A program made the translations under genes and the position numbers. A stretch of 49,621 bases of DNA, counting the filler, from Cladosporium halotolerans (Eukaryota), in NCBI RefSeq assembly GCF_011745625.1. It is 2 parts of 2 records of this genome, joined end to end, with 100 filler letters (N's around TTAATTAATTAA, not from the genome) between each part and the next. Parts side by side here need not be neighbours in the genome. Positions count along the whole stretch, not along the records: positions 24,915 to 49,621 come from NW_027191540.1; 1 more part is not named here. The stretch is one strand, 5' to 3'. The notes under the pieces are model-generated. The model saw nothing but the letters and a program-made list of their open reading frames with translations, ran no database searches and had not been told where the DNA came from. The stretch's first letter is position 1, and the number at the start of each line of letters is the position of its first letter. Positions 1 through 49,621 of this stretch are shown here, piece after piece.

Positions 1-2376
1 TAACCGTCCAGTCTTGATACCCAGGTGAGGTAGCTGCACATCGCTGTCTATTCTTTCCCATCCCCAGTGCAAGGCTTGTTCGGAGCAAAGGATCAACACA
101 TACGGATTACTCGGGTCCTCCGGCGTGTCTTCAGCATGATAGCAAGTGCCAAGAATGCTTTCGATATCTCTGCGTCGATTCTGCAGCGCAGGAGAGGCGA
201 TCACATGGATGCTCGCCTTCTCATCGTACGGTGAGAGTCGTGCTTCAACCAGGAAATGTCCACTACAGGCAAGCGCGTTTAATAGGTCCTGGCAATTCTC
301 GTGCGCCATGTTCATGTTGTACTCGGTGGCGTTTTCGAACCGCTGGCTCAGAACTTTTGAGAAACGGAAGATCTTCCTTTGCCGTACACGGACAGAGTCC
401 AAGATGGATTTGTATCGTTTGCCCATCTCGGCGCCACCGACGTCTTCTGGCCGCCTCACAAGCTCCTTCTCGAAGTAGGTCGTGAGTCGGTTTAGGGACC
501 TGGACGTGAGAAACGAGAACTGCTCTGCAACCTCGACGTCTCCGCCTTCCAGGTGCCTACCGAGATGGTAGCAGAAGTTCCATTCCTGTTCCAGGATTTC
601 GGCTTCCTTAAACGTATTCTTGTGGGCCATGAGCTTCAGGTCGAGCATCTTGAGATAGAATTGAAGAGCGTCAATAACAATGCCGTCGAAGTCTTCGTCA
701 ATGCAAGACGGCGGGTCCCAGCCGGGCTCCGGCCGCGCAACGACAAGATATGCCTCCTTGATCTTGACAGCAAGAGTGAGTAGTATGCGGAACTGTAGAT
801 TCATCTGCTCAGCCATCATCACGCCGTGCTGTGCTGGATCTTCCATATTGTTCGCATAAGAGAGCCGCATACGAATAATCTCTTGTATAAGCCGAGCAGG
901 AAAGTTAATCAGGGCCAACAACTCTTCCGTGTAGGGAGGCAAATGGCGCTCAACGAAAGCCTGCACGTTCAAAATCAATGTGCCCTTGGCCTTGTTGATA
1001 ACTCTGTTGACGCCCTCGAGTAGACTGTTGTCACCTTGGAGTGATTTGAGACTGTCTTCCTTCAATACGCGATCCATGAATGAGCTCTCGTCAAAGAAAT
1101 GGCCATTCTGGTCCTCTGGAGAAACTGCACGAGGTTTCGTAAAGTCGAGCTCTACATTGCCAACCCACTGTTGCAGGACTCCAAGTTCGGTGTTGATGAG
1201 TTCTGTTGTGTTGTGCCAAGATACGACGACATCAGTGGCGTCCTTGTACGCAGCAGACGCAGCACCGGGCTGTGCTGCTTCTAAGGCCTGTTGAGTCGGA
1301 TAGAGCCTCTCAACCTTCTCAATGCGGTTCAGCACCTGCTGTACCTGCTCGAGCGGTGATTTCCCAACCACCGCCTCCCCTTCGATCTCAAAAGCGATAA
1401 TACGCTCGATAGTCTGTTTGACCTTGTTGCGGCCCTCCTCGATCAGCCGTCTCTGCATGGCCACACTGCGTCCGCAAGTCTTCGCTCTCACGCCTAACCA
1501 AATCTCTGTTTTCATAGTACCATCACCTTGCTGTCCCGAACCTCCGATAAGCCGCTTCTTCTCTTGCTTCACGACATCTCCCGTCAGCACATTGGCAAGC
1601 ATCGCATGCCATTCTAGTCTTTCGCGATTGGCGGGTATCTTCAGCTCTTCTTGAGAGGACACCTGCTGTTCGTTTCCGAAGTATAACAGCGCGCCCTGAC
1701 CATAGGGGTCATTCTCAACAAAACTTCCTAAGCCCGGTGACTCGTCTACTTCGCTCGATCCGTCGCTGTAATTCAGATTGGATCTGCGTGGTTCGGCGGA
1801 AAAGTCGTTATTCGGGGCGTACTCCCGCCGTATCCTCTGCACGTAGGCCTTCTCTTGCGCCCGGTATTCTGCGTTCGGATTGATCCTACCTCGGTGTCCA
1901 GAGCCTGCCCGAGACTTTTCGGGACTCCTGGCATATCGGTCAGGTCTTCGCGGCGGTGCGTAGACATCCGAACGTTGCCTCGTTGAGCTCGGCCGCATCG
2001 ATTGCTGCTGGCTACTGTGAAGACTATTCATGGGCGCCTCGGTCGGCATGCTCGAGTATGGCATGGCATAAGGTAACCGCGCGCTCGTGCGCAACATGGA
2101 TGTGGTAGGGACCCAGCCATACGATGACGAGCTTGTCAAGGGCGTGCCTCCATCTACGCTGCTGGTCTGGTCTGGCAGAAAGTGCCTGGCAGTGGCGCGG
2201 TCGGAATACATCTCGTGGCCCTCCAGTCCTTCACCGTAGTCCACCTCTTCGCCGGACGTGCCGGTGCCGGACGAGACAAAACTCTGCAGTACCGGCCTGC
2301 TCGGCCCCTCGCCACCGTATTCCATGATTGTTTCAGCCGAGGGTGGGTTGGGGACGATCAAGCTTGAGGCCTTCAT
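1..2376 (-). CDS. ssk2: Ssk2/SskB (Os-4/Wis4-like) MAP kinase kinase kinase, N-terminal regulatory region; 3' part with the kinase domain lies outside the window
   Basis: My translation of the minus strand is stop-free from 2520 to 1. It contains family-typical blocks RLEWHAMLANVLTGDVVKQEKKRL, FKEAEILEQEW, DSVRVRQRKIFRFSKVLSQRFENATEY, SGHFLV and PYVLIL. First in-frame ATG is at 2376; the true start is uncertain (see findings). Confidence 0.9.
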   Translation of the reverse strand, partial: MKASSLIVPNPPSAETIMEYGGEGPSRPVLQSFVSSGTGTSGEEVDYGEGLEGHEMYSDRATARHFLPDQTSSVDGGTPLTSSSSYGWVPTTSMLRTSARLPYAMPYSSMPTEAPMNSLHSSQQQSMRPSSTRQRSDVYAPPRRPDRYARSPEKSRAGSGHRGRINPNAEYRAQEKAYVQRIRREYAPNNDFSAEPRRSNLNYSDGSSEVDESPGLGSFVENDPYGQGALLYFGNEQQVSSQEELKIPANRERLEWHAMLANVLTGDVVKQEKKRLIGGSGQQGDGTMKTEIWLGVRAKTCGRSVAMQRRLIEEGRNKVKQTIERIIAFEIEGEAVVGKSPLEQVQQVLNRIEKVERLYPTQQALEAAQPGAASAAYKDATDVVVSWHNTTELINTELGVLQQWVGNVELDFTKPRAVSPEDQNGHFFDESSFMDRVLKEDSLKSLQGDNSLLEGVNRVINKAKGTLILNVQAFVERHLPPYTEELLALINFPARLIQEIIRMRLSYANNMEDPAQHGVMMAEQMNLQFRILLTLAVKIKEAYLVVARPEPGWDPPSCIDEDFDGIVIDALQFYLKMLDLKLMAHKNTFKEAEILEQEWNFCYHLGRHLEGGDVEVAEQFSFLTSRSLNRLTTYFEKELVRRPEDVGGAEMGKRYKSILDSVRVRQRKIFRFSKVLSQRFENATEYNMNMAHENCQDLLNALACSGHFLVEARLSPYDEKASIHVIASPALQNRRRDIESILGTCYHAEDTPEDPSNPYVLILCSEQALHWGWERIDSDVQLPHLGIKTGRL

Positions 2377-2488
2377 AGAGGAGGGCGGACTCTTGCCTCG
2401 ACTGCGCAGGCTGCTCGTGTTCCGATCGCACGATCGGCAGAGACTCTGGGGCAGTTCGCTGACACTACTCCACTCCGCACGAACGTCG

Positions 2489-2581
2489 TGATGATGATGA
2501 TGATGATGATGATGATAAATTTATTCCGCCCGGCGCTAAGCACCTAAAGGGCACTGTTCTATTTACGTCACTAAGTGTGCA
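2489..2581 (-). mobile_element. Short 3'-end remnant of a non-LTR retrotransposon with an (ATC)n tail
   Basis: Minus strand reads ...GCGCCGGGCGG-AATAAA-TTT-(ATC)9. Layout resembles the 3' end of the LINE at 8698 (TAGTGAC...CCGGG...tail). Confidence 0.6.
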
Positions 2582-2674
2582 TAGAAGGTTTCCCGGGCTC
2601 GTGCACATCCCTGGCTCGTGCACACTTTCACAACTCGTCATCAATGCACTTCCACACGCGATATCTCCACCGCC

Positions 2675-4737
2675 ATGGCTCCTATAGATGAAGCGGTCTT
2701 ATTTATAAAATCCTCTGGATCTGAAAATATATCTGAAGTAGCCAGAAAATTCAATGTCGATAGAAGCACCCTCAGCAAGCGCTTTCGCGGCAAGACGCGC
2801 TCCGCAGTCAATGGCTACCACATGCAGCAACTTCTCACGCACAAGCAAGAGTGCATGCTTGTGAAGCAGATTAATAGACTCTCTGAGTGGTGTCTCCCAC
2901 CTACACCGTCAATGGTAAGAGCTTGGGCTGCTACCTTATGTGGAACTGAGCCCGGCAAAAACTGGTCTGTCGCTTTCCGAGCCAGACACAAGGATGAGCT
3001 TGACTGCAGATATCTCACCACCACAGACCTCGAGAGGCACAAAGCCGACTCAACGCACTCATACAGACAGTACTTCGCTGTATTGAAGCAAAAGATGATC
3101 CAATATGGCATACAGCCTCACAATTGCTACAACATGGACGAGAAAGGCTTCCTCATTGGCCACCTGCAGAAGGTCAAAAGGATCTTCCCGAAGTCTCTCA
3201 TGTTGTGAAACTGGGTTCCTGCCCCTAAACACTGCAGCTGTTATCAGCTTATCATACGCTAGTGTTTCAGGTTGGCTACATATATACAGTCCTTACCTCC
3301 AGAATGTAGAGAACATATGGGAATGATCTTGCGTACGATGCTACTGATCAGAAATTGATCAACATCTCATGAAGACGCAGAAGCTTCTAGGCACCGGCCA
3401 AGATGGGGCCCGGCACTGGATTACCCTTATAGCGACCATATGTGCCGATGGCAGCTCGCTGTCGCCTGCTCTGATCTACAAAGCTGTCAGTGGTGATCTT
3501 CAGGACACTTGGCTTCAAGACTACAAGCCAGAAGAGCATCCTTGTTGGTTTGCAAGCTCACTTAATGGATGGACCAGTGATGAGCTTGGCTTGAGCTGGT
3601 TACAGAGTCTCTTCGATCCTCAGACTTCAGACAAGGCCAAGAGAGACTGGAGGCTGCTCATTCTCGACGGTTCACGGCTCTCATTGTACTCTGGACTTCC
3701 TCGAATGGTGTCATAAGCGCAGGATTCTGGTTGCTATCTATCCACCTCACTCGACTCATAGACTGCAGCCTCTGGATGTCAGTTTGTTCAGACCACTCGC
3801 CGCCTATTACAGCCAAGCCTTGGACGCTCACACCAGACAGTCGCTTGGCCTGTCAAGCGTGAGTAAGCGAGACTTCTTCACCATCTTCTACCCAGCGTTC
3901 GACAAGGCCTTCACAGAAAAGAATATCCGGTCGGCTTGGCGCAAGACTGGCATAGAGCCATGGGATCCGGCTCAGGTGCTAAATGTCTTCGACAAGGAGG
4001 AAGGGAAGGTCTTGGATGGTTCACCAGCCTCAGCGGCCTCCGAGAGCCTCGGAAGTAGCTGCTTCGACTCCCCGGGAGCTACAAGGAAGATGAGGAGGAT
4101 TGTGAGTCGAAGTGTGACTGCCGACGGCGCCAGAAAAGACAGGACGATTAGACTGCTCGGCGATGCCTACCTGGGAGCTTCTGCCAGAGCCAAGTTGGCA
4201 GAAGAGCGCGAGGAAGGCCTTCTTCGGTCTATCGACTCGGAAAAGAAGAAGAGGAAATGCGGTAGCGCATTCACCGAGCAACTCAGAGCAGATGAAGGCC
4301 TTGGTGTGCTGTTCTTTAGCCCTTCCAAGGTAGTCCGAGCTAGGGAGCTTGCAGCAGCTCAGGAGTTCGCCAAAGATGACCAGGCGCTCGATCGACTGCT
4401 CCGAGCTCAAGACAGAGCTCAGCTCAAGGCTCAAAGGGAGCTAGAGGCTCAGCAGAAGCGCGAGGACAGAGCTATCAAAGCTGCCGCAAGGAAGACCAAG
4501 AAGGCCCTGAAAAAGGCTCAAAGGGAGCGTGACAGAATGGCTAAAAAGGCCATGAAGCAGCTTCAAACAAAGCCGTCGGCCTCTAGTAGACGGCCAAGAG
4601 GAAAGCCATCGAAGCAAAACCAGTCTATAGAGCCTGTCGCAGTTGCTACCGAGCCAGAAGCTGAAATAGTGCCAGAACAGCCAAGGTCAAGAACCGGTAG
4701 AACTATCAAGCGACCAAGGTTCTTTGACGATATCTGA
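2675..4737 (+). pseudogene. Pogo/Fot1 transposase (HTH, CENP-B-like HTH, DDE_1), disrupted
   Basis: Motifs YNMDEKGF, LLILDG(HGSH) and THRLQPLDV. Broken by the solo LTR at 3201-3364 and an extra T at 3671-3672; removing both gives one continuous frame from the ATG at 2675. Confidence 0.9.
3201..3364. mobile_element. Solo LTR (164 bp) of an LTR retrotransposon
   Basis: TGTTG...CAACA termini, perfect 5-bp TSD TCTCA (3196-3200 and 3365-3369), internal TATATA. Excision restores transposase ...PKSLMKTQKL... Confidence 0.9.
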
Positions 4738-5092
4738 GTATGTAGGCCTATAGAATAGCCTATCGTGAATCAAATGAGATACTCTTGAGCTCTCGCGCAT
4801 GTGTTTGGAATGAAATGTGCTGCTTCAAAAGTGGCGGTGCTGGCGCGGAGATGGTGTGCACGAGCCAGGGATGTGCACAAGCCCGGGAAACCTTCTAGCG
4901 CGACATGGGGTGAAGGGTCGAGCCGAGCAAACAAACGAGATTTGACGTTTTGCCGAAATTGTTTGCATGCTTCACAGACCGGCTGTACATTGCATACTGA
5001 GCCGGTTCTGAGGAATTGGCAAATTGGCTGCAGCTTGGATACCAGCTGCTAAACGCCGGCCTCCTAAACGTTCACGAGGGCGATGTTTTCTC

Positions 5093-6429
5093 TTTTTTTT
5101 ATTATTATTCATATTGCATTCAAGCTAAATAGCTTATGGCACGTCGGCTATCTTCTCAACGACTTCTATGGCATCCTGGTGTGCTCTCGCGTTGACCTTT
5201 TACAGTACAGTTATGCTCGCCGTCCCGAAATCCACCGAGCCGCCAGAGCTTTTGGGTTTATTGCCCTCCTACTTTCTTGTCTTTGTCATTCCTCATCTGT
5301 CCCCTCATCCACGCCCGCTCTCCTCCGCCATCTCTCCCTCTTCAACGCCCCGATCTAATAGTTCGATATCCCACGAATCATCTTGGGCACCTTCTCCAGG
5401 GATTTTCTTGCCCACCTCTGTATCTTCGAGGAAATGGAGCACTTGTGCCGCGGCTTCTGCTCCGAACAGAGTCTGCAGGTCTGCTCTGTCGCTCCTTTCG
5501 CTGATCGAGACTTTCTTACTGTTCAGCCTTCGTAGCATGGCATATCGCTGCCTTCGCCATCTTCTGCATTTGAGCAGTAGATGTTTGACTGACTGCTCGA
5601 TTGCCCCGCACCACCAACAGTGTGCGTCGAGGGCCTTGCCAACTCTCAAAAGGTAGACTCCTGTGACCGCGTGGCCAGACTTGAGCTGCAAGTACCGAGC
5701 TCGAACCGATTTCTTGGCATCCTTGACGCTTCTATCAATTTTGCATTGTGGCTTCCACCTTTCTCTGATGGTTTGCTTGACGTGACACAGTGACGCCGAA
5801 CGCATTGTTCTTGGCTGTTCCCGTGCTGCTCGTTGCGCCGCAAGACTCGCGATTCTGTAGCCTTCTATGTCTTCGTCACTCGCAAGCCATGTCAGGGCCA
5901 CTCGAACACCTGCGTTTTCGGCCCGTAGTGCCCATCTCCCGATGTCTGTGATGACAGGCAAGGCCCAGTCCTTGTCGTTCTCGATGGCGGCTATTTCGAG
6001 CTGTGAATCAGTCACGATCTCAGCAAAGCAGCGGTCTGCCCGACGAAGGATCTGGGTGATGTCTTTCACCACCATGCGGATAGCAAACACTGCAGCATCG
6101 GGGAGTGTTATGTACTTGCCCAGCGATGCGGCCTTTGTCTTCCACCCGCGTTGCTATCTCCATGCCACCGCTACTCCATAGCTGACGTCCTTGGTCCCAC
6201 TCACGAAGATTGTCAGTTGTCGTGGGTGGTCAGGTAGCATCCTCTCCGGCACCTGGCGTGACCGGTGATCCCTGCGGTAGTCCAGCCTGGATCCTGCGGG
6301 CCTCGCCTGTTCGTCCGTCGATTGCAAGCATTGCTTGCCGGTCCGACAAGAATGAGTTCACCCAGCGTACAATACTACCGGCTATACCGACTCCGATCAT
6401 CCGCTTGAGCAGCTTTCTCTTGTTGACCC
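5093..6429 (-). mobile_element. 5'-truncated, internally deleted Tad1-like LINE (same family as 19039-24710)
   Basis: A-rich tail and shared 3' motif TGCATTCAAGCTAAATAGCTTATGGCACGTCGGCTATCTT. ORF2 C-terminus (ARYLQLKSGHA, CWWC..H..C) is joined at ~6255 directly to an RT fragment (GLPQGSP). Confidence 0.88.
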
Positions 6430-6573
6430 TGCGGAACTGTCACTTCGATAAAGTCTGTGCCCTGAGACATTGAAGGTTCAACGGTGTTGGACGCCTAAGC
6501 CCCAACACTAGCGTGACGGCATATTTGACCAATCATGCACCTACGGGCACGTTCGATCAGCGACCACACTCGT

Positions 6574-8285
6574 TTAATCGCCCTCATAGGAGTCTTTGGC
6601 AAAGAACGAATTGTGCATCCTCATCAAACCATGCTTAAGTGGTGAAATGTCCCTACACTGGCTCGTTTCAATGTCGTCATTGCCGCAAAGATGAGCTTCG
6701 ATGCGTTCGAGATCCTCTACACATGGAAGCAGCACTACTTCGAGGATCTTAAAAGCTCGGAGGGCCAGCTCGGAAGGCCTTTGGACGACACAGCTCGCAA
6801 CAGCGATAGTTTGCATCGGCGTCGGTGTCAGGGGAGGCATGTCACGGAAAGCGTCGATGAACTTGTCCAACAGCAGTGCCACGCCAGGCTCGTCGCAAGT
6901 AGGCGAAGGTCGTTTTCTTTTGAGACCAGGTTGGGACTCCCGCTCCAATGGGGTAGATATGCCTAAAGTTGTCGATTGCTGGGTTGTATCAGGGCTACCT
7001 CCCGATGGTTGAGGCTGTGACGACGTGATTCCGACAGGTCTGCGGATCAAAGTAACTGTCACCCTCTTCACCACCCCTTTCCCACCGGATACCACTCGCT
7101 ATCCGTCATCCTACACTTTCGTTATCTGATGAATCCAGAATGGCCGCCGCAGAAGCGTTTCGAATCCGTGTTTTCGTGGTCCTGGAGGGGCGCGCCGCAA
7201 AGAAGTCGGGCTTTTTCGGAGGAGGTAGAATAGGTCCAAAGGCAGAGACGAGTTCGACCCTGGGTTGGTCGTCCCTGGGACTGTCGGGAAACCTGACTCG
7301 GCGAGCACTTTAGGTGTCAGAAGAGTCGTCGGCAGGATTCTTCTCGTTCAACGAGCGCACGTCGTCCAAGATGACATCAGGAGATCGCAGCAACGGTATG
7401 CCCGGTTGACGTCGGGCGTTCTCATCCGTGCGACATCGCATCGACTGGATTCAGTGGTCGATCGCCTTCTCCAGAGAATAGCCGCGTCATGCGTCTTTGG
7501 TCATTTGCGCAAGCAAACGCTTCGAACATTGTTGGGCTCGGACCCACCGGAGGCCACGGAGTCCGTGCGGTATCTTTTGGAACCAGTCCGGGCCCCACGC
7601 CTCGGAGATGATCTTTAGACTCCTCTATTTCGACAGGTCCGCCGAAGAGCCGATGACGATGTTCGCTATGACGTGGTCTAGTCGGAGCTGTCGAGAGTAT
7701 CGAGGAATGTCTCTGCGGATATGACTTTCGGGCCTTGGTGTCCCTTCCGCAGCGAGTGTGCTTCGACGTGGCGGTAGACCAAGGTAGAGGTGAGCGCGGG
7801 TTGTTCGGTGGAGTCGGCCAGGTCTTCCAGTACGGCAAGAGCCGCTCGATGGCCGACCAAGGCTCCATCGCCACCGCGTAGACTGTCCAAGATGGAGAAA
7901 CTTGGTTGTGTGATGCGGAAGCGGCGAGAGAGCTGATTTTCGATGACAGGTAGGGGATGAGATCTAGGCGGTCTTGCAAGTCTCCCACATCTGCTCTTGC
8001 ACGGCGCTCTGTCTACAATAGCTTGTACTGCAGTGTTGAATTACGCGAAAGTATCTCACGGGCAGTTTGAGGTGAGGGCGAGTCAGCTGCGACCGCCATC
8101 CCGACCGGTTCGCGATGCGGCTCAGGAGATGCAGGGCGAAGGCGAGATAGCAAGCTGTCGACAAGACGCGGGCGACTCCAGCCTACCCACGATTCTAATA
8201 CCATCCTACTTACACTTCCAAGTAGTTTAGCGCAAGGAATGCGGGTCGGATTCCTTGAGGTAATGGCATAATTGTGTGGATCCAC
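6574..8285 (-). pseudogene. Degenerate ORF remnant of unknown identity
   Basis: Chain of minus-strand coding-like pieces (8013-8285, 7422-7988, 6574-7095) separated by stops and frameshifts; no domain recognised. Confidence 0.3.
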
Positions 8286-11200
8286 CGATAAGGCCCCAAG
8301 TTGAGCGTCAACGATAAGTGGCAGCCCAAGTGAAGACTTGCTAAAATGTCTCTGTTCAATGCATTCGAAGAAGACGTCGCGGTCCGTTATATGCCGTCCT
8401 AAGCGAATCCCTTGATGTTTTTCGGATGTGCACGCCCAGCTGTAGCCATTTTACATGCAGATTAAGGGAAAAGCGAGTTCTGGGCGAGGCGGATGCGGCT
8501 GGATTGTAGGATAAGTTGGACCTTGCCGCTCGCTGATTTGCCACCATGACAGCAAAGCTGACATGAGAGGGAACTTTACCTTCGGAGTTCCGTATCACGC
8601 GATGCTTCGGATATTCACCTCCACTAATGGCTTCTGAGGAGTATTCGGCCCCACTAATCCTCCTAGTATATAAGCCTAATCACTACGGAAACCTATATGA
8701 TTGATTTGATTTGATATTCTGTTCACCCGGTGTAGCTCACTTACGGGTCCATGCAGGCTGTCACTATGTATGCTATTAAGGAGGGAACCCGTGGCCGTGG
8801 CCCGGGTGAAAACTCCTTCTTCTCTCGATGGATGGCCATTGCCCTCCCGCCAGTGAGTCTACGATACAGTAAGACGTAGCTGCGCGCCTTAAACGCGCTT
8901 CAGCACTCGCCATCATCCTCATCCACATACGTCCCCGGCCTTCGTCCCCGTCACCTTGGTTCTACATCGTCCGATCTCCTCGCCAAGGAGAACTGGGCGA
9001 GGATGTTACGCCGTAGGAACCACTTGGTCACCGCACGTAGGCCTGCCTCAGTTGACAGCGATTTTGTGTAGTCGGTCGTCTTTGCTTCTGCTAGCATCTC
9101 TGCCCTTCTTATCGTGTGCGCAGGACAAAATAAAATGACTCGTGTTGGAGTCTGTCGCGGCCAGCCGCAGCCGCAATCTGGTTTCGAGTATCCGGGTACG
9201 CGCCTCCGGCATAGGTAGTCGTTCAGACCGACGTGCTCGGTCCTGAGTAGCGTTGCAACTGTACTCTCGGCCCTGGTTAAATTCGCCTTCGTCCGTGGTC
9301 CCCGAGTCCACGTCGCACGCGCTGCAACGGCTAGGCTGCTGTCCTTCGCCGAGACGCACGTGTTTCCTGCTGGTACCTGGCCCACCTGGCTTTCCAAGCC
9401 TCTTCGAGCTCTTTCGTCGCAGCTGTCCTGTTCCCGCAACGCCTGGTCGGGCTCGATTGCTGTCGGATCGATTTGACTCTTGCTCGAAATTGGTCGGTGT
9501 GTCTTGTCGGAATGTTGCCTTTCGTCCGGAAGCGGCGCTGAGCCCTTTCATCCGTAGCCTTGCGGGCCTCTTCCACAGCCTGGTCGCCCGGACAGCCTTC
9601 CGTTCTATGAACATGGTTGACCGCTAGCATTCCGAGGTGGAGGTTCAAGGGTGCAAGACTCGCCTCGTGTTCCAGCGTTGGACATTTGTCGTGTTGTATG
9701 CGCCTGTGATGGTTCTGAGGCACTTGTTCTGTACTGTCTGTGGTGGATAGATCAGTGTTTCGGTTGGCTCGTTCATCTCCAAGCGAAAACCACACCGAGC
9801 AGCCATAGGAGAGTACTGGACGGACGACAGCAGCGTAGATCTGACTTGCCTTGGCAAACGTAGCTTCCCACGTGCCTTGGTCAATCGGCTAATTGACGCC
9901 ATGTGTGCCGCCGCCTATGCTGCCGTCAGGTTGACGTGAGGACCCCACCTGAGCTTTGAGTCTAGGTGGGTTCCGAGGATTCTCATAACTGGCACTGGCC
10001 CGCCTTGGAGTTTGGGTATCCGTACGGTCGCCTGCGTGTTGAACTTCTTGGGGCGGCGAGTGAAATGCATCAGCTGGTACTTCTCGGGCGCGAAGGTCGC
10101 GCCGTGTGTGCGTGCCCAGGCCACACACTTCTCATTGGCGCTTTCCAGAACTCGACAGTTCGCTTCCGTGCTTCTGCTAAACGTGAGTATGTTGGTGTCG
10201 TCCACGAAGCCGATCGCGGTCATTGCTCCGGCGTTGAGCTGCGGGAGGAGGGTGGAAGCGAAGAAGAGAAAGGGGATCGGTGATAGTGTTGAGCCCTGGG
10301 GAATACCTGATGTTGTGGATCGGACCCTATCTTCGTATGTGCCTAGCGTAAGGGTCGTTGTCCGACCGGTCAAGAAGGAGCGGATGTAGCTGGTTACCCA
10401 CTGCGGTATCCCCGCGTTCCGGATATTGTGAACCAGCCTCTCGCGAGAAACATTGTCGAACACTCCAGAGATGTCCAGGCTGAGCATGCTCGCCATCAAA
10501 GTGGGATCGTTCGCCCGTACCGTCTGGATCTGCTCGGTGAGCATTTCTAGCGCAGTGATGGTCGATCGTCCCGGCCGTACACCCATCTGTGTGACTGGCA
10601 GCAAGTTGTGTTCTTCCGCCAACGCTGACATCCGGCGGGCACCGATCTTATCGAGCACCTTCCCGAGCGTGTTGAGCAGAGCTATAGGTCTGTATGCTTT
10701 CGCGACACCATATGAGGGCCTCTGTGGCTTCCTCAAGGCTACCGTTCTGGAATGGCGGAAGGGCGTTGGGTGGTAAGATCCCTGCAAGCAGTCTTGGAAT
10801 AGCTCGGCTAAAGGTTCCGCGAGTATATCTCTGCATCCGCGCAGGAAGCGGTTGGGTATACTGTCCGGCCCTGAGGCCTTGTCTGGCGCGATTCTCTTTA
10901 GCATGTCTCTGATCTTGTCCGCCGTGACCTCCTGGCTCATCGAGAGCTCGGGCGGGTAACTATAGCCCTCGATGTCGGTGAGATCTGCCCTCACCGGTGG
11001 CGGAAAGAAGTGTTCTGCGAGCACGTTGGCTTTTGCTTCGTTTGAGCTGTGGTACGCGCCATCTTTGTCTTTTATCGGTGGGAACTGAGGTGGCGCCGGC
11101 GGCTGTTGGGCTGTCGTTCGTGCCCACTTTGTCAACCGCCACATCTTTGCCGGATCACGCATGATATCGGCTACGGTTCGTCTCCAAGCCAGCGTGCTCT

Positions 11201-11673
11201 CCCTCTTGATCTGCTGTTTCATCTCGTTTGCCGCCTGGCGGTAGATGACGTAGGCCTTATATGTGCCGTGAGCCACCCACTCCCGTCGGGCTCGTCGAGC
11301 CCGCCTGACGCTCTTTATCAGGAAACCATCCGCGACACAATCCCCCTGGCCAGACCTTCTCGATGGATCGGTACTGGTGGGAGTGACTTGAGTCGCCCAG
11401 GCACTCCTTGGTTTAGCTCTCCTAATCGATGCTCCAGGTGCTCGCGCACCTGCTCCCAGTCCGCCTTGCGCCACTGAGGTTGTCCTGTGGGCTCCGCTCG
11501 CTGTGGAACTGATGCCCCGATCGACGTGATGATCGGTATATGGTCGGAGTCCGAGTCTAATTCCTCGCATGGTCGGCATTGCAGCACTTGCTTTATTATC
11601 CCTGGCGTCGCAAAGGACAGGTCCAGCGTGCTCATGCTGCTGCCTGATCTCCACGTCACGGTACCTTGCGGCT

Positions 11674-14338
11674 CAGGGTGTGCAATGAACAAACGAACAC
11701 CGAACAGGCGTAGTTCTCGTTCGTTCGGCTTCTTGGACAGGTTTTGTTCATTTGTTCAGGGTACACTCGAATGTTCGTCGTTCGTTCGGTGCACGGTCCC
11801 CCCGGGTGCTCAGGAGTGTGAGAAGCTTACGTCCATCACAGTAGTCCTTCCGAGTACCAGCTGCGTAAACCCTGGTAAGCCTTTGCCAACTCCTCCATCG
11901 TGTTTGGTCGCTCATCGTTGACAACGTCCCCAGCCATCGAAAAGATTCGCTCGTCGGCGGAAGAGCTTGCTGGCGCTGCGAGGATCTCAAAAGCGAGATG
12001 CCTCAGGACAGGAAACCTGTGATGATGTTCGCGCCACCAGGTAAGCGGACGAGTGCCTTGTGGGGCGCGCTCCTCACGCAAGTAGCGAGCCAGCTCATCG
12101 TTGTCTGTGTCGTCGTCGATGTCATGATTGTAAGCATCGAAGGCATCCATCTCTTGTTGCTTTGGCGACAAAACGATCACTTCATTCGGCCACCGCCGCT
12201 TTGCATCTTGCCACGCTCTGTTCATGACCTCGTCCGCACCTTCGAGCCAGGATGTCTTCCCTGCCTAATGGCGTTCGAACCAACGTCGTTTGAAGCACGG
12301 ATGTAGGAATATGGCAAGACGGTATGCTGGTGTGGCATCGCTCAACGCGTAATACTTGTCCAGCTTCTTCCAACCAAGATTGACACATGCTCTGAAGTGA
12401 TTCCTAGGCAGTGTTTTATTGAGGCCTTCGACGGTAGAGAGCAGCCAGTCCAGAATAGATAGGCTTTGCCATAGTGCGCCATTCTGTCCGTCTTTGGCTA
12501 CGGCCAGGACCTTCAAGGAGGCTTCCTTTAAGGGTCGCAGCAGCTTGAGCAAGTCTGTCAGCTCCTGCCAATCAACTGCTGATAGACAATCGCGGTTGTC
12601 AAGTCGGTCAGTGCCGCTGCTCCTGAAGTGCTCTTGGTATAATTGCAACGCGTCCTTCACCTGGAATGCACGCTCGACCATCTCACAAGCGGAGTTCCAA
12701 CGCACTCCTTCGTTGACGATCACCCGATACAACCGTGTATCTGTCTCAACCTGCTTGGCCTCGAAGAAGCGTCGCCCTGCTGAGCCACTCTTGATGTGCA
12801 CGATCAGATTGTGGAGCTTGCCGATTGGGCCTTTCCTTCGCCAGGCATCGAGTCGCGATGCCTCGTCCTTGGAGCGCAGTGCTGCTTCGAACTTGGACAC
12901 CGTAGAAGTGTCATAGAGCTCACTGTCGCCCCCGTGGTCCGCCTCCGAGAGAGCGGCATCGAGCATGCATTCGTTGTCGACACCATATAGTGTAGCCTTG
13001 ACGACCAGGTTGATCACATGCCCGCTACAACGTAACCTCTGTTTGGCTGGCTTGACATCGATGTGATGGGACAGAAGGCGCAGAGCGGCATCGTTGTTAG
13101 CAGCATTGTCTGCGACAAAGTATCCGATCTTATCACTAATCTTGTACTATCGAAGTATACAGAGCAATGTGTCCTGGAGTTCTTGCGCATCGTGACCGTA
13201 CGTTGGCTTCAGCGCGAGCAAAACGGTCTTGAGTTCAACATTGCTGTCTAAATAGTGTGCGACAACGCCTAACAGGTCGAGCTCGTTATCCGCTAGCCAG
13301 TGATCGAAACTGACAGTTATTGTGCTTCTTGCCATCTGCAGAGGCTGGATGACCGTGGGCTTCGCGACGGTAAAAGCATCGACGATCCAGTTTCGTGGCA
13401 TAGGGTGACTCTGCGGTACCAGAGGCTCCACTATAAGATTTCTGAACGATATCAAGTCCTTGAGTTTGTCTCCCGAAGCCTGGCGTAGCGACCGATTGCT
13501 AGACACAAGCCATTCCACGTATGTCCTTTTCCAGCCTTCGCGATTGAAAGCCTCCTCTTGCGAACGTCTCTGGCGTTTAATCATCATGACTGCCACATTC
13601 CCATCTGGATCTGCGCCATCACGCGAGCGCTTCATCGCGTGCTTGCCGCCCGACTTGTCGAATCCATGGCATCGTACGAGGTGACAAATTGGCTGGTTCG
13701 TAGGTTCGCATGGCAAGCACACGACCAAGCTTTGCGATGGCTGCTCGTAGCAGATGCGGCAGGGTCATTTGTTCAAGTCGTCCTTCAGATCGGTCACGGC
13801 CTCTCCATGCCTCCAGATCCAACTACTCTTTGGCTGTTTGTTCGGTGGTGTCGGCACGAGATTGGTGGCGCGCGGCCCAGCGGCGCGTAGGATCGTTGGT
13901 TAACACCGGGCTATGGTGCTCTCATCTTGCTCAATTCTGTGCGATCGCATGGCTGCTGGTCTGTTGTACTCTGAGAATTGGATTGAGCGCTCATGCTGTA
14001 TTTTGTGGGACGTGGAGTAGTCTAACGCGCGGGCAGTCGCGAGACGGTCGCGTTCCCCGCATACTCCTTTGGGGGTAATTCCACAGACTGCTGCGCACTA
14101 TCAATTTGGCAGCGGAGGCGCCGGCTTCGCCACTGCTGCTTTGCGCGGGACGCCTGTCAAGGTAATCGAGGGTTAGGGTTGGGTTTGTCTTGTCATCACA
14201 CTGAAGACGCTGAACATACTGAACGAACAGGTATATTTGTTCATTCGATCAATTATGTAATCAGCCATCTGTTCGTTTGTTCAACGGGGTCCGAACGAAC
14301 CGAACGAACTGTTCAATGCTCGTTCACTGCCCACCCTG
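11674..14338 (-). mobile_element. hAT-superfamily DNA transposon nested in the LINE endonuclease
   Basis: 17-bp imperfect TIRs (CAGGGTGTGCAATGAAC / CAGGGTGGGCAGTGAAC), 8-bp TSD TTGCGGCT (11666-11673) / TTGCGGCA (14339-14346), dense subterminal GAAC/GTTC repeats. Removal restores LINE ...LILPQGTVTW... Confidence 0.93.
11836..13994 (-). pseudogene. hAT transposase (BED-like zinc finger, DDE core, C-terminal dimerisation domain), inactivated
   Basis: SWIWRHG..CRIC, SFDHW, ADNAANND, RCSGHVINLVVKA, VRWNS, WW..FPVL...PASSSADERIFS. In-frame stops near 13765, 13147 and 12265; start approximate. Confidence 0.88.
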
Positions 14339-14873
14339 TTGCGGCAAGATCAGCTGTAGGTTGCTCTGCGCTGTGGTTTCAATCAGGGTGCCTGCTAGTG
14401 TGTGTTGTGTAGGTAGCATAGTTCCGCCCCATAGCGGATGATGTAGGTTGAAATCTTCGACCAGAAGGTGTTCACCTGGGCAGTCGAGCGCTAGTGGGAG
14501 CAGCTGCAGGGTGGAAAGGTTACGGCTGGTCAGAAGCTTTAGGGGATGGTTGTAGCAATTATGGATGTGTAGTGTCCTGACGCCTAGGTGAATTGTGAGG
14601 GTCACAAGGTCCGGCGAGTGCTCCGTAGTCTCCCACTTGTTGTGGTCGATCGCTTTGCTAACATAGAAGCATACTCGTGTCTCTTTGCTCAATGGGTAGA
14701 TCAAGTGGTAGTTTGGAGGTCGACCTGTTGTCTGCATCTGTGGGTTGCGCCACGGTTCCTGTACAGCTAGGATGTGGTGCCTCTCGGGATTCACCGACTT
14801 GAGTATGGACGTCATCACGCGGGTTCTGCTTTTGTTTACGTTGTACTGTATGATGTTGAGCGTTTGTATCGTA

Positions 14874-16495
14874 TCAAGCATCGTCGCCCATGTCTGTGTC
14901 TGCTGGCTTTTCTACGTGGGTATCTGGTCTTGCACTTGGTGATGCGCTGCTAAACGTTCTAGCCGGGGGTTGGAAAACGTTCGGAAACGACAACGTCCGT
15001 TGGGATGGAGCGTTAGGAGTCTGGACTGCCGGAGGCCGGCCTGGCCCAGCTCGTTTCCGGTCAGTTGCAGCCGGCGAGAGCTTCCGTTTCTTTGACTCAA
15101 CCAGAGCCCAGCGTGGAGTCTGGACTGCCGGAGGCCGGCCTGGCCCAGCTCGTTTCCGGTCAGTTGCAGCCGGCGAGAGCTTCCGTTTCTTTGACTCAAC
15201 CAGAGCCCAGCCGCGCTCTTCTTCGATGCTGACGGTCGCACATGATCGTTGCGGAAAGCGAGTCGGCGCCGTGCATCTGGCTTGCATGCTTTTGACCTTG
15301 GCCGCTCGACGGATACTGCATTCGTGATTCCAGGCTGCGTGTCTCTTTCCACAATTAGCGCATTTGAGCTGCGTTTGGGTGGTACACTCCTGTGTGTGAT
15401 GCTTTCCAGCACAGTATCCACAGGCTTCTACCTTACGACAGACCGGTGCGACATGGCCGTAGGCCTGACACTTGAAGCATTGCGTGAGTCTCGACTCCGG
15501 ACTGTAGTACTCCGCTAGGTGAAGAGCGAAGTTGCCGACGAGGCCGCGTTGGATGATCCCGTTCGCCATTTGTTCCATCGCGACGCCCACTATGAGAGAA
15601 GCGTGGGTTTTACCCGAGGCGTGGCCGCGGTTGAGCCAGAAACTCGCGTGATTTTGAGACCATTGTGGAGAGCTTGGTGTTCCTCCTGTAGCTTCGCGAC
15701 ATCTTCTACCCGTCTCGGGTCGATGTAGCCCACTCGAATGCTATGGACTAGGACTTTGTATGTGTCTTCCGCTATGCTGCATGATTGCCCAAAGCGAGCG
15801 GTCCACGACATGTCCTGTAGTAGGGTAACCTTGGTCCGCTCACCAGTCAGGAACAGGCGGAGGTCTCCACTCGGAAGTTTCCTGACCGCTACCACCTCTT
15901 TCCCATCAGGTCGTTCCTGCTGTATTCTTTGTTTGATCTCTTCATTCGGCAAACTTTGTGCGTTCTTTCTTTCTTCAGGGTCAGAGATGCGGATGGTGAG
16001 TTCGGGGCCCTGAGGCGGGGGGTTACGGGATCTCCGCGGTGTCGGCGCGAGCGCGGTCACAATTTGAGCCCATGTTGGGCTTGGGGACGAAGGCGGCGAG
16101 GCTGGCGGCGTCGCTAGGCCTTTGACGGCTTCGTGAACTGCCTGGACCTCTCGGAGGATGGCGTTTGTGGTTGGGTGTGCTGATAATGGTTCCTCCTGTA
16201 GGGCGGTGAGCGTATCCTTGACTTCGCAGAAGAAGGCGCGAAGAAGGGATGTCTGGATGTATGATGACGAGCCGCTCGGCGCGTCTAAGGTTTCCAGGAA
16301 TGCTGCTGCGGTGTCGATGAGCTGTTGGGTGTTTGGGGCTACGTTTACAATGTCGTGGGATCTAGGGGTGCGCGGCGGACGCGTCGCGGCGGGGGGCTGG
16401 CGACCCTCCTCCGCTGCCTTTCCGCCGGCGCCGCCAGCGACATGGACATCATCACGGTGTTCACGGGATAGCATCGATGAGGATGGTCCCCTCAT
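14874..16495 (-). pseudogene. LINE ORF1 (gag-like, three Cys/His zinc knuckles), frameshifted
   Basis: QCFKCQAYGHVAPVC, CGYCAGKHHTQEC, CANCGKRHAAWNHEC; TWAQIV and LPSGDL motifs; 1-bp frameshift near 15640. Confidence 0.88.
15016..15211. repeat. Perfect in-frame tandem duplication (97-bp copies, period 99)
   Basis: 15016-15112 equals 15115-15211; duplicates WALVESKKRKLSPAATDRKRAGPGRPPAVQTP in ORF1. Confidence 0.95.
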
Positions 16496-16529
16496 CGATG
16501 CCGGAGGGATGTTTCGATGTTGTTGTGAC

Positions 16530-16563
16530 TTTTTTTTTTTTTGCTTGATTGATTGATTGATTC

Positions 16564-16602
<39 letters not shown>

Positions 16603-17600
16603 CATCAAGATTTTCATTCAGGCTATGCACGGAGACCGTATGAGCCGTCCCTGATCGCTGCCTAACACCACAATGAACGACGCCTTGCACTCATGACCCA
16701 ACAGATTAGCCAACACCTCACCCGACCCTTATGTCCGAAGAACGAGACAGTCTGCCAGTCTGATAAAGAAAACGGATGGAAGCTTTGACGACCTTCAGAT
16801 CCGGCTTCCAGCTTTCGCGTGGGCCGTCCACGAACTTGCCCGTCCTGAACTTCCGACCGCTCCATCCTCCCAGCAAGTACGAAGCGTCACCCCACCTGTC
16901 GCCTGCTGCTTCCCGCAAAGCCTTGCGAGCTTCAGCATACTTGTCGCAGCGCAGCAGCACGTGCAGTACTGTCTCATCGCCACGTCCGCACTCGCACGCC
17001 GGATTGTCTGCGAGCTTCTTCCTGAAGAGACAGGCCTTCAGCCCGCAGTGCTCCGTCCGAGCCTGCACCAAGATGGAAGCCTCGTCGGAAGACAGCGCTC
17101 CGTAGAGACGGACTGTGTGCTTACCCGACCATGCTCTGTCCATCTTCCACGTGTAGTAATTCACGCAGACGTCGTCTTCGCTCGGATGCAGACCCTTGGC
17201 CCGCTCTGCCTTGACCAAGCGCAGCACGCCCGACAGCTCGCGCACCCTCTCGGCCGGGGCGGCTGTGAGTTTGCTGCCGTTGTCGATGGTTGATGCTGCT
17301 GCACGCTTTGCTTCTGCAACGCCGCGGATGCCTTTGTCACCAGGAGCGAGGAAGACCGTGACTCGATGACCGACGCTCTCCATCTCGAGGACGGCATCGG
17401 CGATCTTGTGCGCCACCTCTCTTTCGCACCCCACCTTCTGGCCTTTTTCGATGGCCGACAGTGCCTCTTTGCTTGTTGTCGCTACGTAGACATGCGCCGT
17501 CTTGCGCAGTGTGTCCCTTGCATGCTCGATCGCTCTCAGAATTTCAATAGGGTCGAGCATGTCTCCCATCACAGAGACCCCTATTTCGGGCCCGCCTGTC
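16530..17600 (-). mobile_element. 5'-truncated LINE of another family (RNase H-like + zinc finger C-terminus) with a compound tail
   Basis: ORF 16718-17572 with ASILVQARTEH and CECGRGDETVLHVLLRC. Tail on the minus strand is (ATC)13, (AATC)4, A13. The 5' boundary is uncertain and may extend towards ~17950. Confidence 0.85.
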
Positions 17601-19241
17601 TTCCAAGACGCCTAACCTTATCCTGAGATTTGCTCCTTAAGCACACAGCAAAGGCTCCGCCGGTGGCGATACCACCTTGTATGAGGAACAAGGCTCCGAG
17701 TACGAGTGGGCCAGCGGCTTCCTTCTCTTTGTGTACCGACATGCGCATCCGTCCTTTCGAGCCACGCAGACGGTGTCAGCCGTCGCCGCCATTGCGTGCT
17801 ACGCCCCGCGGCCGAAGCCGTTTCGCGTTACCTCGGGAGGTCTCCCTCGTCGAGGCCGACCATGTCTCGCCGTGTGGGATCGAAGCAGCGCCCTAGCCAG
17901 CAGCGAAGCCTCTTTGCCCACCCGACTAACCAACCCCATTCTCGCGTTTTAACAAGTCCGCCGCGGAGGGGCCCTGTCCCTCGAATGGGCACGACGCTCG
18001 TGTCTTAACAGATCCGCATGGCGGTGGTCTGTCTCCAAAGAAGGAGCACAAAGGCCGTGTCTTAACAGGTTCTCCGCACCAGTGGCCTGTCCCCTCGCTT
18101 TCACGTGCGGCTTCTACACCGCAGCGGGGCGGTTTGCAAGTCGGCTACCCTCGCCAGCGTACTGGTCTCAGAGCGCTCGTAGGTCAGGGGTGTTCTGTCT
18201 CTTGCCTAGCTCGATTGCACATCCACCGGCCTTGTCGTCTTAACAGTGTCCCTGTCCCCGTCCGTCTCTTTCAAGCAGCTGTGCGACCGGCTGCTAGGGG
18301 CAACAAGTGATGCGCCAGCTTCGGGCCCAGGTCGACGTTCTGGGTAGGCAAGAGTCGGATGGTTTTCTTACGCCAGTATCCCCTGGTTTGTGAGGTGTTT
18401 CTTGACTTTGTTGATGCTGTTCGTTCTGTTGCTCCTAGTCAGCTAGTGCCCTGGAGATGATAGCTCTTACCTCTGCCGGAGTGCGCCATCTAGCAAGAGA
18501 TGCGAATCCATCGACAGGCGACACCTCCCGAGCTTTCCCGTGGGCCGTGGCAGCGACACGTGATCCTCGCTACGGATGCCTCGGCTCAATGCAAGTTGAG
18601 TCAAAGGGTTGGTCCAAAAACCTTAGTCTGTTTCCGAGTAGGGCCTCGCCTGTACATTAGAGATCTCAATGTTAATCTGCTGCATTTCATGTGTTGAATA
18701 CTCTATAAATCGCTTCAAGGAATCGATGTCATAGCCATGTCAATCTGAGTGCTAATCTAGTTCTTAGCATCCGATCAATGAACACAGCTGATCTGTCCTC
18801 CGCATACGGTGAAGGGAATCTAGCACTGGAGAAGAGCGACATTTAAGTCGAAATTTTGGCAACCATGTGTGAGTATAGTCCGTAGCAATGCAGTGTCACG
18901 AGGTCTTAGCCCTCTGGCTCGTGATCGACAAGCGTAACGTTATCAATAGGGTCTGGAACAGCAGTGGCGTTCTTCGATCTCCGTGTCCCGCTAGCAGACA
19001 TCGGGATCGAACAATGTCGCGCGTCCCCTTTCGAGATCTTTTTTAAATCATACTGCATTCAAGCTAAATAGCTTATGGCACGTCGGCTATCTTCGCGACA
19101 ATCTCTGTGGCTTCTAGGTATGCTCCCGCCTTGATTATTACTCATACAATTCAGCTCGCCGTCCCGACTTCACCAAGCCGCCACCGCTTTGGGGTTTTAT
19201 GCCCTCCTACTTTCTTGTCATTGTCGCACCCCATCTTCCCC

Positions 19242-22200
19242 TCACTCTTCTCCGTCTCTCAGTGTCACTTCCCCCTCATCCAATATTTGATCCAGTCGTT
19301 CAATGTCCCAGTGGTCATCCCTGTTCTCTTCTATGGTCATTGGCCTGCCCACTTCTGTGTTTCCGATGAACCGGAGGACTTCTTTAGCGGCTTCGTCTCT
19401 AAACAGGCTCTCCAGGTCTGCTCGGTCTCGCCTCGCGCTGATACAGATCTTGTCCGCACGCAGCCGCCGCAGCATAGAGTCTCGCTGCCTTCGCCACTTC
19501 CGACAATGCAGCAAGAGGTGGCCAACTGTTTGATCGCTCCCGCCACACCACCAGCATTGCGCATCTACTACTTTGCCGATTCTGAACAGGTGGGCTCCTG
19601 TGATCGCATGGCCAGACTTGAGCTGCAGGTATCGAGCTGCAACCGACTTCTTCGCGTTTGCGATGTCTTCGTCGATCTTGGCTTTTGGTCTCCACCTTGT
19701 CTCGATGGCTTGCTTCACGTACGACAGTGAGGCTGATCGCACTTCTTTGGGCTGCTGTTTTGCTGCTCGCCGCGCCGAAGCGTTTGCTATTTCGTACCCT
19801 TTCACATCTTCGTCGTTTGAGAGCCATGTCAGAATCACTCGACCACCTGCGTCTTCGACCATCTGTGCTTGTTTCCTGATGCTAGTGACAAGTGGTAGGG
19901 CCCACTGTCCTCTGCCTGAAATAGCGACCAGCGCAGCTCGCGACTCTGTCACAATCTCGGCGAGGTTGTGGTCCGTTTTCCGGAGTGTCGGAAGGAGATT
20001 TCTCGTGACGATACCAATTGCAAACAATGCAGCATCGTCTGTTGTGGTGTGCTTGCCCGATGATGACACTCTCGTCTTCCACTCATATTGCTCTCTCCAT
20101 GCCACTCCCACACCAAAGCTCACGTCCTGATTCGTGCTTACAAACAGTGTTAGCTGACTCGAGTGGTCGGCTTGCATCCTTTGAGGCATGCTTGAGTAAC
20201 CTTGGGTTCGAACCACCGGGATTGCCGTGAGTGGGTCTGCTCTGCGGAGCACCTGGAATCCGTACTCGGTGTCGTAGCTGACGTGTCTCACTATTTGCTG
20301 TGCAAGTCTACTTCCGAACGATCGGTGAGTCTTTTCTGGTCTCGTCCAACCGATACTTGACGGCTGTCCTGTCGCTCCCTCGTGACGGTGGAGCTCACCA
20401 AGGCGGAAGTTGGCTGGCAGGAGCTGGTGCGTGGGGTGGTCCCCGTCCGCACTGAGCGCCCGCACCGCAAACTTGGTCTGACGGCGGTCGAGGAGGTCTT
20501 GGGCATTGGGCAAGCACGACGCTTTCTGTAGGAATGCTCGAGGAGTCGATCTCAGCAGCCCTGTGATGGCTCTTGCTTGACTATTCAGCAGTAGCTGCAC
20601 TTTACGCAATCGGTCTTTTTTGGCCCCTCCACCAGATCTCCGATCCGTACATGGCCACGGAGGTCACTGCGGCCACAACCACCCTCCGCATCAGGTTTAC
20701 GGACAAGCCGCCATTACTCCTGCTGAGACTGGAGACCCGCTGTAAAGCCCCCTTGGCACTAGCCAGCCTATTCTCGAAGTGTGTCTTGAACGACAGTCTT
20801 GGATCAAGCCAGAATCCGAGCCATCTGGTCGCCTCCTGCTTGATGGTAAAAGTCTGCTGTCCGATGCGGACGGCTACGGACTTTGCCGCTTGTGAGATCT
20901 TGCGACTTCTGCTGAAGATGAGCACTTCGGTCTTGCTGACTTCAAATTCGACTTTGTTGTGCGATCCCCATTGTATTGCATCTTTGGCGATCGCGTCGAG
21001 CTGCCTTGTGCCGTCGTCCAGCTCGTGACATTCTGCCACCAGCCCAACGTCGTCTACGAATGATATGGCTTGGAGCCTCGGGTGTTTCTCCTCCAGCCAC
21101 TGGAACATTTCGCTAATGGACAGGATGAACAGTATTGGCGATATTGGCGAACCTTGCGGCAGGCCTGCTTGGATGCTGCGGGTTTCGCCCATCCTTTCGT
21201 CAATCACCAACACGGCCCTTCGGTCTGACAAGAACGAGTCCACCCAACGCACGATGTTTCCCGCAATACCGACTTGTATCATCCGCGATATTAATTTCTG
21301 TTTGTTGACTCTGTCAAAAGCGCCTTTGACGTCCAGGAGCAGCGCGAGTGCAACTCGCTTCTGGCTCCACGCATTCTCGACTTTCGCAACGAGCTGGGCC
21401 ACCGCATCTGACGTTCCCCTGCTCCGTCTGCAGCCGAACTGCCCTCGATGGAAGATGTCGTTTGTTTCGCAGTACGATGCGATCCAATTTGCAACCGCCC
21501 TCTCTACCACTTTTCCAAGACAGTTGAGCAGACTGATGACCCGATACGCTTTCGCGACGCTGTACGTGGGTTTGCCCTGCTTGCGCAGGAGGATACCCTT
21601 CGCGGTCTTCCACGTGCAGGGATGGTACCCAGTCCGGATGCACCCTTGCACAAGAGCTACCACACGGTCTTCTGCCCACCGCCACAGCAGTCTCAGCGCT
21701 TTAAACCCGATTCCGTCTATGCCCGGGGCTTTGTTGACGGCCTGTGTGAACAGAGCTCCGCAGACCTGTTCTGCACTCACGCCAGCACTCGTATCTGGGA
21801 CCTGGATGTCCTCGTCTTCTACGGCTTGGGGCGGGAATGCCTGCGCCATGAATATCTCTTCCTTCTCCTCCGCTGTCGCTGCGATCTTTTCCGGCTGGCC
21901 GTCGATGCCCGCCATCTTGATCGCTGGTGTGTATGACGGTGTCTGCGGCTTGGTATACTTGAGCGCTTGCCAGCATCTTGCAGGGTCAGCTGCCATTTCC
22001 GAGCTTTCGTCGGCTGAGAGGACACCCTCAAGGAAGCGCTCCCAGGCCAGTCTCTTGGCTTTCCGAACGTAGGTGTAGTAGCCGTTCCTCACCCTGCGGT
22101 ACTCGTCAAAGCTGATACGGCCGTCATTGTGAGCACGTCTAGCGCTTGCGAATAGCTTTCTCTGCTGCTTGACCTCGTCAGTCCACCAACGCTTTGATCG

Positions 22201-23124
22201 CGCCCTCGGCGCTTTGCCAGCGGCATGCCTGTCAAGGACGGCTCGCAGGCTGTCTTGTAACCATTGCGCTTCCGCTTCGAGCTCAGCCGGTGACGTGGCC
22301 CACGCATCGATCAGCTCTCTTCCTTTGCTAAGCTCCAGCCACTTTTTGCTTGCGGCTTCAAGTGCTTGCTCGTCTGCACACAGCCGATCGACATCCCAAT
22401 TCCGCACGACTTCCATCTTCCCTCCAAAATAGGCCACATTGAGAGGCGTCCACTCAAACGCGATCATCTCGTGGTCAGATGTCGTGGCTAATGACTCGTC
22501 TATCTCCCAGGTGACCAGTGCTCCGACCCCGCAAGTACTCAGGGTCGGGTCGATTACCGACTGGCAGTTCTTCCCACATCTCGTGGGCTGGTGGTCGTCG
22601 TTGTTGATGATGAGCCCGTGTCTCTCGATTAATCGCTCCACAGTCCCGGCGTGCTGCCTTCCCGACACCCACGAGTCCCATGCGGGACTACGGGCGTTGA
22701 AGTCACCAGCGAGGATGGTCCTGCCTTCGATCAGTCGCGACATGTCCATGTGGTCAATCGTGTGTCCGCCACCCTGGACCCTGGCTCTATTGTAGATATT
22801 GATAAGCCTAGTCTTTCGAATCTTCTTGCGGTTCTTTGTCTCCCAGACGTCCAAGCACTGCACGTGGGGGCTATCCACCAGGTCCGTCCTTTCCTCGAAC
22901 ACGTATCGGTTCAGCGCCTCATTTCGAATTGCTAGTGCTACTCTCGTGTCTTTCTTTGCACGTTCTGGCCACCGGATTTGAAAGCCCGGATGGCCGATCT
23001 CGTGTTTCCTTCCCACGTACGGCTCTTGCAGGCACGCCACTTCCGCTCCTCTTTCAATGGCCGCCTCCAGTGCGGCTATCGTTGACACAACCGTGCCGTT
23101 GCAGTTATGTTGTATCACTATCAT
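19242..23124 (-). pseudogene. LINE ORF2 polyprotein with a single +1 frameshift
   Basis: IQHNCN, CLQEPY, AGDFNA, SDHEMI; YRVISLLNCLGK, GLPQGSPISP, FVDD; CWWC..H..C. Six T at 20616-20621 where five would give WWRGQKDRLRKVQ. Confidence 0.9.
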
Positions 23125-24708
23125 CGTCAACAGACATGTGCGTCGGGTCGCTGGGTTCGAAGATCTGGGCCGCCTTTGCCACCATCTTGGTCCTCGGACG
23201 GAGTTCTCTTGTCGGTCGAGGCGATCGTTCGTTCTGCGATAGTGGTTCTGGTGTGCTCATCTCTGAAGATATTGGGATCACCTGTGTCGGCATGATTTGA
23301 TCCAGGTCTCTGAGTGTCATCTCCATTTCCATCTGATCTGCGTCCATTGTGAGGTCATCCTTTTCTGCTGCCGGTTCCATCGCTGGTGGGCTGCTGCGCA
23401 TCTCGGCCTCCATCTGCTGGCGTGTCTGTCGGCTCGATCTCTTTTCGGGGCACCGCGGCGATGTCGCCGGGTGTGGTTCTTTGCAGTTCGCACACTTTGC
23501 CGGGTGGTGCTCACACGGCCCTGATCTCTTGCTACAGCCTTCGGCGGTGCACTCGTGCTTGCTCCCTTCATGGTCACCTGCACATACAAAGCACTGTGGG
23601 TCTTTGGTGCACTGGCCGAAGTGGTCTCGACCGCAGCAGCGCATACACATACCGCCATCTCCTCGTTCCCAGAATCTCTCTACCTCGTGGCGTCTGCCTC
23701 CGAAGAACAATCCCTTTGCTAGGATCACATCCGCAGTCCTCTTGCTTTTCACGGTCAAGACCAGTGTCGACCTCTTGATGCTTCCACTGTCGTAGCGTTC
23801 GGCCAGGGTATCGCCTTTGATCCAACGTGGTGCGAAAGGCAAGTGCTCACCTGTCATCAGTTCGATCTCCTCTCGTGCTACCTCTAGTCCGTCTTCGCTC
23901 ATGTAGCGGTCCAGCGCAACGCCGTGGACCCTTAGCTTGAGCCATCTTTCGGTCTTTTCCATATAGGCGACCTCGGGGTCTAACTTCTTCACCGCGGCCA
24001 TCACGACCTGTGCGAAGTTAAGTAGCTCGTCTGCACATGCGTTCTCGCTTATCACACCTGTCAAGTTGCCCTTGTCCGTGTACCCCATTTTGGTCAGTCT
24101 TACCGTCACATGGGCTCTCGCGTGGGCGAGAGCTTTGTTCACTTCGAACATAATGTCTCTAGGGTCGCAACTATGCTTTTGTACATTTCTGACGAAGAGG
24201 ACTCGGCGCTGGTCGCGCGGATGTTCCTTCAGCTTTTTCTTACCATTTGTGACTGTGGTCCATCCATTGTTTGCTCCCGATTCCGTAATATTGGCCCAGC
24301 TAGGCTGTGTCACTCGCGCCGGTGGTGGGCGTGTTTGACTGTTGGATGTCTACTCCGTACCTCTGAACAAAGCGCCATCCTTTCGCGGGGCTGGGATGAC
24401 TCCCGTCTGCTGCTTGAGTGTATGCAACACTGTCATCACCTCGTTCATGAGTTGCTTGACTTGAATTCGTTCCTTCTTCATTTCTTCCACTTCTGCTCAG
24501 AAAGATCGCACATCGTCCGAACAGTCGACAGTGGCAACGGGCTCATTGGGTACTCGCGAAGCTCTCTCAATGAGATCTCCGATCGCTTGTAGGAGAGCAT
24601 TGTCTTGTATGCCGAAAGCAGAGTCTCGATCTGTCTTGCGCTTATTCGGGCTCAATGGTCTTGCGGTTTGCGTCTGCTGTTCCTCCCAGTTCTGCGATTC
24701 TGCCCCTT
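23105..24708 (-). pseudogene. LINE ORF1 (gag-like, Cys/His knuckles)
   Basis: ORF 23105-24313 with CMRCCGRDHFGQC, CFVCAGDHEGSKHEC and CANCKEPHPATSPRC. Coding-like sequence continues to ~24708 past one stop and a frameshift. Confidence 0.85.
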
Positions 24709-24711
24709 GAA

Positions 24712-24814
24712 ATTGATTGATTGATTGATTGATTGATCTGTTAAGCTATGCACAGGCTCGACACCCGTATGAGCTGTTCCTAAGATCTACCTAACGATCA
24801 AGCTCTCGTAACCG
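24712..24814 (-). mobile_element. 3' end of a further LINE with an (AATC)n tail, cut by the gap
   Basis: (TTGA)6 at 24713-24736 followed by GCTATGCAC...CCGTATGAGC..GT.CCT, shared with the 3' UTR at ~16620-16655. Confidence 0.75.
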
Positions 24815-24914
24815 NNNNNNNNNNNNNNNNNNNNNNNNNNNNNNNNNNNNNNNNNNNNTTAATTAATTAANNNNNNNNNNNNNNNNNNNNNNNNNNNNNN
24901 NNNNNNNNNNNNNN
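24815..24914. other. Artificial scaffold/contig linker (44 N + TTAATTAATTAA + 44 N)
   Basis: Exactly 100 bp and symmetric; the 12-mer places stop codons in all six frames. Confidence 0.95.
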
Positions 24915-25021
24915 TGAATCTGATTATTCAGGTCCGAGCTCAATCAGGGACCTGATTGATTGATTACCTGATTGATTATCTGATTGAGAAAATCAAGATT
25001 CAAGATCTATGCCGAGCTCTG
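24915..25021. mobile_element. Probable terminus of a hAT-like DNA transposon, cut by the gap
   Basis: Ends ...TGCCGAGCTCTG (CAG-initial on the minus strand) after densely repeated TGATT/AATCA subterminal motifs; the other end is not visible. Confidence 0.45.
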
Positions 25022-28000
25022 AAGAGTTAGAGATTGTCACGCGGACCGCACCATGCTGATGCGCCATCTCCGAAGGTAGTCTTTGACATCGCCCCTGCCC
25101 TCCTTCTACCAAGTTACCGCCGCTCCCAGCTCTTCTTCCGAATCTCCGCTTCTTAGTCGGACAGATCTTTTGGATTGCGCTCTTTTGTGGCGGGTATCCT
25201 GACCTCCTTGCAGTCCACCAGCAGAGCACTTTCGAGCTTGGAGAAGTCGCTGGCGCCCATTCAATTCTTCGTCGTCATTTGTCTGCTCTTGAGCGGTAGA
25301 AGAAACCAAAATCTCCCCTTGGCGACCGCTTTCGAAGGACTATACAATTGATAGAGAGGGGAATGACGTCCCTGGCCGGGCTCGACGCGGTCTGGGAAGG
25401 GTGCAATGAGTGGATGAAATGTAGTAGATGTTGCGCGTCCGTTTATGTGCGCGAGGCGCTCTACGAAGGAGGTCCGGATTGGGTTCAAAGGAGCGTCAAA
25501 CCTTTCTAACACCACCACCGACAATCTTTTTGATGCCGACGGCGCTTGAGGCACTCTTCGGCCCAAGATACACTCTCGTATTTGGTCGCCTCTAAGCAAT
25601 TACCACGAAACTCACGCCCGACTCGAAGATCTCCGCAGTAACACTTTTCCAAACGGTTTCGAGACCATTTCCAGATTACTTCCCACCGAAATCCTCGGCG
25701 GCCGCGGACGGGGAGAAACTGTCAGATTCAGCCTTTGGTCTGCGATTCTGGACGCCGCCAACCATTATCAACCGACCGCAAGAACCTTGAGAGCAGGGCA
25801 AACCCGTTGTGGTGAAGGCTGTTTGTACCGGTCAATAGCGCTTCAGGCTACAGTAGGACTGAATACTGGGTGAGGATATATTTGAAGACAGACGAACACA
25901 AAGGCAAACGAGACCACGCTGTCAGTGATCTCGTCCTGGGAACTTACTTACACTCCTCATCACTGGGTGCGCGGTGAAAGACCATGAATGGTGGTCATCG
26001 GACACAATCAATTCTCAAGCAACTCAGCAGCATCCACGGACAACATCGCCCTTTCTGACGTCGGCTCCCGCGTGGCGCAAGGCTCATTCAAGAGCCAGAA
26101 GTCGGCCGCCAGCGACGGAGAGTCCGTCCTCGGATCCTTTCTGAAACGTCCGATTTGCAGTGGTTGCTGCCCGGCTCTTGAGCTGCCGGGGAGGACAAGA
26201 CGTTCAACAAGACGGAAAGGTTGGGATAAGAGCATGGGAGAGAAAACTGAGAAATAAAGAGAGAGCTCAGGGAAGGACAAGAAGTTTTCGGGTGGTATTG
26301 CTGGGATATATGCCAGCCGCGGAGGAGAAAAAAGTGGTAGCCTCGAAAGCGAGATAGACTTGGCATGCCTGTGGATGACTATCGTGTTATGATATTACCG
26401 TTGAGGGAGGGTACGATGATTGAGTCACAAGAGAGGCAGTTGCGGTAGACAGTCAATGTATTGACTAGGCGTTTTCGCAGCAAATTTTCCTGCTTTTGAG
26501 TGCTTGCAAGCGCGTCTTTTCCTCTTGATACAAACATAAATCCTGGTCTGCGGTTGCAGATGGAATGCCTGCGATGTAGATGGCCACGCAAAGGCATTGA
26601 AAGAGAATGCGGAGTTGAGACACCAAATTGATAAATACCACTATGGTTCGTAACCAACAAAGAAATATTTGCAGCCGCGAACTCTGTCTAATGCGCATCA
26701 CCGCGACGACTACCACCACACCGCCTGAGCCCCAGTCGCTCTCGAAAACCCTAAGTCCCGGCTCGGAATTCCTGTCTATGCCACGAAGTCCCACGTATCC
26801 CCAAGTCTCACAAGTGATAAGTACTATCAAAAAAAAGCGTAGTCCCACCGGCCACCTGTCTCCCCTCGATCGCCGCCCGAGGAGGCAATCTCGAGAATCC
26901 AGGCATAGCCCCTGCCCAGCGCGCCCGCCAAACAGCCACCCGGCGCCACGGCGACGCCCGAGGGCATCAACTGTGAAACCGCTTTCGCAACAGAGACACA
27001 TCCGGGGATTAGTCGCTGCCACTGCAGAAGAGAGAGTGCTGAGCGTCTGCCGAGACAGCCGCTTCAGCGTGTGTGTGGAGAGGCCGCCCCAACCCATGTA
27101 TGTCCCGAGCTGAGCGAACGACGATGCTTGGGACACGGTGACTTTCCGAGGATGTCAAACCGGCTGGCGAAAGTTGTTTGCTCGAGCCCCAACATGTTCC
27201 TTATCCTCCGGTCAAAATTGTAGCGCACGGCCGCGAGCGCTGCAGTGTCTTCCGATGAAGTCTTCTGCATGCTTGACCGCTGCTCGGTGACCAATGACCC
27301 CCTGTTCCCCGCGAGTGACCCAGAGCCTGCCGAGGCGAGGCATCGAGGTCGGATAGGCCGCCCAAATTGGTTCGAGGTCCACCGTGCGGACCGGCATGCA
27401 GGCGCGGAATCACCCTGGCCCACACACCACTGACGCGCGGGGTGTACCCTGGAAGTGACGGTTCTTTAAGGTCTGCCGTCAAAAGACCCGCATGCATGCT
27501 TGGAATCACCCTCGCACGCACACTGAGTACCGGGGTATTCCGGGAAGCATCGAAAAAGCCCTCAGAAGTCCCTGCGCGCAGAGAGCGGGAAAACGAGTTG
27601 AATCGTTTTTACGGCCATGGAGCCCAGCCGCGACGGATCAGGAAGCGGGTGTGGGGTTATACCCACGGCCAACCCACGGATAGGCCGCCCCAGCCAGCCG
27701 GTCAGGGGGAGATTACAGACGTGCAGCGTCCTGCGGCGTCCAACCTGGTTGTGCTTCGATGCTTGATTGTGTGTCGATAGGCCGCCGCGGACACAGGGCC
27801 GGGAGCAGAGCAAAAGCGCTTAACAGGCATATAGAGTGACCACAACTCCCCTGCTTCTGTTTTTTGATGCTTGTGATCCATGAAGGAGCATTGTCGCATC
27901 GCCGATGAGATACGAAGGTCGGGCTCACAGGCAGACAAGCGTGGCTCTGACCGCACTGAAGCGGCTCTGTCGAGGCGACGCCGAGCACAGGCCGGGTCTC

Positions 28001-28559
28001 GGTCAGACGCTCCGCTGTTTCGCCAGGAGGTTAGCAGGCCAGAGGGGTTTAGTCTGTCAGATCGTCGCCGCCCCAGGGAGGCCACAAATCTGGGCGACCG
28101 CGGCGTGACCTGGTGTTCAGGCTGAACGTGACAGAGCGTCGGCGACGTCCTCGACCGCAGGTTAGGCTGTTAATCACAGAACAAGTCAGCCGCTGAATCG
28201 AGGGAAGTGTTGGGGAGTTGCAGCAACATACCGCAAAGCGCAGAAGACAGCGTGGCTGTGTGTTTGGTTATCGAAACCGTGTTGGGACTTACGGAGGGCC
28301 AAAAGGTTGCCTCCTGCCAAGCTTCTTGTGAAAACTGTCGAGGTGGCGGTGCGCGATGATCAGTCGCGACCTCTTTGAGAATATTTGGCCGTCGCGAGCC
28401 TCTCATTGACGGAGTGTCTGCGGTGACGTGGACTAGATTGCGACGGTGTCGAGGAGTCAGCTCAGTCGCACGAGTTATCCCAAGTGTACAGCCCACCTTT
28501 TCGCGTCACTCAGGCCTTGAGCATATGAACGCGATAGATTTTGCGATGGCCTAGGGGAC

Positions 28560-29042
28560 GGGCTCGAGCTGGTGGCGAACAACGGTTATCGGCGGCGCGG
28601 CGAGCCACTGTCATCCAACCTGGCGTTCTGTTAGCTTCAAAGTGTTCCCTGAGACTTTTCGTTCCCATTCAGGGTGGCCTGAAGCTCTTACCTTGGTGAT
28701 TTGCACCTTTGTGGCCAATTGCGCTGGTGGATTGGCGGTGTCTTGGGTGCGAAAGCCGGACTTGAAGTGGCAAGCGGGGTTCAGGGGCTCGAGCGCGCTG
28801 GCAGGCTTTGGGTGCGTCCTGCAATGTTAGTGACGGCGATGAGATCGCGGCTTTTGCGACGATGAGGATGGCGAAAGCGAGGAAACTGAACACTCGGTCG
28901 CGCAAGCTACCAGCATGTTAGCAGGTGCTGTGGTGTCGCCATGGCTGCAGCTGTGTAGGCGAGAGCCTGAGCTCACAACCGCCGGACTCCCAGCACTGTC
29001 GACATGGTGGGTTGAGCTGTACCTTGATGTTGCTGAGAACAT
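28560..29042 (-). other. Possible multi-intron transcript with only a short ORF
   Basis: Three CTAAC branch + YAG acceptors (ending 28907, 28819, 28620); donors AAG|GTACAG (29022) and AAG|GTAAGA (28691); the middle donor is weak. Confidence 0.35.
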
Positions 29043-31931
29043 TCCGATCGCGAATGTACAGCTGATGGTCGAAGCCTCTGCGGCTCTAGGAGGTTGCGGC
29101 TGTGGTGGTGGAAGTGGTGATGGCGGTGGGGTGGCGTGTTGGGGCGAAAGACTTGGGCCTCTCGCAAAATTGGCTCAGCTGCGACGGCGGTGGGGTGGCA
29201 AAAAAGAGCAAAGACCACGCCAAGAGGTGAATGAGCGCGCGCAAGCGATCTCGAGTCACATGACGGTCTCGAGAAATCGTTCACGGTTGCGCTCTAGGTC
29301 TGCAACACATGTCGGATCCTTTTCCGGGAGTCCACAGTCACCTGACGATGATTGATATTCTCCAGCTCTCTTGATGTTTGCATGACTTTGACATTGCTGT
29401 GGAAAACAAGCATTCTATTGCTCCAAAAACAAACGAACCATAGCTCATCAGCAAACTTTGCCCGCCTTTCACATCCGCCCTGCGCGCAAACGAGTGATCG
29501 CGCCTGTGCTGTGACTGTAAGACCTTTGCTTTGTTTCGGACAAGACCATGTCGTTTGATGCTCACGCGATTCGTCTCCGCCAATCGAGCGCCTTGGATCA
29601 GCAAACAACCACATCGAGCAGATCTGCGCATCCACTCAAAGTCGCCGATTGCTGGGAATAGTGTGTGCTCTACTCCTCTTAACATCAGAAACATTGGGGA
29701 AGGCTTTGAGCCATGGCTTGAACATAGTTGCGAACAAAGAATGAGACCTGCATCAACACCAAAATAACGGCGTGCAATCAATCAGCGTTTTGCAATGCAA
29801 ACCACCCACATCCCCGTCCACGTTGATCCTTCTCTTGTGGCATGCTCATCGAGCCTACCATGTTCAAGAATGTCCCGTACTACTGTTCTCATGCCACTCG
29901 TGCCTTCATCGGCCTTTCCTTCTCCTGTTTTGCTGGGCTGATTGCAGTAGTGTTAAATTCCGAGCGCAAGCCTTCCGTGCTCTTTGAATCTGGTCCGTGG
30001 GCTTAATCGAGTATGCGAGTAGAAAGAGGGCGCGGGCGGTGTTCTCGTGTCAGAGCTTTAGTCGAAATCGGAATGGATGATACTTCTCCGTTCAGGACGC
30101 TCCAGCCGTCGTATGAGGAATTGCCGGCCTATACAAGTGAGCTGGTAACACGGCGGAACTCGAAAGCAAACAGTCGGATTTTCATCAGAGACAGAGCCAG
30201 CCCGCAACGCTTTTCCTGTAGAGTGAGCAGGCTTCTGCAAGCTAACGGACCAGCAACGCGCGTTCAAAGAAAGATCCCTGCATGTGTTGGGATACAAAGG
30301 CCAAGAAGGCAGATGTGATAGAATTTGAAAGTGCAGCGCTTTGTTGAGCTTTCGTTTTAGCATCCAATGCGTCTTTATATGTATTTTTAGTGATTGGTGG
30401 AGGGCAGCAATCAGTGGGAGCGGAGATGTATTGATCCGCCCACTTGCCGCGCACAATTTTTCTGATATTTCGTTCTGATCGACTTGGCTGGTCGTCTCGT
30501 AATTACATCCAGATCATCTGCTGTGTTCCTCGGAACGTGCGTGACGCGCTTGTTACATTGCAAAAACGCAGGCCCATGCAATTTCTGGTCGCAAGCTTTC
30601 ATTTCCCTCCCCCAGTCACCGGCGATGCACTCAAAGCAAAGCCAACTGTGCCACCCGAGCCATCAAGTAAGTTGTCAGCTAATTTGTCTTACTTTTCTAC
30701 AGTTGGACCATATTCGCAAAAGGCATGTTTGTACCTTTATTCCAATACGCGCTCCGGCCATTTCTCCCCGGCATCAACCACACTCCAGTTACCGATACAT
30801 CCAAAAACATCAACCAGTCTTCTAACAGCTCGATAAGGCTCCACTTTCCCCGACAGGATCTTATGTCGTCCTACCGACGCTACAACACCCAATCTCGCGT
30901 TCGAATCCGATGATTTCCTCGCGAATGCCCATTCGAAGCGGAGAAGAGAAGGCAACGGGAGCCAAAAGGGATCACAATTGATAGGGGAAAGAGAAAGAGC
31001 TTGGACAGACCGAGCGTGCATGGCATGACCTCCAACATACCCATGGCTAGAAATTCTGCTACGCCTTCCAGAGTGGCATGATGCTTCCTCCAAATACTCT
31101 TTCGGCAGGAGATGGCACGAGCAGGTTTTCCTCCCCTCAGCCTCTGATCAGCTGCGCCCTCTACCAGCGAGCCTTTGTCTCACCGCGCCACTTATCTGCC
31201 TTGGCCACATTTTGAGACCCATACTATCTTGACCTCGACTCTGGCCGCGGACGCGCCTCCTGCTCCTCTCCAGGTGATGAGCTGTACCATGACGCCTTAC
31301 AGCCAGCTCCCGGCTCTGCGCATCTCCCCAACCCTACCGTGGTGTTCTTTTTGCCGTGGGTATCCGACGCGAGATTCAGATCATGTCTTCTTGGGCCTCA
31401 CCATCGCAGCAACGGACTGCTCATACCGCGGCAGGCCGCGCGCCGGTGCTGGTGTCTCGAATTCGAAATGCGACACCGCCACAAGCGCATGGTACGCAAG
31501 AACATTCCCACAGCAAAGGAACACTCTTTTGAGTGTCTCTGGCTGCCGCGCGTGTTGGTCGTCAAGCCTTGCTCCGTCTGCGGCGAGAATTTCGGAGCAG
31601 AAGCGTGCGCGATCTCGACTCCCTGCTGCTGGACTTGCCGATTTTGGCAGGCGGAGACTATGCTGGTGTAGAAGTGCTTGACTACAGGTGGAGCAGCACC
31701 CGGGCTGCTTCATCGCTGCAATGATGTATGGGCTACACTGGTGGGCTCGAGACCGCGCAGGCAGAGAGACCAAATGGGGTGCTGGTCGGGCGGACTTGGG
31801 TGCAGAAGACGGTTTTCCAGGAATGACAGTAGTGAGGGATATCAGGTGGAACGGGAGTGAGGTCAGAACAATGATGTTCTCGTTGCATAGCTTGAGCTTC
31901 CACGCCATAATGAATACTACACAAACAAACT

Positions 31932-33733
31932 CTACGCTCTCCAGTACCCTCTCTTCGGGAATTCACCGACCCACGCAGCAATCTGCTCAACAACCTCATC
32001 AATGACCTGCTTGACCTCCTCGTTTACCGCTCCATTCTGCGTGACCAGATCGCTGGTATGGAAGCCGCCCGGCACAATCTTGACTGGCACCTGCTTCGTA
32101 CTCCCCAAAGGACCCTCAGGCCGCAAGTCCGACGACACCGACGCCTCGCGCCAAGGGTCAAAGTCGCCGTTCACGTAGATCAGGCGGCTGGTGTTTGTGT
32201 TCTGCCATCCCTGCGTGTACGCGTTGACGCGCGCTTCCGTGCGACCTGAGCTGAGACCGTAAGTTGTTCCATCCGCGGCGGGCGGGAAGTACAGCCCGCA
32301 CTGTCGGATCCAGTATTCAGGTGTGACAAGGCGGGAGACGATGGTGGGACGGTCGCGGGGCGCTCCGGTCTGCCAGTACCCGAAGGGCTCATTGCACGTC
32401 ATCCAAACCCATTGCCGGTCCAGCGTATTGCTCAGGCTGGTATCGGTGAACATTGGGTTGGAGGCGTTGTAGGTGTCCAGGCAGTCGGTGTTGAGCTCGC
32501 CGGAGAAGTAGCCGAAAGACTCGCAGTAGCCGGGCAGAAACTCTGCTTTTGTCCAGGCGGCGTAGCCCTCGAGGGCTTTGGCAAGGCCGACGCCTTCAGG
32601 TCCAGGGACGGTGCTGGTGTTCTTGTAGGTGGTCAGGTTGCTGGTGCTGTTTGTCTGGCTGACATGCACATTCTCGATGTAATCGCACCAGTCAAAGAAG
32701 CCGGTGTTGCGGTAGAATTGGTTGCCTTGCCACAGCCATGGCCCGTTCTCGAGCGCCGCCATGAAGTCGTCGTTGTGCAGAACGTCTTGCATCCCAAATT
32801 TGGTCTTCAAGGCGAGGACCTCAGCGTCAGAGCCGCTGGTGAGCACCTCATCCATGTGGTCGATGACCAAGCTGACGTCTGTGCTGCAGTTCTTGGGCAT
32901 GCCTTGCTGCACGGGCAGAAAGTAGCCCCAATAGTCAGACACTGCTTGCACTGGTGCGCTGGAAGAGTGATAGGCCCAGATGGTGCCCGGATCAACCGCC
33001 TCGACCCATGCGGCCAGAGCGCCGGAGTAGGAGCCGCCGGAAAAGACCCAGGGCACATCGGCGGCATTGCTGTGAGAGTGACGGGCGAAGGGCAGGCGGA
33101 CAGTTTTGGCGAAGTTGGTCAGGTCTTTGATGGAGTTCTCAAGGGTGAGATACTTCAGGTTCTCGGTTGTCAAGTCGGCGAATGGCGTGGAGGTCCCCCA
33201 GTAACGGTGCTCAAGCACGATGGTGGCTGCTCCGATCCTCTCAGCGATCACTCCAGTGGTTCGGTTGATGCTCAGGTAGCTGGTGTAGCCCGTGGCGTTG
33301 ACTTCGCCAGGCGTGAAGAGGACAATGGGAGACCCTAAGAATGAGTCAGCCTTTGTTTGGAACAATGCAAACCAGCTGCAGGCCCGCTGTCGGCTGAGCA
33401 TACGCGGAATAGCGAGTTCGCCAGGATCAAGCGAGTAGTCTTTGGATACAGACACGAGAGCGGCAACCCACTCTTCGTCGTCGCTAGCCATGGTGTTCAC
33501 TTACCAGGTCCCTTCCAGTACGTGGTGTCATAAAAGTAGAACTGCTCAAAGGTGCCAAGCTCCGGGTTGCTGTGGTCGATGAACTGCTTGAAGGTCGAGT
33601 TGCCCGCGCCGCGGACGTGCTGCCAGTCTCTGCCGGGAAGGTGTCCCATCGACCTCCAGCTGTGCATGTCCTCATGGTGTCGTGCAGTGGCAGTCACCGC
33701 CGCCAGCGCCGCGGCCAGCAGGGCGTGCTTCAT
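31932..33733 (-). CDS. Secreted serine peptidase, family S28 (2 exons: 33733-33505, 33334-31932; 543 aa)
   Basis: Signal peptide MKHALLAAALAAVTATA; FKQFIDH, LEHRYWG, GGSYSG nucleophile, NGDFDPW, GFHTSD. Intron 33335-33504 (GTAAGT...GCTGAC...TAG) joins WKGPG-SPIVLFTPGE in frame. Confidence 0.93.
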
Positions 33734-34929
33734 CGTAGCGAGGCTGCAGGCAGAGAAGCTCGATCAGGGAACACTGCAGGATGCGCGGGTGCCTTCGCGT
33801 CCCTGGGCATGGGCTCGCTTTATGTATGCCATGTAGTATATCGCGGCGCACCCTTGCCGTCGCCGCCTCTTCCGCTCGGTGGTGCTTGCGTGGAGACCTC
33901 CATCTTGCGCAGATCCTCCTGCTGCTTTCGGCTGGTATCGGCGGGCTGGTCCAGAGTCTGTCCTGCCTAAACGAGGCTTCGCGTGACTTCAGAGGTCGGC
34001 GGCGCAGGCGAGAGTGGTATCGGCGGTGATTCGTGCATCGCAGGCCAAGCCCGAAGCGGTAGGTGGTATGTGGTTGAGATAAGCGTTGTGGAGGGTTGAT
34101 TTAGCGCCGACCTTAGTGGCCTCAGAGTCGGAAAAGCTTTGGCAGGGCCCTGGTTGGAGGAAGCGGGGAGTCTCGGGGCTGGACTCCGAGCTTTCTCGAC
34201 CTCACGTCCTCATGCTTGCGCGGCGAGCGATTGAGAATAAGAATAATATAGTCTACTTATGCAACGAAAAAAATTTGTGAGCTAGATCCTGATCGACGAT
34301 TGGGCGCTTGGACTGGATGAGCTTGCCGCTGTAACTTCGAACGTCCTACTGCGTCTGCGTCTTCGGTAGTGCAGCCGCGCTGGCTTGCCCCAACCCTAAC
34401 CCTACGTACTCCATCGTCAAATCAAAACCGCCTCAACGCATGGCATTCGCAGTCGTCTTGCACATCAGAGCGATCAAAATTCCTGTGGACGTCAGAAATA
34501 TCACGACGATTATATATTGATTCAAAGGGCAATCTGCGGCGCATGGTTGCACCGAAAGGCAGAAGAACATGGAAAGGAAGGCTGAAGTCGGGCAATGATG
34601 AACATGCTTGCATTCAGACTTGCTATCTAGAACTGACTCTGCCACTCCAATTGAGAAACAAAGGAAACCCTGCCCCACCAACCCGTTGTTAAGCTTCTTC
34701 TGCCGGGGCCATTTGGAAGGACCTCAAGAAGACGAACAAAGGAAAGCAGAGAACCATTCGCCCTATTGCCGTAATGACGGTTGACTGTCAGCTCTCGTTG
34801 ACGGTATTACCGTCATTGCCAGGGCCACATTCGTCCGGCGCTACCGTAGGTGTATTCGCAGTGACACAACTCGATCGCGTTTCTCGATGCCAACGTGTTG
34901 GCGTCATTGTTGCGCTGCTGACAAGCAAA

Positions 34930-36036
34930 TCAACCCATGAACAGACGCATCATTCTCTCGCGAGCTCTATCCTCGTCCTCCTGCAGCAGATCGATCCGGA
35001 CCTCTTGCTCCGCACCGATATCGACGCGGTTCTGATCAACCAAGCGACGGTTGATCACGTTGACCCTGAAGACCTGACGAAGGCGATTCAGTCCATGAAC
35101 CTGACGCCCCTGAGGGATCATGACCTCCTGCTGTTGGGCGATGGGAAATGGCTGAGCCACGATGACCAGGGGCGGAGCAAATTGCTGTCCGTGAACGGGC
35201 GCTGGTTGCAGATTCGGCAGCTCCTGCTGAGGAGCAGCCTGCTCAGCCAATTCCATGTGACCAAGAGCGTTATGTGTTGCAACATCTGGATCCGGACGCA
35301 TGCCCAATGGGTCGTGCTGGTGCGCGAACTGAACTGGATGATCATCGATGGGCTCAACGCGCAGCCTACCCAATAGACCATAGCGCGGGCAACGATCCGC
35401 GCCCCAGTGGCCACTCATCTCCCCAGCAGGGTTGCCACAGATGTAACAGAAGCTCTCCCCACAATGGCAGGTGATATGGTTGCAGGCATCCCGCAACTGC
35501 ACCGGACGCTTGCACGTTGGGCAGATCTGGAACTGGACTCCCCTCTCGCTGGAGTTAGCCATAGCATCGTAGTCCTGCTGCGCACGCGCAATGTTGGACT
35601 CGCACCCGTGGCTCACCAGCTTCAACTGGCCGGGATATTCGCTGATGGGCGCCTTGCAGATCATGCAGTATGCCTTGTGGCAGCCGTGCTGCTCGCAGAT
35701 CTTGAAAGCGTACAGCGGAGTGTTGTTGTGCTGCTTCACGATCTTGCCGACGAACGCGCCGCAGTTGCAGTAGACACGCTCAGCTGGGAAGACCTCCTCC
35801 TCTCTGCTCTTCTCCTCGTAGGCACGGATAAGCGCGGCGCCATAGACGAACTCGTACGCACCAACGTCGAAGAGACTGTTGTTGATCTTGGCTGGGTATG
35901 GATCCTCGCCAGAGATGACACGCTGGACGACCGCGGTAAGACAGGGCTTGCAGACGGCGGCGGAGTTGATGATTACGCCGTCCACGCCGGGAGCGACATC
36001 ATCGCCGCAAATTGTACACTCAATGTGCGTGTCCAT
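34930..36036 (-). CDS. RBR (RING-IBR-RING) E3 ubiquitin ligase-like protein, 368 aa
   Basis: Divergent RING1 (CTIC...CKPC), IBR (YCNCG...C..C..YCMIC...HGC), RING2 CPTC...ACNHITCHCGESFCYIC with the catalytic Cys position. Confidence 0.88.
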   Translation of the reverse strand: MDTHIECTICGDDVAPGVDGVIINSAAVCKPCLTAVVQRVISGEDPYPAKINNSLFDVGAYEFVYGAALIRAYEEKSREEEVFPAERVYCNCGAFVGKIVKQHNNTPLYAFKICEQHGCHKAYCMICKAPISEYPGQLKLVSHGCESNIARAQQDYDAMANSSERGVQFQICPTCKRPVQLRDACNHITCHCGESFCYICGNPAGEMSGHWGADRCPRYGLLGRLRVEPIDDHPVQFAHQHDPLGMRPDPDVATHNALGHMELAEQAAPQQELPNLQPAPVHGQQFAPPLVIVAQPFPIAQQQEVMIPQGRQVHGLNRLRQVFRVNVINRRLVDQNRVDIGAEQEVRIDLLQEDEDRARERMMRLFMG

Positions 36037-37312
36037 GACGGCTGCGGAGCCTCTAGTGAGGCTTTGAGAATGCTCGAAGTGTGCCGTGTAGATGCAAGGC
36101 CGAGTGGGAAAATTGAAGAGAGGCTGGCAAGTCGTAAGACAGGGCTGTGTGTGTCTTTTAGAAGGTGAGCGAAGTCCAAGGCGAATGTGGAATCCAGCGC
36201 GCTGCGGCGCTTATGCTGCTGTGCGGTGGACTTCACTGCCCGAAAAGCCTCTGTCTTGCTTTGGGGCTAATGGCCTTGTGTTTCGAACTGAATGTCTTTG
36301 TGAACTGTGAATTTGCTCTTCCAGTCTCAGCTAACTCAGCGTCCTGGTTGTGATGCCTAGAGATTTGGGCATTACCTTCCTCTTGCTGCTAACGACGGGG
36401 CGACATCATCTCTCAGTAAGAACTCTTGCAGACTGGTGATTTGTTGTGAGTGACTGTTCGTGCTTTGGAAAGGGTTTCGAGGCACAAGGGTTGAGCGTGT
36501 ATGTCGCCGGGACCAACAAAGCGCAACAATGATTCCCACAAAATGAAGTGTCCCGTAATGAACGTTGGGGGACGCTAGCGCTTGTAGCAGGCGAGGAAAC
36601 GTGGAATGGTTTTCGAGGTCTGCGCCGTTGTTGACAAAGAGGTAGCTGGCGTTGGCGTCTTGCTGAGTTATGCTTGATCACAACTCAGTCACGAAGCCAG
36701 CCGCGCGATCACAAAGCGAGCCCGGGATTGATCAAGTCGGCAGGCAATATGCCTTCTCAACGTCGCAACCGTCGAAAGTAAGCATGCAGAGTCACTGAAA
36801 CCTGACGTGATCAAGCAATGGAGGCATTAAAAACGGGCTTTGGTCTACAGACACAGTCATAAAAACGATCAGCGAACAACGTGACGCGTTCAGCCTTGCC
36901 CTCACTGCTCGACCGCAGAGCCGCCCCCCTCCCCCTCCACCGTAGCTAGTGTCCCGACCTTCGTACAGTACTTACTGCTGCTGCCTGGACTACGCGGCGG
37001 GATCAACCGCAGACGCACAGACCTCCTGACTACCTATATATATTTTCTTTTCTCCCACGCCCTCTTTGAACTTTTCTTTCTCCTCATGTGCCGAGCGGCT
37101 CGCATCTCTGTCCTCGCTCACGAATGGGGCTCAGGGGCCATTCGAGAGCGCCATTGCACAGCGGCTGGCTCTCGATGGTGTGGCAATGCGAATAATTTTT
37201 GATTTCTACCACGGTCGAAGGGTCGATCTTACTGAATCTCCCGTGCCACTCTTTTCATCAGCCGCTTGGTCTTTGACCAGGCACTGGAGAAGAGAGCCTT
37301 GCATGTCACAAC

Positions 37313-37442
37313 CATGTCACCGTCACGACCATGAGCTGTTCTTGTGCCAACGTCGCTGGTTTGCAACTGCTTGTCGTTCCCATGTCACCGTCGCGAAAGT
37401 GAGCTTTCATTGTTGTCATTGTGCCAACGTCGCTGGTTTGCG
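37313..37442. repeat. Imperfect tandem duplication
   Basis: CATGTCACCGTC...TGAGCT...TTGTGCCAACGTCGCTGGTTTGC occurs twice (23-bp identical core at ~37342 and ~37420). Confidence 0.8.
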
Positions 37443-40400
37443 ACCGTGACAAGAGCCTGGAGGTGGATGGCAACCACACCGCCTCCAAATCACTTCGAAG
37501 TGCATCTCAATCATGACAGCCTCTCAGGTGTTGCCTTCAAAGTAACTCCTTCATCTAGCCGTAGTGTCTGTAGCGATGCTGAGCTAACACATCAGGAGCA
37601 TCACTGAGACCTATCAGATTGACATATCACGGCAAGCCCAACGACTCTGACAGGGCGGATGAGATTCTTGTGTGCATCGACGGCGTGCGCAGTGAGGCTG
37701 GCGCTCGGCCCTCGAGCGCTCAATGCATTATTCTCGCGATTCACCTCGTATGCCTAGAATCTTCGCAGTCAAAGGGGTATGCTTTTGCTCTTGCGCCCCA
37801 GCGCTCTGCGACCTGCCGGGAGCAATGACACCCACATGCTCGTCGCGACGAGAACCGCCAAGTCAGCCTCACACTCGACCAAGTCGAAGGTGTTGACGCG
37901 GCGGCATCACTTCTACAAGGGCAAACGATACGATTCAACGGTAACACATACGCCTGACCCATCTTGTGGGCGCCTTACTGCGACTACTGGCTTTGGCCTT
38001 GAAATCTTCCACACCGTAAAGGCGTCGATGGCATGCTGCCGTCGGGCAGACGTCAGAGCCCTCCGCGATCGACTCGTTCCTGCTAACAAAGATACAGTGA
38101 TATTTCCCATCACCAGAGAAGCCCGTCCATCAAAACAGCGGCCCAGATCGAGTTGTCCCTGGGCGCAAGCCACTCCTTCATGTTCACTCGGCCGTGACGC
38201 CTTCTCCAGCACACTCTTCCATCCACAAGTAACCTCGACGATCAACACACCTCGTCGAGAGTGCCGTCAGGACGAAACACGCCATAATCGCGACAAGGGT
38301 CGACGCCATTGATGAAGCGCCGGCTTCACGATGAGCGACCCGATCTGCCTAGGACCGTTACAGCGCTGCAACACTATCTCTTTATGTTGGGGAACGGAAA
38401 AAGAGGGTTGAACGGAGGATGCTTGGGGCCAAGAGCACGAAGAGCGAGCGCTGGTGGATACTATGGCTGGACCGCAAGGGGTGTCGGGAAAGGAACACAC
38501 AGACTGGAAACTCTTACTCTGAGCACCGTCAGATTGAAAATCGCTATGGGAACGAATCACTCATCTCACTGGGCGGTGGGAAGCATAGATTAGCGAGCTT
38601 TGCTGGAAGAAACTTGCGTCTTGCTGGGCCAGTACCGGAGTCGTAGCATAGAGGCATTCAAGATAGACATGGCATGAAAAAGGCGGGAGGGCATTTCTAC
38701 CTACGTTGATATGTCCAGGTCTTCCTTCTAATAACTCCAATCCGCAGGATTGCCCTCATCTTTGATCCTGCTCCATAATTCTTCAGATAAGTCTGTGTGA
38801 AGGATCGCAGCTTTTATTTGTGTCCCTTCAGGCGCACATATCTTCAAAGCCCTGCTCTTGCAATGAATGGAGAACTGTACACTGCATCGAGATCCAGCCC
38901 TCCCGCCTGTGTTCCATTGTCGTAGACGTTTTCCGGCTTTTTCTTTGTTGAGAGGCGTCACTGTCCACATACGCTTTGTTTGAAGCCGTGAGCGTCGGGA
39001 GCATGGAATGAAGTAAGCGCGATCGGCAAGGGATCAAGGAGTCGAGTGAGGTGGTGTACGGTGTTGTCGGCTGTCGGCCGAGTAGTCTCGCATCCGTTGG
39101 GAAGGTATAGCCGATGGGTTCGTTACGAATGCTGATCTGCGCGTGATTAGTAAGAGACACGATGTTGGACCATGTTTTACTGACGTCGTCTATGATTGAT
39201 TCTCTCAGTTAGCGAAGAAGGAGCATGACAGCGGCATTAAGTCGTCTCCAGGGACGGTTACCCAGGTTGGACATTGTTAATTATGTCGAGTCATAGGCAT
39301 CCGGAAGTACTGTTTCAAAATGCAGTAGTGCACCACTCATGATAGTACGACTGACTGCTATCAAGCCTTCACAATGAAAAAAGGCAATTATGAGGTTTCT
39401 CTTTGCGCACATGGAAACGGAAGTACTCGATACATCTTCTCGACGTAGCACCGTACGCAAGCGTTCCAAGGATTGCAATTTGACTGGGATGATTGCAGAA
39501 TAGTCGAGAATCGAACAGCAGGGGGTGGTACGCAACACGTGATCAATTGCTAACTATCCATGGTATAAAAGGTGTGTCGCACCAGACCGGGTAGTCACTC
39601 GATCAAGAGTGTTGTTCTCTTGGTCTAGTGGCTACCATCTACAGATTAAACTTTAAAGGGGACCACAGTGGCTGGGAAGACCACTTGATATGTCACCTCC
39701 CAATATGTTGTGGTTCCCACATTTCTTTTTGCCTTTGCACACAGTGTCACAAGATGAATACAATCTACACGCTAAGCAGACATCCATTTTTTGCGTTACT
39801 GCGGTGGCTAGCGATCCTCTGTTACCGATGTTTGTCTTGTGCATGTCTTGATATATGTCATTGAGGTGGAGATTGGGCCTAAGTGGGTCGACGAGCTCCT
39901 GGGTTCGAATCGGCGCTGCGGCAAGCATCTTTTGGGAGCGGCGGCGGCTCCCATGCACTTTGTCCCTGGCCTCCAATACTCCCTTTCCACTCTGAACTGC
40001 GCTCGTCTACTGTGCGCTCCTTATCGCACCCTCACCTTCACGCCCAGATCGTTGTATTTTGCATTGGAACGAACCCCTGAGAGTCTACGAATGCCGGAGC
40101 TTCGTCGAGGAGTTGTGGGAGCTACAGCAACCGCCAGAAGAGGCTTTGATCATTCCACGAAAGGAAGTAACGTATAATCGAGAGCGTCGGCTTCAAGGAC
40201 CAATCTTTGTCCTACTCCATTGTTATCGCGAGGGGAAGCGGTTAAGCGTTGTCGAGTGTTAGCACCTCTATTATAACTGGTGCTCGACAGCCGCTTTGGA
40301 CGCGACTGCAGCAAGCTCGTACACGTAATGCAAGGGCCACGGAGATTGATCGCTAGATATCGAGGATCACCATAATTATGGACATTGGGCATCGAAATGT

Positions 40401-41201
40401 TTTGGTAGCATCAGATGCTCCCTGCAAGTGGTTCTTTAAACTCGTCGTAGCTTGTTGCCCAAAGGCGGGTGTCCCCCCTGAATCCCGAAAATGTCTAACG
40501 CTTTCCCAAAACAAGCTTGAGTGAGGGAGATACCCAGTCGCTGTGAGTGGAGAATGCGTATCTCTGGATTGCCACTATGGTTTGTTCTGGAGGGAATTTT
40601 GTGAAGGAGCTACACAAAGACAACCTCGAGGGCGCAACACGAGGCCCTAGTGAATGGCAGAGGGAGGATATTACTCGCATGAACACTGCTTCGACTCGTC
40701 TTTGCACAATGATTCTTGGCCTCACTCTGTCGAGGTGTGACAAAGAGACTGGCAAATGATACCCCAAGGCTGCGTCGAGGGAATGCAAGGGGATAGGGAC
40801 ACAAACGGATCTTGACACATAATATTCATCTTCTAAATCGGAATCGCAACTTGAATCATTCCTGTATCAGGCTGCGCTCGTAGGTTATGCAGATGCTCAC
40901 TGTGCAGCAATTTAGCCGACGGGAAGGACGTGACAGCAATGTCCTCAAAAGCCAAAGACTTCACTGCCATTGTTGAGAATCCAGACCTCGCCAAAATGGC
41001 TAGTGAAAGTGAAAGCGATTGTTCACGTGGCGCAGATTCACTTGTCGTGTGAACCAAATATAATGAACCCTTCTGGCTGCGAACTCTCCTGCTTCCACCA
41101 CTCAACTATCGCTCAAAACTCGTGGGAGGCATACCGACAAGACATTCCCTGCACGACTCATCCACCGCGATATCATCATCCCTTCCATAAACAACGCGAA
41201 C

Positions 41202-43508
41202 ATGGCCGACGACGGTGCAAAGCCGCCGCCGACGCCTCGCAAAGTGACGCGTTTTGCTGGTAACCCGACCTTTATTCCTCCTTCCGCCATCGCCTCATCG
41301 CAGGATGCACCCCAGCAATCATCGCCAAATCGCACCACGCGTTTCGACCGCGAGAAAGACTTTGCTCTCAAGATGAGGGACGACGTTAAGAACATCGCGT
41401 CAAACGAGACCATCGACGAAACAATGGCCCAGCTTCAAGAGGTGTTCAACCATTTCACAAGAGGCGGCGATGAGCTCAACCTCGTCGCGTGCCAGAAGGC
41501 TGCGCTCTGCACACTTCGTCGCGTTGTCACTGCCTGGGGAAAATACATCCGCATCGGCACTACGCTCGACGGCGCTATAATCAGCTCTTTGGATTATCGC
41601 TACAGTGCTGTCAACGCTGTGATGCAGCCGTCTACCGCAGTGGCAAAGGCCCTCGCTAAGGCCCTCGCGAATGCTGTCGATCCTGGCCTCGAGGACCAGG
41701 AGACCATCGTCCACACGCAGAGGCGCATCGACAGCGTTACGCTTGCTGCCAAGAAGCAATGGTTTCTGTGGCAGAGCGAGATGGTCGCTGCAGGCAGTTT
41801 CGGAGAGTACGAGACCTCAGATCAGGCCTTGAGTGATGACGAAGCGCAGCCAATAACCTACAAAATGCAGCCTGGCCCTGCTACGCTGAATCCGCCAAGC
41901 ACCCCTGCCAGTCTGCTGTATGCCTCTGCAGATGACGAGAACGAACTCCACGACAATGTGAACATCTACGTTTCCGGCAAGGTCTTGAAGACGAAGCACG
42001 AAAAGCACAAGGACGCTCTTGTGGTCAGGCTCGAAGGTGCTCAGGCAGCGAAGAAGAACGCCACTGGAACGTTAGCGAAGACCAAGGCTCCCAACATGGC
42101 AGCGGTTCAGCCGGGTAGTCACAACAGCGCGATATTATCTGTGCCTCCGCAAGATCCCTCGCCGACCGAGTCCAACCGATCGCTCAGCGCAGCCCTAAAT
42201 GGCGTCCCGACCTTCATCAAGAAGCCACATAGCGCAGAGTTCTATCGTCGCGCCGTTGCGCTGGAAGGCCACGACCCGAGAACCGCTCCACCATTGCACA
42301 TGGCCCAGCGTCCGAAACAGGGTGAGAATGCCGGCGCCAGAGTCGTTAGAACGATCAAGGAGCCAGTGACAAATGTAGATGACAATCTGGCGTCTGAGGC
42401 TTCAGTGCCATCCATGGCGCCTCTCAAGACAAATCCCGGTGGAGGCGCGGACAAGTGGCTGCGCGACGAGGATGACTGGGGTCACAACTATATCGTTCGC
42501 AACCCCGGCGATTCGATGCCCATGGTCTATCGCGCGTTGAACGCTCGTTTTGCGAATACCGCGTACCGCGCGCCAGGAGAGGATACTCACTCATACCGTT
42601 CTGACTGGGTCGAGTATCCGCATCCTCAACCTCTGAGGAACAAGGCGACGCGCGACTTCGATGTCTTTCACCGTAGCTATCAGTCGGTCCGTCAGCATTT
42701 CGAGAACTTCAAGAAGGAAGTCAACGACGACGAGCAACTCCCGCCATACACCTGGAAGACTTGCCCGGACAACCTCGCAGTGCATATTCCGCCGAGGGTT
42801 CCGCCGCCCCGTCCTGACCTGTTCAGGGACGGCACCCCGATCCCTCGCGTTACCACGGCCGCGGTTCCAGCCCTCACCCATACGTCTGCCCCTGCTCCGA
42901 CGCCACTGTTAAATCTCGGGCGGCCCAACAACCTGCACGCCCCGCCGAGAGCCCGTAGCAAGGGCAACATGCACGCGCCTCCGAGGACCCGTGCCAAAGA
43001 AACAGGCTCGACGATTCTCATGACTCCCGCTGGCGCTCGTCAGCTCGACGGCACGCCTCTCCCTGACAGCAGGGTCTTCACGGCACCGTTCGTTCCTGCT
43101 CCTGCCCCCGCCGTTCCGCCGGCGACAGCCACGTACAGAGGTGAGAAGTACTTGAAATCGAGCGGTTGGACGCCCATTAACAAGCCGGTGTCAGGAAAAT
43201 TCATCCCCTACGTTCCGACTAGGCCGAAGCGCGGCACTCGCGCGGCTGCCAACAGGGCCGCTGCTTCGCTCGCTGCCATGGATCCGCTGGCTCGCATGGG
43301 GAGGACTCAGCGTCCGCGCGTCGGCATGTTCACTCTGGGCAGCCCGAATACACGCCAGCTTGCGCAGAGCGCGCAGAGCGCGAGGCCTTCGCTGATTGTT
43401 CGCCTGCCGGTTCCGAGCTTGTTTTCTGCTCCGAATCAGGCAGCCTCGTCGTCGGATTCAGCTGATGGGGAGGACATGGAGGTCGATGAGGAAGACGTGA
43501 TTGCATGA
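41202..43508 (+). CDS. Hypothetical protein, 768 aa, Pro/Ala-rich; possible central Myb/HTH-like segment
   Basis: Long intronless ORF with coding-like codon use. The pattern KW..EDDW...LNARF...RSYQSVR is only loosely Myb-like. Confidence 0.75.
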   Translation: MADDGAKPPPTPRKVTRFAGNPTFIPPSAIASSQDAPQQSSPNRTTRFDREKDFALKMRDDVKNIASNETIDETMAQLQEVFNHFTRGGDELNLVACQKAALCTLRRVVTAWGKYIRIGTTLDGAIISSLDYRYSAVNAVMQPSTAVAKALAKALANAVDPGLEDQETIVHTQRRIDSVTLAAKKQWFLWQSEMVAAGSFGEYETSDQALSDDEAQPITYKMQPGPATLNPPSTPASLLYASADDENELHDNVNIYVSGKVLKTKHEKHKDALVVRLEGAQAAKKNATGTLAKTKAPNMAAVQPGSHNSAILSVPPQDPSPTESNRSLSAALNGVPTFIKKPHSAEFYRRAVALEGHDPRTAPPLHMAQRPKQGENAGARVVRTIKEPVTNVDDNLASEASVPSMAPLKTNPGGGADKWLRDEDDWGHNYIVRNPGDSMPMVYRALNARFANTAYRAPGEDTHSYRSDWVEYPHPQPLRNKATRDFDVFHRSYQSVRQHFENFKKEVNDDEQLPPYTWKTCPDNLAVHIPPRVPPPRPDLFRDGTPIPRVTTAAVPALTHTSAPAPTPLLNLGRPNNLHAPPRARSKGNMHAPPRTRAKETGSTILMTPAGARQLDGTPLPDSRVFTAPFVPAPAPAVPPATATYRGEKYLKSSGWTPINKPVSGKFIPYVPTRPKRGTRAAANRAAASLAAMDPLARMGRTQRPRVGMFTLGSPNTRQLAQSAQSARPSLIVRLPVPSLFSAPNQAASSSDSADGEDMEVDEEDVIA

Positions 43509-44497
43509 GCTGGTTTTGGATAATGGGCTTCACTGCTGGGATGCTCGCCTGCAATGCAGCGCTCGCGTCCCAAGACATCAAACTTCTCGGAGGGGCGTCG
43601 TTCTGTCGGTGGGCGCATTTTCCTTGGTGTGTTGAGCAAATGGAGCAACTGGGTTTGGGCATCATGCTCAATTCTTTCGATGCTCTGTCGCAATCAGCGA
43701 CGTTATGTACCCGTGCTTGGGCACGCGGAAGGGGCTGGTCACCCAAAGATGACCCAAGTAACTTAGCATGATCCTGAAATTGGTTTGCAATGTTTTCAAG
43801 CTTTTCCAACCTTTACGAGTCTTCTGATCGTGATCGTGATATTTCAGTGTCCACCTGGGCCATCCTTTGGCTGTTCTGATGGTATGCGCCGCGCTTAGGC
43901 ATTTACAAGCTACGGCGTCTTTCGAAGCCAGGGGACTCGTAGCAGTGTACTTGAGGCTGCCAAATTGCTTCACGCGGTGAATCATCGCCTATGGCTAAGG
44001 GCTGCATGCAAGGGAACGCATCTAAACTTGGGACTGGTGTGTTTCATACAAGCTACGGACGCTCCTGGCCTCCAGCCGTCATTTCAGTCGAGGTATCCTT
44101 CTGAAGCTCGCTCTGAGATCGGAAGACCACGGGGGACACCGGCGTGAAGCGCAGCCTCGCTCTCTTGGTCTAAGATGTTCCGTTTCTGGAGACTCATGCA
44201 TTTTGCCGGGACTAGCAGCAGGAGCAACGATTTTGGAAGCGCGCCGTGCGCTGCAGAATGCTGAAAGCGTTCCGGAACTGGGAGCTGAGCTGAGATGTGA
44301 GGCCCCTGCCGGTGGCGAATTGGTTCTTTGGTAACATGGGGTAAGAGTATCGTGATCCGCTGCACCAAGGGCTGGCATACGAAGCTTATAGTAGCCACAA
44401 AGCGAGCTCTTGCGATCCGAAGGCTGCGTATCCCAGCACGGTGAGCAGCCAGCGCTGTTGCTTCTCTTGTGCAGTGTCCTGAGGAGTGGCCGTGGCT

Positions 44498-45229
44498 TCA
44501 GGTCTTCGTGAACGCCTTGTTCTGCTCCATGCTCCCACCGATGAAGTTCCTCAGCGCCGCCCAGCGGTCTGCTTGTGCCGAAGAGCCAGCCGTCACGCCA
44601 CTGGTCCCCTTGCTGGAATTCGCGGAGCCCACGCCTCCAGCCTTGAAATCGGCTCCCTTCTTGACACTGCCCACCAGCTGCGCGAGGTTCTTCCCAAACC
44701 GATCCATCTCCCGGCCCTCCATAGCTCTCTTCCGTTTCATAGCGCCAGGCTTATGCTTCAAGCTCTTCATCTCCATCTTGCCCTGCCCAGCAGCCGCCTT
44801 CCTCACCCGCCTGCGCCTCTTTGGCGCCCCATCAACAGCCATGCCCTCCTCCTCGTCCGAAAGCCCCTCCCACTCATCCTCGTCATCCTCCTCTCCCTCC
44901 TCAGCCATCTCATCCAGCTCCGGCAGCGCATCCGCCAAACTCTCCAAGTCCGTCTTGAGCTTCTTGTTCGGCCTGCGCGGCTTGGCCTTGCGCACGCCCG
45001 CGTCGCGCACCTTGTTCATGAGCACGCTGTGCTTCATCGCGCGCTTGTCCTTCTTGCTCGTGCGCCAAGCGGCGTCTTCGTCGTATTCCACGTAGCCGTC
45101 GGGCTTCGGTTTCAGGCTGTTCGCGATGTGGGCGGGGGGCGTGAAGGTGCTGCGCGGGTGGGAGACGGCGTCGCGGGGGGTTTTGGCGGCGCGCGACCGC
45201 ATTGTCGTTCGTTTGCGGATGGGCGCCAT
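44498..45229 (-). CDS. SLX9: Ribosome biogenesis protein Slx9-like, 243 aa
   Basis: SKKDKRAMKH, RRPNKKLKTDLESLADALP, SLKHKPGAMKRK...EMDRFGKNL, RWAALRNFI. Start taken at MAPIRKR (CACCATGG context). Confidence 0.88.
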   Translation of the reverse strand: MAPIRKRTTMRSRAAKTPRDAVSHPRSTFTPPAHIANSLKPKPDGYVEYDEDAAWRTSKKDKRAMKHSVLMNKVRDAGVRKAKPRRPNKKLKTDLESLADALPELDEMAEEGEEDDEDEWEGLSDEEEGMAVDGAPKRRRRVRKAAAGQGKMEMKSLKHKPGAMKRKRAMEGREMDRFGKNLAQLVGSVKKGADFKAGGVGSANSSKGTSGVTAGSSAQADRWAALRNFIGGSMEQNKAFTKT

Positions 45230-47300
45230 GGTGTGAGGCTGTTGTGTTGTGGTGTTGGCTGGAGGTATGGTTTTTTTGGTGCGAGTTGGCCTCGTGAGAG
45301 GCTTTGGGCGGGGAATTTTTGGCGGAGGCTCGCTTTCGGACGCCGAGGGGCAAATTTCACCAAGTCCGCTCGCTGGCTGGCGGGAAGATGGTGAGCAGCA
45401 ACCCAGGGCAGCCTTCACCTGATGCCTGCAACAGATGGATTAAACAGTCAGAATGGTTCAAAGTGTGCCTGCATTGAAAGTGTCTATAATATTCGCTATA
45501 TTGACGCCTTCCCCTTGCCCAAACCCGCTCTCCTCGCTTCTGCTCCAGCGACAGCCCTGATGAAGATGCAGAAGCAGCATCCAGTGAGCGATAAGTTTCT
45601 TTGTTGCCTCTGATCGCTCAGATCTTCCCGGTAGTATCGTAGAAGGAGAATCTTCCATGCAGAACCCCGGCAATGATGACGGTCCAGCCCCAGGGTCTTT
45701 GCATGCAGCCGACCCACCCTTGCAAGATGGTCAGCACGCCACGTGGGTCTGTCAAAGCTTGTCTGAACTTCACATTTTCTCCAGTGTCAACGTTGCCTTC
45801 AGCCTGTGGTATCTTTCCTGCTCCTTGCGATTATTCTTTTCGAACCTCCGATCCAACCTGCTTATCCCGGGGATGGGGCAGCCCCAGCTCGCTGCCTGCC
45901 TTTTGTTCATGCTGTCTGCTTGAGCCTCGGGCGAGATATTGCGGAATCTCTTCAGCAGTCAAGCTGCACCGCTAAATTTTCCGAGTTTGAAGATGGCAAA
46001 TGGCACACAGAGGCATGTCTGACTGTGCCAGCCACTTGAAGCAATGCTGCCATCGCTGCCGCCAGCCTTGCCAGAGTGGTCGCCTGCAAGGAGGGTCTTG
46101 CTCGCTACCGGAGCGACGTGGTCCTTTGTTGTGTCCGAAGCTGTGAAAGCGTGGTCCTCACAAAGCGATCGGCCTGCTGATCTTCTGAGACCCGTGGTGT
46201 CGACTTCTGCTCTTTTTCTTGCAAATGTGCAATGCCCTAAGTTCCCTGGAGGACGCTGGCTCCTCTCGGTGGTCGCAGCGGAGGGCAGGCAGCGAGTTGA
46301 GTCAAACCGGTACGCTTGCCAGTGATGAATGCATCCTCGCCCTTTGTTCTGACCCTGTTTCCTGATATTTCCCAGCTCTTCTGCTACTCCCACGACGCCT
46401 ATTGTCCTCGGTCTTGCGAGTGCTCCGTCCGGCCCCCTGATCCTTGCTGTCGCGCTGGTCTGCGCAAGCGATCAATCCAAGACCGGCTCCGAGCGCTTTG
46501 TTCTTCGAGGATCGGTAAAGACATGCCGTCGTGGAGCCTCCGCGCGAGCTCTTTGATAGCGTCTCTCGCACCAAAGACTTCGAGTGCTTGCTCGGGGGGT
46601 GCGTGTCTCTACCGGGGTCTTGACTGCCGGAGTGATTGGTGTCGGTGACGGATTCTTTCCGGGTGCGATCGGAGTGCAGTGCTCACAGGTATGCTCAATG
46701 TTGCCTGCTCGATACGCTGCGCCTCTGTCCGGATCTCTCTCGCGCATGCAGAATGGCGTCCTCGATCTGATCCGACGTGAAGCAAGGCCAGCCCATCAAG
46801 AAGAGTCTGTGGTCACAGAGCCCTTGTTCTCTTCCACACTCTGTGGTGAGCCCCCGACGGCTTTGGCTTGGTGTCGCTACCGTAGTTGCCTGCTCCACCT
46901 TGCACTACCTGACTCGGCGCTCCTCGGTGGACGCAAGCACGCTAAAAGGGGATGAAGATCTGTCATGGAAGCATAACTGTTTCAAGGTAAGTGTTTCTCT
47001 CATCCCGAGGTTTCTGAATGCTCGTTGTCGCGGCTGGTGGTGTGAAGTTGCTCGCGGAGCCCCTCACGGTCGCAAAGCCCTGCTGCCCACGCGGACCAGG
47101 TGTACGGCAATCACAATGCCATCAAGGCAGCACTAATGCAATGGTCGTACGCGCCTGCAAATGAATGGCATTGTTGCTAATGGCCATCTTGCACTTATCA
47201 GCTGTTCAAAACAATATTCCCCCGGCAATGGGAGGCGTGGCGAATTATCAGCCTTGCAACACGCCAAAATCAATCGCCCCGGCCCCGAATCGAACCCAGC

Positions 47301-47431
47301 AAAAAGAAATGTACTCCTTCTCGGAGCCCCTTTCGGGTTAATCTGTTTTTAAACCACTTGATTGACCACAAAGCGAGCGCGTTATCGTACTCACCTGGCA
47401 AGCCCGGGTGTGAGGTCGCAACCTCACACCC
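47301..47431 (-). ncRNA. Predicted structured small RNA, copy 1 (131 nt), family unknown
   Basis: TATATT starting at 47461 (-30); 5' hairpin GGGTGTGAGGT-TGCG-ACCTCACACCC; 3' AACCC-GAAA-GGG-GCTCC-GAGAA-GGAGT-ACATT; T5; B box GGTTCGATTC at 47287-47296. Confidence 0.65.
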
Positions 47432-47523
47432 GGCAGCCACCCGAACAAACAAATCAATATACCCACGACTGCGACGCCGACGTCACAAAAAGCAGCTGCC
47501 GCTCCCAGGATTTGAACCCCGGC

Positions 47524-47605
47524 AAAAAAGGGAATGTACTCTTTTTCGGAGCCCCTTGCGGGTTGATCGTATGCCACAAGGCTATGAGGTATGGACCTCA
47601 TAGCC
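47524..47605 (-). ncRNA. Predicted structured small RNA, copy 2 (82 nt, short form)
   Basis: TATATAA starting at 47635 (-30); hairpin GGCTATGAGGT-CCAT-ACCTCATAGCC; AACCC-GCAA-GGG-GCTC..GAGT-ACATT; T6; B box GGTTCAAATCC at 47508-47518. Confidence 0.65.
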
Positions 47606-47689
47606 AGCAGCCACCGGCAAAACCAATCTTATATACTCATGACTGCATCGCCGTCGTGCGTTGCCGACGTCAGGATTTGAACCCCGGCC

Positions 47690-47823
47690 AAAAATGAATG
47701 TACTCCTTCTCGGAGCCCCTTTCGGGTTGATATGTATTGTCAAGACCACTTGACAGACCACTTGACCGCACTCTAAGAGTACGTACCTTTGGGGGGCGGG
47801 TGTGAGGTCGCAACCTCACACCC
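47690..47823 (-). ncRNA. Predicted structured small RNA, copy 3 (134 nt)
   Basis: TATATTAA starting at 47853 (-30); same 5' hairpin and 3' module as copy 1; T5; B box GGTTCAAATCC at 47673-47683. Confidence 0.65.
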
Positions 47824-48104
47824 AAGCGACGTCACACGAAATAATTTAATATACTCTCAACTGTAGCTGGGCAACACAGGCACCTTACGACGTTCTTGCT
47901 CCCCCTCGGCGTACTTCACAGTCTGCTACTACCTCTCACTCGATCGATTCGTGAGCCGCGTTTCCAGCACCTCTTTTGCTGTCATCTTCACTCGTATTCC
48001 ATCTCACGCAACGGACTATCTCCCGCAGCGGCTGCCTTCGCCCTTGACCTATATCTGCTCCCTCGCGCCGCACCAGTCCTTTCTTCGTTTTCAGCACCGC
48101 CAGT

Positions 48105-48941
48105 ATGAGCGTCGAGATCGCAGACCTTCGCAGCTACCTTCGATCGCATTGCGAGGGCAACATGTCGCTGCGAGAGAGCATCGCCACTACCATGGACGAC
48201 GAGATCGCCTTCGCCGACGTACGGGTTGCTTCTATCTTCTCGCCCGATGAGCAGGGCATGGATTTCAACGCTGGCGCAGGCGACGCCTTCCACCTCGACG
48301 ACATCGAGGCGGCGATGCGCTTCCTCTGGGAGGAGTTCAACCATGGTACGACCATCGCCGCGAACGCCATGTATGCGTTCTTCATCAATCACACTCTGGA
48401 GCTGGACGCGCAAGAGCTCGTCACTATGGCTCGCGCACGCGACGGCACCCTTCTGTTCGGCGCAAGGCAGAGACCTTTGCCATACCACGAGCGATACGTG
48501 CTCAACCTCAAGATCGTACTGCACATAGGCGGATACGACGAGATCATCAACCCGCGCGAGACGATCAAAGCGCTCATCCACGTTCTCCCTGGCGTCCGAG
48601 AATGCTTCCCGAATCTCCGCGACGTATTGCTGCAGCTCGAGTGGCACCAGGCAGAAGAGGAGATCAGCTTGTTCCGCTCGCTGAAGCACGCGTTTACGGT
48701 CAACGAAAAACCGTTCACATTCTACTACTTCGAGCTGCTCAACGCCTTCCGCCGCCGAATGCCTCGCGACTTGAATAGCCGCTTCGCCAGCTACCACAAA
48801 GGTCGCAATATGCGCGTGCCGAAGGACATGGATGCAGTCAATCCATACAAGAGCGGGGCAGAGATACCGGGCGTTTCGGCCATGAGGATGATGCGACTGG
48901 ATACGGAGTACAAGAAAGCTGCTTGGGGGATGCCTTCGTAG
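48105..48941 (+). CDS. Hypothetical protein, 278 aa, no recognised domain
   Basis: Intronless ATG-to-TAG ORF with strong third-position C/G bias and a pyrimidine-rich leader; divergent from the RNA cluster. Confidence 0.75.
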   Translation: MSVEIADLRSYLRSHCEGNMSLRESIATTMDDEIAFADVRVASIFSPDEQGMDFNAGAGDAFHLDDIEAAMRFLWEEFNHGTTIAANAMYAFFINHTLELDAQELVTMARARDGTLLFGARQRPLPYHERYVLNLKIVLHIGGYDEIINPRETIKALIHVLPGVRECFPNLRDVLLQLEWHQAEEEISLFRSLKHAFTVNEKPFTFYYFELLNAFRRRMPRDLNSRFASYHKGRNMRVPKDMDAVNPYKSGAEIPGVSAMRMMRLDTEYKKAAWGMPS

Positions 48942-49621
48942 TCATATGTAAGAGCCATGGACTGTGGATCCCTTTTGCGCCCGTCGAGATCCTGTCGGGC
49001 CCGCCATTTGCATCCTCCTTTCTCAAATCTCATTGTGAACAGTGCTTGAGAATTCACACTAATTCTCCCTCTTTGAAATGTTCCCAGTGGCTCCCCTAGC
49101 TGCTGGGCTAGGCGGAGAGGATCAGTCTCGCCTGAATAGAGCCCATTGTAGCGATGGCACTTCCAATTTTTACGCAGAAGAGTGTCGCTAGTCTGCGTAT
49201 TGAAGCGCTGCCATTCTAAACATGTCCTTGCGGCAGAGGTAGGCATAGTGAGCGGCTTTCGTGAGCGTAAGAATGGCCAAAACTTGATACGGTTGCACCT
49301 CTCGCAAGCTATGTATCGACTGTCACGAAGCCAATCCTTGTCCTCTTTGTTCCTTTTTTCTTCACTGAATCCGATCTCAGGTCTCCCTACCTTGCGCTCC
49401 TCCTTGTTCTGCCACGCCTTCTTTCTCAATCATGTACTCGTATGTTCCGGTCCCCCTGACCATGGCAACGACCAATCTTGCAAGGATCAAATGTACACCA
49501 GCGACGTCGCCGGGGGCACCAGTCAGTGCTGTTATTGGTTCGGTTGGTGCTGGTTCTGTGGTCAAACCGACACCAACCGGCAACTCGACATGTAAGAACC
49601 ATTTGACCAGATGGTGAACCA

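Follow-up and report, generated by a model that had tools for sequence, protein, structure and literature searches.

Three tandem units with polymerase III-type signals in Cladosporium halotolerans as probable members of an uncatalogued family of structured small RNAs

Organization of the locus

Reading of a 49.6-kb window (the whole stretch of Cladosporium halotolerans DNA analyzed here) delineates three small structured RNA gene units on the minus strand, at 47301-47866. In each unit, a GTATAT element lies 30 nt upstream of a perfect 11-bp hairpin, and the 3′ part comprises AUYAACCC, a loop and GGG, a second hairpin and ACAUU, followed by a run of five or six T's (T5-6) and a B box. The features of the three units are listed below (all minus strand; lengths are counted through the end of the T-run and a slash marks a putative splice junction).

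47846..47866 (-), upstream element of unit 1: CAGT at 47863-47860 and GTATATTAA, first T of TATAT at 47853
47690..47823 (-), predicted primary RNA of unit 1, 134 nt
47823-47798 (-), 5′ hairpin of unit 1
47786-47785 (-), GT of the 5′ splice site-like AAG/GTACGT of unit 1
47786-47732 (-), A box-like segment (insert) of unit 1
47731-47697 (-), 3′ module of unit 1, with T5 at 47694-47690
47674..47683 (-), downstream B box of unit 1, GGTTCAAATC
47628..47645 (-), upstream element of unit 2: CAGT at 47645-47642 and GTATATAAG, first T at 47635
47524..47605 (-), predicted RNA of unit 2, 82 nt, a short form lacking both insert and A box
47605-47580 (-), 5′ hairpin of unit 2
from 47564 (-), 3′ module of unit 2, with ACATT at 47537-47533 and T6 at 47529-47524
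47509..47518 (-), downstream B box of unit 2, GGTTCAAATC, with another T5 after it at 47491-47487
47454..47471 (-), upstream element of unit 3: CAGT at 47471-47468 and GTATATTGA, first T at 47461
47301..47431 (-), predicted primary RNA of unit 3, 131 nt
47431-47406 (-), 5′ hairpin of unit 3
47394-47343 (-), insert of unit 3, CAG/GTGAGT...ACAG/, 52 nt
47342-47308 (-), 3′ module of unit 3, with T5 at 47305-47301
47287..47296 (-), downstream B box of unit 3, GGTTCGATTC

The tandem cluster of three units, each with a TATA element at -30, a hairpin, a T-run and a B box, had been proposed in the initial annotation, and all these elements were confirmed; measured by script, the first T of TATAT lies at -30 from the hairpin G in all three units (47853/47823, 47635/47605 and 47461/47431). 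The pattern of the 3′ module, GGGGCTCCGAGAAGGAGTACATT, searched with up to three mismatches allowed, has three matches in the window (with 0, 0 and 2 mismatches), against an expected count of 0.00 that was reached in none of 100 shuffles. The B box pattern GGTTCRANTC occurs four times (expected 0.83; a count of four was reached in 2 of 100 shuffles), and three of these occurrences lie 4-8 nt past the three T-runs. Perfect hairpins of at least 8 bp with 3-6-nt loops are found at six places in the window, three of which are the unit hairpins, each with 11 Watson-Crick pairs and a 4-nt loop (3/3). The folding z-scores of the three units are -4.8, -3.5 and -3.7.

Copies 1 and 3 have the same 26-nt hairpin and the same 32-nt module, whereas their inserts and spacers have diverged. 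The hairpin of copy 2 differs from theirs by two stem pairs in which both partners are replaced (G-C to C-G and G-C to A-T), the compensatory changes that had been pointed out before, and by all four bases of the loop.

Homologous units near SLX9 in related fungi

Metagenome contigs were scanned by SLX9 alignment, which yielded 12 loci, and units within these loci were sought by a scan for a T-run plus B box motif and with two covariance models. Units are present in 2 of the 12 loci, with two tandem units in one (L005) and a single unit in the other (L006), always within 5 kb of SLX9; these three homologous units are new here and were detected solely via the T-run plus B box motif. The covariance models found no unit within 6 kb on either side of SLX9 in a further locus (L004), an exact-pattern scan of the metagenome contigs for the 3′ module returned 0 loci, and blastn with the whole intergenic region (45419-48104) as query produced no match in the 12 SLX9 loci at E ≤0.01.

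The 5′ hairpins of the L005 and L006 units consist of 10, 8 and 9 bp, all Watson-Crick, and are unlike those of the window in sequence; the hairpins of the two L005 paralogs are likewise unrelated in sequence, and five distinct 5′ hairpin sequences are found across the 6 units. The relatives retain AUUAACCC/AUAAACCC, ACAUU, the T5-6 run and the B box, and the folding z-scores of their whole units are just -1.2 to -1.6. The GNRA loop highlighted in the initial annotation is indeed present in the window copies but is not a feature of the family, UCAC and UUGAUC taking its place in the relatives. The middle of the unit, which had been described as variable, turned out to be no free-varying filler but an A box-bearing segment with splice site-like flanks, and in the relatives it contains a near-canonical A box.

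The covariance models also gave a weak lead in the window itself, on the plus strand, which is possibly a diverged fourth member of the family:

39564..39730 (+), possible diverged fourth member
39564-39571 (+), upstream TATAAAAG
39621-39631 (+), A box TGGTCTAGTGG, held in a long 5′ hairpin
thereafter (+), single-stranded CAGAUUAAAC, then a long 3′ hairpin
39719-39723 (+), ACATT, with T5 at 39726-39730 and a B box at 39902-39911

This candidate was matched at E 0.48 and E 0.18 by the two covariance models, as their sole non-seed match, and was not recovered in a covariance search with filters off. Its fold z-score is -5.7, and its A box shows one departure from the A box consensus TRGCNNAGTGG.

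Comparison with known RNA families and repeats

The RNA had been regarded as unrecognized, and it matches no catalogued family in our searches. None of the 4227 Rfam families reached its gathering score on the window, and, with the threshold relaxed to E 10, searches of 1501-, 151- and 96-nt stretches of the locus, as well as of the L005 units, gave noise alone. The gathering-level Rfam matches across the 12 SLX9 loci comprise 8 tRNAs, none of them at the units. ARAGORN detected 0 tRNAs in the window, where the Rfam tRNA model was also without a match, and the U6 model (RF00026) had no match at E up to 10 on the window stretches or the L005 units. The ACAGAGA box and the AGC triad occur in none of the units, in agreement with the earlier statement that U6 core and cloverleaf are lacking. 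No snoRNA model came near its gathering score and no UGAUGA/CUGA pair was found; ACAUU comes after a short perfect hairpin without a pocket. A literature search at the level of listings and abstract openings returned no description of such an RNA family.

The objection that the units could be a dispersed element (SINE or MITE) was likewise checked. The three matches in the 49.6 kb are all tandem, with no dispersed copies. In a relative represented by DNA contigs, the contigs break solely at the 32-nt repeat common to copies 1 and 3, and the depth of this repeat (27) is close to the sum of those of the two flanking contigs (16.8 + 10). The element is thus low-copy and not a SINE, given that the genome of this relative has about two copies of the 32-mer.

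Conservation of RNA structure

Covariation was assessed on a small, model-fitted alignment of 7 related sequences from three genomes, in which just 7 hairpin pairs are included. Between the two groups, MAFFT did not bring the 5′ hairpins into register; pairs were therefore counted on the model-fitted alignment and the hairpins of individual units by script. Paired cells make up 81.8% of 88, compared with 68.9 +/- 3.2 in shuffles (reached in 0/500), and changes on both sides are seen in 9 of the 13 pairs, compared with a shuffle mean of 4.3 (again reached in 0/500). Shifting the 3′ partners by 1-3 columns left no more than 46% of the cells paired and a score of 0.077 or below, against 0.388 unshifted.

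These comparisons indicate that the RNA structure is under selection, as had been proposed from the window; the conclusion rests on the homologs from two other genomes, which retain the pairing, together with copy 2. As judged by comparison of the units, selection preserves a perfect 5′ hairpin of any sequence, the 3-bp CCC/GGG hairpin, the second hairpin abutting ACAUU, and the single-stranded motifs (CAG)AUYAACCC and ACAUU.

Promoter and terminator signals

In the L005 and L006 units, the distance from the first T of TATAT to the hairpin is 29, 30 and 29 nt; across the 6 units it is thus fixed at 29-30 nt despite diverged spacer sequences, and GTATA is the sole invariant block in an upstream alignment of 7 sequences. 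A TATA element at a fixed distance in every unit is consistent with the suggestion that each copy has its own promoter. In one strain, the source of an RNA-library contig, TATGT replaces TATAT in both copies 2 and 3, a change that should weaken the TATA box. A T5 or T6 run lies 1-3 nt past ACATT in 6/6 units, and a B box 4-14 nt past the T-run is kept in all 6 units of the three genomes (GGTTCAACTC, GCGTTCGATTC and GGTTCGAATC in the relatives, 6-12 nt past the T-run). The A box of the L006 unit, TAGCCTAGTGG, fully matches the consensus TRGCNNAGTGG, and that of both L005 units, TAGTCTAGTGG, departs from it once. In the window, the A box of copies 1 and 3 is degenerate, agreeing at 6-7 of the 9 specified positions when counted by eye, and copy 2 has none. 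The A boxes of the relatives start at +46 to +48, farther from the transcription start than in the S. cerevisiae U6 gene SNR6.

The likeness to the SNR6 promoter layout, proposed from the window, is strengthened because the relatives have a near-canonical A box inside the unit. SNR6 has a TATA box at about -30 with a T-rich stretch behind it, an A block inside the gene, and an oligo-T terminator beyond which the B block lies; in the U6 gene of S. pombe, the B block is housed in an intron (PMC5855946). The units have TATA, oligo-T and B box in the same order as SNR6, those of the relatives also with a near-canonical A box in place, and their predicted RNA, like U6, would begin with a stem-loop and end in oligo-U. 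However, they are not U6, with AAC at the most AGC-like place, and their B box lies 4-14 nt past the terminator whereas that of SNR6 is far downstream. With tRNA genes they have in common A box/D-arm-like and B box/T-loop-like sequences and an oligo-T terminator, and fission yeast tRNA genes resemble them further in having an upstream TATA; they differ in that they have no cloverleaf and in that the terminator stands between the A and B boxes. The orphan Pol III genes RNA170/ZOD1 and snR52 of budding yeast produce small transcripts outside the classic set, of minor or unknown function; the units, unlike these, are multi-copy, tandem and conserved with covariation across species.

Given the Pol III signals, the compensating changes in two relatives and the lack of a catalogued match, the units probably encode a new small RNA. 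The explanation that we favor, and consider likely, is that the three are paralogous genes of a conserved, low-copy, uncatalogued RNA family of Cladosporium-like fungi, presumably transcribed by Pol III. We infer Pol III transcription from the signals described above: TFIIIB would bind GTATAT about 30 bp upstream, and TFIIIC would assist in SNR6 style via the internal A box and the B box just past the terminator. Transcription would start at the base of the 5′ hairpin and stop in the T5-6 run, giving primary RNAs of 82-141 nt that finish in oligo-U. The ends of the RNA could be stabilized by the hairpin and the U-tail, and a partner, either a protein or another RNA, might be engaged through the two single-stranded motifs that are conserved.

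A possible intron around the A box

The A box-bearing segment is 52-63 nt long, a typical length for a spliceosomal intron, and is flanked by mRNA-type splice-site consensus sequences, CAG/GTRNGT and YCAG/. Five of the 6 units contain an insert, and all five have a consensus 5′ splice site (GTACGT, GTGAGT or GTATGT) at 28-37 nt from the start; CAG stands at the 3′ junction in 4 of these 5, copy 1 having CAT. By eye, no YTRAY branch motif is apparent in the L005 inserts, and the motif is weak or absent overall. No spliced joint is seen in the three RNA-library contigs of the locus, which are of low depth and maybe DNA, and the linker of copy 2 aligns about equally well with the middle of the copy 3 insert. 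Tentatively, then, the segment could be an mRNA-type intron, at somewhat less than even chances, whose removal would leave a mature RNA of 75-82 nt, the form that copy 2 would, on the same tentative footing, encode directly. The CAT junction of copy 1, the lack of a branch motif in the L005 inserts and the alignment of the copy 2 linker speak against an intron, as does the fourth-member candidate, which retains CAGAUUAA without a 5′ splice site. The parallel in S. pombe U6 is a TFIIIC box within a segment bounded by spliceosomal signals (predicted in the units); the enclosed box, however, is the A box here and the B box there, and the units have weak or absent branch motifs and one copy without AG. 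If the A box does lie inside a spliceosomal intron, a non-spliceosomal Pol III RNA would need the spliceosome to mature.

A further reading, speculative and rather unlikely as a whole, is a lineage-specific Pol III RNA, possibly descended from U6, with the A box in a spliceosomal intron and copy 2 as a gene of the spliced form. It draws on the U6 promoter plan, the 5′ stem-loop, the U-tail and the location of the insert, and the units may resemble U6 in the order of motifs. Fungal U6 introns cluster in the region that matches the place of the insert.

Fungi are regarded as having a short and well-studied list of Pol III RNAs, namely tRNAs, 5S RNA, U6, 7SL and RNase P RNA plus a few orphans. 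To this list the units would add, in a very common mould genus, a multi-copy RNA that is conserved, covaries and has a U6-style promoter. If the intron is real, it would be the second independent case of a Pol III promoter box in an mRNA-type intron, after fission yeast U6. A promoter with a defined start and a T-run could also serve for guide RNA expression in Dothideomycetes.

Alternative explanations

The units could also represent genuine small RNAs that are released by processing of a longer Pol II transcript (a polycistron, or a host gene with the RNAs in its introns), with the Pol III boxes being incidental or tRNA relics; fungal snoRNA clusters yield small RNAs from polycistronic precursors or host-gene introns. 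RNA-library contigs from three studies cover the locus at a depth of 2.5-4 (47684-47888, 47419-47689 and 47808-47950+), and they cross promoters and inter-unit spacers and ignore the predicted RNA ends, as a longer precursor would require, although they could also represent DNA carry-over. In the same direction, every unit has CAG before it and its putative TATA opens with GTATAT, which in the two GTATGT copies of one strain becomes a perfect fungal 5′ splice-site hexamer, and CAG/GTRNGT junctions recur within units. However, the T5-6 run right after the last hairpin and the B box are kept in 6/6 units of three genomes, the A box of L006 is of full consensus, the distance from TATA to hairpin is fixed while the spacer has diverged, no C/D or H/ACA family matches, and the inter-unit exons would be just 6 nt. 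We consider this origin unlikely.

That no functional RNA is made, the units being decayed tRNA-derived duplicates kept as TFIIIC/TFIIIB sites (comparable to extra-TFIIIC sites) or neutral relics, appears improbable. Pieces resembling A box/D-arm and B box/T-arm flank the unit without a cloverleaf, and a tRNA gene lies a few kb away beside SLX9 in the relatives, both of which would fit such relics. Against them stand hairpins that remain perfectly paired despite replaced sequence (five distinct hairpins in 6 units; 9 of 13 pairs changed on both sides), and the identity of copies 1 and 3 in hairpin and module while spacers and inserts diverge; neither of these would be expected of neutral DNA or of a protein-binding site.

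Spliced-leader RNA genes, with a short 5′ exon up to the GT donor trans-spliced to mRNAs and the U-run as Sm site, are a very remote prospect: the tandem genes with individual promoters, the 5′ splice site 28-37 nt in (5/6 units) and the AUUUUUGG that follows the two hairpins in copy 1 would suit them, but the donor is missing in copy 2 and in the fourth-member candidate, the "exon" is not conserved among the paralogs of one genome (the L005 hairpins are unrelated), CAG stands at the matching 3′ junction as in cis-splicing, and two window copies out of three lack the A with which an Sm site opens. Translation would be hindered by a highly stable hairpin right at the 5′ end, and trans-splicing is not known to occur in fungi.

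Several other assignments were considered and rejected. tRNA genes with spliceosomal introns do not fit, there being no AG ahead of the T-arm-like piece and a T-run between the boxes; H/ACA or C/D snoRNAs are discounted for want of pockets or boxes, and membership in the U6 family by the negative Rfam result. A telomerase template is dismissed as well, AACCC alone being invariant, and paired. A gene on the plus strand would lack a terminator, and both the A and the B boxes belong to the minus strand. The ORF at 47988-48797(-) matches no family and was dropped as a putative host, the real gene apparently being the overlapping ORF at 48105-48941(+). The latter is DUF7730-like, as far as an atlas lead goes.

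The cluster in the window

The window is eukaryotic by content and encodes LINE-type endonuclease and reverse transcriptase ORFs, MEKK4-N, an S28 peptidase and IBR domains. Two long reverse transcriptase ORFs, 20602-23130 (minus strand; with an additional AP-endonuclease domain) and 9915-11654 (minus strand), are LINE-like retrotransposons judging by these domains. The window contains 88 N, the first at 24815. The cluster is located in the 2.7-kb gap between the SLX9 gene, whose protein has its best named relative in Cladosporium fusiforme (81% identity), and a diverging ORF:

47866 to 47287, minus strand: three head-to-tail units
One flank of the cluster, same strand: SLX9 gene (Pfam PF15341, E 1e-27)
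48105-48941, plus strand: diverging ORF on the other flank; near Ascomycota DUF7730 proteins in a language-model look-up, a lead only

All three units begin with CAGT, a few bases and (A/G)GTATAT, the first T of TATAT (47853, 47635 and 47461 in units 1, 2 and 3, minus strand) being separated by a measured offset of exactly 30 nt from the G (47823, 47605 and 47431) that opens a hairpin of 11 perfect base pairs closed by a 4-nt loop. The middle of each unit, 48-66 nt long in units 1 and 3 but 12 nt in unit 2, leads into the 3' module, AUYAA-CCC-GNRA-GGG and a second small hairpin abutting ACAUU; after it come T5 or T6 and, 4-8 nt beyond, the B box GGTTCRANTC. Counted from this G through the T-run, the predicted RNAs measure 134, 82 and 131 nt. 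In the whole window, a 23-nt core sequence from the 3' module has three matches at ≤3 mismatches (0.00 expected) and the B-box motif four (0.83 expected), three of them behind the T-runs of the units; hairpins with ≥8 bp of perfect pairing and a loop of 3-6 nt occur in six places, half of which are the unit hairpins. Copies 1 and 3 are identical across the 26-nt hairpin and a 32-nt part of the 3' module and have diverged in spacers and middles. The layout proposed in the initial annotation (order, 30-nt offset, 11-bp hairpins, 3' module, T-runs and B boxes) is thus borne out, and so are the two changes reported in the copy 2 stem, each compensated on the opposite strand.

The cluster has three occurrences of TGACGTCG, a near match to the CRE/ATF palindrome (47833-47826, 47670-47663 and 47485-47478, minus strand), upstream of the TATA element in units 2 and 3 and between TATA and hairpin in unit 1. 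A weak partial 3'-module match (GGGGCTCCG core; 18 nt, 78-83% to the three copies) at 47052-47069 (minus strand), 230 nt past unit 3, is either a relic or a chance match.

Across the entire window, Rfam yields no family at the gathering score and ARAGORN no tRNA, in agreement with the possible novelty originally suggested. Permissive Rfam scans of 1501-, 151- and 96-nt stretches return only noise, neither U6 nor tRNA, the best match, to a scaRNA model from Drosophila on the opposite strand, scoring 21 bits where 72 are required. At the level of titles and abstracts, no description of such a family was found in the literature.

Homologous units in related genomes

Searched as an exact pattern, the 3' module gave no match in metagenome contigs, and the neighbouring SLX9 gene was therefore used to reach relatives: an alignment of twenty SLX9 homologues retrieved 12 metagenome loci (SLX9 identity 64-73%). 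A blastn comparison of the window intergenic region with these loci found nothing; scanning for a B box behind a T-run picked out two of them, L005, with two tandem units, and L006, with one, 4.6-5 kb from SLX9. There, GGTATAT(A) has its first T 29-30 nt ahead of a perfect hairpin that differs in sequence from those of the window and from the others. A short linker ending in CAG, then GTACGT or GTATGT, a pyrimidine-rich stretch that contains no T4, and TAGTCTAGTGG or TAGCCTAGTGG at the A-box position follow, TAGCCTAGTGG matching the A-box consensus TRGCNNAGTGG throughout. Next come YCAG, AUUAACCC or AUAAACCC, a loop, GGG and a second hairpin, new in sequence, abutting ACAUU as in the window; the units end in T5-6, and the B box follows after 6-12 nt. 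Rfam detects nothing at these units, the only gathering-level matches in the 12 loci being tRNA genes beside SLX9. The family is low-copy and SLX9-linked in three Cladosporium-like genomes. The regions upstream of first units (window unit 1, L005 unit 1 and L006) share RTTGAKRGTATAT, and those upstream of following units (window units 2 and 3, L005 unit 2) share CAGTC..G..GTATAT, a likeness by rank which suggests that the tandem arrangement predates these species.

In relatives, a tRNA gene lies on the strand opposite to SLX9, 350-600 nt upstream of that gene; ARAGORN and Rfam find no counterpart to it in the window. It is a 73-nt tRNA-Arg(TCT) in four loci and a 91-92-nt form in three, the ARAGORN label of the latter, Pyl(CTA), probably being due to a contained intron:

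L001 2212-2284, L003 89-161, L008 1571-1643 and L009 1945-2017, minus strand: SLX9-side tRNA genes
L004 5566-5657, L005 5556-5646 and L011 921-1012, minus strand: SLX9-side tRNA genes

Selection on RNA structure

The 5' hairpins are fully Watson-Crick in all six units (11, 11 and 11 bp in the window; 10, 8 and 9 bp in L005 and L006) and represent five distinct sequences. Those of L005 unit 1 and L006 are one compensated pair apart, and in the last hairpin a C-G pair of one L005 unit is replaced by a compensated G-C pair in the other. Because the hairpins of the two groups resisted alignment with MAFFT, two covariance models were built. Pairs were counted on a model-fitted alignment of seven matches, with 7 of the 5'-hairpin pairs in the model: 81.8% of 88 cells form pairs, where shuffles give 68.9 ± 3.2 (0/500 as high), and 9 of 13 pairs show changes on both sides, against a shuffle mean of 4.3 (0/500). 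The covariation score is 0.388 versus 0.207, and ≤0.077 with the 3' partners slid by 1-3 columns. Despite an alignment of only seven related sequences that is itself fitted to the structure, the direction of the result clearly favors the selection on structure suggested at the outset; the hairpins of L005 and L006 are replaced in sequence yet still pair. The GNRA loop stressed in the initial annotation is not conserved, the relatives having UCAC and UUGAUC.

A candidate intron

The A-box-bearing segment opens with NAG/GTRNGT in five of six units and closes with CAG/, directly 5' of AUYAACCC, in four of these five. At 52-63 nt it is of the usual fungal intron size, and its excision in silico leaves 75-79-nt RNAs with the plan of the 82-nt unit 2. 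According to PMC5855946, fission-yeast U6 has its B block within an intron of the mRNA type, and up to four such introns occur in the U6 genes of fungi (after Canzler et al., 2016). The segment is possibly, rather than probably, an mRNA-type intron. Against this reading, the unit 1 junction is CAT, no YTRAY branch motif was seen by eye in the L005 inserts, a candidate fourth member (see below) keeps CAGAUUAA without a donor, the unit 2 linker aligns about equally well with the middle of the unit 3 insert, and contigs of the sequencing runs covering the locus contain no joint.

Copy number and sequencing runs

Among 24 listed public runs, 20 contain part of the stretch and 3 half or more; 6 are on record as RNA, and contigs of four runs were placed on the locus. 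In the DNA run X2, from a relative (8 differences in 751 nt), contigs assemble straight through the locus and break only at the 32-nt repeat common to copies 1 and 3. The depth of this repeat, 27, approximates the sum of the flanking contigs (16.8 + 10), so the module is present about twice in that genome, which rules out a dispersed SINE or MITE, the alternative against which the initial annotation had asked to be checked. Three contigs come from RNA libraries:

47684-47888: whole unit 1 and 65 nt upstream
47419-47689: whole unit 2 and both spacers
47808-47950+

With depths of 2.5-4, no joints, and promoters and spacers included, they give no support for separate small RNAs ending where predicted and fit DNA carry-over or a longer transcript just as well. 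In the strain of the second contig (run X16), units 2 and 3 both read TATGT where the window has TATAT. The change falls at homologous places (47632 and 47458) and turns GTATAT into the splice-donor-like GTATGT.

Proposed promoter and alternative origins

These signals, a TATA element at -30 with T-rich sequence behind it, an A box inside the unit, an oligo-T terminator and, beyond this, a B box, match those described for SNR6, the U6 gene of yeast (PMC5855946). The window units agree with the SNR6-like layout recognized at first, to which the relatives add a near-canonical internal A box, degenerate in window copies 1 and 3 and absent from copy 2. From these signals and the fact that three genomes keep them, we infer that the units are Pol III genes, and a conserved family of small-RNA genes, uncatalogued and with a Pol III promoter in the style of the U6 gene, is a credible reading of the sequences. 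The RNA product would begin with a hairpin kept by shape, not sequence, and end in oligo-U, end-protecting features typical of Pol III RNAs (U6, La/Lsm binding); the sequence-conserved parts, (CAG)AUYAACCC and ACAUU, would be the likely contact surface for a partner.

Processing from a Pol II precursor or host transcript would account for the RNA-library contigs and the GTATRT/CAG motifs but leaves unexplained why terminator, A box and B box are conserved, and appears unlikely. Still less probable are neutral or purely DNA-level tRNA relics, in which hairpins that are replaced yet perfectly paired have no explanation. Spliced-leader RNAs are very unlikely because the leader differs between paralogues and unit 2 lacks the donor. 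Descent of the family from U6 is only a lead, drawn from the motif order of U6; the permissive Rfam scans (151 and 96 nt) reject membership of U6 itself.

A possible fourth member

Searched over 110 kb on both strands, both covariance models return one non-seed match (E 0.18 and 0.48):

39585/39639-39730, features over 39564-39911, plus strand: candidate fourth member

It has TATAAAAG about 30 nt ahead of a long 5' hairpin that includes the A box TGGTCTAGTGG, a single-stranded CAGAUUAAAC, a long 3' hairpin closing immediately before ACAUUUCUUUUU, and a B box 170 nt farther downstream; the fold z-score is -5.7, and there is no 5' splice-site motif. The match is absent from the model search with filters off and is therefore only a lead to a possible diverged family member. 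Directly behind it, at 39748-39792 (plus strand), ACATCCATTTTTT, a weak model match (E 6.5), is followed by GCGGTGGCTAG, which resembles GGTGGCTGC just 5' of the hairpins in units 2 and 3; this stretch may be a decayed tandem unit.

Follow-up and report, generated by a model that had tools for sequence, protein, structure and literature searches.

The stretch of Cladosporium halotolerans DNA analysed here (the window, 49.6 kb) carries on its minus strand, at 47286-47853, an array of three head-to-tail units, with copy 3 upstream, followed by copy 2 and then copy 1. Each unit consists of a TATA box, a perfect 26-nt hairpin, a non-conserved linker of 11-12 nt, a scaffold with two small hairpins and a run of five to six T residues. 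A B-box is located 4-6 nt past the T-run of every unit, with the exact consensus in copies 2 and 3 and one mismatch in copy 1. The scaffold follows the plan AUYAAC, CCC-GNRA-GGG, G, CUC(C)-loop-(G)GAG, UACAUU. Between linker and scaffold, two of the units (copies 1 and 3) contain an insert. Measured from the first G of the hairpin to the end of the T-run, the units are 134 nt (copy 3), 82 nt (copy 2) and 131 nt (copy 1) long, while the insert-free length is 79 nt for copy 1 and for copy 3, versus 82 nt for copy 2. This anatomy, the homology of all modules and their uneven conservation are matters of direct observation, and the pattern at 47286-47853 is real and not due to chance. All letters and coordinates given for these features by the first-pass annotation proved correct on re-reading of the sequence, the features lying on the minus strand.

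All positions that follow refer to the minus strand. In copy 3, the TATA box TATATTA (47847-47853) has its first T 30 nt before the first G of the 5' hairpin (47798-47823), which is formed by 11 Watson-Crick pairs with the loop UGCG and contains the predicted transcript start. The non-conserved linker of 11 nt, GCCCCCCAAAG, occupies 47787-47797 and is followed by an insert of 55 nt (47732-47786) which starts with GTACGT and ends with CAT, without an AG, directly before ATCAACCC. The interior of this insert contains a 13-nt duplication with TCAAGTGGT, so that this motif is present twice, and a branch-like motif TTGAC. The scaffold with its T5 run covers 47690-47731 (T5 at 47690-47694) and is composed of AUCAAC, CCC-GAAA-GGG, CUCC-GAGAA-GGAG and UACAUU; the B-box consensus GGTTCAAATCC is found directly past the T-run, at 47673-47683.

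Copy 2 has the TATA box TATATAA at -30 (47629-47635) and a 5' hairpin with the loop CCAU (47580-47605), which carries two fully compensated pair changes compared to copies 1 and 3. Its 12-nt linker, TTGTGGCATACG (47568-47579), is followed by ATCAACCC without any insert. The scaffold, in which the GNRA loop reads GCAA, and the T6 run extend over 47524-47567 (T6 at 47524-47529), with the B-box consensus GGTTCAAATCC again directly past the T-run (47508-47518). Copy 1 contains the TATA box TATATTG at -30 (47455-47461), a 5' hairpin identical to that of copy 3 (47406-47431) and the 11-nt linker GGGCTTGCCAG (47395-47405). Its insert of 52 nt (47343-47394) has the ends GTGAGT...AACAG, a weak branch motif and the TCAAGTGGT motif, and is followed by ATTAACCC; the scaffold (AUUAAC...) and T5 run extend over 47301-47342 (T5 at 47301-47305). 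Past copy 1 a degenerate B-box-like element with one mismatch, GGTTCGATTCG, is located at 47286-47296.

The first T of the TATA box lies exactly 30 nt 5' of the hairpin G in all three units; just 9-16 of the 23 bases of the TATA-hairpin interval are identical between units, and the spacing is nonetheless constant. A T5-6 run is found at the equivalent place in each of the three. A search of the 49.6-kb window with the pattern GGTTCRANTCC gave two matches versus 0.20 expected, a number of at least two being obtained in 3 of 100 shuffles, and both of these exact B-boxes are on the strand of the RNA, 5-6 nt past the T-runs of copies 3 and 2. The array thus displays the yeast U6-type Pol III layout, i.e. 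a TATA box near -30, a T-run and a same-strand B block outside the RNA. For the yeast U6 genes, a review describes the same arrangement, in which the TATA box is at -30, a stem-loop forms the 5' terminus, and a T-run and a B block located outside the RNA are present (PMC5855946). Based on these signals, Pol III would most likely be the polymerase transcribing the three units. The first-pass annotation had also reported A-box-like motifs in the inserts. The motif TCAAGTGGT is indeed present in both, at about +57 to +80, and is the sole A-box-like motif of the units, copy 2 having none; the likeness is weak when taken alone, the pattern TRGCNNAGTGG with up to two mismatches giving 273 matches in the window versus 235 expected, which is not distinctive.

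Past the T-runs of copies 2 and 3 (47490-47523 and 47655-47689, respectively), the B-box is contained within a T-arm-like hairpin closed by GCCG...CGGC, and in copy 2 a second T5 run follows this hairpin (47486-47490 region). The piece resembles a tRNA gene's 3' part equipped with a terminator of its own, for which no matching 5' half was seen by eye. A tRNA or tRNA-derived gene was rejected as a candidate for the units, as ARAGORN reported no genes in the window and the T-arm/B-box-like piece stands alone past the T-run.

Conservation between copies 1 and 3 is distributed unevenly. The hairpin is identical at 26 of 26 positions and the scaffold at 34 of 35, including a 32-nt identical block, against 4 of 11 for the linker and 30 of 52 for the insert. 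This pattern argues for selection acting on an RNA. Uniform neutral decay or a single conversion tract is disfavoured, because two near-perfect blocks flank a diverged stretch. In every copy, all 11 pairs of the hairpin are Watson-Crick. The four stem differences of copy 2 amount to two compensated pairs, one changed from G-C to C-G and the other from G-C to A-U, and none of its four loop bases agrees with those of the other copies. By our own count, four stem changes would form two complementary pairs by chance in about 1 of 1000 cases; a shuffle control of the compensated changes gave 110 of 500, a test which is powerless with only two distinct sequences. The small GNRA loop is kept as GAAA or GCAA, and a C to U difference at 47323 in related strains retains a G-U pair. 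The folding z-scores of the three units were -4.9, -3.3 and -3.3, with none of 200 shuffles folding as well. Taken together, the three units look like real small-RNA genes.

An unlikely alternative is that no gene is present and that the array represents tandemly duplicated non-coding DNA, perhaps a tRNA-derived or other repeat relic, from which nothing stable is transcribed. Its palindromes and boxes would in that case have persisted through recent duplication and gene conversion. Perfect hairpin palindromes can also persist at the DNA level without an RNA, and the 33 hairpin pairs of the array are all Watson-Crick with zero G-U pairs, as a DNA palindrome predicts. Against this explanation, the conserved positions coincide with the modules of a Pol III gene (TATA box at -30, hairpin at the start, GNRA loops, T-run and B-box), the linker and insert between them have diverged to 36-58% identity, and a single conversion tract cannot yield two 100%-identical blocks around a diverged one.

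Searches for the identity of the units gave no candidate family. No Rfam family was found in the whole window at gathering score, and with E-values up to 10 the array and the single units, including the intron-less copy 2, gave noise matches only, among them a wrong-strand match to PsiU1-6, miRNA hairpin models, isrK and Afu_513 (8.2 bits, E 8). Identity with U6, U3, SL RNA or a catalogued snoRNA was therefore ruled out, in that no Rfam match was obtained at E up to 10. Nor did the Rfam searches bear out a suspected resemblance to U6 in parts of the insert and junction of copy 1. A box C/D or H/ACA snoRNA was rejected, since the Rfam matches are at noise level and the hairpins are perfect, without a pocket. 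A metagenome scan with a 19-nt scaffold motif gave seven loci, all in unrelated bacterial-looking sequence, a prokaryote genome scan gave no matches, and no homologues beyond strains of about 2% divergence were found in these two scans. The hairpin and scaffold strings had no match in a literature search. With the filters switched off, a scaffold covariance model detected only the three units in the 49.6-kb window. The lack of homologues outside close strains in the metagenome and prokaryote scans, the lack of an Rfam match and the presence of just three copies in the window all favour the view that the array is not a gene.

By sequencing-run look-up, part of the stretch was found in 20 runs from 16 studies, none of them recorded as RNA; four of the runs (X1, X5, X6 and X16) were compared. 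Their contigs, reaching 18.5 kb in X1, are about 2% diverged and run unspliced across the whole array, including promoters and spacers; they were taken as DNA and do not bear on splicing. Among the differences listed, none falls on either donor, on the copy 1 CAG or on the copy 3 CAT, which carries little weight at a divergence of about 2%. Our own tally of the differences listed gave a similar rate for scaffold and spacers in the close strains, which counts against a small-RNA gene.

The inserts of copies 1 and 3 are homologous to each other, with 30 of 52 aligned columns identical and three gap columns, and match nothing but each other within the 49.6-kb window; for introner-like elements of Dothideomycetes, numerous near-identical copies of an intron would be expected throughout the genome. 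They begin with the donor-like hexamers GTGAGT from 47394 in copy 1 and GTACGT from 47786 in copy 3, both at +38, both preceded by AG and both agreeing with the 5' splice-site pattern GTRNGT. The shared 5' block reads AGGTRNGTAC, which is the degeneracy pattern of the fungal 5' splice site. The longer string AGGTRAGTA occurs once in the window, counting both strands, and this is at copy 1; the expected number is 0.36, and at least one occurrence was obtained in 28 of 100 shuffles. The first-pass annotation had emphasized that a donor motif occupies the same place in both long copies. The positions are right, but they are not two independent observations: because the inserts are homologous and the hairpins of copies 1 and 3 identical, the GT at +38 was inherited once.

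Fungal introns typically have lengths such as the 52 and 55 nt found here, and their branch consensus is CTRAC-like, at a short distance before the 3' splice site. At the junction, where YAG is expected of an intron, copy 1 has CAG, which directly precedes the conserved AUYAAC, and copy 3 has CAT. Copy 3 contains TTGAC 9 nt before the junction, while by eye copy 1 offers just 4/5 matches (TCAAT, TTAAA) and has in the alignment a 3-nt gap opposite the TGA of the TTGAC of copy 3. The earlier reading that copy 3 combines a branch-like TTGAC with a CAT end, and that the branch motif of copy 1 is poor, is thus upheld in both parts. Its further statement that copy 1, once freed of its insert, is colinear with copy 2 was also confirmed, with a very strong donor, a suitably placed CAG and a resulting length of 79 versus 82 nt. 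The more general proposal of intron-containing RNAs fared less evenly: the donor and CAG of copy 1 and the AGGTRNGTAC block speak for it, but copy 3 is without an AG and copy 1 without a good branch site. Copy 3 could not be spliced to the junction predicted for copy 1, because the AG is absent there (CAT). On the strength of these signals it is plausible that the copy 1 insert is an intron; the copy 3 insert fails at its 3' end. One simple reading is that an ancestor had a complete intron and that each descendant has since lost one signal, while equally the insert may never have been spliced at all.

This last explanation, which we consider somewhat unlikely, would assume RNAs of about 131-134 nt in which the insert is an expansion segment with an A-box-like internal promoter element, copy 2 being a shortened and possibly decaying derivative. 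The donor-like hexamer would then be kept for some other reason, such as being the 5' strand of a local hairpin. The missing 3' AG of copy 3 and the lack of a good branch site in copy 1 are in agreement with it. Both inserts open with a local hairpin that includes the hexamer, and in the unspliced RNA the hexamer of copy 1 is predicted to be fully paired, with P(unpaired) of about 0 for +1 to +6, and that of copy 3 partly. The two hairpins differ in register, however, and therefore show no covariation. The structure of the inserts also points both ways: that of copy 3 folds unusually well (z -3.7, 1/200 shuffles), but that of copy 1 is no more structured than shuffles (z -0.4, 65/200). The best-kept block of the insert interior is the A-box-like one, GTGGTC..TCAAGTGGT, which is unusual for an intron, although the S. 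pombe U6 intron does contain a promoter box, and favours an insert retained in the RNA. The promoter of copy 2 (47618-47640) likewise fits a decaying copy, having five differences in 23 nt versus X1, X5 and X6 among the differences listed, compared to about 2% elsewhere, with the TATA box reading TATGTAA (47632) in these three of the four runs. On the other side, the kept block at the insert start has the exact degeneracy of a 5' splice site (GT, R, N, GT) with AG before it, and removal of the inserts restores the length and layout of copy 2 (79, 79 and 82 nt).

The first-pass annotation had put forward, as a second possibility, unspliced RNAs that present a donor site. Such RNAs could be SL-like and donate a 37-nt hairpin-plus-linker to other transcripts, or could undergo a first-step-only cut releasing a 37-nt RNA; the U-run would be an Sm-like site and the T-loop hairpin the 3' stem. 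We regard this as highly improbable. It would make use of the very strong donor at the fixed position +38, the genes are tandem, and a donor used in trans-splicing can do without a 3' splice site, so that copy 3 would be accounted for. By eye, the U-run of copy 3 is Sm-like (A, five U, GG) and is followed by the GCCG...CGGC hairpin, but the U-runs of copies 1 and 2 are without the leading A, and the B-box orientation together with the T-runs agrees with termination by Pol III ahead of the 3' hairpin. Copy 2 is devoid of a donor and yet keeps every other module. The 11 nt adjacent to the donor are unconserved (4/11), whereas leader exons are normally kept, and an 11-bp G+C-rich 5' hairpin would presumably hinder translation of a recipient mRNA. 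The fit is poor for copy 1 in particular, where the donor hexamer is the one predicted to be fully paired. Trans-splicing is not known in fungi, which was also counted against this explanation. Membership of the spliced-leader RNAs was rejected for the same two features of the units, namely the missing donor of copy 2 and the 4/11 identity between copies 1 and 3 in the 11 nt that precede the donor.

According to the first-pass annotation, copy 2 looked like the spliced form of its neighbours. Copy 2 does run colinear with copies 1 and 3 once their inserts are removed, but the idea of a processed copy does not hold. Copies 2 and 1 have homologous promoters, with 32 of 45 upstream bases shared, and the copy 2 block from scaffold to B-box, which reaches past the terminator, shows 90% identity to copy 3 over 62 nt. 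Because promoter and downstream B-box are shared, copy 2 is a paralogue at the DNA level and not a retro-copy of a spliced RNA. The kinship of the units (47286-47870) is mosaic, the promoter joining copies 2 and 1, the hairpin copies 1 and 3, and the downstream block copies 2 and 3. This suggests unequal crossing-over or gene conversion within the array, which also speaks for the reading as duplicated non-coding DNA. MAFFT aligned the copy 2 linker with interior positions of the insert of copy 1 (10 of 15 columns); this alignment was discounted, as it breaks up the hairpin of copy 2.

Of all parts of the unit, the linker is conserved least, with 2-4 of 11 positions identical between copies. 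In runs X1, X6 and X16 the linker of copy 1 has a substitution at 47397 and a 1-nt deletion at 47403, with which a loose end in X5 agrees. Matches and complements of the three linkers within the 49.6-kb window were at chance level. The fast divergence of this segment fits either an unconstrained linker or a diversifying guide. The most far-reaching reading would be a new class of fungal Pol III small RNA requiring the spliceosome, in which the hypervariable 11-12 nt serve as a guide, or in which the 5' part is handed on or released via the donor. The linker would then be a programmable single-stranded segment between a constant 5' hairpin and a constant 3' scaffold. We consider this very unlikely.

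In the neighbourhood of the array, a stretch of 215 nt at 46987-47201 on the plus strand has intron-like ends, with GTAAGT at its start and CTAAT about 20 nt before TTATCAG. It is cleanly missing from X1 and X5, in X6 205 nt of it are gone, and X16 carries the stretch together with an 8-nt insertion, so that it looks like a presence/absence polymorphism between strains. The same stretch contains a scaffold-like piece of 10-13 nt at 47052-47069. A candidate fourth copy at 46987-47262 was rejected, its score being no better than that of shuffles, 13 of 200 of which reached or exceeded it. A 306-aa ORF at 44498-45418 on the minus strand matches the ribosome-biogenesis family SLX9 (PF15341, E 1e-27), while for an ORF on the other side of the array (48105-48941, plus strand) no Pfam family match was found.

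The explanation that we tentatively prefer, as possible though short of probable, is an orphan family of Pol III small RNAs with a U6-style promoter layout and an mRNA-type intron or intron relic. Transcription of the units, the polymerase, splicing and any function are inferences from the sequence. The locus would represent three paralogous genes, arranged in tandem, which encode an uncatalogued small RNA in a Cladosporium-like fungus. Transcription would start at the first G of the stable 5' hairpin, directed by the TATA box at -30, and terminate in the T5-6 run, with the downstream B-box serving TFIIIC. The core RNA of about 80 nt would consist of the 5' hairpin, a freely varying single-stranded linker, AUYAAC, two small hairpins, UACAUU and a U-tail. 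An mRNA-type intron of some 50 nt would have separated linker and AUYAAC in the gene from which copies 1 and 3 descend. Copy 1 retains GT...AG and may still be spliced, copy 3, which has CAT in place of the AG, would be made as a 134-nt RNA or be defective, and copy 2 would be an intron-less paralogue that arose via DNA duplication.

Several known systems share parts of this design. The yeast genes RNA170 and ZOD1 are orphan Pol III genes which are small and non-coding, carry TFIIIC and TATA signals and have no known function; unlike these, the units of the array are arranged in tandem, with a terminal hairpin and an insert resembling an intron. Spliced-leader RNAs, too, are small RNAs from tandem genes and combine a 5' part and a GU donor with a U-rich site and a 3' hairpin, but here one of the three copies has no donor, the donor-adjacent sequence is unconserved, the signals are Pol III-like and no SL match was found in Rfam. 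With the fungal U6 genes (S. cerevisiae SNR6 and S. pombe), the units have in common the TATA box at -30, the 5' stem-loop, the T-run and the B block outside the RNA (PMC5855946). They differ in having neither the sequence nor the fold of U6, in a predicted RNA of about 80 nt, and in a B-box 4-6 nt past the terminator, while that of U6 is far downstream or intronic. In S. pombe U6 the B block lies within an intron excised by the spliceosome, and this gene provides the precedent for a Pol III small RNA with a spliceosomal intron holding a promoter element (PMC5855946). The insert here contains an A-box-like motif, in contrast to the B box of the U6 intron.

The fungal U3 snoRNA genes likewise encode a small structured RNA with an mRNA-type intron near the 5' end, comparable to the intron-like insert of the units, and occur as paralogues with and without intron in one genome, similar introns in paralogues being due to DNA duplication (PMC5832005). 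The units in the present array are much shorter, have no Rfam match to U3 and show no C/D boxes by eye. According to the same source, U3 and U6 are the sole small structured RNAs known to be often interrupted by introns, and some fungal genomes contain both intron-bearing and intron-less paralogues of such RNAs (PMC5832005). If the RNA is not made, the locus would be merely a curious repeat. If the preferred reading of an intron-bearing Pol III small-RNA family is true, the picture known from U3 and U6 would be widened by a third, unrelated family of small RNAs with such an intron, and the array would offer a compact natural test case in which adjacent paralogues have an intact intron, a broken 3' splice site and no intron.
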